DNA of 63,719 nt, filler included. It is 4 parts of 4 records of this genome, joined end to end, with 100 filler letters (N's around TTAATTAATTAA, not from the genome) between each part and the next. Parts side by side here need not be neighbours in the genome. Positions count along the whole stretch, not along the records: positions 17,805 to 26,797 come from SRR20825019_1761; 3 more parts are not named here. One strand, given 5' to 3'. Below, one piece after another: positions 1 through 63,719 of this stretch; position 1 is the first letter of the stretch, and every line of letters begins with the position of its first letter. A program made the translations under genes and the position numbers. The notes under the pieces are model-generated. The model ran no database searches, was not told the DNA's origin, and was given only the letters and a program-made list of their open reading frames with translations.

Positions 1-21
1 GGGGGGGGGGGGGGGGGGGGG
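1..21. other. Poly-G run at contig start, probable sequencing artefact
   Basis: 21 consecutive G at the contig edge, typical of two-colour Illumina no-signal calls. Confidence 0.7.
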
Positions 22-1060
22 CGGCCCGGCGGCCGCCGCACCACTAACCCTGAGTTCACCGTGACTGCGCGGTTGCCGGCTGCTCCTGGTGTCGGTTGTG
101 GCAAACTTGCACCTCCGGCCGGCCGGCATGGCAAGCCGACTGACTCCATCGAACTGAACACGACCCCACGGACCCGCCGAGCCCCCAAGGGGCGGCCAAG
201 GGTTAGGATGGCGGGACTCGCACCCGAGTCCGTTTGCTGGTGATCGGTCTATCATCACACTGCCGCCGGCGAGTGACGCGGCGTCACGGCGAGATCTGGA
301 TCTCAGTTCCACCGTGACCGGACAGGCCGCGGTCACCGGCCGGGCCGTCCGGTCCCGTCACGGATCGGCTGGCCTAATCTCAGTCCGAGGGCCAGCGAGG
401 ACCGAAGCACTGCTTCGGCGACGGACAACGACGCGTCGCCGTCGCGTCAGTGACCCAGCGTCCTCCCCGAATCGCCGCAACGTGAAGCGTCCTAGCTGTT
501 AAAAAGATCCAATAATACACGTGTCAATTATGTAAACATGGATTCATTCCCGACTCTGGTGGCCGGTCGTCGTACGAGTCACACACGCCCCGCGACCGTG
601 TGCCGCCGACCGGACCCGGCTGACGGCACGGCGCTCACGTTTGATTGTGCCGGCCTCCGTGCCGCCAGGCGATGCACGCCGGCTGGGCGGCGCAGCGGGG
701 CGCGGCGGGGCGAACGCGGGCGCGGGCGGCGCGGCGCGCGGTCGGTCGGCCGGTGGGCCTGCGTGCCAAAATAGGACCGCCGGTGACTCGGCTGCCGGAA
801 ACCGGCGCGGCGGGCCACGCGCACACGGGCCGTTGCGCCGACCCAAAGAGAGTCGACCCCAACGGTTTCGAGAGGTGAGTTTTCCCTTCAGGGTCTACCT
901 CTAGCAACAGATTTGGACAGTTGGAGAGTTAGTTCCAAGTACCCATGACTTGGCCGGATCCGGCAGGGCACCAAAGAATGGGATGTTCGCAAGGAGAATA
1001 TCCGTTTATAGTTGTTGTCGCAAATCCTGATAAACCTATGTACCTGTCGGGACTTTCGGA

Positions 1061-1783
1061 ATGAACAAAGGCAAAGTGTTGACAACCAACCAGCTATTCA
1101 ACCCATACGTTGACAAGTTTTTGCTTGATACTGCGGCCGATGACAAATCAAGGACAGCAGAGTCAAACCAAGGTGCTCTTTTGAAGAGCAATCGAGGGCT
1201 ACGTGACACGGGGAAACCTAGTGGTCGCTGGAGGCCTTCATTCCCACGTTGTGACTCCGTTACAGGAAGCTGGGTTTCGACAACCCGCACGGTATCCAGT
1301 CACTGTTCGAGCAGCAGTCGCTATTCAAGGTCGCACGCTACCGAAACTCCGAATAGGGCCATCACTATCTGTTCCCCAACTTCAACCGAAAGGAAGTTCG
1401 GCACTCATCGTCGACCAGAATCAGCGTCAAGCTATTCATACGGGACCAGTTCTAGGGCAACAAGTACAAGGACAGTCACTCGCCATTTGGAAAGGCTGGA
1501 GAAGATGCAGTTGAAAGACTTCGAAGAAACAAAAGAAATTAAGAGGCTGGCGGAGAAGATGAATGAGCAAGTTGGTGAGATCACGAACTTAATTGCTAGG
1601 GGACTGCGTGAGAATGAGCGAAAAGCTGTACGCCGCCCAATGACAGCAACTTTCATCGAGCGATTCGGAGAAAATACTAACCAGCCTTTTGCAATCAATC
1701 GTACACACAGAACTGTACAAATGCATAGTGCCCGGAACACACGAATGCCCATACCAAGTGACACCTACTTCAAGTATACATGA
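1061..1783 (+). CDS. Eukaryotic hypothetical protein, Ser/Arg-rich with a coiled-coil segment; 5' end uncertain
   Basis: 240-aa ORF with coiled-coil-like HLERLEKMQLKDFEETKEIKRLAEKMNEQV; lies downstream of a GC island and tail-to-tail with the next gene; possible upstream intron GTGAGT...CAG near 876-911. Confidence 0.55.
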   Translation: MNKGKVLTTNQLFNPYVDKFLLDTAADDKSRTAESNQGALLKSNRGLRDTGKPSGRWRPSFPRCDSVTGSWVSTTRTVSSHCSSSSRYSRSHATETPNRAITICSPTSTERKFGTHRRPESASSYSYGTSSRATSTRTVTRHLERLEKMQLKDFEETKEIKRLAEKMNEQVGEITNLIARGLRENERKAVRRPMTATFIERFGENTNQPFAINRTHRTVQMHSARNTRMPIPSDTYFKYT

Positions 1784-1817
1784 GTGCACGCTAACACAGA
1801 TAGGAACGTGATAACAT

Positions 1818-2909
1818 TTACAGGCCGAGGAGTTCCTTCTTCTTTGCCTGAAACTCTTCCTCGCTGACAATACCCGAATCCCTCATCTTGGCAAGCTTTT
1901 CCAAATACTCCAAGTTTCCAATTTCAGTGGATGAGCGTCTTGCTTGCTGGGATTCGCTACCCGGCTTCACAATGTTACGGAAGTTTCCAGCAGTGGATGC
2001 AGTTGGCATGTTACGCATTTGAGCATCCATGTAGCTCAACCCAGCATCAGGATTAACCCCACCAGAACCTTTGACAATATTGCGAGAATTATCCGTCTGG
2101 AATGAGCCCTGAACCTTGCGCATTTCCTCGTCAAACTTGGTAGTGGAGGTGTTGGTGCAAGGAGGTGCTGCTCCTGCCTTGGTAATATTGCGTGTGGTAT
2201 CCTGCTGGAAGGGGCTAGCAACCTTGCGCATCTCTTCATCAAACTTTGTGGTCACGCCCCCGTAGGACGGTGAGCCCTGGGGACCATTGACGATATCCCG
2301 ATGCCGAAGAGTGTTGTCTACCTTAAGGGAGTGCATAGCACCAGTCAGAAGGGGGACCTCGTTCCTGGAAGCACGGATCTGCTCTTCAGTAAACTTGGAA
2401 GCCTGCTTTTCTGCTACCTTTGCGCCAATATAAGGTCCGCCAAATGTTGGGATGCCCCTTGACGCCCTTCCAAGAGCATGGATATTCTGAATTACCTGGT
2501 TAACATCCTTTCCTTCATACAGGTCTACAGTCATAAAGGAGTCTGCGTCGCCGACACCCAAATCCTTCGCTACCGCTAAATAGTTCCTATCATCACGGTA
2601 AGAACTCACTGCTCCAATAACAATACACACCCAGATAACTCACGAGATATTCTCCATCTCCTTGAAAGGAATCTGCATGTTGTTTATCTTCTTGATGGAT
2701 CCGGGCTTGATTTTGTTCACCACCTTGCAAAGCTGCACTCCAGACTTCAGCGACTCACAAAAGCTCTTTCCAGTGGGGAGCTTCTCTCCAATAAGAGTCT
2801 CAATCCACTCGCGCGCCTCCGCCTCCAACTGAGGGTCATATTTTAGCATAGCACGAGCTTGTAGCTCCTTGTCGATGCCGTACTGTGGCAGTCCCCGATG
2901 GTTGTTCAT
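1818..2909 (-). CDS. Calponin-homology (transgelin/Mp20-like) protein with internal repeats and a C-terminal SHOCT-like domain; 2 exons (intron 2587-2643)
   Basis: KYDPQLEAEAREWIE, LKSGVQLCKVVNKIKPGSI, MENIS|NYL and TVDLYEGKD are CH-domain motifs; the GTGAGT...TAG 57-nt intron joins ORFs 2640-2909 and 1818-2630 in frame; C-terminus LEKLAKMRDSGIVSEEEFQAKKKELL. Confidence 0.88.
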
Positions 2910-3749
2910 GTTGAGTTGGTAACTTCGACAACGGCAGTAGTGGGCACATATTTAGGACGAGTCACGATGGCTTCACCGATGAAGACTTCAAACGAAACCG
3001 TTTGAAAGAGGAACGTTCTCCTTCTGGAACACCACAGCTGCACTGACCCTGATGCTCATCGATCCCTTGGACTGCACGACTGCCACATGCCCCGCGGCCC
3101 GCCGTCAGCGATCAGTGCGAGAACTGTCCACTGAGTGCGGCTGACGTGCCGTGAGCGGTTGTCCGCTGCGTCGTGACTCAGTGACTCTCGCGGAACTTGA
3201 GGGGATGCATGTAGGGGACCCTCCTCGAGATATCTCTATACCAAAATAATTGCCACGTGTACATTGCATCGACCGGAAACTTTGAGTTCGAATGCCTGAC
3301 GGCGTGCGGCCTGCTCACGGCACGGGCACACGACGGCAAAAATGAAATTTCATCAAGGATGTCGCCATCGGATAGTGAAGCGTCGGCGCCACGAGCCGGC
3401 CACCGCCTCGGCTCACGGCACGACAAATGAATCGCCATGCGTTTCCGTTTCTGCACTCACCATCCTCACTCACGGGCGGAGCCCCATCATCTGAGTCCGC
3501 AAAGACTACGCGACGGGTTCGCCCGCCCGTCATCAGCTCTCGCGACCCGAACCTCGCCGGCGCTGACCGACCAGCCCCTCCCCCCTCCCGCCCCCCGGCA
3601 CTCTAGGAAACCCCAACTTTCACCATCAGTGATTCCAAGTTCCTCACGGCGGCTTCGGACAGTAATTAAATAATACTCCTTTTGCACGGCAGGCCTGAGC
3701 ATCGGGGGATTTTCAACACCAGCGTCAAACCATACGGTTGCTGTGAGAC

Positions 3750-6239
3750 ATGTCCGACCGTTCGAATGGCGGTTCCGATAGGGACTCGGATCGTGCTTCT
3801 AGCAAAGGTTCACAACGAGGTTCCGAAGGTTCGCGAGTGAAGTCCCAGTCTATTGATATTTCCGGGTTGTTTGAGGAACGGCAACCTGGTGCAGCGGCTG
3901 TTCCTGGGGGTGAGGATGTGGCCAAAATTTCTTCGTCTGTTGATGATGGCATCCTGTCGAAGCACAAAATATATCAGCCCCCCCCGGTTCGGCTGGCATC
4001 GTCCTCTATGACTGGCCCTGCTCCTGTGGCAGTTCCTTCTGACGATAATTCTAGAACGAACAGCCCTGCACCTGGCTCCCTAGGTAGGAGGACGCCGTTA
4101 AGGTCGAGGCCCCTGTCGGAGTCTATTCTTAGTAATCGTCTAAACTTTGGCTTGGGCAACAAGCCAGATTTTAAGAGGCTGTCCTCACCAGCAAGAAGTG
4201 TTGGCAGCAACAATGACGTATATGTGAAGCTGCCAAGACAGAGGACAGTTGATGAGCTTTCAGAAGCAGACTCGGAGTATTCTCAGCTTCTCGGTATCAG
4301 TCGCAATGCTGCCGTTACGACATGGGAGTTTCCCGGATGGGGTAGTGCAGGTTATATTACTGCTGAGAATCTGGAAATGGTCGCAAGAGATGAAGGCGCC
4401 GTTTATCGCAGCGATACCGGTGTGGCCCATCAAGGTAAACTTGGTGAGCTTCGTGCTACCGCATTGTCTGGGAACGATATTAGCTCCAGCTGCCTGTACG
4501 TATCTGCTCAGTGTTCTGTTGCAGCTGGAATTTATGCGCCGATTGCGCTGCTCCTTGTTGGAGCTTTGTTGTACGTGTTTAGAAAAGTGTATTCGGAAGT
4601 GGGTACCGCGCTCCCCTTGAACGGTGGTGCTTACAATGTTCTTCTTAATACTACTAGCAAAAGATGGGCCTCTCTAGCCGCTTGCCTGTCTATGATATCA
4701 TATATTGCTACTGGGGTCGTGAGCGGAACATCTGCTGTCGACTATTTGCTGGGCTTATTTTCATTAGATGACTCGACACATCTGTACTGGTTGCTTGGAG
4801 GAACCATTCTGTTACTGGCGTTTTTTGCCTTTCTGAACTTTGTGGGCATCAGTGAAAGTGCCAATGTCGCAGTTTTCATCTTTATTGTCCACCTTGGCAC
4901 TCTCAGTGCAGTGATTATCGCGTGTATTGTTTCGTCTATCAAGGATGGCAACTTCTTGAAGCATAATCTCGAACATGACCAGAATTATCACCCTATGCAT
5001 ATTATGCATGCCATCTTTTTCGGATTTGTGGCTGCTATGTTGGGAATCAGCGGCTTCGAGACGTCCGCAAACTTTATTGAAGAGCAACAGGACGGAGTCT
5101 TTGTGAAGACACTCCGCAACATGTGGATTCTCGTAACTTTTTTCAATCCGGTTATTTGCATTCTCTCCATGTGCATCTTACCTATGGATGAAATCTTGCA
5201 TAAGCACCAAAATGATCTGCTTTCGGCGATGGCCAGGCGTTCTGGTGGACACTATTTCTCGATTTGGGTGTCCATTAATGCTTTTATGGTTTTGTCGGGG
5301 GCGGTGTTGACAAGCTATGTTGGCATCTTGGGTCTGGTCAGACGGATGGCCTTGGACCGAGTCATGCCTCAATTCCTGCTCATCGAGAACAAGTGGAGGA
5401 AGACAAAGCATTGGATCATCATACTTTTCTTGCTTATTTGCACTGCTCTTATCTTGTTTTCTCAGGGAAAGATGGACGTATTGTCACGAGTATATACTCA
5501 GGCATTCCTATGTGTGATGATTTTGTTTGCTCTCGGGAATATCCTGCTCAAGGTGAAGCGGGCGAAGTTGGTGCAGTCTCTCCCATCACACGTGACTGCA
5601 TCTTGGTTTACGGTAATTGTGGCCATGCTTGCAGTGATGGCTGCTTTCGGAGGTGTTGTATACCAAGGGTACAAGACAATCTACATCTTCGTGTTGTATT
5701 TTGGATTGAGCGTCGTTGTGGTGTACACCATCCTCTTTAGGGTTGCTGTTCTGAAGGGACTGCATGCTCTGGTAGACAAATTGGTGCCAGGATCGCGCTT
5801 AAGTCGGCTCATCCGCAGGCAGGCTCGGAAATGGGTTAAGAAAAAGGTAATATTCTTTATGAAAGTCGAGCATCTGGATAGGATGGTGCACGCAGCAGAA
5901 TATGTCATGGCCAATGAGCAGGCAAGACGTATGGTGTGCGTCCACGTTATTCCTTCAATGGATCCCGGGGATGACACACATTACGGCCCACTCAACGCGG
6001 ATCTCGCAGAAGCACTCAAGAACGAACTCAATGAGCTGGACAACGCATTCCCAACGTTACAGCTCGATTTCATGGTTGTTGAAGACCCGAAGGGATTCAA
6101 CCCAGACCTCCTTGACACTCTGTCACACATCCTGCGTGTACAACATAATCTCATGTTCATAGGCTGTCCGTCCCATGACTTTGAGAACAAATACGGCTTC
6201 CAAGTGGCAGACCTTGGTGGAGTCCGGGTCATCGTGTAA
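3750..6239 (+). CDS. APC-family amino-acid permease with disordered N-terminus and soluble C-terminal domain; intronless
   Basis: 829-aa ORF with many hydrophobic segments; GNDISSSCLY, ALPLNGGAYNVLLNTTSK and GISGFETSAN motifs. Confidence 0.88.
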   Translation: MSDRSNGGSDRDSDRASSKGSQRGSEGSRVKSQSIDISGLFEERQPGAAAVPGGEDVAKISSSVDDGILSKHKIYQPPPVRLASSSMTGPAPVAVPSDDNSRTNSPAPGSLGRRTPLRSRPLSESILSNRLNFGLGNKPDFKRLSSPARSVGSNNDVYVKLPRQRTVDELSEADSEYSQLLGISRNAAVTTWEFPGWGSAGYITAENLEMVARDEGAVYRSDTGVAHQGKLGELRATALSGNDISSSCLYVSAQCSVAAGIYAPIALLLVGALLYVFRKVYSEVGTALPLNGGAYNVLLNTTSKRWASLAACLSMISYIATGVVSGTSAVDYLLGLFSLDDSTHLYWLLGGTILLLAFFAFLNFVGISESANVAVFIFIVHLGTLSAVIIACIVSSIKDGNFLKHNLEHDQNYHPMHIMHAIFFGFVAAMLGISGFETSANFIEEQQDGVFVKTLRNMWILVTFFNPVICILSMCILPMDEILHKHQNDLLSAMARRSGGHYFSIWVSINAFMVLSGAVLTSYVGILGLVRRMALDRVMPQFLLIENKWRKTKHWIIILFLLICTALILFSQGKMDVLSRVYTQAFLCVMILFALGNILLKVKRAKLVQSLPSHVTASWFTVIVAMLAVMAAFGGVVYQGYKTIYIFVLYFGLSVVVVYTILFRVAVLKGLHALVDKLVPGSRLSRLIRRQARKWVKKKVIFFMKVEHLDRMVHAAEYVMANEQARRMVCVHVIPSMDPGDDTHYGPLNADLAEALKNELNELDNAFPTLQLDFMVVEDPKGFNPDLLDTLSHILRVQHNLMFIGCPSHDFENKYGFQVADLGGVRVIV

Positions 6240-6262
6240 CAGTAAAGTCGTTTGCCTGTATC

Positions 6263-6954
6263 CTATTGTGGGAAAGCTGTGGTCATGTTTGTGAAGAACC
6301 TTTCCACATCGCCATTGCAGAGGGGGCACAGGCGGGAAACTTGGAACCATCTTGATACACACTAGCAGGGAATCAGCAGATGGCACACGAATATACAAGA
6401 TACACAATACATACGTGACTGTGATAATGGTGCGCGCAGGGAAGCATAGACACAGACTCGCCTTTCTTGTATGGCAGCAAGCATATGATACAGGTTGCAC
6501 TATCTTTGGCAATTACACTATCTTCCTCGTATTCAAGGGTCAATATTGACGCCAAGACGCTCGGCTGGACCCCTCTACGACGGCGGCGTTGCTCCACTGG
6601 GTCCCCATCTATCAATACCTGGATTCCAAGCATGGCCAGAAAACGCCTACAGGAGTGTGTTAGTACTGATATTCACCCTCTCTTCAAATAAACGTACAGC
6701 ATTTGGTCACTGCAGAGTATTGCAAAGAAAAGCCTGGCAATATAAGCATAGATAGGGCGAAGTGCCCTTGCAAAGCCTCCATGTGAACACCAGCAGAGAC
6801 ATGTTGTGCAAGACAAGAAAGTGGCTAAAAAGAAGAAGGATGCTCGTATGGATATAAGTATAGACAACGCAAAAACTCGTGACAGCAGGTACGAGAGTCT
6901 TGCAGGAGCGAAACAGCTAAGCCAGCACGAACACGGACAGTGGACTCGAGGCAT
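6263..6954 (-). CDS. RING-H2 E3 ubiquitin ligase with hydrophobic N-terminus; 3 coding exons (introns 6647-6697, 6362-6414)
   Basis: Spliced product reads CIIC...PCAHHYHSH|CVSRWFQVSRLCPLC (C3H2C3); both introns are GT-AG, one has a TACTAAC branch point, and they restore the frame. Confidence 0.8.
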
Positions 6955-7802
6955 CCTGTAGGCCCACGTGCCACACTCACTATTTAAAGTTTTTAAACCT
7001 ATACTTCTATTCAGCTCATCCACACTCTATGAACCTACACTAGGAAGTCATCGCCTGGGTGAGGTGAGTTCGCTCACCGGGTGACGACGGCGTCGAGGGA
7101 GGGGTAAACGGCCGCGGTGTGCCACCTGGCCGGGCGGCCGGCGACCGCCGCCGCAGTTCCATAGATCAGGCCCACGCCCGACGACGAGGCGCTGGTGGTT
7201 GAGCGGCTGGTCCCGGGAGTGCCTGGTGGCCGAGTTGCCGAATATGAATTCGTTTCGGTGCTGGTCAGTCCCGTGAGCAGCCGGTCAGCAATGTCGGCGG
7301 CTGGACGCCGGAACGACTGGAACCGTGGAAGATTGGGGATGCACCGAGTGGACTGTGGACTACTGAAGTGACGGCAACGAGTTCACATTAATTGTCACGC
7401 GACAATCATCTTTTTGGAAGCCATTGTATCTAGATTTTCGTTATAGTCGAGGTGTTCCGGATTGGGCCGCCAGGGCCACAACTGGTCGGGCCCGCCGGCG
7501 AGGCCGGAGTCAGGGTTCACGGGGCACGGGCCCGGCCCGGTCCGCGCCCGGACCCATCGGGCGGGCCCACCCACCGCCCTGACACCATTGCGGTCGTGTT
7601 GCTCTGCGGGGGCAGACTCTCGCGGCCTCGGCGCTGCGGGCTGATTCGGATCACAGCATTCCATGCTCTTCAGGCTTTCAGGCCAGCACATACACACACC
7701 TGACATAGGCACAGCCCATGTCGTACGCACCCACGACTGGCGTGGACGCGTATTTAATTAAAGGCGGTCCGATATTGCACTAGATTTCACTCTGGGTCCA
7801 AA

Positions 7803-9508
7803 ATGCCTAGACATGGTGGAGCTAGCTCACGTGGAGCCTCTGGTGACATGCAGCACAAGCGTAACCAGCTGTTTTCTTCTGTGAAGGCTCAGAAATTAGA
7901 TACCTTGAGGTGGCTGTTGGTTCACGGTGGTGTGAACGTCAACACGCGGGACGACGAAGAACACACAGCGCTTCAACTGGCTGCCGTGATGGGAAAAGAA
8001 AAGAGGTAAGTGTGCTTACGCTCTTACTTGTGTCATATACTAACTTGTTGTCTAGCCTGGATGTTATTGTAAGTTACATTAAGCGCGGTGGGCAGCCCAG
8101 TGACTACGACGTTCCTGATGATGCGGGACGCACTCCTCTCATGATGGCCGCCGCAAAGGGTATGTAACGGAGGGGGCTTGCAAGTTCACACCTAATCTCC
8201 CTGTAGGCCATTTTGGATGCTGCAAGCTTCTCATTGATTTTGGTGCAAAGATCAATCTTAAGGACGAGTCCGGCAAAACCGCTCGTCAATACGCCTTGGG
8301 TCGCAAACACGAGAATATTGTGAAGCTAATTGACGGGGATATTGAAGAGTCTGAAGAAGAGGCTGAGGATGTTCCTGATGAGGAGTATATGACATCCACT
8401 CAAAGGAGCAAGCTGAAAAAGAAGGAGCTCCAAATGAAGGAGGGTCGTGGAAAGATTGAAGGTGGCAGCGATGATGAGAAAGCAAAGGAGGATGAGGAGG
8501 AAGAGAAGAAAGGTAGCTCCATATGTTTATATTCCAAGTATTGTTCTAATTCATCCAATCAGAAGATGTTAAGGCCCCAGAGCCCAAATGGGATGAAGTG
8601 AAGAAAATCATTGCTGATGATAAGAAGGATCTGACCATCAGCCGTCAAAATGATACATCGGGCGAGTCAGATGAGATCGATATGGCCATCTTCTACACTG
8701 GCATCAACCGACTCCAGCTACGCATGCCACAGGGCAAGCTAACCTCGTTCCCCGGCGAGATCAAGCGCCTGCCGCAGATGTTGACCCTTATTCTTTCGTT
8801 CAACTCTTTGGAATCTCTCCCTGAAGAGATTGGCACCTTGTCGAATCTGAAACACTTTGAGGTTTGTGTAGTTAGGTGCGTGTTGTGGAACCATGGCTAA
8901 CGCACTTCCATTAGTGTGAAGGTAACCAGTTGAAGGCATTGCCGAAGGCCATGGGAAAGTTGAACAAGCTCGAAGTTCTGAATTTGACTAATAACAAGCT
9001 GACATCTCTGGATGGACTCAAGGGCTGCACCAACTTGACATCAATTCATGTTGATGGAAATCAGCTTACTGCTCTGGATGTGCTACCTTTCAAGAAGATG
9101 GAGAGGTTGAACCATTTGTCGGCCAAGGGAAATCAAATTGATGAAGTGCCAAGCTCTATTGGAGCGCTTGCTAACTCCTTGATTTCAATTAACTTAGCCG
9201 ATAACAAACTCACCGAACTGCCGAGAGAAATGGGAAACCTCAAGGAAAAGAAATTCCAGACATATGATTTTGATGGCAATCCGTTTGAGGATCCGAAGCT
9301 TCGCCGTATGTTGCCCAAAGGCAAGAAAGACTTGTTGAACTACTTGAAGAAGTTAAAGCCTCAAAAGAAATCTTCCAAGAAGAAGAAGAAGAAGGAAGAG
9401 TCGGATGAGGAGGATGAGGAGGATGGGGGCCCCTCCAAGCCGTGGCCCTTGAGCGAGAAGAGGGATGACGATGATGACGCCGACGACGATGATGACGACG
9501 AAGAATAG
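7803..9508 (+). CDS. Ankyrin-repeat + leucine-rich-repeat protein with Lys-rich and acidic tail; 5 exons (introns 8006-8055, 8160-8206, 8513-8562, 8862-8914)
   Basis: Ankyrin motifs HTALQLAA and GRTPLMMAAAKG; LRR motifs LxxLxLxxNxL; all four GT-AG introns give an in-frame join. Confidence 0.88.
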
Positions 9509-9613
9509 ATCATTCTTAGAAGTATTAAAATGAGTATGGTATTGTGAGTTGTTTTTTACTTTGTTGTGTTGGTTGTTGGTGTTAGTTCATGGATGACTCG
9601 GCAACGAAACACG

Positions 9614-11145
9614 CTAGTTGGTCCATACGTGCAAGGTGCCGTTCTTGTTACCAGTGTAGATTTCGTTCCTTTCTTCGTTGTAGAAGAGAGCGGAGACCTC
9701 TTCAAGGGCAGCTTTCGATGATTCATCCCAGGAGTCATCGCAACATATTTTTGCCATGCACTTTCCAGTTAGGATACTCGACACATTGATGGATCCACGG
9801 TGATAGTTGTTATGCTTGCAGTAAGACAAAATCAGATCTTGCGAGCTTGATATATATATGTTGTTGGTGGTGCAGTCGGGATACCACAGTAGATGATCTT
9901 CGAATCGAGATACCAGCTCTCCCCTAAAATTCCAGACAGCAATACACCTACTGCGGAAGGTGAGGAACAGCTGGTTCTCATACAAGAATATGAATGCAGA
10001 CGGCGTGGCAAAGTCGCTCCTAGCTACTTCAGCCACTTCTTGGGTCCGCACATCCATTATTTGCAATCCTTCATTCTCTTGCTTAACAAGCAAATGCTCA
10101 TTGAATTGTTCAATGAAGTCAACCTTCTTTCCCTTTTTCAACTCGTGTTTGAAGGAATGCAAAGTCTAAACCTTCATCAGTATCAAGCATTATAATGCAA
10201 ATGTATTCCCCTACCTTCCCTGTGTCAATTGACACAATTTCTAAGGTAATGTGGTTGTTAACTCTTTCGTATATTAAAAGCATAACCCCAGGGCTAATTT
10301 TGATCTCCTGTAAATTCTTGTGTCCAATGGAGTAGAGTAGGTTGTAGTTCCTCATATCCCATATCTTATATACCCTAGACAAGCATGAGTCCATCTTCAC
10401 CATCATGGGTGGAATAAGCACTCACTTATTTTCCGCAGAGAAGGTCAGAATCTTTCCATTAACATCATCGAATTCAACGAAACCAGGCCACCGCAAGGTT
10501 TCGGACTCGAATAGGGGGAAACCTGCCTCAGGCTTGCCGCGCTTGATATATCTGCGTGGCTGTTGGGAACTATACCGAGAGGAAGCATTGATGACCTACT
10601 CTATAGGTGTTGTTCTACAGTTCAATGAACTAAAGTTGTCATGACGATATACCGACACGGTGATAATAGAGTTGTTCGTTTTGTTGTAGAACAAACTCCT
10701 GATGACTTCGTCTGGAGTTACGTTAAGGTAGCATATGCGCTTCTTGGTAACTATGGCCAAAGCGTTAATCGGAGCCTCTTCAGGGACATAAAGAAAAAGC
10801 ATACTTAGATCAAAAGCTACACAAACTCCGGACTGCGTAAGACCAAAAAGAACGTCCTTGGCAGAAGTAATTTCGCTAATTTTAGATGGCTTTCGCAAGA
10901 ATGCCAACTTGAAAGCGGAAGACACTGAGCTGTCGTATATCGAAAAAGAGTTCTAAATGTAGCAGTAAGCATCTTGAGCTTATAGGAGGAAAAAGGCCTA
11001 CCTTCAATCCAGCGTTCCTGAACTTGTCTGCAGCATGGTGCCTCTTAAAGTAAGTGTTTGTTGCAGCGCTGTGCTCCCGAGACATAATCTTTCGCATAAC
11101 ATTATGTGCGCCATGACTCCGCCTAACTGGAGGCGCCTTGGGCAT
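9614..11145 (-). CDS. Conserved WD40-like beta-propeller protein; about 6 exons
   Basis: Spliced product includes LRWPGFVEFDDVNGKILTFSA, QEIKISPGVMLL, FIEQFNEHLLVKQENE and EIYTGNKNGTLHVW; five short GT-AG introns restore the frame; resembles an uncharacterised WD40-like family I recall from plants and protists. Confidence 0.82.
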
Positions 11146-12197
11146 GTTGGGTTGCCACAGGAGATATCCAACCCGTTCTCCTAAATGACTCCAGTCGCAG
11201 CCGATCTTTGTAACTAGAGAACACTGAGATAAATATCATGTGTGAGAGAGAATATGCCGGATATCCCGAGGCAAAGGCCCACAGAGGTGGCGAGAAAGCC
11301 GGCATTGCAAGCACAGGCAACGAGAAACCACAGGTCCGCATGAGCGTGTTGGTCATAGGAAAGAGCGGAAGTTCTTGCCTAGCTTCCTGTGGCCCATGGA
11401 CGGCACAAGTATTAGCGGCCCCCATAATGCTCACAACCCTCTGTAGCTGTTCGGAGTCCTAGCTAGCTCCAGCTAGTAGAACGAGTGCACCCCAGTAGAG
11501 CCTCTACGAGGGGGTGCTACGGACTCAAAGGCAAGACTGCTGTACTGTGTCTTGAGAGCCGTGGAGCAACAAGAGTGCGACGAAAGGAGGAGGCTCTGCC
11601 CAGTGATGCATCGTCACCCTCATGCATCAGTCATAGCCTCATCCGTCGTCAGTGCCTACTGCCCGGCGGCCCGGCGGGCGGCGCGTCCCGGGGCGCCGCA
11701 CTGCAGGACACGCGACGGTCGGGCCCGTTCATGACTGTGAGAGTTGGCTTCGGACGGGGCTGTCAATTGTTTCCGGGCGATGGTGCTAGCGTGTGTGCAT
11801 CGCAAAAAGTGTAACTGATCAGTGAGAGGAACGTTATGTATAAAGAGGTAACCGCGATTTTATTGCAAAATATCTTTCCTATTTCCAAATTTAAATCAAA
11901 AGTGGAAATGTGTTTTACCACAAAGCACCCGATCAGCGTCGATGACGTGGCTCAAACCAGCCAACGTCCCATCCCAGTCTGCTCCTCAACCCTGCAAGAC
12001 AAGATGGGTCTCCCCTAACCCTCAAGCTTTGCGCACATACGACTAGCTATTCGCCGGCGGGCTCGCCGGACTGAAGGTGTTACTATGACTCCAGAAGCTA
12101 GCTGGGACTGCATGTAGCCGCAGCCTCAAAACTGGTTCAGACACTAACCCATAGCTAAGCTTATCCTGCGAGAAACACCGAAGAACTCTGCAAACAC

Positions 12198-12808
12198 TTA
12201 TGCTGTTTCCATTGCCAATACAGAAGGATGTCTCTTGTCGGGTTCAGCCGTGAGAGAGATGCTGCCAGAAACACTTTCTGTACCACTTATTTCGCTTTCC
12301 ATCTTTTCCCTCGGAGGGAGATAAACTGACCTATTGCACAAAGGGCACAACTTGCTGCACCTGTTTTTAGAAGCTAACAAGCTGTCAAAACGCCACATAC
12401 TAACCTGAGTGAAAGCCAATCCGAAATACAGTTCTTGTGAAAATGGTGACCACAAGGCAAGTGCTTAATCGTTTCGTTGTCATTATAACTGCATACACAA
12501 ATCACACAGTTCGCGTCTTCCTCTGGCACTTCGCCTTTCTTATACAAGCTAGTAGGGAGGGCTGTGATCACATCAGCCGAGCACGCTTTCTTGGTATCTT
12601 CGGCGGCGGCGGCGCGTCGCCTTGCGACACTGATAAGGTAGGCCCGCACTTGCATTCGGTGCACTGTATCATCCCATGCTCTTTTGTTCCAGCAACATAC
12701 ACGAAATAGGTGGCAAAAAGAATTAAAGAAAAAGAGTGAGAAAAGGGCGAGAGTACAAGATATGGCATGCAACGGGGGCGGGATGGGGGGGCACGGCGGA
12801 ACTACCAT
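12198..12808 (-). CDS. RING-H2 E3 ubiquitin ligase with N-terminal hydrophobic segment; 2 exons (intron 12361-12404)
   Basis: CVICVCSYNDNETIKHLPCGHHFHKNCISDWLSLR|CSKLCPLC after removing a 44-nt GTTAGT...CAG intron. Confidence 0.82.
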
Positions 12809-13798
12809 TCTTACTCAACCATGCATCTTACTATCACAACATATGTAGCTCTTGTCCACTTTAACGCCGCACAACACTAGCCACCCCCACCCCGGCCGAC
12901 CTCGCCCTGAGTCGGACTGCCGAGCCATGAGTCGACCCTGAGCCCCCACGGCCGCGCCGTCGTGGGCCTGGGACCGGCAGGCGCGCTCGCGGGTCAGTGA
13001 CGAGCCTCCCCGTCCCCGCAGCCGCCGCGCCCGCGGCCGGACCTTGATGCGGCCGTAGTGCATTAGGCAGTTCAGTTCGTGATCCGGCATTCATTGGCCA
13101 CCGCAAGGGCAACCACTTTCTTGGCCGCTAATCTTAGATTTTCGTTATTACGAAACGAGATTGGAGAGATTCATTGGTGAACGGTGACTACTGAACACCA
13201 ATCGGGCCCCTGGATGCCGACGGTCGTCCAGTGTTGAAGTACAGAGAAGCACTGTCGTCGCGGCTGCTGCCCGGGAGCTGGCCGGACTGCTTTGGCCAGT
13301 GGAGGGGCGACCACGTGTCGCGTGACCGCCGGTTTCTTCACCGAATCGGTGCCCTCCCCGTAGGCCGCTTGATGCAAAGTGAAATGCCTACTCATCATCA
13401 GCCTCAGACACAGCAACTCAGTGACGTTCTCTTCCCGACAAGCCAGTAAAATACTATGCTATGTAACACTATGCTCGATTGGCCATGTTGTTCACCGTGC
13501 CTGAACAGTGAGGCCGGGCCCACTGTTGGCGGTCTGTCGATTGAGGCACCCCCCGCCCTCATGACCTTCTCCCGAGTAGGAAGGCATGCTAGTGCATTCT
13601 GTGCCTATGATTGAGTTTTAACCCTACGCACCTAACCATGGTGGCGTAACTGGCGTAGGTCTTCTTTTGTCCGTCAGTTTCCAAGTTTGGTTCACAGCAC
13701 GGAAAGCGCTTGGTTCCGCTCTGCGTGCCCTGTTTCCAGTTTAAGTATTTTGTATCAACCAAAGGAAAACTTTCTTGCACAAGCCCGAGTAGCAGTTC

Positions 13799-14527
13799 AT
13801 GCCCTTTAATACTGTGAACATGAGCGAGAACGGTCCTCCAAGAGGCGGGTACAAGCAACTGAATGGAAGCAATGGACACTCAAGCATACAGATTGCAAAC
13901 AGTGATGCGGACATTGAAAAGTATCAACAAGCCCTTAAAGACGCTGAAGCAAAGGAGTTAGAAGACGCTATTAAGAATGGCGCACTGCCCAAGAATCAAC
14001 GCAAGCGTGAGCAGTGCGGAACAGGAGGAGGATGGACAAGCCTCTTCAACTTCGGCGCACTGGGTTCGATGATCCAGTGCGTCGTGGCTCCTCGTTCAAA
14101 GGACAAAACCCCCAATGGTTCAATGGCAGGGTAGGTGGCTTTTGATGAACTTGTTCTGGTGTGCTGACTCTTTTGCAGATCAAAACGAGCTTCCGTAAAC
14201 TTGACCCAAATCGATAGTGAATATGACTACGATCTCAAACCTGATAGCCGCCGGAGCAGCCGTGACAGCAACCGAGATAGCTGGGGCAGTAACAGGTTCT
14301 CAGGAAACTATCCTCCTACACCGGAGGGAATGGTTTGGAGGAGCCCCGGTTGGGGAAAAGGACCTCCTGAGCTTGTTCCCGAGGAAGAGGTCTGTGGTAA
14401 GAAAAAGGTCGAGGTACCAAAACTGGACCTCACGAAAGTTCATGAGGATCAAAAACGCAAGGCCCTTGCAGAACGACAGAGAGCAGAAAGAGATAGACAA
14501 AAGGGCATCAAGAAGAAGATCCGGTAG
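13799..14527 (+). CDS. Eukaryotic hypothetical protein; 2 exons (intron 14131-14178)
   Basis: ORFs 13799-14134 and 14201-14527 join in frame across a 48-nt GTAGGT...CTGAC...CAG intron; hydrophilic with a basic C-terminus. Confidence 0.65.
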
Positions 14528-14736
14528 GTTGGAGACCTGCCGTGGTGCTGAATGATATGAAACGCAATGGAGCACAACCCGAACGATATGAAAGTCGAAG
14601 TTGCTCGAACGAACAAGCTCATCTTTTACAGACAAAGGAGGAAGTTGAGGCATGCCGACAAAGTGCGCAAGACTTGATATTTGGTCTGAGACATGTAACA
14701 TAAAGACACCCTTATTGCAGTGGAGTCTGCCACGCT

Positions 14737-17404
14737 CTATTCTGTTTCCATAGCAACAACTGCCTCCTTTCTCTCGTAAAACAATAGATAACTTGACGTG
14801 GAGACTAGGTCGTCCTCTGATGCTTCTGAAACAGAACAATCATTGAAAAGACGCCACTTGCCATCCTCGCACTTCACATGAGCGGTATAGTGCCCTCCTC
14901 CAAGTCCACCCATGTGGTTAGATACACCGAACAGATCATAGACGCACGAACGACCTTGACTATGCTGAACATAGTCGGATAAGTCCAAATCTTGAATTGG
15001 AAAATCCACAACAACATCTATCTTGTCACGCCAATACTTGGTGTACGAAAACTTCTTGAGATGAATCACCAAAATGTCGGGAAGTTTCCACAACGAGAAC
15101 TCTTTCATGGCCTGCCTGAAATCCTTGCAGTGAGGGCAATACCACATGTCTTCTTCGCCAAGCTTTTCCTTTCTGATAAACAACTTAATGCAGTCTTCCA
15201 AGGGAACACTGCCAGACCGTCCATCGCTTTCTGATACGAAAGAAGAATGTATCTCCATCCGATCCATCTCTTCACTCTTGTACTTGTCAGGGTCGGCCCA
15301 ATCTAGCCCGATGTACGACCCATTAGCAAGTGCGCATATATCATCGTTTAAGGGCAACGGAGTATCGTCTGCGGAAGTACCCCACTGGTTTATACGCCGA
15401 ATGTCAAAGAGACTTTCATCCTCAGAATTTTCGCTTCTTAACATGAACCTGTTTAGGCGTGCCTCAACTACACGGCGCAGGTCATTGTTTGAACTTTTGC
15501 TTCGATGAATATTGACAATGAAAGGGAGACCAAAGCGATCGTAATCCCTGTAGGAATATTGGCCTCCCTTCTTTCGATTCATGACATAAAGAGTAATTAA
15601 TTCCTCAGAACTGCTCCCTTTGTCTAGAATCGAGCTGTCCAATGCATATGCGACTATTGTATCGTTGTCACGAATCCCAGATATTAAACTCTGGTCGGAA
15701 AGGTGGCTACCAAAATGATTGTCCCATACTTCAGCGATATGAAGAAACGTCGCGTCGATAGAGAAGAGTTCGCCCAACTCAGATCTGAGGTTTGACACTG
15801 TACCTCCTTTCGGAACTTTCACAGAGCATTTCACAGGCAACTTGGCAGAGTCCACAGGAACAAACACAACCGTGATGAACCGATGAGTCTCCTGAAGAAT
15901 CGGGAGGGAAAGATACATGAAGGGATCAAATGTGATAGACTTATTTCCACAATCCGGACATGTCACCTTCGATTTCAATTGGCCTTGAAATAGATCTACT
16001 ATGATGGATTGGTTTCGCAATAAATGAGTTTGCCAAGCCCGCTGAGCCACGTCATTATCAGACTCGCCTTCTTTCGGCTCCACCTACAAGCCCACATGTC
16101 GGAAATATGAATTATCAACATGCAGAATCAACTCACTGTTTCGGTGTAAGGCTTTTCTATGACACGATTTAGGTCTTCATGAAGACCGTCCAAAAGGAAA
16201 GCCAAAAACTCTTGACTATCTTGCTGTTGGTAACCCATGAATTGAGGTGCAAACTTTCCAAGTGTCCACTTGAAATCACTTGGTGTGTATGCAGATGACT
16301 TTCCCGACCACAAATCTTTAACAAGCTCTCCGTACTTCTCCGCAATCTGGCCCTCTTGGCCTAGCGGATTGCTCCTGTTGATTTCACGCTTGTACTCATC
16401 CGACAAGAAATACTCAGTCAGCCGCTTAGTTTTGGAAAGACATTGAAGACCAGAGTTCATAAAGCACGTATTCCCAATATTTCTCAGTCCAGCCATTCCA
16501 GGTTTGCTGGCAGACTCAGGGCTGTAAGGAGAGCTAAATGAAAACCTCCGAGGAGGCGAAGTTGGAGATTCGGGAGCTGAGGCCGTCAAGTCTTTTGGCC
16601 ATTGCCCAGAGCTGTTGCGCTGTTCCACGAGAACTTTGCAGCCATCTGACAAAAACGCGGCGTCCAAACGAATCTCAAGGTTGTCCAACAGCCGATCGGC
16701 CTCACCCGGTCCGTTTACAAGCCACAACCTACATTTGTCTGGGGCGAGATTCAAGTCGGAACATGCCGCTTCGCGAAGTTGTCGAACTGAACTTGCTTGG
16801 CTAATCTCTACCGTTGTATCATTGGATGAAAACGAAAAGCGACCCTCGGAAATCTTTGATACAGATATTGTAAACTGATACAACTCGACCATGGCTGAGT
16901 TTGCAGAACAGCTTGTCATATAGATAACCTTACGGGGAATTGCGGGTCCTCCATGATACCATGATACCAAGGCTTGCCAAGCGTCCGCCTTAAGAAGCAC
17001 ATAGTCACGGTTCTCCATAAGTCCCCTCTTCAGATCCTTGGATAGCTGCTTTTCTGACGTTGAACGTAGGCCCGCAAACTGATTTATATCTTGTGTTTCG
17101 GCCGCCCTAAGAATAGGAGAATTATCTATGGGCCCAACGGATGGCTCTCCAGCGGGCCGTGGCAAGTCTTCATCGCCTTTTAAGTAAAACCCTGAAAACT
17201 CTACATGATTTGGCGATGCCGGTTAGCCAGAGAGCCAAAGCCCTTCGTTACCTGACTGAACCCACCTGTCCAACTTTTCCACCAGTCGTATGCAATAACA
17301 TACATTGTCTCTCCTTCTTTCAAGGACCCCTGATTCGCCTCCCTAACTAAAGCTGCTTCTGCTGCAGGAGTTTCCGGCCGAAACAGCAAACTTCCACTCG
17401 ACAT
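14737..17404 (-). CDS. Ubiquitin carboxyl-terminal hydrolase, USP4/11/15-like (DUSP + UBL + C19 peptidase); 3 exons
   Basis: DUSP-like [11 protein letters not shown] and PSVGPIDNS; Cys box [26 protein letters not shown]; His box [14 protein letters not shown]; introns at 16084-16136 and near 17180-17230. Confidence 0.93.
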
Positions 17405-17704
17405 TATGACCTTGGCCTAGATATCCTACCGTTGCGGCCCAGATGTTGGCAGTTATGGTAGAACAATCATAGTCATATTTATGGCCGGGCGGCCGGCCGC
17501 GTGAGCTCATGCCGGCCACCACTGGCACGGCCCGTCGGCCGGGCCCGTCAGGAGCGCCTAGGCCTGAGTCGCGCCCCAGGGCGCCCGCGGCGCCCTGCGC
17601 GGCCCGGGGTCGGCGGCCGCGGCCGGGCGTTCATTTCCACTGGTCACCAAGAAATTAAAAAACATATTTCTTGCCGATCGAAAAGTTCTATATTTAGAAG
17701 CATA

Positions 17705-17804
17705 NNNNNNNNNNNNNNNNNNNNNNNNNNNNNNNNNNNNNNNNNNNNTTAATTAATTAANNNNNNNNNNNNNNNNNNNNNNNNNNNNNNNNNNNNNNNN
17801 NNNN
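17705..17804. other. Artificial contig spacer
   Basis: 44 N + TTAATTAATTAA (stops in all frames) + 44 N. Confidence 0.98.
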
Positions 17805-17850
17805 TTTTTAATTAGTACTATACACAAATATAGCGTTTAAAATTATTAAG

Positions 17851-17913
17851 GAATTAGGGATTAGGGATTTGGGAAAAGGAAATAGGGATTAGGGATTAGA
17901 TGCTAGACTTTAG
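17851..17913. repeat. Degenerate 7-bp tandem repeat, consensus GGATTAG, 9 units
   Basis: GAATTAG GGATTAG GGATTTG GGAAAAG GAAATAG GGATTAG GGATTAG ATGCTAG ACTTTAG. Confidence 0.75.
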
Positions 17914-17962
17914 ATGTTTTAAAATTGTTATTGGGTTGGGGTTTTTAGGGTGTTGGTCTGGG

Positions 17963-19348
17963 TTATTTTTCCACAATAAACCTTCCTTTTATTGCATCAT
18001 TTAAGTGCGTAATTAGTTCGAAAAAATAGATACCAGAGCTTAAATCATTTATTTCTAATGACATTTTATATTTATCAATTGCATCAAGTTTTTTTAAAAC
18101 TTTCCCTACAGCATCATAGATAATAAGCTTGTTTATACTATTTCCATAATTTTCATCGAGCTGGAAGGTGATAATATTGGATGCAGGATTTGGAAACAAT
18201 GTTAAACCTGATTTTTTTTCATTGAAATCATTTACTGAAAGTGGCACAAAATTACCGTCTGCATCGAGTTTAATTAACCGTATATCAGATTCGATTGAAA
18301 AGTCGCTTGTAGCGCAAGTAATTAGGAAGCCCCCATCTGCAGTTTCTGTGATATTGTTACCGATCGTGAATAGAAATCCAGGTTCAAAATTACGAGTCCA
18401 CACTATTTCTGCAAATTCATCTAGTTTTGAAATATTAATTGAAAAATAATCATGACTATAAAACGATGAAGAATGTATAAAACCGTTTTGATTTTTCAAT
18501 GGTTTTATATGGTTAGAAAGTCCTATTCTTTGTTTTTTTGTCCACAGCGTATCTCCTACGGAGTTTGTTCTTATAAAATAGCTTAAAGGATAGCCATGAG
18601 AGACATCTGGTTCGGCAAAATGACCTGCAATCATATATCCACCATCTGGAAGCTGCAAAACAGATTGAGCACCATCATAAACACCATCCCCAAATAATTT
18701 TGACCACATTTCGTTTCCTTGAGAATCTACTTTTAGCAGTACAATAGCTGGAGCTATACTTGGATTAACAGTAGTACCGGCCAATATAAAGCCTCCATCT
18801 AAAGTTTGTATTACCGATACTAATTTCCCAATCTCATAACTACTTGACCAAATTAGGTTTCCTGAAGTGTCTGTTAAATATAAAATAGAGGTTTCCCCAT
18901 CTGTACCAACAAAATAGTAATTGTTATTTAGTGTTTCACCAACTGAAAACCCATCCATAAAGGTTGAGGAGGTATACGATTGTTCCCAAATCTTATTTCC
19001 ATCTGAATTAAATTTCACTAAATATGCATTAGTTGTTGAATTACTGGCTGTTCCTACTGCAAGAAAATTAGCATCACTAGTTTGTATTAAGGAACTTCCT
19101 CTTCTGGTTCCCGCAAAGTATTTATCCCATAGTAGGTTTCCTTCAGGGTCAATTAATGACAAAATTATTACAAAGTCTGTATCTGTAGGATTTCTGGACG
19201 ATCCAAGCACAAAAATATTACCATCGGTTCGTTCTATAACAGCGTCTGCATAGTTGTAATAAGGTTTTTCATAAATCTTATTAAATAAAATTTGCGCATC
19301 TGAAGCTGCATAGATCAAAATAAATATAATTGTTACAAAATATTTCAT
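17963..19348 (-). CDS. Secreted repeat beta-propeller protein with T9SS type A C-terminal sorting domain
   Basis: Signal peptide; repeated DGGF/YxxAG and xDxxGNxxW units; C-terminal LFPNPAS...YDAVGK...LSSGIYF...RFIVE. Confidence 0.85.
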   Translation of the reverse strand: MKYFVTIIFILIYAASDAQILFNKIYEKPYYNYADAVIERTDGNIFVLGSSRNPTDTDFVIILSLIDPEGNLLWDKYFAGTRRGSSLIQTSDANFLAVGTASNSTTNAYLVKFNSDGNKIWEQSYTSSTFMDGFSVGETLNNNYYFVGTDGETSILYLTDTSGNLIWSSSYEIGKLVSVIQTLDGGFILAGTTVNPSIAPAIVLLKVDSQGNEMWSKLFGDGVYDGAQSVLQLPDGGYMIAGHFAEPDVSHGYPLSYFIRTNSVGDTLWTKKQRIGLSNHIKPLKNQNGFIHSSSFYSHDYFSINISKLDEFAEIVWTRNFEPGFLFTIGNNITETADGGFLITCATSDFSIESDIRLIKLDADGNFVPLSVNDFNEKKSGLTLFPNPASNIITFQLDENYGNSINKLIIYDAVGKVLKKLDAIDKYKMSLEINDLSSGIYFFELITHLNDAIKGRFIVEK

Positions 19349-19489
19349 TTTTTCTTCATCTTATTTATTTTGTCTTGTCTAGAGATAAGTTAACCATTTT
19401 CAGGTTAAAAATAGTATTAATAAATATCGTAAATTTCCACGGAACATTGACCTTTTTTTTAAAAATAATCCCCTACGGATTGTAAAAAA

Positions 19490-19697
19490 GTTGCCAACAG
19501 TCCTATACCGTTTTTTTTTTATAAGATTTGTAATTTACCGCGTTATATTCTTTATGAATATGCTTTGGTGTTTCCATAGGGTTCTAAAAGTGTTTAATTT
19601 TTAGTCAACCTATTTTAGCGGGTCAGCGATTATAATGCAAAAACTTTGGGTAAGCATTTATACCCGCATTAGCTATTGCCATTGTTATCCGAAGTAT
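19490..19697 (-). repeat. attC-like cassette-junction element E
   Basis: On minus strand, TAA-AT-ACTTCGGATAACAATGGCAATAGCTAATGCGG ... CTGTTGGCAAC; left end resembles element D. Confidence 0.5.
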
Positions 19698-20330
19698 TTA
19701 TTCGAGTATAATTTTGTCTACTAATATTCCTTTATCGGAAATCAATTTAATCAGGTAAATGCCTTTGGAACTATCCGATAAATCAATTTGAGGGGTAGCT
19801 GTCAATTCTTTAATTTTCTTTCCTGAAATATCATAAATTAAAATTTTATTCAAATTTTTATTACTGATATTTATGATACCGCTTGAAGGGTTAGGATAAA
19901 TTATAGCTTTCTGATTATTAAAATCTTTAATTTGAAGCAACGGCCCGTTAACAAATTTCGTTTGAATAAAATCCGATTCCACTTCCCCAGGATTATAAAC
20001 TGCGGTTACGTGGGTAAAAAATCCTTCACCATTGTTATAAAACAGAAATTCCTCTCCTCCACAATTACTAACTATTCCATTTACTGGATCGTCAATATTA
20101 TAAATAGAAGTTGCGTCGCTTATAAATAAAAACAAGTCATTTTCTCTATAAATATTGTATCCTATAATTTCATCGTGAGGTTGTTCTGGCTCATCCCAAC
20201 TGAGAATAAAAAAATTGTTTGGATTTTCATACCTATGTTCCCAATTTAAGTTTTGAACTGGATTAATTTGTCCGATTAATTGAAAAGTAAAAGCCAATGA
20301 AATTGCAACTGTCAGTGTAACTGTTTTCAT
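19698..20330 (-). CDS. T9SS type A sorting-domain protein
   Basis: Probable start MKTVTLTVAISLAF at 20330 (the longer ORF runs through element D); C-terminal IYPNPSSG...YDISGK...KGIYLIKL...KIILE. Confidence 0.85.
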   Translation of the reverse strand: MKTVTLTVAISLAFTFQLIGQINPVQNLNWEHRYENPNNFFILSWDEPEQPHDEIIGYNIYRENDLFLFISDATSIYNIDDPVNGIVSNCGGEEFLFYNNGEGFFTHVTAVYNPGEVESDFIQTKFVNGPLLQIKDFNNQKAIIYPNPSSGIINISNKNLNKILIYDISGKKIKELTATPQIDLSDSSKGIYLIKLISDKGILVDKIILE

Positions 20331-20349
20331 AATGTCTTTTTTTTGTATG

Positions 20350-20494
20350 TTGTTGTGTACCGATTGAGCTATGGTTTCGTTGCGAAAAATGTCTACAAAT
20401 TTCTTTCCGCCATAGCATAAAGATAGCAAAACGGTGAGAATTTTAAGCAGAAAATTATGCCGCAATGAAGTATTGCCGTTGTTGGCATACGTTT
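20350..20494 (-). repeat. attC-like cassette-junction element D
   Basis: Minus strand TAA-AA-ACGTATGCCAACAACGGCAATACTTCATTGCG ... CGCAACGAAACCATAGC; internal TTGCG/CGCAA arms. Confidence 0.65.
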
Positions 20495-20893
20495 TTATTT
20501 ATTTATAACATACGTTTTAGAAATTGAATCGTGCCAACCTTTTTCTGATATTAGAAAAGAGAGGGCGTCAAATGGAATCAATCTGCAGAGATTGCGAATA
20601 AGTAAAGTCTTGAAATCTGGTTTATTCCCATTATAGTCAATAACCTTAGTTCCAGTTATAAACTTTCCTGGTGTTTTGCCAAAAGCATATTCAAAAAGCA
20701 AATGATACAAAACGTATAGAACAAAAAAATATAATACGAACCAATTAGAGCCCCTTTCAGGCATTATTCCAAGCCAACCATCAAGAACCATTGCGTTTAA
20801 AAAAATAAGAAAGTAGAATCCTATAGTATCTATAAGATTATTTCCAAATCGAGTTCCTTTACTTGCGTAATCAATTATTAATTCATTATTCAT
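20495..20893 (-). CDS. RDD family membrane protein
   Basis: ASKGTRFGNNLID, GKTPGK, LIRNLCRLIPFD, WHDSISKTYV. Confidence 0.9.
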   Translation of the reverse strand: MNNELIIDYASKGTRFGNNLIDTIGFYFLIFLNAMVLDGWLGIMPERGSNWFVLYFFVLYVLYHLLFEYAFGKTPGKFITGTKVIDYNGNKPDFKTLLIRNLCRLIPFDALSFLISEKGWHDSISKTYVINK

Positions 20894-20907
20894 TCCTAGT
20901 ATTTTTA

Positions 20908-21048
20908 ATGTTTGCCAAGGTAGGTTTGTGTATGATTAGTGGCGTGTTTTAAGCTCCTAATTTAATAAATAAAAACTGAATAGAATTTTGAAGTGTTGGG
21001 GTTAATATGTAGGCTATTACTAGCAATTAATTGATTTTGAATATTGGG
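20908..21048 (-). repeat. attC-like cassette-junction element B (near-copy of element A)
   Basis: Shares AATTAATTGCTAGT.ATAGCCTACATA...AACCCCAACACTTC and TTCTATTCAGTTTTTATTTATTAAATTAGG with about 25640-25780; ends CTTGGCAAACAT. Confidence 0.75.
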
Positions 21049-21600
21049 TTATTGATATAAAACATATCTTGGTGGTTTTAGTCCATTCAGTCGCAAATAA
21101 ACCAGCATTTGTCCTCTGTGGTGGGTTATGTGGTCGGTAAGCAACAACAAAATCTGTGTTTTTGTTCTGTCTGCTCCAAAATAGTCCAATCTTTCTTTAA
21201 GTCTATTTGGGTCAAAATTTCCGATGAACTCTATTGTTTTGTCAAAAGTCTCATTGATTTTAGCAATCATTTCTTTTTTCGATTTGGTGTCAACTTTGAG
21301 CTCCGTGTCGGTATTCCAATCTCTCGCTTCACGTCCGCCTATTAATGATTGACTGTGCCAATCCATTGCCCAACCAATATGCATTAAATTTTCCGCAAAG
21401 CTCATTGATTCAGGCGTTGGTTTATATTCATACTTATCTTCTGGCATTGTATTCGCTACAAGAATTAAATATTCTTTCGATTTTTCTAATCGTTCCAAAT
21501 ACTCTTTGATGAAGTCATTTTCTTGTGCAATAATCGGCTGTGTAACTGAGAACAAAAGCATTACCGAAGTCAGAATTAAAAGGTATTTTATGTTTTTCAT
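21049..21600 (-). CDS. DinB family protein with signal peptide
   Basis: Probable start MKNIKYLL at 21600; MPEDKYEYKPTPESMSFAENLMHI and DHITHHRGQMLVYLRLNGLKPP. Confidence 0.9.
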   Translation of the reverse strand: MKNIKYLLILTSVMLLFSVTQPIIAQENDFIKEYLERLEKSKEYLILVANTMPEDKYEYKPTPESMSFAENLMHIGWAMDWHSQSLIGGREARDWNTDTELKVDTKSKKEMIAKINETFDKTIEFIGNFDPNRLKERLDYFGADRTKTQILLLLTDHITHHRGQMLVYLRLNGLKPPRYVLYQ

Positions 21601-21637
21601 TTGTTTCAATTTATTATTTCCGATGGGTTTGGTTATA

Positions 21638-21783
21638 ATGAATGGCAACTTATTTGTATTTGATTAGTTGCGTTGGTAGGAACTAAGTTATTAAAAGAAA
21701 ACGAACCTCTGGAAAATTCAGCAGGAATTTTCCAGAGGAACAAAGCCACAGCAATGGTTTATACAGAGTGTGGGCAGTAGTTT
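21638..21783 (-). repeat. attC-like cassette-junction element C with perfect 14-bp apical hairpin
   Basis: Minus strand TAA-AA-ACTACTGCCCACAC ... CCTCTGGAAAATTC-ctgct-GAATTTTCCAGAGG ... AAGTTGCCATTCAT. Confidence 0.7.
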
Positions 21784-23103
21784 TTATTTTTCAGTTAATT
21801 CTATTGCTTTTTCTAAAACTACATCTTTGTCTGATAAAAAATCGTCAATTGATTGCTCAATTTCAATATCTGGCTCAATAGTAGCTTTTGGGTTTTTTTC
21901 TTGAACATCTGTAATAAATATGTTTCGAGCCACAGTATAAGTAAATTTTGTGTTTGTAAGTTCGAACTGTTTTTGATTTGCAGTACAGAATTGATTTGAG
22001 CCTAAGGTTTCTCCAACAAAAACTACTCTCTTTTTATCTTTGTATATAGATGCTAAATGACCAACGGTAGAATACCCATCTCCATTCATTACAAAAATAA
22101 TTTTCCCTTTAAAATTATTTTCAAAAGGTTGCTGCATCTCTTTTCTTCCATAATCACTAGTTGCAAAGTAATGAAAAGGGTCTTGTAGCGTATATTTTAA
22201 GAGATTGATTGACGCTTCACCTGGTCCTCCCAAATTTTGGCGAACGTCTATTATTAAGTTTTTATAGTCTTTGGTTTTAATTTCTTTAAAAGAATCATTT
22301 AGGAAGTTTAAAAAAACCTTTGTTTTATCGCCATAATATGCGAAGTTCCGTAGGGTCAATAAAGCTGTTTCAGCATTAATTTCTGTTAAACAAAAATCAT
22401 TTTGACACGGGTGCTTATTGCTAAAGAGTGGCGCATAGGGTGGATTTTCATTTAGAGGTTTTAAATTAATTGTTCCACTTTTACCTGCAATTGTTACATT
22501 GTAAACATCGGGAAAATTTAAGGCGTACGAAATTATAGAGGTATTATACCCATTAAAAAGTTTTCTTTTTGAACTTTCAATATTTGCTTGAGTATTGATA
22601 TGTGAATAAATAACAGCCATCATTTCACTAATAGATTTACCATTAATGTGGGTTATTTCTTGACCGATTTGCACATTATCTTTATTAGTTAAATTATCTA
22701 TAACATAAAGTTTATTATTGATAAGTCTTGTGAGAAGCGGAAAGTAGTCTTTTGGTTTTAGTAAATCTCTTTGTTGATTAAAAAACCCTAATGAAGTATG
22801 GCCGCAACTAACTATTGCAATAATCTCGCTCAACTTCCAAATAAAATCTTTTTTGGTAGTTGTATTATCAATTTCACTTCTTAACTGTTTAGCTTTTTTA
22901 TCGAAATCAGCTTTTGACGTGAATTCATAGAGCGCAGGATGATATGTAGACAAGGTATCTATTAGTTCATTATAATCTGCTACATAATTTTGAGCTTGTT
23001 TATTTAATGGTTCTCTTTTGTTTTGGTCAGAATTTTTTTGATCATTCTTACACGATAGGATAGCTAGCCCTATAATTAGAAAAGCTATTGTTTTATTAAT
23101 CAT
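21784..23103 (-). CDS. S41-family peptidase lipoprotein
   Basis: Lipobox AILSC; HPALY; CGHT; LIIDVRQNLGG; VFVGETLG; IEPDIEI. Confidence 0.85.
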   Translation of the reverse strand: MINKTIAFLIIGLAILSCKNDQKNSDQNKREPLNKQAQNYVADYNELIDTLSTYHPALYEFTSKADFDKKAKQLRSEIDNTTTKKDFIWKLSEIIAIVSCGHTSLGFFNQQRDLLKPKDYFPLLTRLINNKLYVIDNLTNKDNVQIGQEITHINGKSISEMMAVIYSHINTQANIESSKRKLFNGYNTSIISYALNFPDVYNVTIAGKSGTINLKPLNENPPYAPLFSNKHPCQNDFCLTEINAETALLTLRNFAYYGDKTKVFLNFLNDSFKEIKTKDYKNLIIDVRQNLGGPGEASINLLKYTLQDPFHYFATSDYGRKEMQQPFENNFKGKIIFVMNGDGYSTVGHLASIYKDKKRVVFVGETLGSNQFCTANQKQFELTNTKFTYTVARNIFITDVQEKNPKATIEPDIEIEQSIDDFLSDKDVVLEKAIELTEK

Positions 23104-23186
23104 ACTTTTTATTAATTAGTATCTAGTTATTCTGTACTATGATTTTTTTAGTTAGAGTTACTATTATGTTTTTAAAGACAGAAACT

Positions 23187-24284
23187 TCAATTGTTATCTG
23201 TTGTAACAAAAACATTTAATAATTGCCAAAAAGCATTATTGCTTACACCACCCGGTTTTAGTCCCCAATTAACTAATGTTGGCACTTTATATTTATGGGC
23301 TACTACAATATTAAGTTTTGGAATAACGGTTATGAATTGACCTCCCCATCCATGTGCAGTATAAGCTCCTTCAAAATCAGGGTGTTGCTTGAAATTATCT
23401 GCTAACCACCACATATAGCCATAAGAAAATTGAAATGGACTTGATTCGTTTAGTCCATATCGTTTATTTACAATTTCAGTTGGTGTTACTGTAGTTGTAA
23501 TTTTATCAATCCAGTTTTTAGATATTATTTGTTTCCCATTCCACTCCCCTTTATTAAGCATAAGTTGTCCAATTTTAGCCATATCTCTAGTTGATAAATA
23601 CATATGGTGGGCAGGGTATCTCGATTTACTTTTGTTGTATTTTTCTTTTTGATTTTTAATATTCCAGTCTTGAAACCCTAAGGGGATTGCAAGCTGTTCT
23701 TCAATTTCTTGATACACAGTTTTTCCAGATTTCATTTCGAGAATAGCACCAGCCACATTAAAGTCCCAATTATTATAAACAAAATACGATCCTGGTTTAA
23801 CACTACCTCTTTCTAAAATGTTATTTTCGTCATACCCTCCATTTGCAGGTTCATAAAACACTCCAGAACGAGATGTAATTATATTGTTAACAGTTGCGGT
23901 TTTCTCTATTTCTAATAATCCTCTATCTTCATCAATACCAATTTCGCCTATTTTTTGATTTAAGTTTATAACTCCATTTTCAACATATTTTCCGTACAAG
24001 ATGCTTAAAACACTTTTACGGCAGGAAGCTATATACCCTATTTCGGTATTATCTCCATATTCATAAAGAATTTTGCCGTCTTTTAATATCAACATTCCTG
24101 TTGTTTCAAGATTATTTTTTAAATAATTTGTTAAGGAGTCTAATCTTTGTTGGGTAAATCCTGTATTAGCTAAGGTTTCATGTTTTTCAAAAGAAACACC
24201 TTCAAATTGAGGTTTATGAGAACCGCAACTCAAGAATATGGTCATGCTTAGAATAATAATTACGATTTGTTGTTTTTTTACCAT
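23187..24284 (-). CDS. Serine hydrolase / beta-lactamase-family lipoprotein
   Basis: Lipobox FLSC; SxxK (SCRK); YNN; STRDMAKIGQLML; YGYMWW; HGWGGQ. Confidence 0.9.
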   Translation of the reverse strand: MVKKQQIVIIILSMTIFLSCGSHKPQFEGVSFEKHETLANTGFTQQRLDSLTNYLKNNLETTGMLILKDGKILYEYGDNTEIGYIASCRKSVLSILYGKYVENGVINLNQKIGEIGIDEDRGLLEIEKTATVNNIITSRSGVFYEPANGGYDENNILERGSVKPGSYFVYNNWDFNVAGAILEMKSGKTVYQEIEEQLAIPLGFQDWNIKNQKEKYNKSKSRYPAHHMYLSTRDMAKIGQLMLNKGEWNGKQIISKNWIDKITTTVTPTEIVNKRYGLNESSPFQFSYGYMWWLADNFKQHPDFEGAYTAHGWGGQFITVIPKLNIVVAHKYKVPTLVNWGLKPGGVSNNAFWQLLNVFVTTDNN

Positions 24285-24435
24285 TTTATTGATTTTAAAA
24301 ATTTAATGATGCGGATGTAAAACTCAACCAATAATTTTTTATTAATAATTTTTATTTACTGAATTGTATATTATTGATGATGAATTGTATTAATAATACT
24401 ACATATGTATTTCTGTCAGTACTAATTTTTTAAGC

Positions 24436-24822
24436 CTATTCATTCTCAATAAGTATTTTTTTAGTATCTACCCATTTCAAAGCTGTGATAATAATAATTA
24501 GAAGTGCAATGACTTCAATGCTTGCACAAATTATATAATGAGGCATTAAGCTTCCACCTCCAATAACATATATAATAGTTAAAACACTGGCGAGAATATT
24601 AAGAATACGATTTAATCGAAAAGATAATGATTTAGAAAAATAAATCATAAGTATCGGTATATTGGTTATAGCTGCGGCAATGGCCATTGTTGTAATAACT
24701 TCTCCAAAAATATTGAGTGTATTTCTATTTACAAGTTCTATTATAATTGATAGAATATCGGCAAATATTATATTAAGTATTACCACAATCCATAAGGTGG
24801 ATAATTTGGTTCGTGTATCCAT
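24436..24822 (-). CDS. Small four-TM membrane protein (DUF6326-like)
   Basis: KLSTLWIVVILNIIFADILS start and four hydrophobic segments. Confidence 0.7.
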   Translation of the reverse strand: MDTRTKLSTLWIVVILNIIFADILSIIIELVNRNTLNIFGEVITTMAIAAAITNIPILMIYFSKSLSFRLNRILNILASVLTIIYVIGGGSLMPHYIICASIEVIALLIIIITALKWVDTKKILIENE

Positions 24823-25026
24823 TAGCTACATTTTGATATTTTATTTTGCTTTAAAGCATTAAAGGTTTCAGGACTGTAGCCCCCTATTTTAGAGAGTTTA
24901 TTAAAATTTAATGCGCTTGATAATAACAAAGCAATACAGTTTTGCATCTACTACGTTTTAGAATTATAATGCAAAATTAAATTTATTTAATAGCAGAAAA
25001 CGTTCACTTAAGTTAAGAAAGGGATA

Positions 25027-25608
25027 TTAGCTTTTTATATTTTTTAGAATTCTCGATTTTATCCTACTTAAGGATTGAGGTTTAATACCTATTAAGCTTG
25101 CTAGTTGATGTTGTGGAACACGCTGAACAAGGTCTGGTCTGTTTTGTAATAAACTTAAATAGCGTTGTTCTGGTGAAGTTGTTTTAAACTCGTCTAAGTC
25201 TATTTTTTGTTTCATTAAATGTTCTTCTGAAATTATGCGACATAAAGATTCAAATTTTGGAAATTTCTGGAACATCTCGTTTTCCATCTCAGGATTAGAA
25301 ACGGTTACTATAGAATCTTCAATACAATCTAAGTAATATTCAGAGGCTTTTTTGTTTAGAACACAATTTGGTGTTATGCCTTCCATTTCTGTATAAAAAG
25401 CAGTAGTTTTTTCTTCTCCATCAATAATATAGTAGGTTCTAATACACCCTTTTAAAACAAAATACCCATTATTAGAGTGCTCGCCTTCTTTTAGTAAAAC
25501 AGTATTTTTTTTTACAGTGCGAAAAATATCTAGTGAAGTTAAAACCTCTTTTTCTTTTTCAGAAAGTGAAATGTATTTTGAGATAAATTCAAATAGTAAG
25601 TTCTGCAT
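25027..25608 (-). CDS. Crp/Fnr family transcriptional regulator
   Basis: LLKEGE...FVLKGCIRTYY cNMP-binding fold; PEQRY...RPDLVQRVPQHQLASLIGIKPQSLSRI HTH. Confidence 0.92.
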   Translation of the reverse strand: MQNLLFEFISKYISLSEKEKEVLTSLDIFRTVKKNTVLLKEGEHSNNGYFVLKGCIRTYYIIDGEEKTTAFYTEMEGITPNCVLNKKASEYYLDCIEDSIVTVSNPEMENEMFQKFPKFESLCRIISEEHLMKQKIDLDEFKTTSPEQRYLSLLQNRPDLVQRVPQHQLASLIGIKPQSLSRIKSRILKNIKS

Positions 25609-25633
25609 ATTTTAATTTGGTTTCATTTCGTGA

Positions 25634-25855
25634 AATTACTGACAAGGGTTTTGTATGAGGTTGGTGGCGTGTTTCAGCACCTAATTTAATAAATAAAAAC
25701 TGAATAGAACTTTGAGGTTTTGGGAGCGAGCCCCGAAGTGTTGGGGTTGGTATGTAGGCTATAACTAGCAATTAATTTTATGTTTTGTCCTGAAATATGG
25801 CTACAGGTTAAAATTGATTTTACGCTATTATTTTAATACATTGTTGGCAATAGTA
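25634..25855 (-). repeat. attC-like cassette-junction element A (composite)
   Basis: Minus strand TAG-T-ACTATTGCCAACAATGTAT ... body shared with element B ... ATACAAAACCCTTGTCAGTAAT. Confidence 0.75.
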
Positions 25856-26797
25856 CTATTTTATTTTAAGTGAGGTCTTATATATTTTACTTAAGCCATT
25901 ATTACTTTCATTAATATATTTTTTAAATTCTGAAATAGAATCGAAATTTCTTGGATGTATATTATTTCTTTTGCTTGTAAAATATAAAATTTGGTTTTGC
26001 TCATCATAAAATGGGCAATATTCCATATACTTTGTGTTCACCGGAATTCCTAGATTTACAGCTTTTTCCCAGTTTCCTTTTGTATCCTTCTTCGAAATAT
26101 ATAAATCTCCACTTCCTTGACCATCTTTTTCATTATATTTTGAATAGATTATGAAATCTTCATTTTCTGAAATAAAAGCATTAAACTCATAGCCGGTACT
26201 GTTAATGTTTTTATCTAATAAAATAGGGTTTGAATATTTATCACCTTTCCATTCACAATAATAAATATCATCATTTCCAAAACCGTCAGGCGATACCATT
26301 GTAAAATATATATTTCCATTTTTACTAACAGAAGGATAAAACTCGTCTAATTCTGAATTAATTGGTTTTCCAATGTTTTTAGGTTTTGACCACACCTCAT
26401 TTTTGTTACCTCTTTCAACAAACCAAATATCAAAATCCTTTTTTTTATTAATAGAATCATTTAAAGGTCTATTAGAGACAAAAAATAGTCGATTATTATC
26501 AAATGATAAAAAAGGCTCTAAATACATATATGAATCACAAAAAGGTAATAATTCTGGTTTTGACCATCCATTTTTTTTCTTTTTAATATAAGCAAGTTGT
26601 GAAATTTCTTGATTAGGGCTTTGTACAGTAAAGAATGCTTCATTCCCATCTTTTGAAATACAAAAATCTCTTACATTAATAAATTGATTTAGTGCTTTAT
26701 CAAATTGAGTAATATCAGATTCATTCTGAGCTGATAATAAATTTGAAATAAGAATTAACGAAATTACTAATCTGATTTTTTTAATTATTGAAGTTCT
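25856..26797 (-). CDS. PD40/TolB-like beta-propeller protein; frame open to the contig edge
   Basis: EPFLSFDNNRLFFVSNRP, DIWFVER, EFYPSVS, GSGDLYIS; in-frame upstream extension encodes signal-like IKKIRLVISLILISNLLSAQ. Confidence 0.85.
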   Translation of the reverse strand, partial: RTSIIKKIRLVISLILISNLLSAQNESDITQFDKALNQFINVRDFCISKDGNEAFFTVQSPNQEISQLAYIKKKKNGWSKPELLPFCDSYMYLEPFLSFDNNRLFFVSNRPLNDSINKKKDFDIWFVERGNKNEVWSKPKNIGKPINSELDEFYPSVSKNGNIYFTMVSPDGFGNDDIYYCEWKGDKYSNPILLDKNINSTGYEFNAFISENEDFIIYSKYNEKDGQGSGDLYISKKDTKGNWEKAVNLGIPVNTKYMEYCPFYDEQNQILYFTSKRNNIHPRNFDSISEFKKYINESNNGLSKIYKTSLKIK

Positions 26798-26897
26798 NNN
26801 NNNNNNNNNNNNNNNNNNNNNNNNNNNNNNNNNNNNNNNNNTTAATTAATTAANNNNNNNNNNNNNNNNNNNNNNNNNNNNNNNNNNNNNNNNNNNN
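26798..26897. other. Artificial contig spacer
   Basis: N run with TTAATTAATTAA. Confidence 0.98.
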
Positions 26898-27546
<649 letters not shown>

Positions 27547-27686
27547 CTTTTCTAAAATTTTTAAGTGGTATAATTCAATTCTATACTAAAAGTAAGAAAG
27601 GTTTAGCGTTAATCATTATTTTTCAGAAAGGATTAATACAAAGGCATTGTCTATTTCCTTAACTTGTCACAAAAATTTATCATCTA

Positions 27687-28778
27687 ATGACATTACTCAT
27701 AATTTACGCGGTAGTTTCTATCTTTTTTTCGTTTTTATGCTCGATTTTAGAAGCAGCTCTTTTAAGTGTTACACCAACATTCATTAAAATTAAAACCAAA
27801 GAAGGAAAAGGCTACGCACAAACTCTGGCAGAGTTTAAAAAAGATATAGACAAGCCATTAATAGCCATCTTAACATTAAATACCGTAGCGCATACGGTTG
27901 GTGCAATCTTGGTAGGTGTGCAAGCAGAAAAGGCTTTTGGAAGTGGAAATAATTCTGTAGGTATTGTGTCTGCAATTATGACGGTATTAATTCTTGTTGT
28001 TTCAGAAATAATTCCTAAAACCATTGGTGCTACCTATTGGAAAAGCTTAGGAAACTTTACAGCAAAGTTCTTAAAGCTTATTATGTTTCCGTTAAAATAT
28101 ACGGGTATACTTTGGATTCTTACACTTACCACAAAACTTATTGGAAAATCTGCGCACGTAAGTACAATGTCCAGAGAAGAGTTTATGGCTATTACAGACG
28201 CCGCTGAAGAAGAAGGCGTTTTTGAAGAAAATGAAACCACTGTAATTAAAAATTTATTGGTCTTTAAGTCTGTTGAAGCTAAAGATGTAATGACACCATT
28301 TTCTGTAGCTATTATTGAAGATGAAACAAAAACTATCGAAGAGTTTTACCAAGAACACAAGCATTTAAAATTTTCTAGAATTCCTGTTTATAAAGAGAAA
28401 ACTAATAACATTACTGGTTTTATTCTTAAAGATGATGTGCTAGAGGAAATGTTAGACAACAAAGGACCAGACGCTTTATCTACATTAAGGCGTGATATCT
28501 TAATGACTTCTAACAACACACCGATACCAGAACTTTTTGAATTTTTTGTTGAGAAACGCGCACATATTGCCATGGTATCAGATGAATATGGTAATTCTGT
28601 AGGTATTGTAACCATGGAAGATATTATTGAAACGCTTTTAGGTCTAGAAATTATGGATGAGAGTGACCGTGTGGAAGATATGCAGGAGCTAGCTAGAAAA
28701 AACTGGGAAAACCGTGCAAAACGTATGGGATTATTAGAGTCTAAAAAAGCTAATGAAGATGGATCCTCTAAAGCTTAA
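27687..28778 (+). CDS. CNNM/DUF21 + CBS domain membrane protein
   Basis: [33 protein letters not shown]...[10 protein letters not shown]. Confidence 0.92.
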
Positions 28779-29256
28779 TAAATTAGATGAAGCTATTATT
28801 AGTTCTCCTCTAGGTGCTATTCAAGTTTTGGGAGATGAAAATGGCGTACAGTCTATTTTATTTTTAGAAGATGCCAAACCCTTTACCGAAGATATTCCTA
28901 AAAGCTTATCCATAGCCGTACAAGAGCTTACAAATTACTTTACCAAGAAAACTAAGGATTTTACTTTTAAATTAAACCCTCAAGGCACAGAGTTTCAACA
29001 GAAGGTGTGGCAACAACTGTGTACAATTCCGTTTTCTAAAACATCATCTTATTTAGATATGGCGAAAGCTTTGGGTGACCCAAAAGTAATTCGTGCCGCA
29101 GCTAGTGCCAATGGTAAGAATCCTATATCTATAGTTATTCCGTGTCATCGGGTTATAGGTAGTGATGGTAGTATGACCGGTTATGCTGGTGGCATTTGGC
29201 GTAAAGAATGGCTACTAAATCACGAAAGTGCTGTTACACAAGGTACATTGTTTTAA
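28753..29256 (+). CDS. ogt: Methylated-DNA--protein-cysteine methyltransferase
   Basis: GTEFQQKVW and active-site PCHRV. Confidence 0.95.
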
Positions 29257-29271
29257 ACATTAGATATATTC

Positions 29272-30422
29272 ATGAAATTTTTAAAATTTGTTTTTAAAGG
29301 GATACTACTAATTCTTGGTTTGGCCATAGTACTACTCTATATCTTTGATTATGATTATATCCTTAAAGGTGTTCGCGTTGTTTACCTAACTGGCCAAAAA
29401 CTGCTTTTATAGATGATGCTAAGTATTTTGACAATAGGTTAATTGAGGCAGAAAACCCTCAAGATTGGCCTAAACACAAGCTATACAATCAAGCAACACC
29501 AACAACAACCTTAAATGAAATAAACGATAGATTAGGAACCATAGCGTATGTCATTATAAAAAATGATAGTATTTGGTATGAGGACTATGCTGAAAGCTAT
29601 TCAGACACTTCTAAAACCAATAGCTTTTCAATGGCTAAAAGTATTACCGTAACACTTTTAGGCAAAGCCATTCGAGATGGTTTTATTACTAGTTTAGACC
29701 AACCTGTAGCAGATTTCTTTCCAAAGTTTAATACAGACCTAGGCAAAGAAATGACCGTAGGAGATTTGGCGTCTATGTCTTCTGGGCTAAATTGGGACGA
29801 GAGTTACTCAAGTCCATTTTCCTTAACCGCAAGATCGTATTATGACACTAATATAAGAGATGTAATTTTAGGGTTAAATGTTGTTGAAAACCCAGGTGAA
29901 TCCTATAAATACCTAAGTGGTAACACACAGCTTTTAGGAATGGTAATAGAAAAAGCGACCAACCAAACACTAACAGACTATTTGCAAGAAAGTTTTTGGA
30001 CACCAATGGAAAGCTTTGAAGATGCAACCTGGCAATTAGATAGTGAAAACTTTGGAATGGAAAAATCATATTGTTGCATTGCAAGCAACGCCAAAGATTT
30101 TGCCCGCTTTGGTAAACTTTATAAAGACAAAGGTGCCTGGAACGGAGAACAGCTGTTAGATTCATCTTTTGTTAGCACTGCAATCGAGCCAAGATTTAAA
30201 GACAGTCCTGAATACGGTTATGGATTTTGGTTAAGTAACCATTTGGGAAAAGATATTTTTGCAATGCGCGGTATTTTAGGACAGTATGTAATAACTATAC
30301 CAGAAGATAATGTCATCATTGTTCGTTTAGGCCATAAACGTGGGCAGTTTGTAGATAAACCATTTACCCAAGACTTTTATACTTACATAGAAGAAGCCTA
30401 CAGCATGATGGCCGAACATTAA
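29272..30422 (+). pseudogene. Serine hydrolase (beta-lactamase family) interrupted by a frameshift at the A5 run 29396-29400
   Basis: ATG 29272 gives MKFLKF...YLTGQK, then stops after three more codons; adding one A gives an open frame TAFIDD...SFSMAKS through to 30422. Confidence 0.75.
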
Positions 30423-30467
30423 AAGGCGTTATTTTTTTAGTTATCTTTTCATTTAAATAGATAAAAT

Positions 30468-31181
30468 ATGATTTCTAAGCTTAATCTTGAGCACATTTTA
30501 TTTTTAGATATTGAAACTGTACCAGAGTATGAACAGTGGAGTGAGTTAGATGATGATACAAAATTACTTTGGGAAACTAAAACTCAATACCAACGTAAAG
30601 ACGAGTTTACACCAGAAGACTTTTATGATCGTGCAGGTATTTGGGCAGAGTTTGGTAAGATAGTTTGCATATCTGTAGGATATTTTAAAATTCAAGGTGA
30701 CAGCAGGCAGTTTAGAACAACCTCTTTTCACGGAGATGAACCAAAAATATTAAGAGATTTTAAGGGGCTTTTAGAATCTCATTTTAATAGACCTCATCAT
30801 TTGCTTTGTGCTCATAACGGTAAAGAATTTGACTTTCCCTTTATTGCTCGCCGTATGATAATACATCATATCGAACTGCCATTTAAACTTAATTTATTCG
30901 GAAAAAAACCTTGGGAAATACCACATCTAGATACATTGGAACTTTGGAAATTTGGGGACTATAAACATTATACGTCTCTAAAATTACTTACCAAAATATT
31001 AGGGATTCCTTCACCTAAAGATGATATTGATGGTAGCCAGGTTCGTGATGTTTTCTATAATGAAAAAGATGTTGATCGTATTATTATATACTGTGAAAAA
31101 GACACCGTTTCTGTAGCCCAAATATTCTTAAGATTAAGAAATGAAGAGCTTTTGCATGACTCAGAGGTACTTTCAGTTTAA
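30468..31181 (+). CDS. PolB-like 3'-5' exonuclease
   Basis: LFLDIETVP, AHNGKEFDFPF, YCEKD (DEDD-type). Confidence 0.9.
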   Translation: MISKLNLEHILFLDIETVPEYEQWSELDDDTKLLWETKTQYQRKDEFTPEDFYDRAGIWAEFGKIVCISVGYFKIQGDSRQFRTTSFHGDEPKILRDFKGLLESHFNRPHHLLCAHNGKEFDFPFIARRMIIHHIELPFKLNLFGKKPWEIPHLDTLELWKFGDYKHYTSLKLLTKILGIPSPKDDIDGSQVRDVFYNEKDVDRIIIYCEKDTVSVAQIFLRLRNEELLHDSEVLSV

Positions 31182-31257
31182 AGATTTTAAGAGCTTAGAC
31201 TACTACATTTGAACTTCAAACTATAGGAAGTTGTAGCACATTTGAGAAAAGAACTAA

Positions 31258-31701
31258 ATGATTGAATTAATACTTTCGATTTTAGCAGAATTTGGACTGA
31301 TTCGCGAAGATTATAAACACCAAAAGCGGATAAGTAAAAAAGAAAGAGAAGACGGAACTAAAAGACCGAGTGCATTAATTTTAATTGCCGTTTTAATTAT
31401 AGGAAGTATAAGTGCAATTCTATTTTTTACTTACCAAAGGACATCAGTATTTCCAGATAAAACGAAAAAAGAAATACATGAAATGAGTAAGAGAATGGAA
31501 AACTGGAATGAAAAGCTCGGGAAATATCCAAAGGAACTGAACGAATTAATCGGAAATAGTCCTATTAGACAAGGTTGGAAAAAAGATGCGTGGAATCGAG
31601 AATATCAGTTTGAAATAACAAATAATGGCAAAGGATTTTTAATTACATCTGCTGGTTCTGATGGCAAATTTAAAACTGAAGATGACATTAAATCGCAATA
31701 A
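31258..31701 (+). CDS. Hypothetical membrane protein with GspG-like C-terminus
   Basis: One TM segment; DAWNREY and ITSAGSDGKFKTEDDI resemble the type II secretion G C-terminal motif. Confidence 0.6.
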   Translation: MIELILSILAEFGLIREDYKHQKRISKKEREDGTKRPSALILIAVLIIGSISAILFFTYQRTSVFPDKTKKEIHEMSKRMENWNEKLGKYPKELNELIGNSPIRQGWKKDAWNREYQFEITNNGKGFLITSAGSDGKFKTEDDIKSQ

Positions 31702-31942
31702 AAGAAATTCAATAATCATAAGACTATACATAATTAGCTTATTCTGTATTATCTGCTATTTCTTTTTAGAGAATTCTAACATCATATCTGATCTTGTTCA
31801 AATATCTGAAAAAGGTCGTTATGTTGGATTTCCTATATTTTTTCTAACAGGATTATTCAAATACGGTTTGTTAGTAATCGGAATAGGTATTATTTTAATT
31901 CTAAGTTTTCTGTTAACCAGAGAAAAATTAAAAAACAGTTGA
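31661..31942 (+). CDS. Small membrane protein, start uncertain or degraded
   Basis: Two hydrophobic segments; the only ATG lies inside the upstream gene. Confidence 0.4.
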   Translation: MANLKLKMTLNRNKRNSIIIRLYIISLFCIICYFFLENSNIISDLVQISEKGRYVGFPIFFLTGLFKYGLLVIGIGIILILSFLLTREKLKNS

Positions 31943-32087
31943 ATAAAGAATTATTGCCTTGACATTGCTAGTAGTTATCATTTAAAAACCAGTTATCATC
32001 TTCAATTTAAAAATTTGGGGCAAGCATTAGACCCATTACTTCTCTTCTATAAAGAGTTTATAGATAACTTTTCAGTTAATACATAAT

Positions 32088-32117
32088 AAAAAAGCCGCTC
32101 TATTTCTAAAGCGGCTT
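32088..32117 (-). terminator. Intrinsic terminator after the DUF4382 gene
   Basis: AAGCCGCT...AGCGGCTT stem with A-tract on + (U-tract on -). Confidence 0.75.
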
Positions 32118-32138
32118 AGTGTATTTATAAAATTAATT

Positions 32139-32921
32139 TTAAAGCTCTACATTACCTATAGATGTAACCTCACCATTAACCACCTCAACATCAACAAAAG
32201 TTTGTGATTCAAATCCTGATTCTGGATCTGGGTTTATCGATACTATATAAACACCATTTGGAACGCCGCTTAAAACAAAATTACCTGTAGCATCTGTATA
32301 TGTAGTAATCTCTAATTCGCCTGAAATCGCTATAACTTCTGTTTGAAAGTCACTTGGGTTTACTGTTCCTGAAATTGCACCACTTTCCGCTACTGTAGAT
32401 GCTCTTATGACTGGCTTTAAACTATAGCCTCCATTACCTTGATTTACGATAGACTTATCTGCATCAAAATCTAAAATAAACTCATAAAAAATACCACCTT
32501 CTAAAGTTTCATTTACCTGTATTTTTAATCCAGATTGTTGTGCACTTGGTGTACTCAAAGGAAATGTTTCTCCATCTACAACAACAGAGTTGTTTGTGCC
32601 CAAAATTAATCGTATCTGACTTATGTTACCTGCAGGTATATTATCATCAACTAATAATACGCTAGCTCCACCAGTAAGTTCTAATAAGTTGTAAATACCA
32701 GAATTTACGTCACCTATTACAACATCGTCTTCATCATCTAAATTACCGTTATATTTTACAACAACGTCTTGTACATCTACAAACACAGCATCATAATCAC
32801 CAGGAGCATCTACTAATTTAACACTTAATCTAGCTGGTTCTTCACTTGAAGAGTCATCTTCATTACAAGCTAAAAAGATAACAGCTAACATTATCAAGCT
32901 TATTTTAATTACATATTTCAT
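32139..32921 (-). CDS. DUF4382 domain lipoprotein with carboxypeptidase-regulatory-like C-terminus
   Basis: Lipobox FLAC; VKLVDAPGDYDAV; LSTPSAQQSGLK; LDFDADKS; LKPVIR. Confidence 0.88.
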   Translation of the reverse strand: MKYVIKISLIMLAVIFLACNEDDSSSEEPARLSVKLVDAPGDYDAVFVDVQDVVVKYNGNLDDEDDVVIGDVNSGIYNLLELTGGASVLLVDDNIPAGNISQIRLILGTNNSVVVDGETFPLSTPSAQQSGLKIQVNETLEGGIFYEFILDFDADKSIVNQGNGGYSLKPVIRASTVAESGAISGTVNPSDFQTEVIAISGELEITTYTDATGNFVLSGVPNGVYIVSINPDPESGFESQTFVDVEVVNGEVTSIGNVEL

Positions 32922-33016
32922 AACTATCTTTAATTTTTTGTTTTATCAAATATAGAGGTTAATCAATGTATGAAAAGTCTTATTAACATAGTTTAAGTGT
33001 ACGTTTAACATAAAAC

Positions 33017-33050
33017 AAAAAAGGCCGCTCTATTTCTAAAGCGACCTTTT
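33017..33050 (-). terminator. Intrinsic terminator after the M4 peptidase gene
   Basis: AAAAGGCCGCT...AGCGACCTTTT stem. Confidence 0.75.
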
Positions 33051-33069
33051 CATTTAAGTGTTGGTTAAT

Positions 33070-36000
33070 TTACTCTTTAATAAAGCGTTTTGTTATAGTT
33101 TGTCCATCTATAGTAGCATTTAGTAAATAGATACCACTTTCTAGATTTCCTACTTCTAACGTGTTGCTCAAGTTTCCTTTTGCAACTTGCTGTCCTAACA
33201 TATTAACTATTGTAAATGTTGCTTCTTTTTGAGACACAAAGTCTACTTGTAAAGATGCTCCTTTTACAGGGTTAGGGTAAATATTAAATGTTGAGTTAAC
33301 TGGTGGCGCCTGAGGCACTAGGTTTGTGATTCCAAAAGAAGATCCACAAGCTCCCAAGTTTGTCCAACCACTAGCTGTTCTTTCAAATAAATTACCTTGA
33401 TACGTAACACGATCTCCAGTACTATAAGATTGAGAACTGCTATAAGGTGCAACACCTGCGCAAATGTCTGCTGTACCATCTATAACTCTCACATCATCAA
33501 TAGCGATATCTGCTTGCCACGTAGAGCCTGTAGTTCTATTAAATCTTAGTCTAATAGATGATCCATTATAAGCTGAAAGATCTACAGTTGCAGATTGCCA
33601 AGCATTTCCTTTATTTCCTGTTTCGGAGAATAACGTTGTCCAAGTTGCTCCATCATTATCGCTAACATCTACTTTTAAACTTCCCATATCTGATGCACCA
33701 TACATATGATACTTAAATGTAAAGTTTGGTTGTGCTGTAGCAGATAAATCTATACAAGGTGAATTTAAAATTGCTTGTTTGTTAGGATAGCCTGTACCGT
33801 TTCCAGAAGCTTCAACAAAAACGTAGAAACTACCTTCAACCGCACTTGATGGTCCTGTATTGCTAGATGGTGTACCACTAGCGTCTCTAGTCCAGTTTAT
33901 ATCGTCTGAAGTAGATTGCGTCCAAGCTCCTAAATTACTTTCATAACCTTCTGAATAAGGGAATGAAGAGATACCATTTACACAACCACCACCAGATGCT
34001 GGTGAGTCTGTAGTTACAGATACTGTATTACTAGCTCCAGATACATTTCCTGCGTCGTCTTTTGCGCGAACGTTAAATGTATAATTAGTTCCAGAAGATA
34101 ATCCGGTAATTTGAGCAGATGTATTAGCTGTAGTTCCTAATAAAGTAGTTCCTTGATAAACATCATATCCTGTTACTCCAACATTATCGTTTGAAGCATT
34201 CCAAGATAAATCTACTGTAGTTTCTGTGATGTTAGAAGCAGATAAATTTGTTGGCACACTTGGTGCTTGAGTATCTGCAGCAGAGCTTCCAATATTAACT
34301 GTATAATCTTCTACTTCACCATAGCTAAATGATTCACAAGCGCTAGGCACACCGTTATATTTCATAGAAACTCTCATACGAGTAGCTCCATCTGAAGCAT
34401 TGGTTGGGACTGTAAAGCTACCACTTACAGGTGTATTTTGTGTAGCTGCAACACTTGTAACTAATTCTCCAGAATCAGAAAAATCACCATCTTGGTTATA
34501 ATCTATCCAAACGGCATAGCCCTCAGAATATACAGTTCCTGTCCAGGTAGGTGTAATTGTAATTGTATACGCATCACCTTTTGCCAAGTCTGTTTCCACA
34601 GCTGTATGATTTTGGTATCCACCGCTTCCGGCACCAGAAGTATTATTAATATCTGCCAATTGTACTCTAGAGATATACTCATCTGCAACACTGTTACCAT
34701 TAGAGGCACAATAGTTAGAGCCACCATTTCCTCCACCAAAAGCATCACCTACATTAACGGCATGCCAAGCATTTGTAACTGCCTGCTCTTCTGCGCCACC
34801 AGCTCCATAAAGATCTTTAGCCGCTTGTATTGCGCCAGCTCTTGCATTTGCAAACGTAGAGTTTGCAGATAAATAGTTATTTAATGTTCTGTAAGCAATT
34901 TTAGCAGATTTATCCATACCAATTCCACTTACTGAAAACACATCGCCAACGTCATTTGTACCATTGCCACCTTCAACTAATAAGTAAAACCAGTAGTTTA
35001 ATACACCAGAGTTTGTATGTACTCCACAATAGTCATTAGATTGCGTTGGTGTTCCACAATTAGGGTTTTGCCAGAATTGACCTCCATAAGTATCTGGTTG
35101 TCCTAATGATGTTGGATTACTCATAGAGCGTAGAGCCGCTGAGCCGCTTCGTCTATCAATTTCATCTCCTATTAACCAAACTTCATCAGTTGGGTTAGTA
35201 TCACTTCCATTTCCTTTTGCAAAATGCTCTACTGCTGCACCCCAAATATCTGAGAAGCCTTCATTAAGACCACCAGATTCTCTTTGATATGCAAGATTTG
35301 CAGTAAACGTTGTTACAGCATGTCCTATTTCATGAGATGCAACATCTATACTTGTTAATGCATCAAAAAATCCATTTCCTTCATTACCATTCGAAGAACC
35401 ATCACCGTAAGACATTACAGAACCATTCCAGAATGCGTTATCATAATTGTTATCTACGTGAACATAACTTCTAATTTGTGCACCACTACCGTTGTAACTA
35501 TCACGACCGTGAACTTGTTGCCAGTAATCATACGTTTCCATTGCACCCCAATGAGCATCTAAAGCCGCATTATCTTTATTTGCGCTATGCTCTGCAGTTG
35601 TCCAATTATTATCATTGTCTGTAAACTCATCATAATTATTTATATAAGGATACGTACCTCCTGGCGCCTGATTTTTAGCATCACGAGTATAAACATCTCT
35701 ACCAGTATCTGCTAACCTATAGCTACCACCAGCAAGTTGAGTTTCAATAGTACGAGAACCACTATAACGTGTAGCAGCAGTACCACTAGCCATCATAGCT
35801 ATGCTTGTATAATTATCATACGTTGTATCATCTTCAAATTGAGATACAGTTACCATTGGCTCACCTACGTGACCAAAAGAGTTTGCGTGTTTAATAGTTG
35901 CATTGTAAAATAATGCGTCTCCATTTTTAGCATCTATATAAATATCTCCACGACTAATTGGATACGTTGCATAAATATCAAATTTGTAGGCTAACTTGTA

Positions 36001-36534
36001 AGTAGAAATTTCATCACCATTATACATTGGTAAAATTACTAGGTCACCTGTAGGTTTTTGGTAACCATCCATTTCTGCAGCTGCATCTGGATATTCCCAT
36101 AAATAATGTTGCGCACCTATGTGGTTAACAGCGCGCATTAATGCTTGTTGGTTAGTTAATGTTGTTGTAACATCTAAATCTTTTATAGGATAATACTCAC
36201 CACTTACTGCTTGTGGGATACCTTGTTTAGAATGTAGTTTTGAAATTGCAAACTCAACAGGAATGCCTTGATGGCGTTGTTGAAATTCTTGCTGTGAAAA
36301 TCCGAGATTGTCTGTAGATTGCTTTCGAGGAGTAAGTTGATTGTTTTGGCCTAGGTTATAAACTTGTCCTAGTACATCTTGAGGGCTAGATGATTTTCTT
36401 TGAGTATCGTCTAAAACAATTAGTTTAGGCGGTTGCTTTACATTGCGTTTTTCGTCTCTTCGATCTGTTTGTGCTTGTAGCATTGGAGCACAGAATAAAA
36501 GAGCGAAAAATACACTTCCATAAAAATTTCTCAT
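33070..36534 (-). CDS. M4 (thermolysin-family) metallopeptidase with GEVED, FN3, MAM-like, CBM5/12-like and T9SS C-terminal domains
   Basis: NAFWNG, HEIGH, GLNEGFSDI, GVHTNSGV; YGEVEDY; DTQAPSVPTNL FN3; TPSSNTGPS MAM; YSTGDRVTYQG; IYPNPVK...KRFIKE. Confidence 0.95.
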   Translation of the reverse strand: MRNFYGSVFFALLFCAPMLQAQTDRRDEKRNVKQPPKLIVLDDTQRKSSSPQDVLGQVYNLGQNNQLTPRKQSTDNLGFSQQEFQQRHQGIPVEFAISKLHSKQGIPQAVSGEYYPIKDLDVTTTLTNQQALMRAVNHIGAQHYLWEYPDAAAEMDGYQKPTGDLVILPMYNGDEISTYKLAYKFDIYATYPISRGDIYIDAKNGDALFYNATIKHANSFGHVGEPMVTVSQFEDDTTYDNYTSIAMMASGTAATRYSGSRTIETQLAGGSYRLADTGRDVYTRDAKNQAPGGTYPYINNYDEFTDNDNNWTTAEHSANKDNAALDAHWGAMETYDYWQQVHGRDSYNGSGAQIRSYVHVDNNYDNAFWNGSVMSYGDGSSNGNEGNGFFDALTSIDVASHEIGHAVTTFTANLAYQRESGGLNEGFSDIWGAAVEHFAKGNGSDTNPTDEVWLIGDEIDRRSGSAALRSMSNPTSLGQPDTYGGQFWQNPNCGTPTQSNDYCGVHTNSGVLNYWFYLLVEGGNGTNDVGDVFSVSGIGMDKSAKIAYRTLNNYLSANSTFANARAGAIQAAKDLYGAGGAEEQAVTNAWHAVNVGDAFGGGNGGSNYCASNGNSVADEYISRVQLADINNTSGAGSGGYQNHTAVETDLAKGDAYTITITPTWTGTVYSEGYAVWIDYNQDGDFSDSGELVTSVAATQNTPVSGSFTVPTNASDGATRMRVSMKYNGVPSACESFSYGEVEDYTVNIGSSAADTQAPSVPTNLSASNITETTVDLSWNASNDNVGVTGYDVYQGTTLLGTTANTSAQITGLSSGTNYTFNVRAKDDAGNVSGASNTVSVTTDSPASGGGCVNGISSFPYSEGYESNLGAWTQSTSDDINWTRDASGTPSSNTGPSSAVEGSFYVFVEASGNGTGYPNKQAILNSPCIDLSATAQPNFTFKYHMYGASDMGSLKVDVSDNDGATWTTLFSETGNKGNAWQSATVDLSAYNGSSIRLRFNRTTGSTWQADIAIDDVRVIDGTADICAGVAPYSSSQSYSTGDRVTYQGNLFERTASGWTNLGACGSSFGITNLVPQAPPVNSTFNIYPNPVKGASLQVDFVSQKEATFTIVNMLGQQVAKGNLSNTLEVGNLESGIYLLNATIDGQTITKRFIKE

Positions 36535-36747
36535 AAAATAAAGGGTTTAGTTAATGAATTGTGTAAATACTTCCTGAATTCACAAAAAGCAACCGAAGTA
36601 AATGAATTTTATTTAAACACTATGTTATAATCGATGAAGCGCACAATAAATTAACTTTTAGTTAACAATTATAGTGTTCTTTTTGTTAAAATTATGGTTT
36701 AACCATAGTTTGAAAGCCACGGCTTTAACCCTATTAATTGTTAAAAG

Positions 36748-38442
36748 ATGATTACTTTTGAAGATATGTTAACTGTACAGAACCTAACCATTGCTTTTAA
36801 ATCGCAAGACGACTTTATTCCGGTTGTTAACAATATTTCATTTAACCTTAAACCTAACGAAATACTTGGCGTTGTTGGTGAATCTGGTTCTGGGAAATCT
36901 GTGTCTACTCTCGCTATATCTGGTCTTTTGCCTAAGAAAATCTCTAAAATAACTTCTGGCAATATCATATTTGAAGGAACTTCTCTACTAGAATATTCTA
37001 ACGTCCAAATGACAATGTTAAGAGGCAAAGAGATTGCTATGATTTTTCAAGAACCTATGAGTGCTTTAAACCCTTCTATGACTTGCGGAGCACAGGTACT
37101 TGAAATTATATTGCAACATAAAGACATAACACCTGCTAAAGCTAAGGTTGAAACGCTTCAGTTATTTGAAAAGGTTAAGTTGCCTAGGCCAAAAGATATT
37201 TTTAAAAGCTATCCTCATCAAATAAGTGGAGGCCAAATGCAACGTGTAATGATTGCCATGGCTATTGCCTGTAAACCAAAGATTCTTATTGCAGACGAAC
37301 CAACAACAGCATTAGATGTAACTGTACAGAAAGAAATAATTCAGCTTTTAAAGGCGCTTCAGAAAGATACTAAAATGAGTATTATATTTATATCTCATGA
37401 CTTGGCTTTGGTTTCAGAAATTGCTCAACGTGTTATTGTTATGCACAAAGGTAATATTGTTGAAGAAGGCAAAACAGAAGACATATTTTTGCAACCTAAG
37501 CAACTTTATACCAAAGCATTAATTGCATCTAAACCTAATACTAAAATTCATTTAAAAAGACTACCTACCGTTAGTGACTTTATGAACAATACTGTACCAA
37601 CAGATACGATAAGTGACAATGAAAAACGTTTATTTAGGAAACAACTCTTTGAGCAAAAACCATTGTTGGAAGTAGTTAATATAGATAAAGAGTTTTACAG
37701 CAATGCCGGATTATTTAATAAAGCAACCATTGTAAAAGCTGTTAATAATGTAAGCTTTAAGGTTTATGAAGGTGAGACCTTAGGGTTGGTTGGTGAAAGT
37801 GGATGCGGAAAATCTACACTTGGAAATGTTATTCTACAACTTCACAAGGCTACAAAGGGTAAAGTATTTTATAAGGGAGAAGATATTACTAAATTAAAAA
37901 GCAAAGCTTTAAGGGTTTTACGTAAAGATATTCAGTTAATTTTTCAGGACCCATTTTCTTCATTAAACCCAAGGATTACTGTTGGTAAAGCAATTGAAGA
38001 GCCTATGAAAGTTCATAAATTATACAAAAACGATGACGAGCGTAAAGAAAAAGTAATTTCGATTTTAAAACGCGTAGGCTTAGACGCTTCACACTATTAT
38101 AGGTATCCTCACGAGTTTAGTGGCGGCCAACGCCAACGTATTGGTATAGCTAGAACAATTGCATTACAACCAAAACTGATTGTGTGTGATGAATCTGTGT
38201 CTGCCCTAGACATCTCTGTGCAAGCGCAAGTGCTTAATTTATTAAATGAGTTAAAAGAAGATTTTGGATTTACCTATATCTTTATTTCTCATGATTTGTC
38301 TGTTGTTAAGTATATGGCAGATGAGCTTATTGTCATGAATAAAGGACAGATTGAAGAGCAAGGTGATCCAGACCATATTTATGAAAACCCAAAAACGCAT
38401 TACACCAAACGTTTAATAGCAGCTATTCCTAAAGGCATCTAA
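36748..38442 (+). CDS. Dipeptide/oligopeptide-type ABC transporter ATP-binding protein with two NBDs
   Basis: Two Walker A (GESGSGKS, GESGCGKS); YPHQISGGQ and YPHEFSGGQ; DEPTT and DESVS. Confidence 0.95.
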   Translation: MITFEDMLTVQNLTIAFKSQDDFIPVVNNISFNLKPNEILGVVGESGSGKSVSTLAISGLLPKKISKITSGNIIFEGTSLLEYSNVQMTMLRGKEIAMIFQEPMSALNPSMTCGAQVLEIILQHKDITPAKAKVETLQLFEKVKLPRPKDIFKSYPHQISGGQMQRVMIAMAIACKPKILIADEPTTALDVTVQKEIIQLLKALQKDTKMSIIFISHDLALVSEIAQRVIVMHKGNIVEEGKTEDIFLQPKQLYTKALIASKPNTKIHLKRLPTVSDFMNNTVPTDTISDNEKRLFRKQLFEQKPLLEVVNIDKEFYSNAGLFNKATIVKAVNNVSFKVYEGETLGLVGESGCGKSTLGNVILQLHKATKGKVFYKGEDITKLKSKALRVLRKDIQLIFQDPFSSLNPRITVGKAIEEPMKVHKLYKNDDERKEKVISILKRVGLDASHYYRYPHEFSGGQRQRIGIARTIALQPKLIVCDESVSALDISVQAQVLNLLNELKEDFGFTYIFISHDLSVVKYMADELIVMNKGQIEEQGDPDHIYENPKTHYTKRLIAAIPKGI

Positions 38443-38483
38443 TCCTATAAAGTTTCCTACTTTTACACTTTAAATCAATACGA

Positions 38484-39938
38484 TTGAGTGTTCTAAAAAA
38501 CTTATTTAAGCAAACCGTTATTTATGGCCTAGCTACGGTCATACCTAGAATGATGAGTTTTGTTTTATTGCCACTTTATACAGACTTGCTGCCTACTCAG
38601 GAATACGGTAAAGTTTCAATAATATTTGCTTGGATAGTTGTTTTTAATGTTATCCTAGCCTACGGTATGGAAACTGCTTTCTTTAGGTTTTATCACGATG
38701 ATAAGACTAAAAGCAGTGTAAAAGGCACATCTGCACTCTCTATTGCAATTAGCTCCTTAATTTTTTTAGGCTTAGCACTGTACCTAAAATCTCACTTAGC
38801 ATCTTTAATAAATATTGATGTTAAGTATATCACTTTCGTGATCTGGATTTTAGTTTTAGACGCCTTGGTAATCATCCCTTTCTCAATATTAAGAGCGAAA
38901 GGAAAATCTATGCTTTATAGCATATTAAAGATAGTTAATGTTGCTATAAACTTGGGGTTAAATGTTTTCTTCCTAGTTATTTTAAAAGATCTTATAAACC
39001 CTTCTAAAGAAGTGTTTTGGAATAGTATTTGGTTTTCTGGAGCAGAGATTTCATATATCTTTATTTCTAATTTAATTGCCAGCTTACTAACACTTTTAAT
39101 GTTGGTTCCTCTTTACTTTAAAATTAAACTTAGAATAAACTTTTCACTATTAAAGAAAATGCTTCGATTTGGGTTTCCAGTTATGATAGCAGGCTTGGCG
39201 TACGCAGTTAATGAAACTTTTGATAGAATTTTATTAGATTACTTATTACCATCAGAAACTGCAGAGTCTCAAATTGGAGCGTATGCAGCGTGTTATAAGT
39301 TAGCCTTGTTTATAACGCTTTTTGCAACTGCATTTAGATTAGGTATAGAACCCTTTTTCTTCAGTCATTCAAAAGAAAAAAACTCAAAAGAAACCTATGC
39401 TTTAATCACTAAATACTTTGTGTTAATAGGTTTAGGTATTTTACTATCTGTTATCGTTTTTATTGATGTACTCAAAGAACTTTTCATAAGAGACGAATCT
39501 TATTGGGAAGCTATGACAGTTGTACCATATATCTTATTAGCAAATTTATGCTTGGGTATTTACTTTAATCTTTCTGTTTGGTATAAGATTACAGACCGCA
39601 CTAAATTTGGTGCATACTTTTCTGTAGTTGGAGCTTTGGTAACATTAGCATTAAACTTTTGGCTTATCCCCATTATAGGATATAAAGGATCTGCTATAGC
39701 TACACTTTCTGCATATGGCACAATGATGATTTTATCCTGGTATTTTGGCAAAAAACACTACCCTATACCTTATAATTTAAAAAAACTGGGGATTTTTACT
39801 GTTTTGGCTCTTGGGTTTTCTGCACTTTCGTTCTTGTTGTTTAGAGGCAACCTTATTATAGGAGTGTTATTAATAGCTGTGTTTTTTGGGGCTTTATATG
39901 TTTCAGAACGCAAGGAACTTAAACAATTTTTAAAATAG
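38484..39938 (+). CDS. Polysaccharide biosynthesis flippase-like (MOP superfamily) membrane protein
   Basis: LFKQTVIYGL, YGMETAFFRF, many TM segments. Confidence 0.88.
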   Translation: MSVLKNLFKQTVIYGLATVIPRMMSFVLLPLYTDLLPTQEYGKVSIIFAWIVVFNVILAYGMETAFFRFYHDDKTKSSVKGTSALSIAISSLIFLGLALYLKSHLASLINIDVKYITFVIWILVLDALVIIPFSILRAKGKSMLYSILKIVNVAINLGLNVFFLVILKDLINPSKEVFWNSIWFSGAEISYIFISNLIASLLTLLMLVPLYFKIKLRINFSLLKKMLRFGFPVMIAGLAYAVNETFDRILLDYLLPSETAESQIGAYAACYKLALFITLFATAFRLGIEPFFFSHSKEKNSKETYALITKYFVLIGLGILLSVIVFIDVLKELFIRDESYWEAMTVVPYILLANLCLGIYFNLSVWYKITDRTKFGAYFSVVGALVTLALNFWLIPIIGYKGSAIATLSAYGTMMILSWYFGKKHYPIPYNLKKLGIFTVLALGFSALSFLLFRGNLIIGVLLIAVFFGALYVSERKELKQFLK

Positions 39939-40006
39939 ATACAGAATCTCTTTCAATAAAAGACAATATTTTGAGTTACAATTAAGACTAACAAACAAAC
40001 TAGTAT

Positions 40007-40441
40007 ATGACCATTAATATTATTAATAAATCATCTCATAAACTACCTCATTACGAAACCATCGCTTCTGCAGGAATGGACCTAAGAGCACACCTAAGTG
40101 AATCGGTAATCTTAAAACCATTAGAGCGTGCTATTATAAAAACAGGATTGTTTATTGAACTTCCTATTGGTATAGAAGCTCAGGTTAGACCACGTAGCGG
40201 CTTGGCAGCTAAAAAAGGAATTACTGTATTAAATGCGCCTGGTACAATAGATGCAGATTATAGAGGTGAAATTGGAGTGATTCTTGTAAATTTGAGCAAC
40301 GAAAACTTTAAAATAGAAGATGGTGAGCGCATAGCTCAACTGGTTATAGCCAAGCATGAAAGAGCTGATTGGCACGAAGTAACTACACTATCTGAAACCT
40401 CTAGAGGTGAAGGTGGCTTTGGTAGTACTGGTACAAAATAA
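40007..40441 (+). CDS. dut: dUTP diphosphatase
   Basis: [34 protein letters not shown]. Confidence 0.98.
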
Positions 40442-40496
40442 CACGTACATTTTAAAAATTAACTAACTAAAATTAGTCCTAAACAGGACAAGAGAT

Positions 40497-41507
40497 ATGA
40501 AAATTATTGTTCCAATGGCAGGTCGAGGTTCTAGACTACGCCCACATACACTTACAGTACCTAAACCATTAATTCCTATTGCAGGTAAACCAATTGTACA
40601 CAGATTGGTAGAAGATATTGCAAAAGTTATAAATGAACCAATTGATGAAATTGCATTTATTATTGGAGAAGATTTTGGTGAAAAGGTAGAAGTAGATTTA
40701 CGTGAGATTGCCGGACAGTTAGGTGCTAAAGGCACTATTTATTATCAAGATAAACCAATGGGAACTGGTCACGCTATTATGTGTGCTGCAGATTCTTTAA
40801 ATGGTCCTGCAGTAGTAGCATATGCAGATACGTTATTTAGAGCAGACTTTAAACTAGATCCTAGCGCAGATGCTGTAATATGGGTAAAGCAGGTCGAAGA
40901 CCCTTCACAATATGGTGTTGTACAGCTTAATAATAATAATGAAATTACAGCCTTGGTAGAAAAGCCAGAAGAAGACGTTTCAGATCTTGCTGTAATTGGT
41001 ATTTACTATTTTAAAAAGGTTGAAGTTTTAAAAGAACACTTACAAAGTGTGCTCGAAAACAACATTCTTCGTGGTGGCGAGTATCAAATAAATGACGGTA
41101 TTTTAGGAATGATGACTAGCGGAAATGTATTTAAAACCGGTCAAATAGATGAATGGATGGATTGTGGTAACAAAACTGTTACTGTCGATACTAATTCTAG
41201 AATGCTACAGTTCCTAAAAGAAGATGGCAATTCTTTAGTTAGCGATACTGTTACCTTAACAAATTCTGAAATTATCGAGCCTTGCTATATAGGTGAAAAT
41301 GTTGTGTTAGAAAACACTACCGTTGGTCCTAATGTTTCTTTGGGAGATAACTGTAAACTTACAGATGTTACCATAAAAAACAGTTTAGTACAACACGATA
41401 CTGTAATAAAGAACGCTAAACTTAACAATGCTATGATTGGTAGTCACGCTGTATATAATGGCGATTTTACCGAAATTAGTATTGGAGATTACTCTAAGTT
41501 GGAATAA
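40497..41507 (+). CDS. Sugar-phosphate nucleotidyltransferase
   Basis: PMAGRGSRLRPHTLTVPKPL; WMDCG; C-terminal hexapeptide-like repeats. Confidence 0.92.
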   Translation: MKIIVPMAGRGSRLRPHTLTVPKPLIPIAGKPIVHRLVEDIAKVINEPIDEIAFIIGEDFGEKVEVDLREIAGQLGAKGTIYYQDKPMGTGHAIMCAADSLNGPAVVAYADTLFRADFKLDPSADAVIWVKQVEDPSQYGVVQLNNNNEITALVEKPEEDVSDLAVIGIYYFKKVEVLKEHLQSVLENNILRGGEYQINDGILGMMTSGNVFKTGQIDEWMDCGNKTVTVDTNSRMLQFLKEDGNSLVSDTVTLTNSEIIEPCYIGENVVLENTTVGPNVSLGDNCKLTDVTIKNSLVQHDTVIKNAKLNNAMIGSHAVYNGDFTEISIGDYSKLE

Positions 41508-41539
41508 AAGTTGATTTAAAAATTATAAATTTTATACGC

Positions 41540-42889
41540 TTGAAACTCATTTGTATCTTTTTAACTTTCTTTTTGTCTTCAACACTGTTGATGGCACAGG
41601 AAGATGATGCCCAACAAGATATAAATGTAGATGATTTAGGTAATGTATCTAATACATTTAAAGAGCAGTTTTTTGAAGCTTTAAAGCAAAAGGGAATAGA
41701 AAATTATGATCGTGCCATTCAAGCATTACAACGTTGTTTAGCACAAGAGCCTAAAAATGCAGTCATTCATTTTGAATTAGGGAAAAACTATAACGCCTTA
41801 AAACAATATGACGCTGCAGAAGAAAGCCTAAAAGAAGCGTTGGTTTATCGAAAAGATGATGAAGACATCTTAAAAGAATTGTATGATGTACAATTTAGTA
41901 AACAGGATTTCCAGGCTGCAGTAACAACAGTAAAACAGCTTATTACTTATAATATTATTTATAAGGAAGACTTGGCTAAGCTTTACCAACGTACTAAAGA
42001 ATTTGATAAGGCTATAGAGCAGTTAGATGAGATAGACAATGCTCAAGGTTCCAGTATTTACAGAGATAATTTACGCCGTGTTATTTACAACCAAACAAAT
42101 AATAAAGAAGCACAAGCTAACAGATTAGAGCAACAGATAAAGGCAGCTCCTGGCAATATTCAAAATTACCTCAACCTTATATATGTTTATAGTGAGATGT
42201 CAGCTAATGATAAAGCCTTTTCAACTGCACAGCGCCTTTTAAAAGCGCATCCAGATGCAGAACCTGCACATTTAGCAATTTACAAAGGTTATCTAGAAAA
42301 AGGCCAAGTTGAAAATGCAATAGCATCTATGAAAATAGTCTTAAAAAGCAATCAAGTAGATAAGGAAACAAAAGGAAAGGTTCTTAAAGACTTTATGCGC
42401 TATTCTACTGAAAACCCTGAGGTTTCAAATGAATTAGAATCTGTATTGAGTGATGAAGACAATGATAAAGACCCTAAAGAATTAGGTTTGTTTTATTTAG
42501 AGCAGAAAGATAAGCCTAAAGCGTTAGCATATTTTTTTGAGGCGCTTAACGACTATCCTACAGACTATGTAGTATTAAAAAACCTAGCTTTATTACAAAT
42601 TGATGCACTTCAATTTAAAGAAGCTATTACTACCACATCAAAAGCATTAGAGGTATACCCTTCACAACCACTACTCTATTTGTTACAAGGTGTGGCCTAT
42701 AACAACACATCCAATTTTAATAAAGCCTTAGAAAGTTTAGAATTTGGCATAGATTATATTATTGAAGATGCTCAAATGCAAGCAGATATGTTCACCCAAA
42801 TGAGCGAGGCATATAAAGGTATGGGCAATAATGCAAAAGCTACAGAGTTTTTAAATAGAGCTACCCAAGCTAAAAAACAAGCCAATTAA
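41540..42889 (+). CDS. Tetratricopeptide-repeat protein with signal peptide
   Basis: Repeated helical TPR-like units; FFEALKQKGIENYDRAI. Confidence 0.85.
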   Translation: MKLICIFLTFFLSSTLLMAQEDDAQQDINVDDLGNVSNTFKEQFFEALKQKGIENYDRAIQALQRCLAQEPKNAVIHFELGKNYNALKQYDAAEESLKEALVYRKDDEDILKELYDVQFSKQDFQAAVTTVKQLITYNIIYKEDLAKLYQRTKEFDKAIEQLDEIDNAQGSSIYRDNLRRVIYNQTNNKEAQANRLEQQIKAAPGNIQNYLNLIYVYSEMSANDKAFSTAQRLLKAHPDAEPAHLAIYKGYLEKGQVENAIASMKIVLKSNQVDKETKGKVLKDFMRYSTENPEVSNELESVLSDEDNDKDPKELGLFYLEQKDKPKALAYFFEALNDYPTDYVVLKNLALLQIDALQFKEAITTTSKALEVYPSQPLLYLLQGVAYNNTSNFNKALESLEFGIDYIIEDAQMQADMFTQMSEAYKGMGNNAKATEFLNRATQAKKQAN

Positions 42890-43665
42890 TGACCTACAAA
42901 CCACTATTATCACTTTGCATCGTTTTGATACTAATGTCTTGCGGAAGCAAAAAATTGGTGTCAGAAACCAGTGGCACCACAGATTTAGCAACAGCAAATG
43001 TTATTAAAAAACATTATGAAAATGCAGTTAGTTTTGAAACGCTAGCAGGTCGTTTAAAAGTGCGGTACCAAGATGAGAAGCAAACTCAAAACGTTTCTGT
43101 AAGCATACGTATGGAAAAAGATAAAGCCATATGGATGAGTGCTAATATATTAGGTATACCACTTGCTAAAGTTTTAATTACACCTAATAGCGTTAAATAT
43201 TATGAGAAAATTTCAGGAAGTTATTTTGATGGTGATTTTAGGTTATTATCTGATGTACTAGGAACTGAATTAGATTTTAATAAAGTTCAAAACATCTTAT
43301 TAGGCCAAACAATTTATGACCTAAGACAAGAACCTTACATATTAGAAACTTCAGATCGTGGTTATGTTCTTCAACCAAAAAAACAATTTGATTTATTTAC
43401 GAGGTTATTTTTGCTAAACGCATCAACATATAAAACAGAAGCGCAGCAGTTGGTAAATAATAATGAAAACCAAAGTGCAATTGTGACCTATCCCACTTAT
43501 CAAACTATTTCTGGTCAAGTGTTTCCAAATGAAATTAATATTGTTGCAAATCAAAACAATAAAAACACATTAATAGATATAGAATACAGGTCTGTAGAGT
43601 TTAATGTAGATGTAAGCTTTCCTTTTAGTATCCCAAGTGGTTATGATGAAATTGAACTTAAATGA
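42889..43665 (+). CDS. DUF4292 domain lipoprotein
   Basis: Lipobox LMSC; IRMEKDKAIWMS; FPFSIPSGY; usual position upstream of the M23 gene. Confidence 0.82.
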   Translation: MTYKPLLSLCIVLILMSCGSKKLVSETSGTTDLATANVIKKHYENAVSFETLAGRLKVRYQDEKQTQNVSVSIRMEKDKAIWMSANILGIPLAKVLITPNSVKYYEKISGSYFDGDFRLLSDVLGTELDFNKVQNILLGQTIYDLRQEPYILETSDRGYVLQPKKQFDLFTRLFLLNASTYKTEAQQLVNNNENQSAIVTYPTYQTISGQVFPNEINIVANQNNKNTLIDIEYRSVEFNVDVSFPFSIPSGYDEIELK

Positions 43666-44885
43666 GTAGAGTACTAAAAACCCTAGTAATAGTAAGCCTT
43701 CTTTTAGGAGGATTTTTGTCTCATGCACAAGACAGCAAACGTAAAGAGTTAGAAAACAGGCGTTTTGAGTTACAACAGGAAATTAAGCGTATTAATGCCT
43801 TACGTACAAGTAACTTGAAAAAGCAAAAATCTGTATTAACTCAGGTTGAAGATTTAGATACTCAAATTTCTACAACAGAACGGCTAATTAAGGTTACTAA
43901 CCAACAAGCTAATCTGCTTACTCGAAACATAAACAATAACTTAAAGAAAATTGAAAAATTTAGGGATGAGTTAGTGAGCTTAAAAGAAGATTATGACAAG
44001 ATGATTGTCAAATCATATAAAAGCCGAAGTAACCAAAACAGAATTATGTTCTTGTTATCTTCTAAAAACTTTTTGCAAGCTTATAAACGTGTACAGTATA
44101 TGAAACAATATACAGAGTACCGTAAAGAGCAAGGTGAGCAAATACAAGAACGCACAAAAATGCTGCAAACCTTAAATGCAGATTTAATTGAGCAGCGTAA
44201 GGATAAAGACAAACTCATTAAAGAAAATAAAGTTGTACAAGCGCAATTAAGAAAAGATAAAGAGGCGCAAGAAGTATTAGTTGCACAAATACGAAAGAAA
44301 GAAGGTCAATTTACTGCAGAGATTCGTAAGAAACAGCAAGAAATTAACCGTATAGATAATGAGATAGACCGCATTATTAGGGAAGCCATTGCAAAAAGTA
44401 ATAAAGGCGCTGCTAAAGAAGATGTAGATCGCGGTCGTTTTAAAGCTACACCAGAATCTAAAGCCTTAGCATCTAAATTTGAACAAAACAAGGGTAAGTT
44501 ACCATGGCCAGTTAAAAATGGTGTGGTTTCTATGCGTTTTGGTACACAACCACATCCTATTGTAAAATCTACCACAATTTCAAGTAATGGTGTTAGGATA
44601 GATACTGAAGATAAGGGTCGTGCTCGTGCAGTATTTGGAGGAAAGGTAAGTGAGATACAAGCTGTAAAGGGTGCTAATAAAGTAGTGATGGTAAGACATG
44701 GTGACTATATTACAATTTACTCTAACCTATCTAGCGTATCTGTAAGAAAAGGAGATGATGTAGATATTAATCAAGATCTTGGTGAAATAGGAAAAAGTAC
44801 AGCTACAGGAAAAACAACGCTTTACTTCCTTATATATAAAAACACCCAAAAACTGAATCCAGCAAGTTGGGTGTTTAAAATGTAA
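43662..44885 (+). CDS. Murein hydrolase activator EnvC-like / peptidase M23
   Basis: Long coiled coil followed by KGKLPWPV...NGVRI...VMVRHGDYITIYSNL...LNPASW. Confidence 0.9.
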   Translation: MSRVLKTLVIVSLLLGGFLSHAQDSKRKELENRRFELQQEIKRINALRTSNLKKQKSVLTQVEDLDTQISTTERLIKVTNQQANLLTRNINNNLKKIEKFRDELVSLKEDYDKMIVKSYKSRSNQNRIMFLLSSKNFLQAYKRVQYMKQYTEYRKEQGEQIQERTKMLQTLNADLIEQRKDKDKLIKENKVVQAQLRKDKEAQEVLVAQIRKKEGQFTAEIRKKQQEINRIDNEIDRIIREAIAKSNKGAAKEDVDRGRFKATPESKALASKFEQNKGKLPWPVKNGVVSMRFGTQPHPIVKSTTISSNGVRIDTEDKGRARAVFGGKVSEIQAVKGANKVVMVRHGDYITIYSNLSSVSVRKGDDVDINQDLGEIGKSTATGKTTLYFLIYKNTQKLNPASWVFKM

Positions 44886-44901
44886 TGTGATTACTGTTTA
44901 G

Positions 44902-45414
44902 TTAATCTTCAAACAGTGCCTTTAGTTCTGTAGCATCATTAGCTTTCATTTTACCTGCTAACACTAAACTTAATTGCTTACGTCTTAATGCAGCGTCATA
45001 ACGAGAAATTTCAAGGTCTGTTTCTGGTTTTAATGGTGGTATAGCAACTGGACTACCTAAATCATCTACAGCTACAAATGTATAAATCGCTTCGTTAGAA
45101 AGGCTTCTAAGACCGCTTTCTCTATCTTCTACATACACTTCAATAAAAACTTCCATAGAAGTTCTAAATGCACGAGAAACAATAGCCTCTACGGTAACAA
45201 CACTTCCTACGGGAATGCTTCTATTAAATGCAACGTGATTTACAGATGCAGTTACTACTATACGACGGCTGTGGCGCCTTGCAGATATACTTGCTGCACG
45301 ATCCATTCTTGCTAATAGCTCACCTCCAAAAAGATTGTTTAAAGGATTGGTTTCGCTTGGTAATACCAAGTCTGTATACGTAGTTTTAGATTCTTTTGGG
45401 GTCTTTGCCTCCAT
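44902..45414 (-). CDS. Acyl-CoA thioesterase (hotdog fold)
   Basis: VLPSETNPLNNLFGGELLARMD, VVTASV, YTFVAVD. Confidence 0.92.
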   Translation of the reverse strand: MEAKTPKESKTTYTDLVLPSETNPLNNLFGGELLARMDRAASISARRHSRRIVVTASVNHVAFNRSIPVGSVVTVEAIVSRAFRTSMEVFIEVYVEDRESGLRSLSNEAIYTFVAVDDLGSPVAIPPLKPETDLEISRYDAALRRKQLSLVLAGKMKANDATELKALFED

Positions 45415-45476
45415 AGCATTTTCTTTTTTGCAAAGGTACTATGGAAATGAGGAGTATAAAAGTAATTAACGCTTAT

Positions 45477-46430
45477 TTAATCTTTGTCCTGTACAAGCAA
45501 CCAAGCGCTTGCATTTTCATCACGCTTTACATTGCGTAATGCCTGCAAAGCCTCTAGCCTATCTGAATGACTACTATATACAACTTGGTGTAAACCATAT
45601 TTGTTTTTACCAATACGTCTAGCTTTAAAGCCTTTAGCTTCCAACTGGCTTACCTTTTTATCTGCATTTTCTTCAACTCTAAACGCTCCTGCAATAATAT
45701 GGTAATTACCTTTTGGTTTTTCTACCTTAAAAGTAACAGGCTGTAAAGGGTTATCTATAACAAACGTTGCTTGTTGTATGTGTTGTTCTAGTTGAGCATC
45801 TGCTTTTTGTTGTTCTGCAATGTTATGTGCTTTTACTTGAGAGCTATAATAGTTTAAACCTAAAAACCCAGAAAGACCTAGTGCCAACAAGCCAACGGCA
45901 GCATACTTTAAGTATGGACGTTTGGTTTCTCTTGTGTTTTCTAAAATTACTACAGGAGTTTGTTCCTCAACCTCTATTTCGTCTTGCTCTAAATGCTCTT
46001 GTACAGTTTCCCTTACTACAGAAGAAGATGTAAAAGAAGATAAACCAAAAGATGATGCTAGGTAGTTTATATGGTAAGAAGGATCAAATAATAACTTTCC
46101 TTCTTCGGTTCTAGAAAAGGTACCTATATTTTCTAATGAAAAGGTATTCTCTGTATCTAATGCCAATTTTGATTCTCTAACAAAAGCTTCAACTTTTGAA
46201 GATGCCGCATAATAGTTAGAATGCTCTGTAGTTGCAATATGGTTAACTAACAACCCATCAGATTTTTGAAGTTGTTCATTAAACGATACTACCTTTCTTG
46301 GCGGATAAAATGCATTGGTAGTTTCGTGAACGCGTGCCGATTCTGTTTGAGTAATAAAGGCTCCAAAGTTTGGAACAATTACGCACTCGTATCGGTATAG
46401 TAAATCTGATATGTGTTGAGAAATAGTCAT
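45477..46430 (-). CDS. HU-CCDC81-like + SPOR domain protein
   Basis: LLYRYECVIVPNFGAF; one TM segment; YHIIAGAFRVEENA SPOR. Confidence 0.88.
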   Translation of the reverse strand: MTISQHISDLLYRYECVIVPNFGAFITQTESARVHETTNAFYPPRKVVSFNEQLQKSDGLLVNHIATTEHSNYYAASSKVEAFVRESKLALDTENTFSLENIGTFSRTEEGKLLFDPSYHINYLASSFGLSSFTSSSVVRETVQEHLEQDEIEVEEQTPVVILENTRETKRPYLKYAAVGLLALGLSGFLGLNYYSSQVKAHNIAEQQKADAQLEQHIQQATFVIDNPLQPVTFKVEKPKGNYHIIAGAFRVEENADKKVSQLEAKGFKARRIGKNKYGLHQVVYSSHSDRLEALQALRNVKRDENASAWLLVQDKD

Positions 46431-46530
46431 TGTTTCAAAAGTAACAGAAAAAATAGCGTGGTAAAAGACAAATCTTAAAATTTATCAACAGCTTAAAAAT
46501 TGATAAAATACAGTAACTTAGTCAACTGTC

Positions 46531-47631
46531 ATGAATACCAATAGCCTTTTACATCTTCTTGCCTTACAGAAAGCGCCAAATCTTGGAGATACCACAGCAA
46601 AAAAATTAATTGCTGTTGTAGGATCTGTTGAAGGTGTTTTTAAGGAGAAACGTCAAAATTTATTAAAAATAGATGGTATTGGAGAGCATCGTATAAAAGG
46701 ATTGTTTGATGTAAGTTTATTTGACGCTGCAGAAACTGAACTCGAATTTATAAAAGCTAACAATATCACTACACAGAACTATATGGATTCTGAATATCCT
46801 GAGCGCTTAAAGCAATGTGCAGATGGCCCTATTTTACTATTTCAACGTGGCGCTATTAATTTAAATAACAGGCATATTATAAGTATTGTTGGCACTAGAA
46901 AAGTTACCACACAAGGCATCTCTTTTTGTAACGAGTTTATTGAAGCATTGTCTCCATTAAACCCAATAATAGTTTCTGGTTTTGCTTATGGTGTAGATAT
47001 AACTGCGCAAAAGTCTGCTGTTAAACACCAATTGCAAACCATAGGTTGTTTAGCTCATGGTTTAAACCAAATTTATCCTAAAGTACATTCTAAGTATGTG
47101 TCGCAGATAGAAGATAATGGTGGTTTTATTACAGACTTTTGGAGTAGTGATACTTTTGATAGGAATAATTTTTTAAAGCGTAACCGTATTATTGCTGGCT
47201 TAAGTGAAGCCACAATTGTTATAGAAAGTGCCGAGAAAGGTGGTTCCTTAGTTACTGCAGATATTGCCAACTCTTATGACAGAGAGGTTTTTGCAGTTCC
47301 TGGAAGACCTAAAGACACACAAAGTGTTGGGTGTAACACCTTAATTAAAAAACAGCAGGCACACGTACTAACAAGTGCAGCAGATTTAATTTATATGCTA
47401 AATTGGGACATAAACGAAAAACCAAAAACAGTTCAAAAAAGCTTGTTTGTAGAATTAGATGATACAGAAAAAACTATTTATAAGTATTTACAAGAACAAG
47501 GTAAAGAGCACATAGACCTTATTGCTTTAGGCTGTAATATGCCTAGTTACAAAATTGCTTCTGTATTGCTTAGTATGGAAATGAAAGGTGTTATAAGACC
47601 GTTACCTGGTAAGTTGTTCGAAGTGTTTTAA
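46531..47631 (+). CDS. dprA: DNA-processing protein DprA
   Basis: SIVGTR, IVSGFAYGVD, FLKRNRIIAGLS, GGSLVTA, VFAVPG. Confidence 0.96.
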   Translation: MNTNSLLHLLALQKAPNLGDTTAKKLIAVVGSVEGVFKEKRQNLLKIDGIGEHRIKGLFDVSLFDAAETELEFIKANNITTQNYMDSEYPERLKQCADGPILLFQRGAINLNNRHIISIVGTRKVTTQGISFCNEFIEALSPLNPIIVSGFAYGVDITAQKSAVKHQLQTIGCLAHGLNQIYPKVHSKYVSQIEDNGGFITDFWSSDTFDRNNFLKRNRIIAGLSEATIVIESAEKGGSLVTADIANSYDREVFAVPGRPKDTQSVGCNTLIKKQQAHVLTSAADLIYMLNWDINEKPKTVQKSLFVELDDTEKTIYKYLQEQGKEHIDLIALGCNMPSYKIASVLLSMEMKGVIRPLPGKLFEVF

Positions 47632-47671
47632 ACTTTTATTGTTTAGATTTAGAGAATTAATAACTATTTCT

Positions 47672-48274
47672 ATGCATCAATCACCTATTAAAAAGGCCTT
47701 ATACGTATTTATATTTTTAGCGATAGCTAATAATATAAACGCACAAACGTCCACTCAAAAGGCAAGTGTTGAAAAATCTTTATACGGGATACAAACTGGC
47801 TTTCTTGGTATTTGGGGTCATAATGAAGCAAGACTCACAAACACCATTGCCTTACGTACAGAAATTGGTCTTGATGCAGATATTTTTAATGCAGAGTTTA
47901 TTGGCTCTAATGATAAATTCCTTTTAACACCTGTTATAACCTTAGAACCAAGATGGTATTACAGCCTTAATAGACGTTTTAGAAAAGGAAAAAAGATAGC
48001 CAATAATACAGCAAACTTTCTAACACTTAAAATTAGTTATCATCCCAATTTATTTGTCATAAGTAATGTTGAAAATATTGAAGTTATTCCAGATCTTCAA
48101 ATAATACCTAAATGGGCAATTAAGCGTACAATAGGTAAACACTTTACCTATGAAACAGGTATAGGTATTGGTTATCGAAAACTATTTTATCCAAATGACC
48201 GCAACAGAATATTTATCGGAGATGATTCTGATGTGGCAGTAGATCTGCATTTAAGACTTGGCTATACCTTCTAG
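47672..48274 (+). CDS. Hypothetical outer-membrane beta-barrel protein
   Basis: Signal peptide; LEPRWYY; terminal LRLGYTF. Confidence 0.75.
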   Translation: MHQSPIKKALYVFIFLAIANNINAQTSTQKASVEKSLYGIQTGFLGIWGHNEARLTNTIALRTEIGLDADIFNAEFIGSNDKFLLTPVITLEPRWYYSLNRRFRKGKKIANNTANFLTLKISYHPNLFVISNVENIEVIPDLQIIPKWAIKRTIGKHFTYETGIGIGYRKLFYPNDRNRIFIGDDSDVAVDLHLRLGYTF

Positions 48275-48287
48275 TATTTTAGATAAA

Positions 48288-49256
48288 TTAATATCCCAAT
48301 TTTTCTCTTACTCTTTTCAACACCTCGTTAGCGGTTTTAGTTGCCTTTTCTTGTCCAATTTTTAAAGCAGCATCTATTTTATCTGTATTATTCATATAAT
48401 GATTAAAACGCTCACGTTCGGCAGCAAATTTTTCAATAATAAGTTCGTACAATGCTTGTTTGGCGTGACCGTAGCCATAGTTTCCGCCTGCATAGTTTTG
48501 CATCATCTGCTCTACTTGTTCTTTAGTACCTAATAATTTATACAGTGCAAAAACATTACAAGTATCTGTATCCTTAGGTTCTTCAAGCGGTGTGCTATCT
48601 GTTTCAATTGTCATTATTTGCTTACGCAATTTCTTGTCTGGTAAAAATAAGTTAATGATGTTTCCTTTAGATTTACTCATCTTAGCTCCATCTGTACCAG
48701 GAATATACATAGTTTCCTCTTGTATCTTGCCATCTGGCATCACAAAAGTATCTCCTAATTTAGCGTGAAATCTGGAAGCTACATCTCTTGTCATTTCTAT
48801 ATGTTGCAGTTGGTCTTTTCCTACTGGAATAATTTCAGCATCATAAATTAATATATCTGCCGCCATTAACATTGGATATGTAAACAAGCCTGCATTTACA
48901 TCTTCTAAACGGTCTGCTTTGTCTTTAAATGAATGTGCTAATGTTAAGCGTTGGTAGGGATAAAAGCAGCTTAAATACCAAGATAACTCTGTAACTTGAG
49001 GTATATCACTTTGGCGATAAAAAACAGTCTTGTTTACATCAAGACCAAAAGCTAACCAAGTAGCTGCGGTGGCATAGGTATTTTGGCGTAATGTTTCTGC
49101 ATCTTTAATTTGAGTAAGCGAATGTAAATCTGCTATAAATAGATATGATTCGTTTTTAGGATCGTTCGACATTTCTATTGCCGGTATAATAGCTCCTAAT
49201 AAATTACCCAAATGTGGCGTTCCAGTACTTTGTACGCCTGTTAATATCCTAGACAT
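48288..49256 (-). CDS. trpS: Tryptophan--tRNA ligase
   Basis: TGVQSTGTPHLGN, YPMLMAADIL, VGKDQLQH, KMSKS; start MSRIL at 49256. Confidence 0.98.
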   Translation of the reverse strand: MSRILTGVQSTGTPHLGNLLGAIIPAIEMSNDPKNESYLFIADLHSLTQIKDAETLRQNTYATAATWLAFGLDVNKTVFYRQSDIPQVTELSWYLSCFYPYQRLTLAHSFKDKADRLEDVNAGLFTYPMLMAADILIYDAEIIPVGKDQLQHIEMTRDVASRFHAKLGDTFVMPDGKIQEETMYIPGTDGAKMSKSKGNIINLFLPDKKLRKQIMTIETDSTPLEEPKDTDTCNVFALYKLLGTKEQVEQMMQNYAGGNYGYGHAKQALYELIIEKFAAERERFNHYMNNTDKIDAALKIGQEKATKTANEVLKRVREKLGY

Positions 49257-49330
49257 TCTGTTATCTTTAAATTTGACAGCAAAGGTACTTTTTTTAAGAA
49301 ATATGACATACAAATCCCTACTTTTGAAAG

Positions 49331-50077
49331 ATGTCTTTAATGCGTAATTTTTTTATCCTTCTGTGGCGCATTTGGTTTTACCTATTAATGGGTTTACCAT
49401 TGGTCATTATGTTCCCTATTTTATTAATAAGCATTTCAAAAAAATCCTGGTATCCATTCTTCTTTAAATTAGCGCGTTTTTGGGCTAAACTTATTTTATA
49501 TGGTATGGGTTTTATTCCTTCAAGAACGTATGAGCAAAAACCTAAACCAGGACATTCTTATATGTTTATAGCAAACCACACTAGTATGATAGATATTATG
49601 CTAATGCTACACACTATAAAAAATCCATTTGTATTTGTAGGTAAAGCAGAGTTGGCTAAAATTCCAATTTTCGGTTTCTTTTATAAACGTACTTGTATTT
49701 TGGTAGATCGTAATAATGCATCAAGCAGAAAAGCTGTATTTGATAGTGCTAAAAAACGCTTAGATACAGGAATAAGTATTTGCATTTTTCCTGAAGGTGG
49801 TGTTCCAGATGACGAGTCTGTTGTATTAGATGTATTTAAAGATGGTGCATTTAGGCTGGCAATAGAGCATCAAATACCTATTGTGCCTATTGTATTTTAT
49901 GATAATAAAGCTCGGTTTTCTTATACATTCTTTAGCGGTAGTTTAGGTAAAACAAGAGCTAAAGTTTTAAAGTTTGTTAATACAAAAGGAAAATCGCAAG
50001 TTAATAGAGCAGATTTAAAATCTGCGTGCAGAACTAAAATATTAAATGAATTAAAAGCACAAAAAATCCGCTCTTAA
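49331..50077 (+). CDS. plsC: 1-acyl-sn-glycerol-3-phosphate acyltransferase
   Basis: NHTSMID, FPEG, FKDGAF. Confidence 0.9.
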   Translation: MSLMRNFFILLWRIWFYLLMGLPLVIMFPILLISISKKSWYPFFFKLARFWAKLILYGMGFIPSRTYEQKPKPGHSYMFIANHTSMIDIMLMLHTIKNPFVFVGKAELAKIPIFGFFYKRTCILVDRNNASSRKAVFDSAKKRLDTGISICIFPEGGVPDDESVVLDVFKDGAFRLAIEHQIPIVPIVFYDNKARFSYTFFSGSLGKTRAKVLKFVNTKGKSQVNRADLKSACRTKILNELKAQKIRS

Positions 50078-50090
50078 AAGAACGGATTTT
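50063..50090. terminator. Bidirectional intrinsic terminator
   Basis: AAAATCCGCTCT-taaa-AGAACGGATTTT between convergent genes. Confidence 0.75.
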
Positions 50091-50203
50091 CGTCATCATT
50101 GCTGTAAGCTATCTCATCAGATAGAGTTTTGCAATAACTACCTAACCAACTAAAAATTAACTTAAAACAAATGTTAGGAGAACCACCTCGCTAACATTAT
50201 ACT

Positions 50204-51700
50204 TTAAAACTTAAAGCTAAATCCAGAATATACACCCAAATAATAAGGGTTAAAATTACTAGAGTTGCTAAACGTATTTATTTGATATTTAAATGTAGGC
50301 TCTACATTAAACTGTAGGCTACTTGTAATTTTATAATTTACTCCTAATCCAAGATTTGTTGAAAAACTCACGTTGTTTACATTTGTAGCTTCACCAATCT
50401 CATTTCTATTACCATTATTTACAACGGCAATACTATTATCTTCTAAAAACAACGTGCTGGCACCACCAATAAGGTTAACACCAAACCTCTTATTTATTAG
50501 AGCATATTCAAGCTCAACAGGAACTTCAATAAATCCTAATTGTTGATTTAAGTCTCCTAAAAATACTGATGTCCTATCTGCTACAAGCTGGTCTTCTGTA
50601 AAGGTAGATGTAGCGGTTGGTGTAAGGGTTTCGCTATCTCCTACTTGCACATACACACCGCTATTAGTGTTTGGTTTTAAGTTTTGTAGAGATGTTTCTC
50701 TTCCCGAAGGACTAAATGCAATATTATTTGTGTTGGTACTGTGTGTCATTCTAGTTACACCAGAACGAATCTTTAAGCGTTCGTTAACTGCATAAGATAC
50801 ATTTACACCATATGCCAAAGTAACATCACTACTAGTTTCATTATCTGAAAATTGAGGATCTATAGTGCTACCGTTTCCAAAACCACTAGCATAAATAGGA
50901 GCAACATAAGGGCTTGCATTCCATTTTTTAAAAGTAGTAGCTTCCACTACATCTTCATCTTCTGTCTCTGCTTGCTTTTGTTTTTCAGCTTCTTCTAAAA
51001 GCGATGGTAAGTTAGTTTCAGCAACCTCAGTAGTCTCATTATTTTCTTTTTCACTTGAAATGTTGGAGTTAGTGCTACTGTCTTCAGAAGTTACTGCAGT
51101 AGTATTCTGAGTAGAGTTAGGTTGCTGAAACTTATTGTTTTCATTAGAATTTAAACGCTTGTCTAAAGGCTCTAAATTATTATTCTGTTTTTGATTTACG
51201 TTACTCTTGTTAGCTACTCTAATATCACCTTTAACATTAGAAATAGATTCTTTTAAAGTAACTGAAGATTTATACGTGTTCTTATTTGATTTAATTTCTT
51301 TAGATGCTTTTTGACCAGTTGAAGAAACAATTTCATTGGTTGAAGATGTTTCTGACGATGATGTATTGTTAGTATTTTCAACAACGTCTAATTTAGAATT
51401 GTTGTTAACTGTATCTTTATCTTCTACTTGGGTTTTAACTTTAGTGTTTTCTAAATCATCTTGATCAACTATAGTATTAGTAGTATCTGTAGTTAATAAT
51501 GGTTGGGAAAACCAAAATACCAAAGCTAATGCGGCTGCAATTCCTCCAATCTTATACCATAAAGGGATAATAAATGGCGTTCTTTCCTTATCTTCTTTGA
51601 GTTCCTTTTCAATATTAGCCCAAACTTTAGCGCTAGGTTTTGCGTTAAAGTCTTTAAACTTTTCTTGAAATAATCTATCTATGTTTTTTTCCTCTTTCAT
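50204..51700 (-). CDS. Putative anti-sigma factor with C-terminal outer-membrane beta-barrel
   Basis: IDRLFQEKFKDF...VWANIE N-terminus, one TM segment, low-complexity linker, barrel ending GFSFKF; directly after the ECF sigma gene. Confidence 0.78.
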   Translation of the reverse strand: MKEEKNIDRLFQEKFKDFNAKPSAKVWANIEKELKEDKERTPFIIPLWYKIGGIAAALALVFWFSQPLLTTDTTNTIVDQDDLENTKVKTQVEDKDTVNNNSKLDVVENTNNTSSSETSSTNEIVSSTGQKASKEIKSNKNTYKSSVTLKESISNVKGDIRVANKSNVNQKQNNNLEPLDKRLNSNENNKFQQPNSTQNTTAVTSEDSSTNSNISSEKENNETTEVAETNLPSLLEEAEKQKQAETEDEDVVEATTFKKWNASPYVAPIYASGFGNGSTIDPQFSDNETSSDVTLAYGVNVSYAVNERLKIRSGVTRMTHSTNTNNIAFSPSGRETSLQNLKPNTNSGVYVQVGDSETLTPTATSTFTEDQLVADRTSVFLGDLNQQLGFIEVPVELEYALINKRFGVNLIGGASTLFLEDNSIAVVNNGNRNEIGEATNVNNVSFSTNLGLGVNYKITSSLQFNVEPTFKYQINTFSNSSNFNPYYLGVYSGFSFKF

Positions 51701-51708
51701 TAGTCTTT

Positions 51709-52248
51709 TTAAAGAGACTGTTGTCCTTTTGGTTGGGCGTCTTCTATAGTTGCCTTTAATATATGTCTTGCTCTTGCAAGGTTAGATTTAGATGTTCCTA
51801 CAGAGATGCTTAACAAATCCGCAATATCTTTATGTGCATAACCATCTAAAACATATAGGTTAAATACTAACCTGTACCTGTCTGGTAATTGTTGTATGCA
51901 CTTTAAAAGAAAGTCTAACTTAATATCATTTTCTTCTACTTCTACACTAGGTTCTTCTAGCTGTTGTTCGTCTACAATTTCAAAATAGGTTTGCTTCCTA
52001 TATTTTTGAAGTGCTATGTTTATTACAATACGTTTTAACCAACCTTCAAAAGAACCTTTATTTTTATATTGATCTATTTTCTTAAATATCTGTAAAAAAG
52101 CATCTTGCAAATTATCTTCTGCTTCGCTATAATTACGAGAATACTTTAGGCTTACACTAAACAGCTTATCTGCAAATAATTGATACAGCTGTCCTTGTGC
52201 CTTTATGTCTTGCTTTTTGCATTTAAGAATGAGTTGATCTAAACTCAA
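51709..52248 (-). CDS. ECF RNA polymerase sigma factor
   Basis: EAEDNLQDAF, SFEGWLKRI, LPDRYRLVFNL, GTSKSNLARAR; TTG start. Confidence 0.95.
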   Translation of the reverse strand: MSLDQLILKCKKQDIKAQGQLYQLFADKLFSVSLKYSRNYSEAEDNLQDAFLQIFKKIDQYKNKGSFEGWLKRIVINIALQKYRKQTYFEIVDEQQLEEPSVEVEENDIKLDFLLKCIQQLPDRYRLVFNLYVLDGYAHKDIADLLSISVGTSKSNLARARHILKATIEDAQPKGQQSL

Positions 52249-52263
52249 ATTTTCTGTTGTTAA

Positions 52264-52674
52264 TTAATTTTCTGCAACAGGAACTTCAACGGTTAAAAAC
52301 TGCGCGTCACCATTACTGTCTTCTCCTTGATAGAACTTGAAAATATAAAAATCGTCTCGCTCTACAATAAAATTTAAATCGGTTGTTCCAGTCAAGTTTT
52401 CCATCTCTGGACAAGATTGGTTTTGCTCAAAAGCATTAATCACCGCAACTTCTCTGGTGTTTTGATTTTTAGCATAGTCAAATCCTGCAAAGAAATGGCA
52501 TTCTGTAGGGCGATTGTAAACAACTTCAAATTGATACGTGTTACCAAACACAAGTGTATCTGGAAGGTTTACACTCTCTACGTTTACAAACTCAAACTCA
52601 AAGTCTTCTTCATCATCAATGCTACAAGCGGTAATACATACACCTAAAAGTAGCAAAAGCATTAATTTTTTCAT
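52264..52674 (-). CDS. Lipoprotein, first gene of the ECF operon
   Basis: Start MKKLMLL at 52674, lipobox ITAC; RPTECH and YIFKFYQG. Confidence 0.8.
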   Translation of the reverse strand: MKKLMLLLLLGVCITACSIDDEEDFEFEFVNVESVNLPDTLVFGNTYQFEVVYNRPTECHFFAGFDYAKNQNTREVAVINAFEQNQSCPEMENLTGTTDLNFIVERDDFYIFKFYQGEDSNGDAQFLTVEVPVAEN

Positions 52675-52699
52675 CTTATTAAAATGGGGTTTTTTATTA

Positions 52700-52727
52700 A
52701 GATGCAATTTTTTATAAATGGTTGCGT
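52700..52727 (-). promoter_or_regulatory. Putative ECF-sigma promoter ACGCAACC-N14-GCATCT
   Basis: About 25 nt upstream of the lipoprotein-sigma-antisigma operon; the same motif and spacing recur at 53878-53905. Confidence 0.65.
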
Positions 52728-52734
52728 TTGAGGC

Positions 52735-52773
52735 AAAAAAAAATCTCAAAAATTAATTTGAGATTTTTTTTTT
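52735..52773 (-). terminator. recA terminator
   Basis: AAATCTCAAAA...TTTTGAGATTT stem flanked by A/T tracts. Confidence 0.75.
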
Positions 52774-53787
52774 TTATTCTTTTGCCACTTTTATGGCGGC
52801 TTTAATTTTGGTTTCTAGCTCTTCCATTAACTCTGGATTATCTAGTAATAATGCTTTTACAGCATCTCTACCTTGTCCTAGCTTTGTGTCTTCATAGCTA
52901 AACCAGGAACCTGCTTTTTTAACAATTTCATAGTCTACACCAATATCAATAATTTCACCAACCTTAGAAATTCCTTGACCGTACATAATATCGAACTCTG
53001 CTGTTCTAAATGGTGGTGCTACTTTGTTTTTAACAACTTTTACACGTGTCTTATTACCTTGCACCTCGCTATTGCTGTCTTTTATTTGTGTAGATCGACG
53101 AATGTCTAATCTAACTGAACAGTAAAATTTAAGTGCATTACCACCTGTTGTAGTTTCTGGGTTACCAAACATAACTCCAATTTTTTCACGCAATTGGTTA
53201 ATGAAGATAACAGTACACTTGGTTTTACTTATAGATCCTGTTAGCTTTCTTAATGCTTGAGACATTAATCTTGCGTGAAGACCCATTTTAGAATCTCCCA
53301 TTTCACCTTCAATCTCACTTTTAGGTGTAAGTGCCGCAACCGAGTCAATTACAATAATATCTATAGCGCCAGATCTAATTAAGTTGTCTGTAATTTCTAG
53401 AGCCTGCTCACCATTATCTGGTTGAGATATAATTAAGTTCTCTAAGTCTACTCCTAATTTTTCAGCATAAAAACGGTCAAAAGCGTGTTCTGCATCTATA
53501 AAAGCAGCTATGCCACCCGCTTTTTGAGCTTCTGCTATGGCGTGCAAGGTTAAGGTTGTCTTACCTGAAGATTCTGGACCGTAAATTTCAACTATACGTC
53601 CTCTAGGGTAACCACCTACTCCCAAAGCTAAATCTAAACCTAAAGAACCTGTAGAAATTGCTTCAACATCACTCACAGATTGATCACTCATTTTCATGAC
53701 TGTACCTTTACCATAAGTCTTGTCCATCTTATCTAAAGTAAGCTTTAGTGCTTTTAGTTTTGCTTCTTTTTCTTTTTTATCGCTCAT
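52774..53787 (-). CDS. recA: Recombinase A
   Basis: [44 protein letters not shown]. Confidence 0.99.
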
Positions 53788-53877
53788 TTTCAATCTTTTA
53801 TTAAATTCTGTCTTATGTCGCTAAGGTAGTAACTCTTTTGGCTAAGGACAATGTTTTTAAAATTAACATATCAACAC

Positions 53878-53905
53878 ACGCAACCTTTTTAAAAATAAAG
53901 CATCT
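53878..53905 (+). promoter_or_regulatory. Putative ECF-sigma promoter ACGCAACC-N14-GCATCT
   Basis: Same boxes and spacing as 52700-52727. Confidence 0.6.
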
Positions 53906-53911
53906 TTTATA

Positions 53912-54127
53912 AAAGCAAATGAACAAAGTGCTATGAAGTTTTTTCAAAAAACAATTATTTTGAACTCTTCAGGAAGCTGCAAAGCTGCAATCCTTTTAGG
54001 TTGTAGCTTTAAAGCTGATGGAGGCTAATGCGTTACAACGATTTTTTTAGAACACAAAAAATTTTAGTAACGAATTAGCCATTCGAAAAATGCCCGATAA
54101 GGTAATCTCAACTTATCGGGCATTTTT
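53912..54127 (+). ncRNA. Candidate structured RNA of about 210 nt ending in an intrinsic terminator
   Basis: Three stem-loops (53934-53971, 53981-54010, 54022-54080) then AAAAATGCCCGATAAG/CTTATCGGGCATTTTT (54086-54127); only tiny ORFs. Confidence 0.5.
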
Positions 54128-54198
54128 AATTTTAGCAATAAAATATACTTTAACTACCTTTGTAGCTTAAATTTTCTTAACCTTAAATCACGTATAGC

Positions 54199-54221
54199 AT
54201 GCAACTGTACAACAAATTAAG
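54199..54221 (+). CDS. 5' fragment of a gene (MQLYNKL...), possibly the flavobacterial TrhO/UPF0176 rhodanese-like protein
   Basis: ATG after a TACCTTTG promoter box; only 7 codons before the contig end; identity from recall of the N-terminus only. Confidence 0.4.
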
Positions 54222-54321
54222 NNNNNNNNNNNNNNNNNNNNNNNNNNNNNNNNNNNNNNNNNNNNTTAATTAATTAANNNNNNNNNNNNNNNNNNNNNNN
54301 NNNNNNNNNNNNNNNNNNNNN
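54222..54321. other. Artificial contig spacer
   Basis: N run with TTAATTAATTAA. Confidence 0.98.
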
Positions 54322-54358
54322 TAAACCAAGTGCTCTGAACCAACTGAGCTATGCGCCC
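54322..54358 (-). tRNA. 5' half of a tRNA, probably tRNA-Val(TAC), truncated by the contig end
   Basis: Minus strand GGGCGCATAGCTCAGTTGGTTCAGAGCACTTGGTTTA gives acceptor strand, D arm and anticodon TA(C); TATATTTG promoter box upstream. Confidence 0.8.
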
Positions 54359-54423
54359 TGCTCTGTAAGCGGATGCAAATATAAGTTTATTTTACAATTG
54401 TCAAAATGTTTTTTCAAAAAAAA

Positions 54424-55638
54424 TTAAATTATTTCTGCCACGGTAAACGTACTACCACCAATAAATATTAAATCATTTTTTTTAGCCCCTAACTTTGAAG
54501 AACTTAAAGCTTTACTAACCGAGGTATAACTATTTCCTAAAAGTTGAAAATGTTTTGCGCTATTTTTTAACTCAGTTTCATTTAAGCCTCTTGGGACATT
54601 AGGTTTAGAAAAATAATATTTTGCATCTTTAGGAAATATTGGAAGTAACTTGTTTAAATCTTTGTCATTAACTACTCCCAATATAATATGCAATGTTGCA
54701 TATTCAAGCTTTTTTAGTTGTGATATTACTATTTTTAAGCCTTCTTCATTATGCGCTGTATCGCATAAAACTAAAGGGTTTTCGCTAAGTTTTTGCCACC
54801 TTCCAAGCAAACTTGTATTTGTAACAGTTTTTAATAGACCTTCTTTTAAATGGACTGGCTTTAAATTCCAAGATTCTTGAAGTATTTTAAAAGCCGCCTG
54901 AACAGTTTTCATATTAAAGACTTGATAATCTCCTAGTAAATCAGACTCTAAATTTTCAAATCTAAAATCTTCAGCAAATATTATCTCAGCATTATTTTTC
55001 TTAGCAACCTCATTAAATACCAATCTCAACTCATAATCAGCCTGTCCAATTACCACTGGAATATTAGATTTAATAATTCCAGACTTTTCTTTTGCAATAC
55101 TCTCTAAAGTAGTCCCTAAAAATTTAGTATGATCTAAGCTTATGTTTGTTATTATAGATAATTCTGGAGTTATAATGTTTGTACTATCTAATCTTCCACC
55201 TAACCCAACTTCTATAATGGCAATATCTACTTTTTGATTAGAAAAATAGTCGAATGCCATACCAACTGTCATTTCAAAAAAAGAAAGATTATTTTCTTCA
55301 AAAAAATTTCTGTTTACTTTTACAAAATCAACTACTTCACACTCACTTATAACTTCTCCATTTATTTTTATCCGCTCTCTAAAATCTTTTAAATGCGGAG
55401 ATGTATACAAACCAACTTTATAACCAGCTTCTTGAAAAACTGAAGCCAACATATGGCTCGTAGACCCTTTACCATTAGTTCCTGCTACATGTATAGATTT
55501 AAAATTACGATGAGGAAAATCTAAATACTCATCTAGTATCACAATATTATCAAGGTTCGCTTTATATGCTGACTCTCCTTGATTTTGATACATTGGTAAT
55601 TGCTTAAATAACCAATCAGTAGTTTCTTTATAATTCAA
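54424..55638 (-). CDS. folC: Folylpolyglutamate synthase / dihydrofolate synthase
   Basis: HVAGTNGKGS, YTSPHL, EVGLGGRLDSTN, DTAHN. Confidence 0.97.
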   Translation of the reverse strand: MNYKETTDWLFKQLPMYQNQGESAYKANLDNIVILDEYLDFPHRNFKSIHVAGTNGKGSTSHMLASVFQEAGYKVGLYTSPHLKDFRERIKINGEVISECEVVDFVKVNRNFFEENNLSFFEMTVGMAFDYFSNQKVDIAIIEVGLGGRLDSTNIITPELSIITNISLDHTKFLGTTLESIAKEKSGIIKSNIPVVIGQADYELRLVFNEVAKKNNAEIIFAEDFRFENLESDLLGDYQVFNMKTVQAAFKILQESWNLKPVHLKEGLLKTVTNTSLLGRWQKLSENPLVLCDTAHNEEGLKIVISQLKKLEYATLHIILGVVNDKDLNKLLPIFPKDAKYYFSKPNVPRGLNETELKNSAKHFQLLGNSYTSVSKALSSSKLGAKKNDLIFIGGSTFTVAEII

Positions 55639-55775
55639 CAGCTTAAATTTTAAGTAAAATTAAGAAGATTATTGAAAATTACAGTAAATACAAAATAAAT
55701 ACTGAAAACAACAACATTATTAATTACCTATTATTTTTAAGGGTTAATTATTATTATTTCAATAAATATTTATTT

Positions 55776-55800
55776 TTACCCCTGTATTTTATAGGGGTAA
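55776..55800. promoter_or_regulatory. Palindromic operator candidate upstream of amtB
   Basis: TTACCCCT-N9-AGGGGTAA; weaker copy at 55721-55750. Confidence 0.55.
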
Positions 55801-55837
55801 TTATTTCAAATGTATATTTTTATAAAAAATAATTATC

Positions 55838-57121
55838 ATGAGTAAAAAATTAAACTTTATAATATTGACTGCAATTGTCATTATTAGTCTAATCTGTAGT
55901 GCTGAATACACATTTATTGAATCTACTAATTACAGTATTAATACTGGAGATACCGCTTGGATGATTGTAGCTAGTGCATTTGTATTATTAATGACGCCAG
56001 GGTTGGCTTTTTTTTACGGAGGTTTAGTCAATAGAAAAAATGTTATCTCCACAATGTTACAAAGTTTTGTTGCTTTAGGAGTTATAAGTGTTCTTTGGGT
56101 GTTTATCGGCTTTAGCCTTGCATTTGGAGAGAGCTACCATGGTATTATTGGAAATCCTTTTACTTACTTTAATTTTAATAACGTTACGCTTTCACCCAAC
56201 CCTGACTTTTCATCAACAATACCATTTTTATTGTTCGCATTATTTCAGTTAAAATTTGCAATAATTGCTCCTGCATTAATAACTGGATGTTTTGCAGAGC
56301 GCATAAGATTTAGAAGCTACATTTTAATAATGATATTATTTTCTTTATTTATTTACTGTCCATTAGCACATATGACTTGGCATCCAGAAGGTTTGCTAAG
56401 GAATTGGGGAGTGTTAGATTTTGCTGGAGGAACAGTAGTCCACCTTTCTGCTGGATTAGCTGCACTTGCCGGTGCTATATATTTAGGAAAACGCAAAAAA
56501 ATGATTGAAGAGCCAGCAAACATCCCATTTGTAATATTAGGAACAGGATTACTTTGGTTTGGTTGGTTTGGCTTTAATGCCGGCTCTGCGCTAGGTGCTA
56601 ACATAGATGCTGTAATAGCATTTGCAAACACAAACTTGGCTTCTGCAACAAGTATGATTACTTGGATTTTTTTAGACCGCATGCTTAATAAAAAAATGTC
56701 TGCTATTGGTGCGTGTATTGGAGCAATTGTAGGTTTAGTTGCTATAACACCAGCGGCAGGTTTTGTTAATTTAGGTCAAAGTATTTTCATTGGTTTCTTT
56801 GCTGCGGTTATAAGTAATATTGCTATTCAAGTACAGAAACAATGTAATATTGATGACACACTAGATGTATTTCCTAGTCATGGAGTTGGAGGTATTGTCG
56901 GTATGATTTTAACAGGAGTTCTTGCAAAGGATGTGGGTTTAATTTATGGAGAGACAGAAACTTTTATGTTTCATCTAATTGCCTTAATACTCGTTTCTAT
57001 AGGTGTTTTCGGAGGTAGTTTGCTTATCTATAAAATTGTAGATTTAGTTTTACCAGTTAGAGTAAGGGAAGATCAAGAAGAACGCGGTCTAGACAATTCG
57101 CAACATGGTGAGAGAATATAA
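55838..57121 (+). CDS. amtB: Ammonium transporter
   Basis: LMTPGLAFFYGG, DFAGGTVVH, LWFGWFGFNAGS, GLVAITP, DDTLDVFPSHG. Confidence 0.96.
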   Translation: MSKKLNFIILTAIVIISLICSAEYTFIESTNYSINTGDTAWMIVASAFVLLMTPGLAFFYGGLVNRKNVISTMLQSFVALGVISVLWVFIGFSLAFGESYHGIIGNPFTYFNFNNVTLSPNPDFSSTIPFLLFALFQLKFAIIAPALITGCFAERIRFRSYILIMILFSLFIYCPLAHMTWHPEGLLRNWGVLDFAGGTVVHLSAGLAALAGAIYLGKRKKMIEEPANIPFVILGTGLLWFGWFGFNAGSALGANIDAVIAFANTNLASATSMITWIFLDRMLNKKMSAIGACIGAIVGLVAITPAAGFVNLGQSIFIGFFAAVISNIAIQVQKQCNIDDTLDVFPSHGVGGIVGMILTGVLAKDVGLIYGETETFMFHLIALILVSIGVFGGSLLIYKIVDLVLPVRVREDQEERGLDNSQHGERI

Positions 57122-57163
57122 AAAAGGTGTACTGTAAACTTAAAACTTACAGTAACACCTTTA
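57122..57163. terminator. Bidirectional terminator
   Basis: AAAGGTGTACTGTAA...TTACAGTAACACCTTT between convergent genes. Confidence 0.75.
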
Positions 57164-57167
57164 TTAA

Positions 57168-58193
57168 TTAAATTGAAAAATTAAGATATAATGCTATTTG
57201 AGATTTAGACTTAACATTTCCATTAAATAAATCTTGATATAACGGCTGTGTATATTTTGCGCCTAATAATATTTTGCCTGTTGCATACTCCATACCAACT
57301 GCTCCATTAAATATTGAGCCATCTGTATTTACTAAAGTCTCCCCGAATTGTTCTATTGAATCAAAAACATCTCCAGATAGACCCAGAAATGGCTTAATAG
57401 CCTTTTCATTCCTTAAAAGCGTATAATACATAGTTGTTGAATAGCTTAATTGGTTTCCAAATTTATATTCATTCTTATTTTCCGATTTAAAATAATAGGC
57501 GATGGTTGTAGTAACACCTAAATTATTATTTGAATATCCATACATTACAATAGGATATACATCCCAACTACCTGTTCCAACTTGAAAACCTGGATTTACT
57601 TTATCTGCTAATTCTTCTTCAAACTCACCTGTTGGCAGCTTTACTCCCAAACCAATATTTAAGGTATGATTTGATAACTCTCTAGTATCAGACCACGCAT
57701 AATTTTCCTCATTATCGTTAGTGTTTTCTTCTTTTTTATAAAATTTAAATTGGTAAAATCCTGTAATATTCACATCTCCTAAACCATTTAAGTGCTCGCT
57801 TCTATCATCAAAATTTCGTCTTAAATATTGATACGGTATCACAGCATTTAAAAATATATTTTTACTAATTGGCACCCTACCCCAAATTTGATACGTATTA
57901 AAATGCTCGTCACTAGTTGGCGAGTTTTCAAATATACCATTGCGAGATTCGTATTGCTGATAAATGTATCTCACACCAATAAAATTAGACATACTTAAAT
58001 CTCCAAATGCAGAACTACCACTACTAGTGGTACACCCACATAAATCGCAGTCTTCTTCTAGTAGTGTTAATCCAAATTTCGGAATAGTCGTTTTTCTGCC
58101 TTTACATAATTCTTTAGCACTGAGTTGAGTTACAATACTTAGAGTAAAAACTAAAAGTAGTATTGATATTTTAGAAATCTGAAAATCTTTCAT
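57168..58193 (-). CDS. Outer-membrane transporter-like beta-barrel with N-terminal CxxCxC motif
   Basis: CDLCGC; GLGD; GVKLPTG; FQVGTGSWD; YKFGNQ; follows the cytochrome c peroxidase gene. Confidence 0.75.
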   Translation of the reverse strand: MKDFQISKISILLLVFTLSIVTQLSAKELCKGRKTTIPKFGLTLLEEDCDLCGCTTSSGSSAFGDLSMSNFIGVRYIYQQYESRNGIFENSPTSDEHFNTYQIWGRVPISKNIFLNAVIPYQYLRRNFDDRSEHLNGLGDVNITGFYQFKFYKKEENTNDNEENYAWSDTRELSNHTLNIGLGVKLPTGEFEEELADKVNPGFQVGTGSWDVYPIVMYGYSNNNLGVTTTIAYYFKSENKNEYKFGNQLSYSTTMYYTLLRNEKAIKPFLGLSGDVFDSIEQFGETLVNTDGSIFNGAVGMEYATGKILLGAKYTQPLYQDLFNGNVKSKSQIALYLNFSI

Positions 58194-59211
58194 TTTGTAA
58201 AAATTCATTATCTGTAAGTGTTTTTAAAAAAGCTACTAAACTTTGCTTTTCGTAATCTGTAAGTGGTATTCCCAAACTGCCATTTTCAGAAACTAACAAA
58301 GGATCTACATTGCCGTTATCTGTAAGGCCATTATCATAAAAATTTACAACAGCTTCTAAAGTTTCAAAACGACCGTCGTGCATATAAGGAAAAGAATGCT
58401 CCACATTTCTTAAACTAGGAACTTTAAACTTATACAGATCATCTGGGTTTTGAAAAACGTTATACCTGCCTTTATCATCTACTTGTGGATTTACCGAAAG
58501 CCCATTATTTCTGTATGATTGGTCTGTAAATAAATCTGTAGCGTGACAAGAAGTGCATTTTTGTTGGAACGTTACCAGGCCATCATTTTCTAAAACTGAA
58601 AAGTTATCGTTACCTTCTTGTCGTATCATCCTATCATACTTAGAGTTGGTTGAAACCATCATCACCATGAATTGCGATAGTGCTTTAAGCAAATTTTCTC
58701 CATTGATCTCTCCTTCTTCAAAAGCCAAGGCAAAAGCAGACCTGTAATAAGCGTCTGCTTTTAGTTTTTCAACAACATTGCTTAAGCTTTCATTCATTTC
58801 AACCTCACTGGTAATAGGTATTATAGGTTGTAAATCTAAATGAGTAGCTGCACCATCCCAGGTAAATTCAGATTGAAATGCTAAGTTTTGAATAGGCTGA
58901 GAGTTTCTTATTCCAATACCGCCATCTACACCATGACTAACATTGTGGCCGTGATGAGTAAATGCAAATGCTTGTTCGTGACAAAATGCACACGGAATAG
59001 AATTGTTTGACGACAATTTTCCTTCATAAAACAAAGACTTCCCTAACTGAAAACCTTCTTCTGTTAAAGGATTATTTTCAATAGCATAAACTAATGGCGG
59101 AAAATTAGATGGTATTTCTAAATTTATTGGTGTAGGACTATATTCTATAGTATCATCTTTAGCACAAGATGAAAATAGCAGAACTATAATTAGCATACAT
59201 AAATACTTCAT
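58171..59211 (-). CDS. Di-heme cytochrome c peroxidase/MauG family lipoprotein (MbnH-like)
   Basis: Two CxxCH (CAFCH, CTSCH); FKVPSLRNV; PYMHDGRF; adjacent to the MbnP-like gene. Confidence 0.9.
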   Translation of the reverse strand: MKYLCMLIIVLLFSSCAKDDTIEYSPTPINLEIPSNFPPLVYAIENNPLTEEGFQLGKSLFYEGKLSSNNSIPCAFCHEQAFAFTHHGHNVSHGVDGGIGIRNSQPIQNLAFQSEFTWDGAATHLDLQPIIPITSEVEMNESLSNVVEKLKADAYYRSAFALAFEEGEINGENLLKALSQFMVMMVSTNSKYDRMIRQEGNDNFSVLENDGLVTFQQKCTSCHATDLFTDQSYRNNGLSVNPQVDDKGRYNVFQNPDDLYKFKVPSLRNVEHSFPYMHDGRFETLEAVVNFYDNGLTDNGNVDPLLVSENGSLGIPLTDYEKQSLVAFLKTLTDNEFLQNERFSDF

Positions 59212-59367
59212 AACATAAACTATTTTGTTCCATATAACTTGTTTCACATTCAAGTAAATTTATAATTTGGCAACGCTGTACTTAAATAAATACGCACAGC
59301 ATTACCATTACTAAAAAGTGAAGTAGCTTAAATCAAAAAATTATTTAGCTACACAAACAATACAGTA

Positions 59368-60165
59368 TTAATTATTATGAACGTGATGCACCTCAAACAT
59401 CGTCATGATGTTATTGGCAACTACAGCAGTTGTTTCTGGATCTACGTGAACTTGATTATAACCATCCATTAAATTAACAGAAGTAGAACCATCAAACACT
59501 TTAGAAATGTCAGACTTTATGTGAATTTCTGGTTGCGTCTCTGTTCTTACCAATACAGTATTAGGAAAATATAAAGACACTGCTCTATAGTTATCTAAAG
59601 ATGTACCAACGCTACCCATATGAACATTTAAATCATCATTTGTAACAGAACTTGAAGAAAATGAGCCATCCATTCTTATAAATTTAAATCCTGTTGCCCA
59701 AGACCAAAGCATACCAGCTTCATCTGCAGTTTCTAAAAATTCACCTTGCCCTTCTGCACCCATTGCATAACGATCTTGATCTACACCAACCCCAAATGAT
59801 ACATTTGTGTAATTTGCTGCAGGAATATCTTCTAACATAATCCAAATTTCACCAGCTGCATTTGCATTTGCTTCATCTACAATAAAAATATTTTCGTTAA
59901 ATGGGTATTCGTAAACATTACCTATTTCATGTTCTAAGCTTATGTTACTTACTATGTATTTTAGCGTTTCTAATTTAAAAGACTCATCATTAGATTTTTG
60001 GTATTCTGTACCAAAAATGAAATCTTGATCGCCATAACCGTTATCAAATTTTATAATTAAATTTCCTGTTTGTCCTGAAAGATTTTCTGAGGAATCATCG
60101 TCATCAGAACAAGATATAATAGAGATACTTAGCATTAGGAGTAATGCTATTTTTAAATTTTTCAT
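59368..60165 (-). CDS. MbnP-family copper-binding lipoprotein
   Basis: Lipobox IISC; LKYIVSNI; FGVGVD; MLWSWATGFKF (WxW); HMG; C-terminal HHVH. Confidence 0.85.
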   Translation of the reverse strand: MKNLKIALLLMLSISIISCSDDDDSSENLSGQTGNLIIKFDNGYGDQDFIFGTEYQKSNDESFKLETLKYIVSNISLEHEIGNVYEYPFNENIFIVDEANANAAGEIWIMLEDIPAANYTNVSFGVGVDQDRYAMGAEGQGEFLETADEAGMLWSWATGFKFIRMDGSFSSSSVTNDDLNVHMGSVGTSLDNYRAVSLYFPNTVLVRTETQPEIHIKSDISKVFDGSTSVNLMDGYNQVHVDPETTAVVANNIMTMFEVHHVHNN

Positions 60166-60241
60166 GTGTTTAGTTTTAAAATAAAGGCACTATTAATGGC
60201 AAGCGCCCAAAGCCTTGTAAATTACAGTTGTATTTTAAAAC

Positions 60242-60628
60242 TTATGAAATTGGAGGTCTAAACAGTCTCTTTTTGTTTTCGAAGATGTATCTGTTTAAAT
60301 AATAATGATTAAAAGTACTTTTAAATGAAAAATTAGAATCATTAAAAGTTACATTGTCATTGGATTGAAAGTAGACTGGAAAAAAAGACTCTGAAACTAA
60401 ATTGATGGCACCTTCATTAGACTCTGAATCTGTTGTTGATGCTAAATCAAGTTGTTTAGAGAGATGACATTTACCATTACATTGTAATACTGGCTTGTCT
60501 TTATTTACACAATAGGTTTCAATAATATAATCTATATTAAGCTGATAATATGAGTACTGACCCATATAATACATCGGCTTAATAGCAAAGCATAAAAAGA
60601 GGATAAAAACAAATGCTTTATTGCGCAC
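60242..60628 (-). CDS. Small conserved protein with CVNK...CNGKCHL motif
   Basis: YIIETYCVNKDKPVLQCNGKCHL and terminal FRPP; GTG start; I recall this family upstream of metal-uptake loci in Bacteroidota. Confidence 0.75.
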   Translation of the reverse strand: MRNKAFVFILFLCFAIKPMYYMGQYSYYQLNIDYIIETYCVNKDKPVLQCNGKCHLSKQLDLASTTDSESNEGAINLVSESFFPVYFQSNDNVTFNDSNFSFKSTFNHYYLNRYIFENKKRLFRPPIS

Positions 60629-60744
60629 CTAAATGTGATTTTTGCAAAGATAAAACGCGACTAATTACCAACCACTTTAAACACTTAAAATTGAAAGAAA
60701 AATATTAAAGAATTAAATTTGATCAACTAAAAAACAGTAGTTAT

Positions 60745-61611
60745 TTACTCACTTAGCTTAAACTCATAAATAATAGTTCCTACCTGAGTAGTAGGTGCTT
60801 TATTATCGCTATTAAAACGCGTTGCAAGCGCAGCACGTTTAGCAGGCTCTGTTAGGCAAGAAGCACTGTTTGTAGTTCCTTTTACACCTGGCGTTGCTTT
60901 TATAACATTACCGTTTCTATCTACTTCAATCTTAACTACAACAATACCAGACTCATTACAATCTTGAACAAATTTTTTCTTATTTAAGGCTTTTCGACCA
61001 CCTAACCTATAATTACCATCACCATCTAAACCCTTACCATTGCCATAATAAGATTTAGCATTAGGGTCTCCATTAGGATCGCCTTTATCTCCAGCTTGAT
61101 TGTCATTACCTTCTCCTCCATTTTGAGTACCATCTTTCTTAGGTCCATTTAAGATACTACTTAATGCATCTGTAGTAGACTTATCTGGCTTTGGATCTGG
61201 TTTCTTAACTGGTTCTACCTTTTCTACAGGTTTTTCAACTGGAGTTTGTTTTTTTGGTTTTTCTACCGGCTTCTCAACTTTCTTAACCTCTTTCTTATCT
61301 TCAGTTTTATCAATTACTGGAGCATCTGAGTTATCTTGAGTTACAACTTCTTCCTTAATTTCTGGAGTTTTTTGCTGAGGCTCTGGCGGTGTTGGTTGTG
61401 ACGTGTTTTTAGGGGCAGATTTTACAGGTCCTGTAGGTTGCACATCTCCTTGACCTACACTACTCGTTCCAAAATTAACCGCTATACCGTTTTCTGGTGG
61501 CGGATCTAGATAAGTAAACCCGAAAAATAATAACAGTAATATGAGCGCAACATGAATTATGACAGTAATTGCCAAAGATTTCTTTTCATGTTTTGTTTCT
61601 ATAAAGCTCAT
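60745..61611 (-). CDS. TonB-family energy transducer
   Basis: N-terminal TM, Pro/Lys/Glu-rich linker, GIVVVKIEVDRNGNVI...GTIIYEF. Confidence 0.88.
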   Translation of the reverse strand: MSFIETKHEKKSLAITVIIHVALILLLLFFGFTYLDPPPENGIAVNFGTSSVGQGDVQPTGPVKSAPKNTSQPTPPEPQQKTPEIKEEVVTQDNSDAPVIDKTEDKKEVKKVEKPVEKPKKQTPVEKPVEKVEPVKKPDPKPDKSTTDALSSILNGPKKDGTQNGGEGNDNQAGDKGDPNGDPNAKSYYGNGKGLDGDGNYRLGGRKALNKKKFVQDCNESGIVVVKIEVDRNGNVIKATPGVKGTTNSASCLTEPAKRAALATRFNSDNKAPTTQVGTIIYEFKLSE

Positions 61612-61622
61612 ACGTCTTTCAA

Positions 61623-62021
61623 CTAATTTTCATTTGGTCTAACAGCCAAAACAATTTTGTATTTGTTTCGGTTTGCAATATCCATAACATTAACTGCCTT
61701 TTCAATAGGCACACCTTCTTCTGCTCTTAATATAATTGTAGGATCCTCTACGCCACTTAATCTAGATTTTAAGGTTTGTTCTAAGTTACTTGTAGTAACA
61801 CGTTCCTTATCTACATAAATTTGAAGTTCCTTATTAATGCTTACAGATACATTCTGAACGTTTGTAGTTTTACCTTTAGCTTTAGGCAAGATTAAATCTA
61901 AAGCTTCTGGTGTTATCTGTGGACTGGTTAATAAAAAGAACACTAATAGCAAGAACACAATATCTGTCATAGACGACATACTGAATTCTGGACTTACTTT
62001 ATTTCTTCCGCGTAAATTCAT
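61623..62021 (-). CDS. exbD: Biopolymer transport protein ExbD/TolR
   Basis: SMTDIVFLLLVFF; ILRAE; VNVMD. Confidence 0.93.
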   Translation of the reverse strand: MNLRGRNKVSPEFSMSSMTDIVFLLLVFFLLTSPQITPEALDLILPKAKGKTTNVQNVSVSINKELQIYVDKERVTTSNLEQTLKSRLSGVEDPTIILRAEEGVPIEKAVNVMDIANRNKYKIVLAVRPNEN

Positions 62022-62022
62022 A

Positions 62023-62709
62023 TTAAGCAGGTTCGTTTAGCAGGTCAAGGAAATCAACAGCTGTTGCTTCCATCTGGTGTACAACTTTATCTGTTTTTAC
62101 CACTAAGTGGTTATATCCAATATATGCTATAATACCAACAATAAGACCAGCTACTGTAGTTGTCATAGCGGTATAAATTCCTTCTGCAAGGTTACCCATT
62201 TCTGCTTGACCACTGCTAGTTGCTAATTGGTGAAATGCTAAAACCATACCTATTACCGTACCTAAAAATCCAATCATAGGTGCAGCTCCTGCAATAGTTG
62301 CGAGAACACTTACATTTTTTTCTAATTTGTAAACCTCAAGCCTTCCAGCATTTTCTATAGCTGTATTAATATCTTCTAAAGGGCTTCCTATTCTCGAAAT
62401 TCCTTTAGCTGTTAATCTTGCTACTGGAGAGTTTTCTTGAGCACATCTAATTTTAGCAGCTTCAATATTACCACCGGCAACGTTATCACGTATTTGGTGC
62501 ATAAAATTTTTATCTGTTTTAGAGGCTGCTTTAATTGCAAATAAACGTTCAAAGTATATATAGACAGCAGCAAATAAGAGGACAAATAAAACGCCTATTA
62601 TAATACTTCCTGCCATACCTCCACTAAACAATAAGTCTAGTAGAGAAAGTGTTTTTTCTTCTGCAACAGGTTCTAAATCTTGTGCTGCATCTTGAAATGT
62701 ATATGACAT
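62023..62709 (-). CDS. exbB: MotA/TolQ/ExbB proton channel
   Basis: APMIGFLGTVIGM; GIYTAMTTTVAGL. Confidence 0.93.
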   Translation of the reverse strand: MSYTFQDAAQDLEPVAEEKTLSLLDLLFSGGMAGSIIIGVLFVLLFAAVYIYFERLFAIKAASKTDKNFMHQIRDNVAGGNIEAAKIRCAQENSPVARLTAKGISRIGSPLEDINTAIENAGRLEVYKLEKNVSVLATIAGAAPMIGFLGTVIGMVLAFHQLATSSGQAEMGNLAEGIYTAMTTTVAGLIVGIIAYIGYNHLVVKTDKVVHQMEATAVDFLDLLNEPA

Positions 62710-62758
62710 AGTTATGTATTCAGTTTGTTAGTAAACGTAGATTGGGTTTAAAAATTGT

Positions 62759-63719
62759 CTAGAAATAGTTTTCAATAAACAAGAATGCAATTGCACCTGC
62801 TACAAAACCTACAGCTGCTAACCAAGCAATTTTCTTAAGGTACCAGATGAAATCAATTTTCTCCATTCCCATTGCTGCAACACCTGCAGCAGAACCAATA
62901 ATTAGCATACTACCACCAGTTCCTGCAGAGTAAGCAATAAAGTGCCACAATTGTGCATCCATTGGTGCTGTATACATACCCATTGAAGCTGCAACTAACG
63001 GTACGTTATCTATAATTGCAGAGAACACACCCAACATCATTACTACAACATCTTGATTTGGTATAGCACTTTGTAGTACTTCTGCTAAATATCTTAGTGT
63101 TCCTACTTCTTCTCCGCCAATAGTACCATAAACTAAAGTCTCTAAAGCAGCTACAGCCATAAGTATTCCTAAGAAGAATAATATAGATGAAATCTCAATC
63201 CTACTTAATGCCTTGTGCGCAGAATATTGTTTTCTACGTTCTTGCGTAAAGTCTTCTTCCGGATGAATGTATTCTGATACCAACCAAACTACACCTAAAG
63301 CAAGCATCATTCCCATATAAGGTGGTAAGTGTGTAAGTGTTTTAAACACAGGCACAGAAACAATTGCTCCTAAACCTAAGAACAACATTGTCTTACTACT
63401 TAATAAACGTTCTGCCTCCTTATCTTCATTAACATCAAAATAAATATCTCCTTTGAATACTGGAAGAAGTGAAGCGATAAAAAACGGTACTACAAAACAA
63501 ATTATAGATGGTATAACGATATACTCTATAAGACCAAGAGCAGAAACTTTATCTGCTATCCATAACATAGTTGTTGTAACATCTCCAATAGGAGACCAAG
63601 CACCACCAGCATTGGCAGCAATTACAACCATACCTGCAAACCAAAGACGCTCGTCTCGGTTATAAACAAGTTTTCTTAACAATGTAATTAATACAATAGT
63701 TGCAGTAAGGTTATCTATA
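62759..63719 (-). CDS. nhaD: Na+/H+ antiporter NhaD, 5'-truncated by the window edge
   Basis: AANAGGAWSPIGDVTTTMLW, SAIIDNVPLVAA, AGTGGSMLIIGSAAGV. Confidence 0.92.
   Translation of the reverse strand, partial: IDNLTATIVLITLLRKLVYNRDERLWFAGMVVIAANAGGAWSPIGDVTTTMLWIADKVSALGLIEYIVIPSIICFVVPFFIASLLPVFKGDIYFDVNEDKEAERLLSSKTMLFLGLGAIVSVPVFKTLTHLPPYMGMMLALGVVWLVSEYIHPEEDFTQERRKQYSAHKALSRIEISSILFFLGILMAVAALETLVYGTIGGEEVGTLRYLAEVLQSAIPNQDVVVMMLGVFSAIIDNVPLVAASMGMYTAPMDAQLWHFIAYSAGTGGSMLIIGSAAGVAAMGMEKIDFIWYLKKIAWLAAVGFVAGAIAFLFIENYF

Follow-up and report, generated by a model that had tools for sequence, protein, structure and literature searches.

Sedentary chromosomal integrons, such as those carrying the VCR arrays of Vibrio, consist of an IntI integrase, an attI site and arrays of attC cassettes. 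attC sites contain bulged extrahelical bases, and at the boundaries of integron cassettes it is the R″ of the following site that complements the outer half of R′. Treponema, Chlorobi and related groups carry "inverted" integrons, whose integrase and cassettes point in the same direction. Xer proteins (XerC/D at dif) carry out chromosome dimer resolution at one dif site. Clusters of attC sites that lack an integron integrase are termed CALINs (Cury et al. 2016, PMC4889954). As set out in the text on its detection scheme, IntegronFinder requires an IntI-specific profile, and a title in the reference list of that paper reports the IntI-specific domain to be necessary for IntI activity (PMC4889954). 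For Bacteroidetes, the relevant passage of the 2022 IntegronFinder survey gives only In0 elements as earlier finds and one complete integron, in Salinibacter ruber (PMC9024848).

Here we analyze a 63.7-kb stretch of DNA (the window), in which the finding is confined to one contig (17805-26797) with N spacers on both sides. This contig is very probably an array of cassettes belonging to an integron-like gene-capture system in a flavobacterial family, decaying and, with no recombinase on it, CALIN-like. The system appears to be widespread in the family, and no description of it was found in the literature searched. The initial annotation had proposed a flavobacterial cassette system with its own attC-like site family, a proposal strongly supported by site arrays, cassette boundaries and a recombinase at array heads in relatives.

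All nine ORFs of the contig lie on the minus strand, and their Pfam families are unrelated (PD40, cNMP-binding/Crp, DUF6326, beta-lactamase fold, S41 peptidase, DinB, RDD and two T9SS-tail proteins), in agreement with the initial description of nine minus-strand, unrelated accessory genes. The motifs that had been quoted with their positions are also present in the sequence, with ACTATTGCCAAC, ACTACTGCCCAC, ACGTATGCCAAC and ACTTCGGATAAC located 1-2 nt past stop codons and CTTGTCAGTAAT, GTTGCCATTCAT and CTTGGCAAACAT ahead of the next ATG. We scored the sites with R1, a covariance model of the site family whose training set included B and C, not A, D or E. On the minus strand of the window, R1 gave 83.4 bits for A, 79.6 for C, 68.9 for B, 29.5 for D (E-value 1.3e-4) and 17.8 for E (E-value 0.11, weak), with no other match at an E-value of 0.1 in the rest of the 63.7 kb; the family was defined from copies resembling element B, and model E-values are rough.

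Read along the minus strand, on which all features lie, the contig starts with a PD40/WD40-like beta-propeller repeat cassette ORF (25856..26797; Pfam PF07676), whose 5′ end is truncated by the contig end. Its DNA homologue in genome G030 is 83% identical and extends precisely to the stop codon; a family site precedes it there. Site A (25634..25855; R1 match 25631-25803) is a composite attC-like element: R″ TATTGCCAAC lies 1-2 nt past the stop, and behind it come ~60 nt belonging to a second repeat type, a B-type body and a degenerate R′ (CTTGTCAGTA). Its 5′ segment (25779-25838) has copies of 90-92% identity in several genomes, and the element resembles a fusion of two repeat types. The next unit (24436..25608) encodes, according to Pfam, a Crp-like cNMP-binding protein (25027-25608) and a DUF6326 membrane protein (24436-24822). 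From its sequence, this is a probable two-gene cassette: no recognizable site lies between the genes in the R1 scan or by eye, and the reverse complement of A's R′ 10-mer matches 8/10 nt just past the DUF6326 stop (by eye). A weak, decayed site remnant, seen by eye and unscored by R1, follows at 24285..24435, with an R″-like TACTGACAG immediately past the stop.

The unit at 21784..24284 holds a beta-lactamase-fold protein (23187-24284) and an S41 peptidase (21784-23103), both assigned by Pfam, and neither the R1 scan nor sequence reading found a recognizable site between them. Site C (21634..21784; R1 and alignment A1) is B-type attC-like, with R″ TACTGCCCAC (AAC changed to CAC), R′ GTTGCCATTC and a retained central 14-bp hairpin; a downstream partner of its R′ was sought and none was found. 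The DinB-family cassette ORF (21049..21603; Pfam PF05163) has DNA homologues in G025, G020 and G017, at 67-73% identity and covering the ORF only. Site B (20904..21057; R1 and A1) is B-type attC-like, has lost R″ and L″ and carries R′ CTTGGCAAAC (GTT changed to CTT). The RDD-family cassette ORF (20495..20893; Pfam PF06271) is 76% identical to a cassette on G037:C10 flanked by two family sites, and the homology with this intact cassette comprises exactly the outer R′ half, the ORF and R″. Site D (20346..20495; R1), an attC-like site of a second subtype, has R″ GTATGCCAAC, identical at 8/10 positions to the reverse complement of B's R′, and a degenerate R′ of its own; it is 72% identical to a site on G020:C4. 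Two cassette ORFs with a T9SS C-terminal sorting domain (Pfam PF18962) follow, of 211 aa (19698..20333) and 461 aa (17963..19348). Between them lies the weak or decayed attC-like site E (19490..19697), with R″ TCGGATAAC and R′ GTTGGCAACT; R1 matches it only over 19594-19698, and its 5′ end resembles D and the G001 site L034:16279-16487. The tail past the last ORF (17805..17962), to which R1 gives no score, has an R″/L″-like start, CAGACCAAC-ACC-CTAAAAAC, followed by AATCCCTA-type short repeats (family D13) and the contig end.

The core of several window sites is altered: B is without R″, GTT reads CTT in A and B, and AAC reads CAC in C. These lost or mutated R boxes bear out the earlier guess that the array is partly fixed, and since several are mutated, most of the window cassettes are probably no longer mobile. 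No recombinase gene was found on the contig, as had been noted at the outset, and together with the degenerate R boxes this gives the array its decaying, CALIN-like look; since the contig is only 9 kb long, a recombinase may sit beyond its ends. One early claim found no support in folding, namely that the five elements of the window are imperfect palindromes. As single-stranded DNA, neither A (z -0.36) nor B (+1.18, overall +0.8 to +1.3), D (-1.48) or E (-0.78 to about -1) outperforms dinucleotide shuffles, and C reaches z -3.9 to -4.7 solely through its local 14-bp hairpin, which is followed by a T run. Relatives show no synteny of gene content with the contig, a check that the initial annotation had proposed. 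Apart from the repeats, no stretch of the contig beyond 108 nt is matched in the DNA of G001, the nearest genome, and the best DNA homologue of each contig gene lies in a different genome and a different context.

Comparison across genomes reveals a family unit of ~140 nt that starts with N7-AAC after a stop codon, ends with GTT-N7 before the next gene and contains a covarying 16-bp stem. Across the 26 sequences fetched, 25 loci plus the window, a B-type profile gave 64 nhmmer matches, and within any locus all matches were on the same strand as the ORFs. For the 47 sites of alignment A1, the stop codon is followed at a median of 17 nt by the C of AAC, and the G of GTT at a median of 43 nt by the next ATG; AAC-to-GTT distances in B-type sites are 122-141 nt. 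The stem is 76.8% paired and nine of its pairs have changed on both sides (e.g. GC 20 / AU 16 / CG 3). The covariation score was reached by 0/500 shuffles, and slid registers gave about half the pairing. Two stem positions pair in 0/47 and 1/47 sites on the top strand; in copies read by eye they are A.C, which would be G.T on the bottom strand. The bottom strand folds better in 40/47 sites, and three intact G001 sites form long closed hairpins (z -5 to -6.4).

In the covariance-model scan, sites were present in 36/37 sampled genomes of the family and in 6/24 genomes from other families of the order, with up to 49 model matches per genome; because sites and genomes are related, these counts are not independent. 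Family sites are always in co-oriented arrays between co-oriented ORFs, the arrangement at gene boundaries that the initial annotation had suggested looking for. In G001, all 33 matches fall into 6 co-oriented clusters, comprising a complete element and five clusters without a recombinase. The repeat also breaks assemblies, many matches being at the ends of short contigs.

With respect to cassette boundaries, the 10-mer consisting of GTT and the following 7 nt has an exact reverse complement, ending in AAC, 150-6000 nt downstream in 25/39 testable sites, and a partner with at most one mismatch in 32/39. Controls using R′ from other loci gave 22/1527 exact partners (1.4%) and 258/1527 at the looser threshold. 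The two halves of any one site show random-like complementarity (median 3 of 7). Each R′ is complemented in its outer half by the R″ of the following site and not by its own R″, the boundary type of integron cassettes. Among ten cassette ORFs from two arrays, seven lack a Pfam family; of the others, one is Shedu-like and another weakly matches RES.

These data also bear on the view that the elements are intergenic repeats, REP/MITE-like or of a terminator/regulatory kind, which spread or persist by themselves and only happen to look like arrays. A conserved ~140-nt intergenic repeat in such numbers, its disruption of assemblies, the terminator-like hairpin and T run of C and the two repeat types apparently fused in A would all suit such an element. 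However, the strict orientation with flanking ORFs and the clustering of 33/33 G001 matches speak against it, as do the conserved mismatches, which favor the non-transcribed strand, and the linkage of the elements to a specific recombinase gene described below. Moreover, the variable 7 nt at either end are complementary across the gene to the neighboring site, not within the element, and neither a self-contained mobile repeat nor an RNA structure predicts this. We therefore consider this explanation highly improbable.

The integron-like system has a recombinase in relatives. A tyrosine recombinase of 355-376 aa heads arrays in 17/19 testable cases. Of 32 matches in 61 relatives, 17 share their contig with family sites (15 with the sites downstream and co-oriented, 2 divergent), 13 are <1.5 kb away from the contig end that faces the array, and 2 are without clear sites. 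The gene occurs in 27/37 family genomes and 2/24 genomes from other families of the order, these two being the outsiders richest in sites. In 10/37 family genomes sites were found, but the query used gave no recombinase at E <= 1e-60; site-rich genomes without a match include G005 (39 sites) and G033 (29). In intact arrays, an attI-like junction (..ATATAAAC(A/T)A|GTTG..) adjoins the recombinase gene and matches the R″ of the first cassette at 10/10, 10/10, 10/10, 9/10, 9/10 and 8/10 positions in six loci. None of the catalytic residues has been lost in these proteins, and their identity across named genera is 78-92%.

That the arrays are fossils left by earlier integron-type activity, possibly that of a canonical IntI since lost, with the adjacent Xer-like recombinase doing other work such as local DNA resolution or inversion, is distinctly unlikely. 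Decay of the window array and of several G001 sites fits this reading, as do site-rich genomes without a recombinase and the lack of joints (excised or rearranged forms) in Logan contigs of the 4 runs holding the contig; since contigs drop rare variants, the latter says little. Against it stand the exact 10/10 boundary matches, which at 25/39 sites are common enough to argue for recent events, the first cassette's matching half-site at the recombinase-side junction in 6/6 loci examined, the conservation of the recombinase and the absence of canonical IntI (TIGR02249 above cut-off) from all 401 family genomes.

An integron-like gene-capture system raises the question of how its recombinase relates to IntI. 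The six recombinases score 186-221 bits on TIGR02249, all below the cut-off of 265, and 185-233 bits on NF040815 ("site-specific tyrosine recombinase/integron integrase"; cut-off 220, 2/6 above); these are their best NCBIfam models. In the match to VchIntIA (2a3v) they have 25 residues where IntI has 68, and in an alignment the ~40-aa IntI-specific insertion is present in 11/11 canonical IntI proteins of the phylum and absent in 7/7 flavobacterial proteins. They carry an additional N-terminal alpha/beta domain of ~100 aa with no Pfam match, and their best solved-structure match is XerA (4a8e, 156.6 bits). They share with IntI motifs missing from the two G001 Xer proteins, e.g. the C-terminal ..NP(L/F)D.L. 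Canonical IntI was found in 113/401 sampled genomes from other classes of the phylum (330-497 bits on TIGR02249, insertion present). The initial annotation had expected an IntI-like tyrosine recombinase near the arrays: one does head them in relatives, but it is not strictly IntI-like because it is without the IntI-specific domain. As that domain is reported to be needed for IntI activity, its absence counts against the integron-like reading.

It is unlikely that these are ordinary integrons or CALINs, with canonical attC sites already found by standard tools and a divergent IntI as recombinase. The AAC...GTT layout, spacers, hairpin, better bottom-strand fold and cassette boundaries are all integron-like, and the best protein models, the IntI-shared motifs and the canonical IntI of other classes point the same way. 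On the other side are the sub-threshold TIGR02249 scores, the lack of canonical IntI in the family, the missing insertion and the extra N-terminal domain, as well as the IntI-specific profile of IntegronFinder in its published description (PMC4889954) and the single complete Bacteroidetes integron in the cited survey passage (PMC9024848).

The sequences themselves show the site family with its covarying stem, the cassette boundaries, the recombinase link and the attI-like junction. In the integron-like system that we favor, a cassette runs from the TT of the GTT core through the 7-nt outer R′, one or a few promoter-proximal ORFs and 7 nt plus AAC (R″), and then through a 3-4-nt spacer, the 16-bp L″ arm, a variable center, the L′ arm and a 6-nt spacer to the final G. 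By analogy with integrons, the bottom strand of the site would be the one chosen, folding into a long imperfect hairpin, and the recombinase may catalyze cutting with the GTT/AAC core as the crossover point. Cassettes would exit as circles and re-enter at the attI-like site, and the system may be active at present. No recombination was observed.

Among known systems, archaeal XerA (PDB 4a8e, 5hxy) is the closest solved-structure match, with the same inter-catalytic-patch length and the same fold. Unlike Xer proteins, the flavobacterial recombinase is not universal in the family and adjoins arrays; G001 has two further Xer-like genes (~300 aa). As with REP/BIME and MITE repeats, the sites are abundant, structured, intergenic and assembly-disrupting, whereas their orientation, clustering, cross-gene complementarity and recombinase link set them apart. 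The window contig resembles CALINs in having several co-oriented sites <4 kb apart and no recombinase, as do five clusters in G001; CALINs are defined, in the tool's description, by IntegronFinder's attC model (PMC4889954), whereas the flavobacterial sites were called by their own model, R1. The inverted integrons and the canonical IntI of the phylum's other classes share the phylum-level neighborhood of the flavobacterial system, the inverted group also sharing integrase-cassette co-orientation; canonical IntI, compared by integrase alone, differs in its TIGR02249 scores and its insertion. Sedentary chromosomal integrons differ from the flavobacterial system in several respects, since the latter has a recombinase without the IntI-specific insertion and under the IntI family cut-off, the extra N-terminal domain, a long L stem (16 bp) with two conserved mismatches in place of the bulged bases of attC, B-type sites of the length given above and a recombinase gene co-oriented with the array in 15/17 cases. 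The two have in common co-oriented arrays of mostly short ORFs of mostly unknown function with a structured site after each, sites with 5′ ..AAC, 3′ GTT.., unpaired spacers, a paired L box and a variable center, and site sequences conserved within the lineage. They also share an outer R′ half that belongs to the downstream cassette, a bottom strand that is the better folder, recombinase-less (CALIN-like) arrays elsewhere in the genome, and a tyrosine recombinase with an attI-like junction at the array head.

The candidate array fills one whole contig (17805-26797) of the four that, separated by N spacers, make up the window. Its nine ORFs all lie on the minus strand and encode unrelated functions by Pfam (PD40, cNMP-binding, DUF6326, beta-lactamase-fold, S41 peptidase, DinB and RDD proteins, and two proteins with T9SS tails), as the initial annotation had described, and the core-like motifs that it quoted are present in the contig sequence where it had placed them. 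An Rfam 15 scan of the contig (E ≤ 10) returned a single chance-level snoRNA match and nothing else. Tandem short repeats of the AGGGATT / AATCCCTA type (D13) occupy the contig end after the last cassette (window 17848-17897), and contigs from public runs break there too. Elsewhere in the window, the first contig (1-17704) swings in G+C from about 42% to 67% in 1-kb windows, compared with 25-39% in the other three contigs, and a G+C-rich stretch adjoins the spacer at 17440-17700; this first contig may come from another organism or be chimeric.

The array contig occurs in four public sequencing runs from two studies: three contain it as one contig of ~9.1 kb, the other as several shorter fragments, and three of the four may include the window's own source. 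No joints were found among the assembled contigs of these runs, a form of data in which rare excision products would not appear. At A and B, two of the window's five attC-like junction elements (A-E), and at the tail, peaks in depth and loose ends indicate that more copies of the repeats are present in the same samples.

The repeats at these junctions belong to a widespread family. DNA matches between the contig and the nearest genome, G001 (3.0 Mb, one contig), are all ≤108 nt, yet the same repeat occurs there in clusters. Across 61 relatives, copies of the contig's repeats turn up in many genera, frequently where short contigs end, and the best DNA homologue of each contig gene lies in a different genome. 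A profile built from eight B-type copies gave 64 matches in 26 sequences (the window and 25 loci). Locus by locus, every profile match lay on the ORF strand and was wedged between ORFs, bearing out the co-oriented arrays that had been predicted; one 15.9-kb contig (L063) carries 30 co-oriented ORFs and nine profile matches. Sites are present in 36/37 genomes of the family and in 6/24 genomes from other families of the order, with up to about 49 matches to the family covariance model (R1) per genome.

To define the site, we aligned 47 family members. The alignment runs from a leader and seven variable nucleotides through AAC, a 3-4-nt spacer and a 16-nt arm to a centre of ~75 nt, which holds an 8-bp hairpin in most copies, and onward through the complementary arm, a 6-nt A-rich spacer and GTT to seven further variable nucleotides. 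AAC and GTT are each at least 90% conserved. The median distance from the stop codon to the C of AAC is 17 nt, and that from the G of GTT to the next ATG is 43 nt. This order corresponds to the R''-spacer-L''-centre-L'-spacer-R' architecture of attC sites, in which R'' (..AAC) opens the site after the stop codon, R' (GTT..) closes it and L''/L' are the stem arms. The first site of a divergent array in G009 (L088:11680-11770, contig C7) is compact, with ~65 nt from AAC to GTT, so that sites of the family vary in length between about 65 and about 205 nt.

RNAalifold predicted zero pairs on the gapped alignment, and we therefore used a structure drawn manually from a single G001 site, whose pairs were counted across the 47 sites. 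Pairing in register reached 70% of cells, compared with 32-39% in slid registers, but an advantage over slid registers tends to follow simply from taking the structure from one of the members, so the weight falls on the double-change counts and the shuffles. Double-sided changes occur in nine stem pairs (GC 20 / AU 16 / CG 3 and UA 32 / GC 9, for instance), and the observed covariation score was reached in 0/500 shuffles. The 16-bp stem is 76.8% paired across the alignment, and the bottom strand has the lower folding energy at 40/47 sites (mean -16.0 versus -13.7 kcal/mol), pair and strand counts that overstate independence because the sites are mutually related. Two stem positions are conserved as unpaired, being paired on the top strand in 0 and 1 of the 47 sites. 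In copies inspected by eye they are A.C on the top strand, for which G.T is expected on the bottom. These positions are mismatched rather than bulged like the extrahelical bases that mark the recombinogenic strand of integron sites, a part that they may or may not play.

Three G001 sites form closed long hairpins (z -5 to -6.4), and a single-strand hairpin with the bottom strand favoured is a property of the family, but not of window copies A, B, D and E. As single-stranded DNA, these four fold no better than dinucleotide shuffles, while the advantage of C over its shuffles comes solely from a local 14-bp hairpin with a T run behind it. None of the window's elements forms a closed hairpin, and the imperfect palindromes that the initial annotation had placed at all five junctions are therefore rejected for these copies.

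The outer nucleotides of the sites show where one cassette ends and the next begins. Within a single site, complementarity between the seven nucleotides that follow GTT and the seven that lead up to AAC is random-like (median 3/7); the former are complementary instead to the seven that lead up to AAC in the following downstream site, with one or more genes in between. When GTT plus seven and seven plus AAC were sought as inverted repeats across the whole genome, this naive scan gave 526 downstream and 338 upstream-control pairs, both strands summed, and was too noisy, so it was replaced by a test anchored on the aligned sites. Eight of the 47 were dropped, four with a non-GTT R' and four with less than 300 nt downstream. 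An exact 10-nt partner lay 150-6000 nt downstream of 25/39 sites (32/39 with at most one mismatch), whereas R' sequences from other loci, searched in the same windows, found one in 22/1527 cases (258/1527 with at most one mismatch). Four consecutive sites of one locus (L065) chain perfectly.

These counts uphold an integron-type cassette boundary, with the outer R' half as part of the downstream cassette. Such a layout is what integron recombination produces. A crossover in the GTT core would make the outer R' half travel with the downstream cassette, and a circularised cassette would regain a perfect R''/R' stem.

Seen against this family, the window's own array is worn. A, B, C and D are scored by R1 (whose training set includes B and C) and E weakly, on the minus strand throughout, and A and B have ~120 nt in common. 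The boundaries of four copies are damaged: R'' and L'' are gone from B, CTT stands in place of GTT in A and B, C carries CAC in place of AAC, and the R' of D is degenerate. This agrees with the earlier surmise, drawn from degenerate core triplets, that the array is partly fixed. Traces of the pairing persist, since the R'' of D is still matched by the R' of B at 8/10 positions. A remnant just after the DUF6326 stop codon matches the R' of A, also at 8/10 by eye, which suggests that the Crp and DUF6326 genes form one two-gene cassette.

Homologues elsewhere mark the same limits. At 76% identity, the RDD cassette matches one in G037 (contig C10) that is flanked by two family sites and whose R'/R'' pair is perfect (10/10). 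Homology extends from the outer R' half through the ORF to R'', and the sequences diverge outside; these limits agree with a cassette boundary in the GTT core. In addition, a family site precedes the G030 homologue of the PD40 gene. Taken together, the R1 scores, the worn boundaries and the RDD and PD40 homologues indicate that the contig is a real cassette array in decay. Compared with a CALIN (two or more attC sites spaced within 4 kb, no integrase in the vicinity), the contig has four sites at E ≤ 1.3e-4 by R1 and no recombinase ORF, and it ends on both sides of the array.

In the relatives, arrays of this kind are accompanied by a recombinase. A Pfam integrase scan of five array-rich genomes detected recombinases of 355-385 aa beside arrays or at contig ends, and the fetched regions confirmed these positions. 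G001 has 33 model matches, of which 18 come after the recombinase gene (77.0-78.1 kb) on its strand, over 78.9-118 kb; the remaining 15 fall into five co-oriented clusters, none of them with a recombinase. Searching the 61 relatives with one recombinase (E ≤ 1e-60) gave 32 matches in 29 genomes. Seventeen of these share a contig with family sites (15 with the sites co-oriented downstream, two divergent), for 13 the contig stops less than 1.5 kb away in the direction of the array, and two have no clear family sites. The recombinase therefore adjoins arrays at 17/19 testable loci, as had been anticipated for a tyrosine recombinase of this system. Its distribution by genome is 27/37 within the family versus 2/24 in other families of the order, and the two outsiders, G422 and G418, are the richest in sites among the outsiders (22 and 6).

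The association is not complete. Ten genomes of the family have sites, yet no match with the recombinase query, including G005 (39 sites) and G033 (29 sites), and a Pfam scan of these two detected no recombinase of that size class. Several array heads carry housekeeping or unrelated genes instead of a recombinase, namely the 1.42-Mb and 1.53-Mb arrays of G001 and the arrays on G018:C21, G033:C7 and G005:C4. At G018:C21, a DDE transposase fragment (PF13751, L065:7017-7649) heads the array. Near two array heads, in G001 (L036:14957-15476) and G018:C21 (L065:7856-8375), there are overlapping ORF pairs of 79 and 95 aa, whose size and layout suggest toxin-antitoxin cassettes.

Where the recombinase is present, the junction with its array is distinctive. 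At a distance of 50-140 nt from the recombinase gene there is a conserved motif, ..ATATAAAC(A/T)A or a variant of it, with GTTG after it. Compared by eye, GTT and the next seven nucleotides at this junction are the reverse complement of the first cassette's R'' at 10/10 positions in G001, G009:C15 and G009:C7, at 9/10 in G353 and G019:C26, and at 8/10 in G024:C1. On these sequence matches, the junction beside the recombinase is a putative attI at 6/6 loci.

We then turned to the nature of this recombinase. Among seven aligned proteins, none of the catalytic residues varies. Of the two best NCBIfam models, NF040815 ('site-specific tyrosine recombinase/integron integrase') scored 185-233 bits against a cut-off of 220, with 2/6 proteins above it, and TIGR02249 (integron integrase) scored 186-221 bits against a cut-off of 265, with 0/6 above; XerD and XerC come after both. 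Canonical IntI, taken as TIGR02249 over its cut-off, was absent from the family genomes (0/401). It was detected in 113/401 genomes sampled across the phylum, at 330-497 bits, all but one of them in other classes. The canonical genes of this sample (for example, L090-L101) cluster in a small number of families of other classes; G489 is the one case from the same class.

IntegronFinder, as described, recognizes IntI by PF00589 together with a profile of the IntI-specific region (PMC4889954). That region is missing here. The closest solved structure is archaeal XerA (4a8e), with one continuous match of 156.6 bits, while in phmmer VchIntIA (2a3v) matches at 138.2 bits in two pieces that leave out IntI residues 179-246, the query having 25 residues where VchIntIA has 68. 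In a MAFFT alignment, the IntI-specific insertion near patch III is present in 11/11 canonical IntI proteins of the phylum and in 0/7 flavobacterial proteins. In this alignment the flavobacterial recombinases and canonical IntI also share motifs that are missing from the two G001 Xer proteins. An AlphaFold2 model (mean pLDDT 83.1) places a small alpha/beta domain (residues 6-77) ahead of the usual two domains, for which no Pfam family was found at E ≤ 10, bar one chance-level match, and Foldseek ranked XerA and VchIntIA together at the top. Homologues at 78-92% identity, many on contigs of 1-5 kb, carry the source names Maribacter, Lacinutrix, Croceitalea, Cellulophaga, Arenibacter, Psychroserpens and Pricia. 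Of the IntI-like recombinase proposed in the initial annotation, a Xer/IntI-like tyrosine recombinase beside the arrays thus holds, but its membership of IntI by the defining test does not.

The cassettes themselves are mostly unfamiliar. Ten cassette ORFs from two intact arrays include seven without a Pfam family, one with a Shedu SduA_C domain, one with a weak RES match and one with a weak ferredoxin-like match. The Shedu ORF (455 aa, E 5.1e-10; L063:6349-7716, G024:C11) is, judged by its domain, a putative anti-phage defence gene carried as a cassette. In G001, at ~79.2-86 kb (L079:19150-19600 and L080:1-6000), larger ORFs of 357 and 741 aa break the array after its first two cassettes. One G001 ORF there starts MATINFYLDKPDKKG.., resembling the N-terminus of Bacteroidota mobile-element integrases, and an element may have inserted into this array.

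Integrons are a textbook gene-capture system, and their distribution is taken as patchy. For the Bacteroidetes, the 2022 IntegronFinder survey states that only In0 elements were known earlier and now counts one complete integron, in Salinibacter ruber (PMC9024848). A 2024 preprint places the Bacteroidota among clades earlier found without any integrons (10.1101/2024.07.02.601686), and two further sources list the phylum among those with integrons, in passages that give no detail (PMC9668308, PMC8618304). Our full-text literature search, which did not extend to subscription journals or supplementary tables, where CALIN listings are possible, returned no account of flavobacterial integron-like arrays.

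On balance, we lean towards the reading that marine flavobacteria carry an unrecognised integron lineage, deep-branching or independent, whose integrase needs no IntI additional domain, thought to be necessary, and uses a new N-terminal alpha/beta domain together with a long-stemmed, mismatch-bearing attC-like site. If so, a family widely held to be integron-free possesses a major means of gene capture to which standard integron finders are blind. Present in 36/37 sampled genomes of a marine family that is both large and ecologically important, an integron-like system would alter the picture of integron distribution and would reveal a large pool of cassettes, mostly ORFans, including the Shedu-like gene. 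It would also provide a natural experiment in which a tyrosine recombinase handles folded single-stranded sites without the IntI-specific domain. The sites explain recurrent assembly breaks in flavobacterial genomes, and R1 and the boundary rule together offer a means to annotate such arrays.

With respect to known systems, the original proposal of a flavobacterial cassette system with its own attC-like sites stands and can be extended. What emerges is integron-like: the sites form a family of their own, and the recombinase, Xer/IntI-like in kind, does not pass the test that defines IntI. The recombinase differs from an integron integrase in lacking the IntI-specific domain and in falling below the TIGR02249 cut-off. 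It also differs from Xer acting at dif, which is present as one housekeeping copy per genome and is unlinked to arrays; G001 carries two further Xer-like genes besides it. We file the system as one that works like an integron, not as a member of the IntI-defined family.
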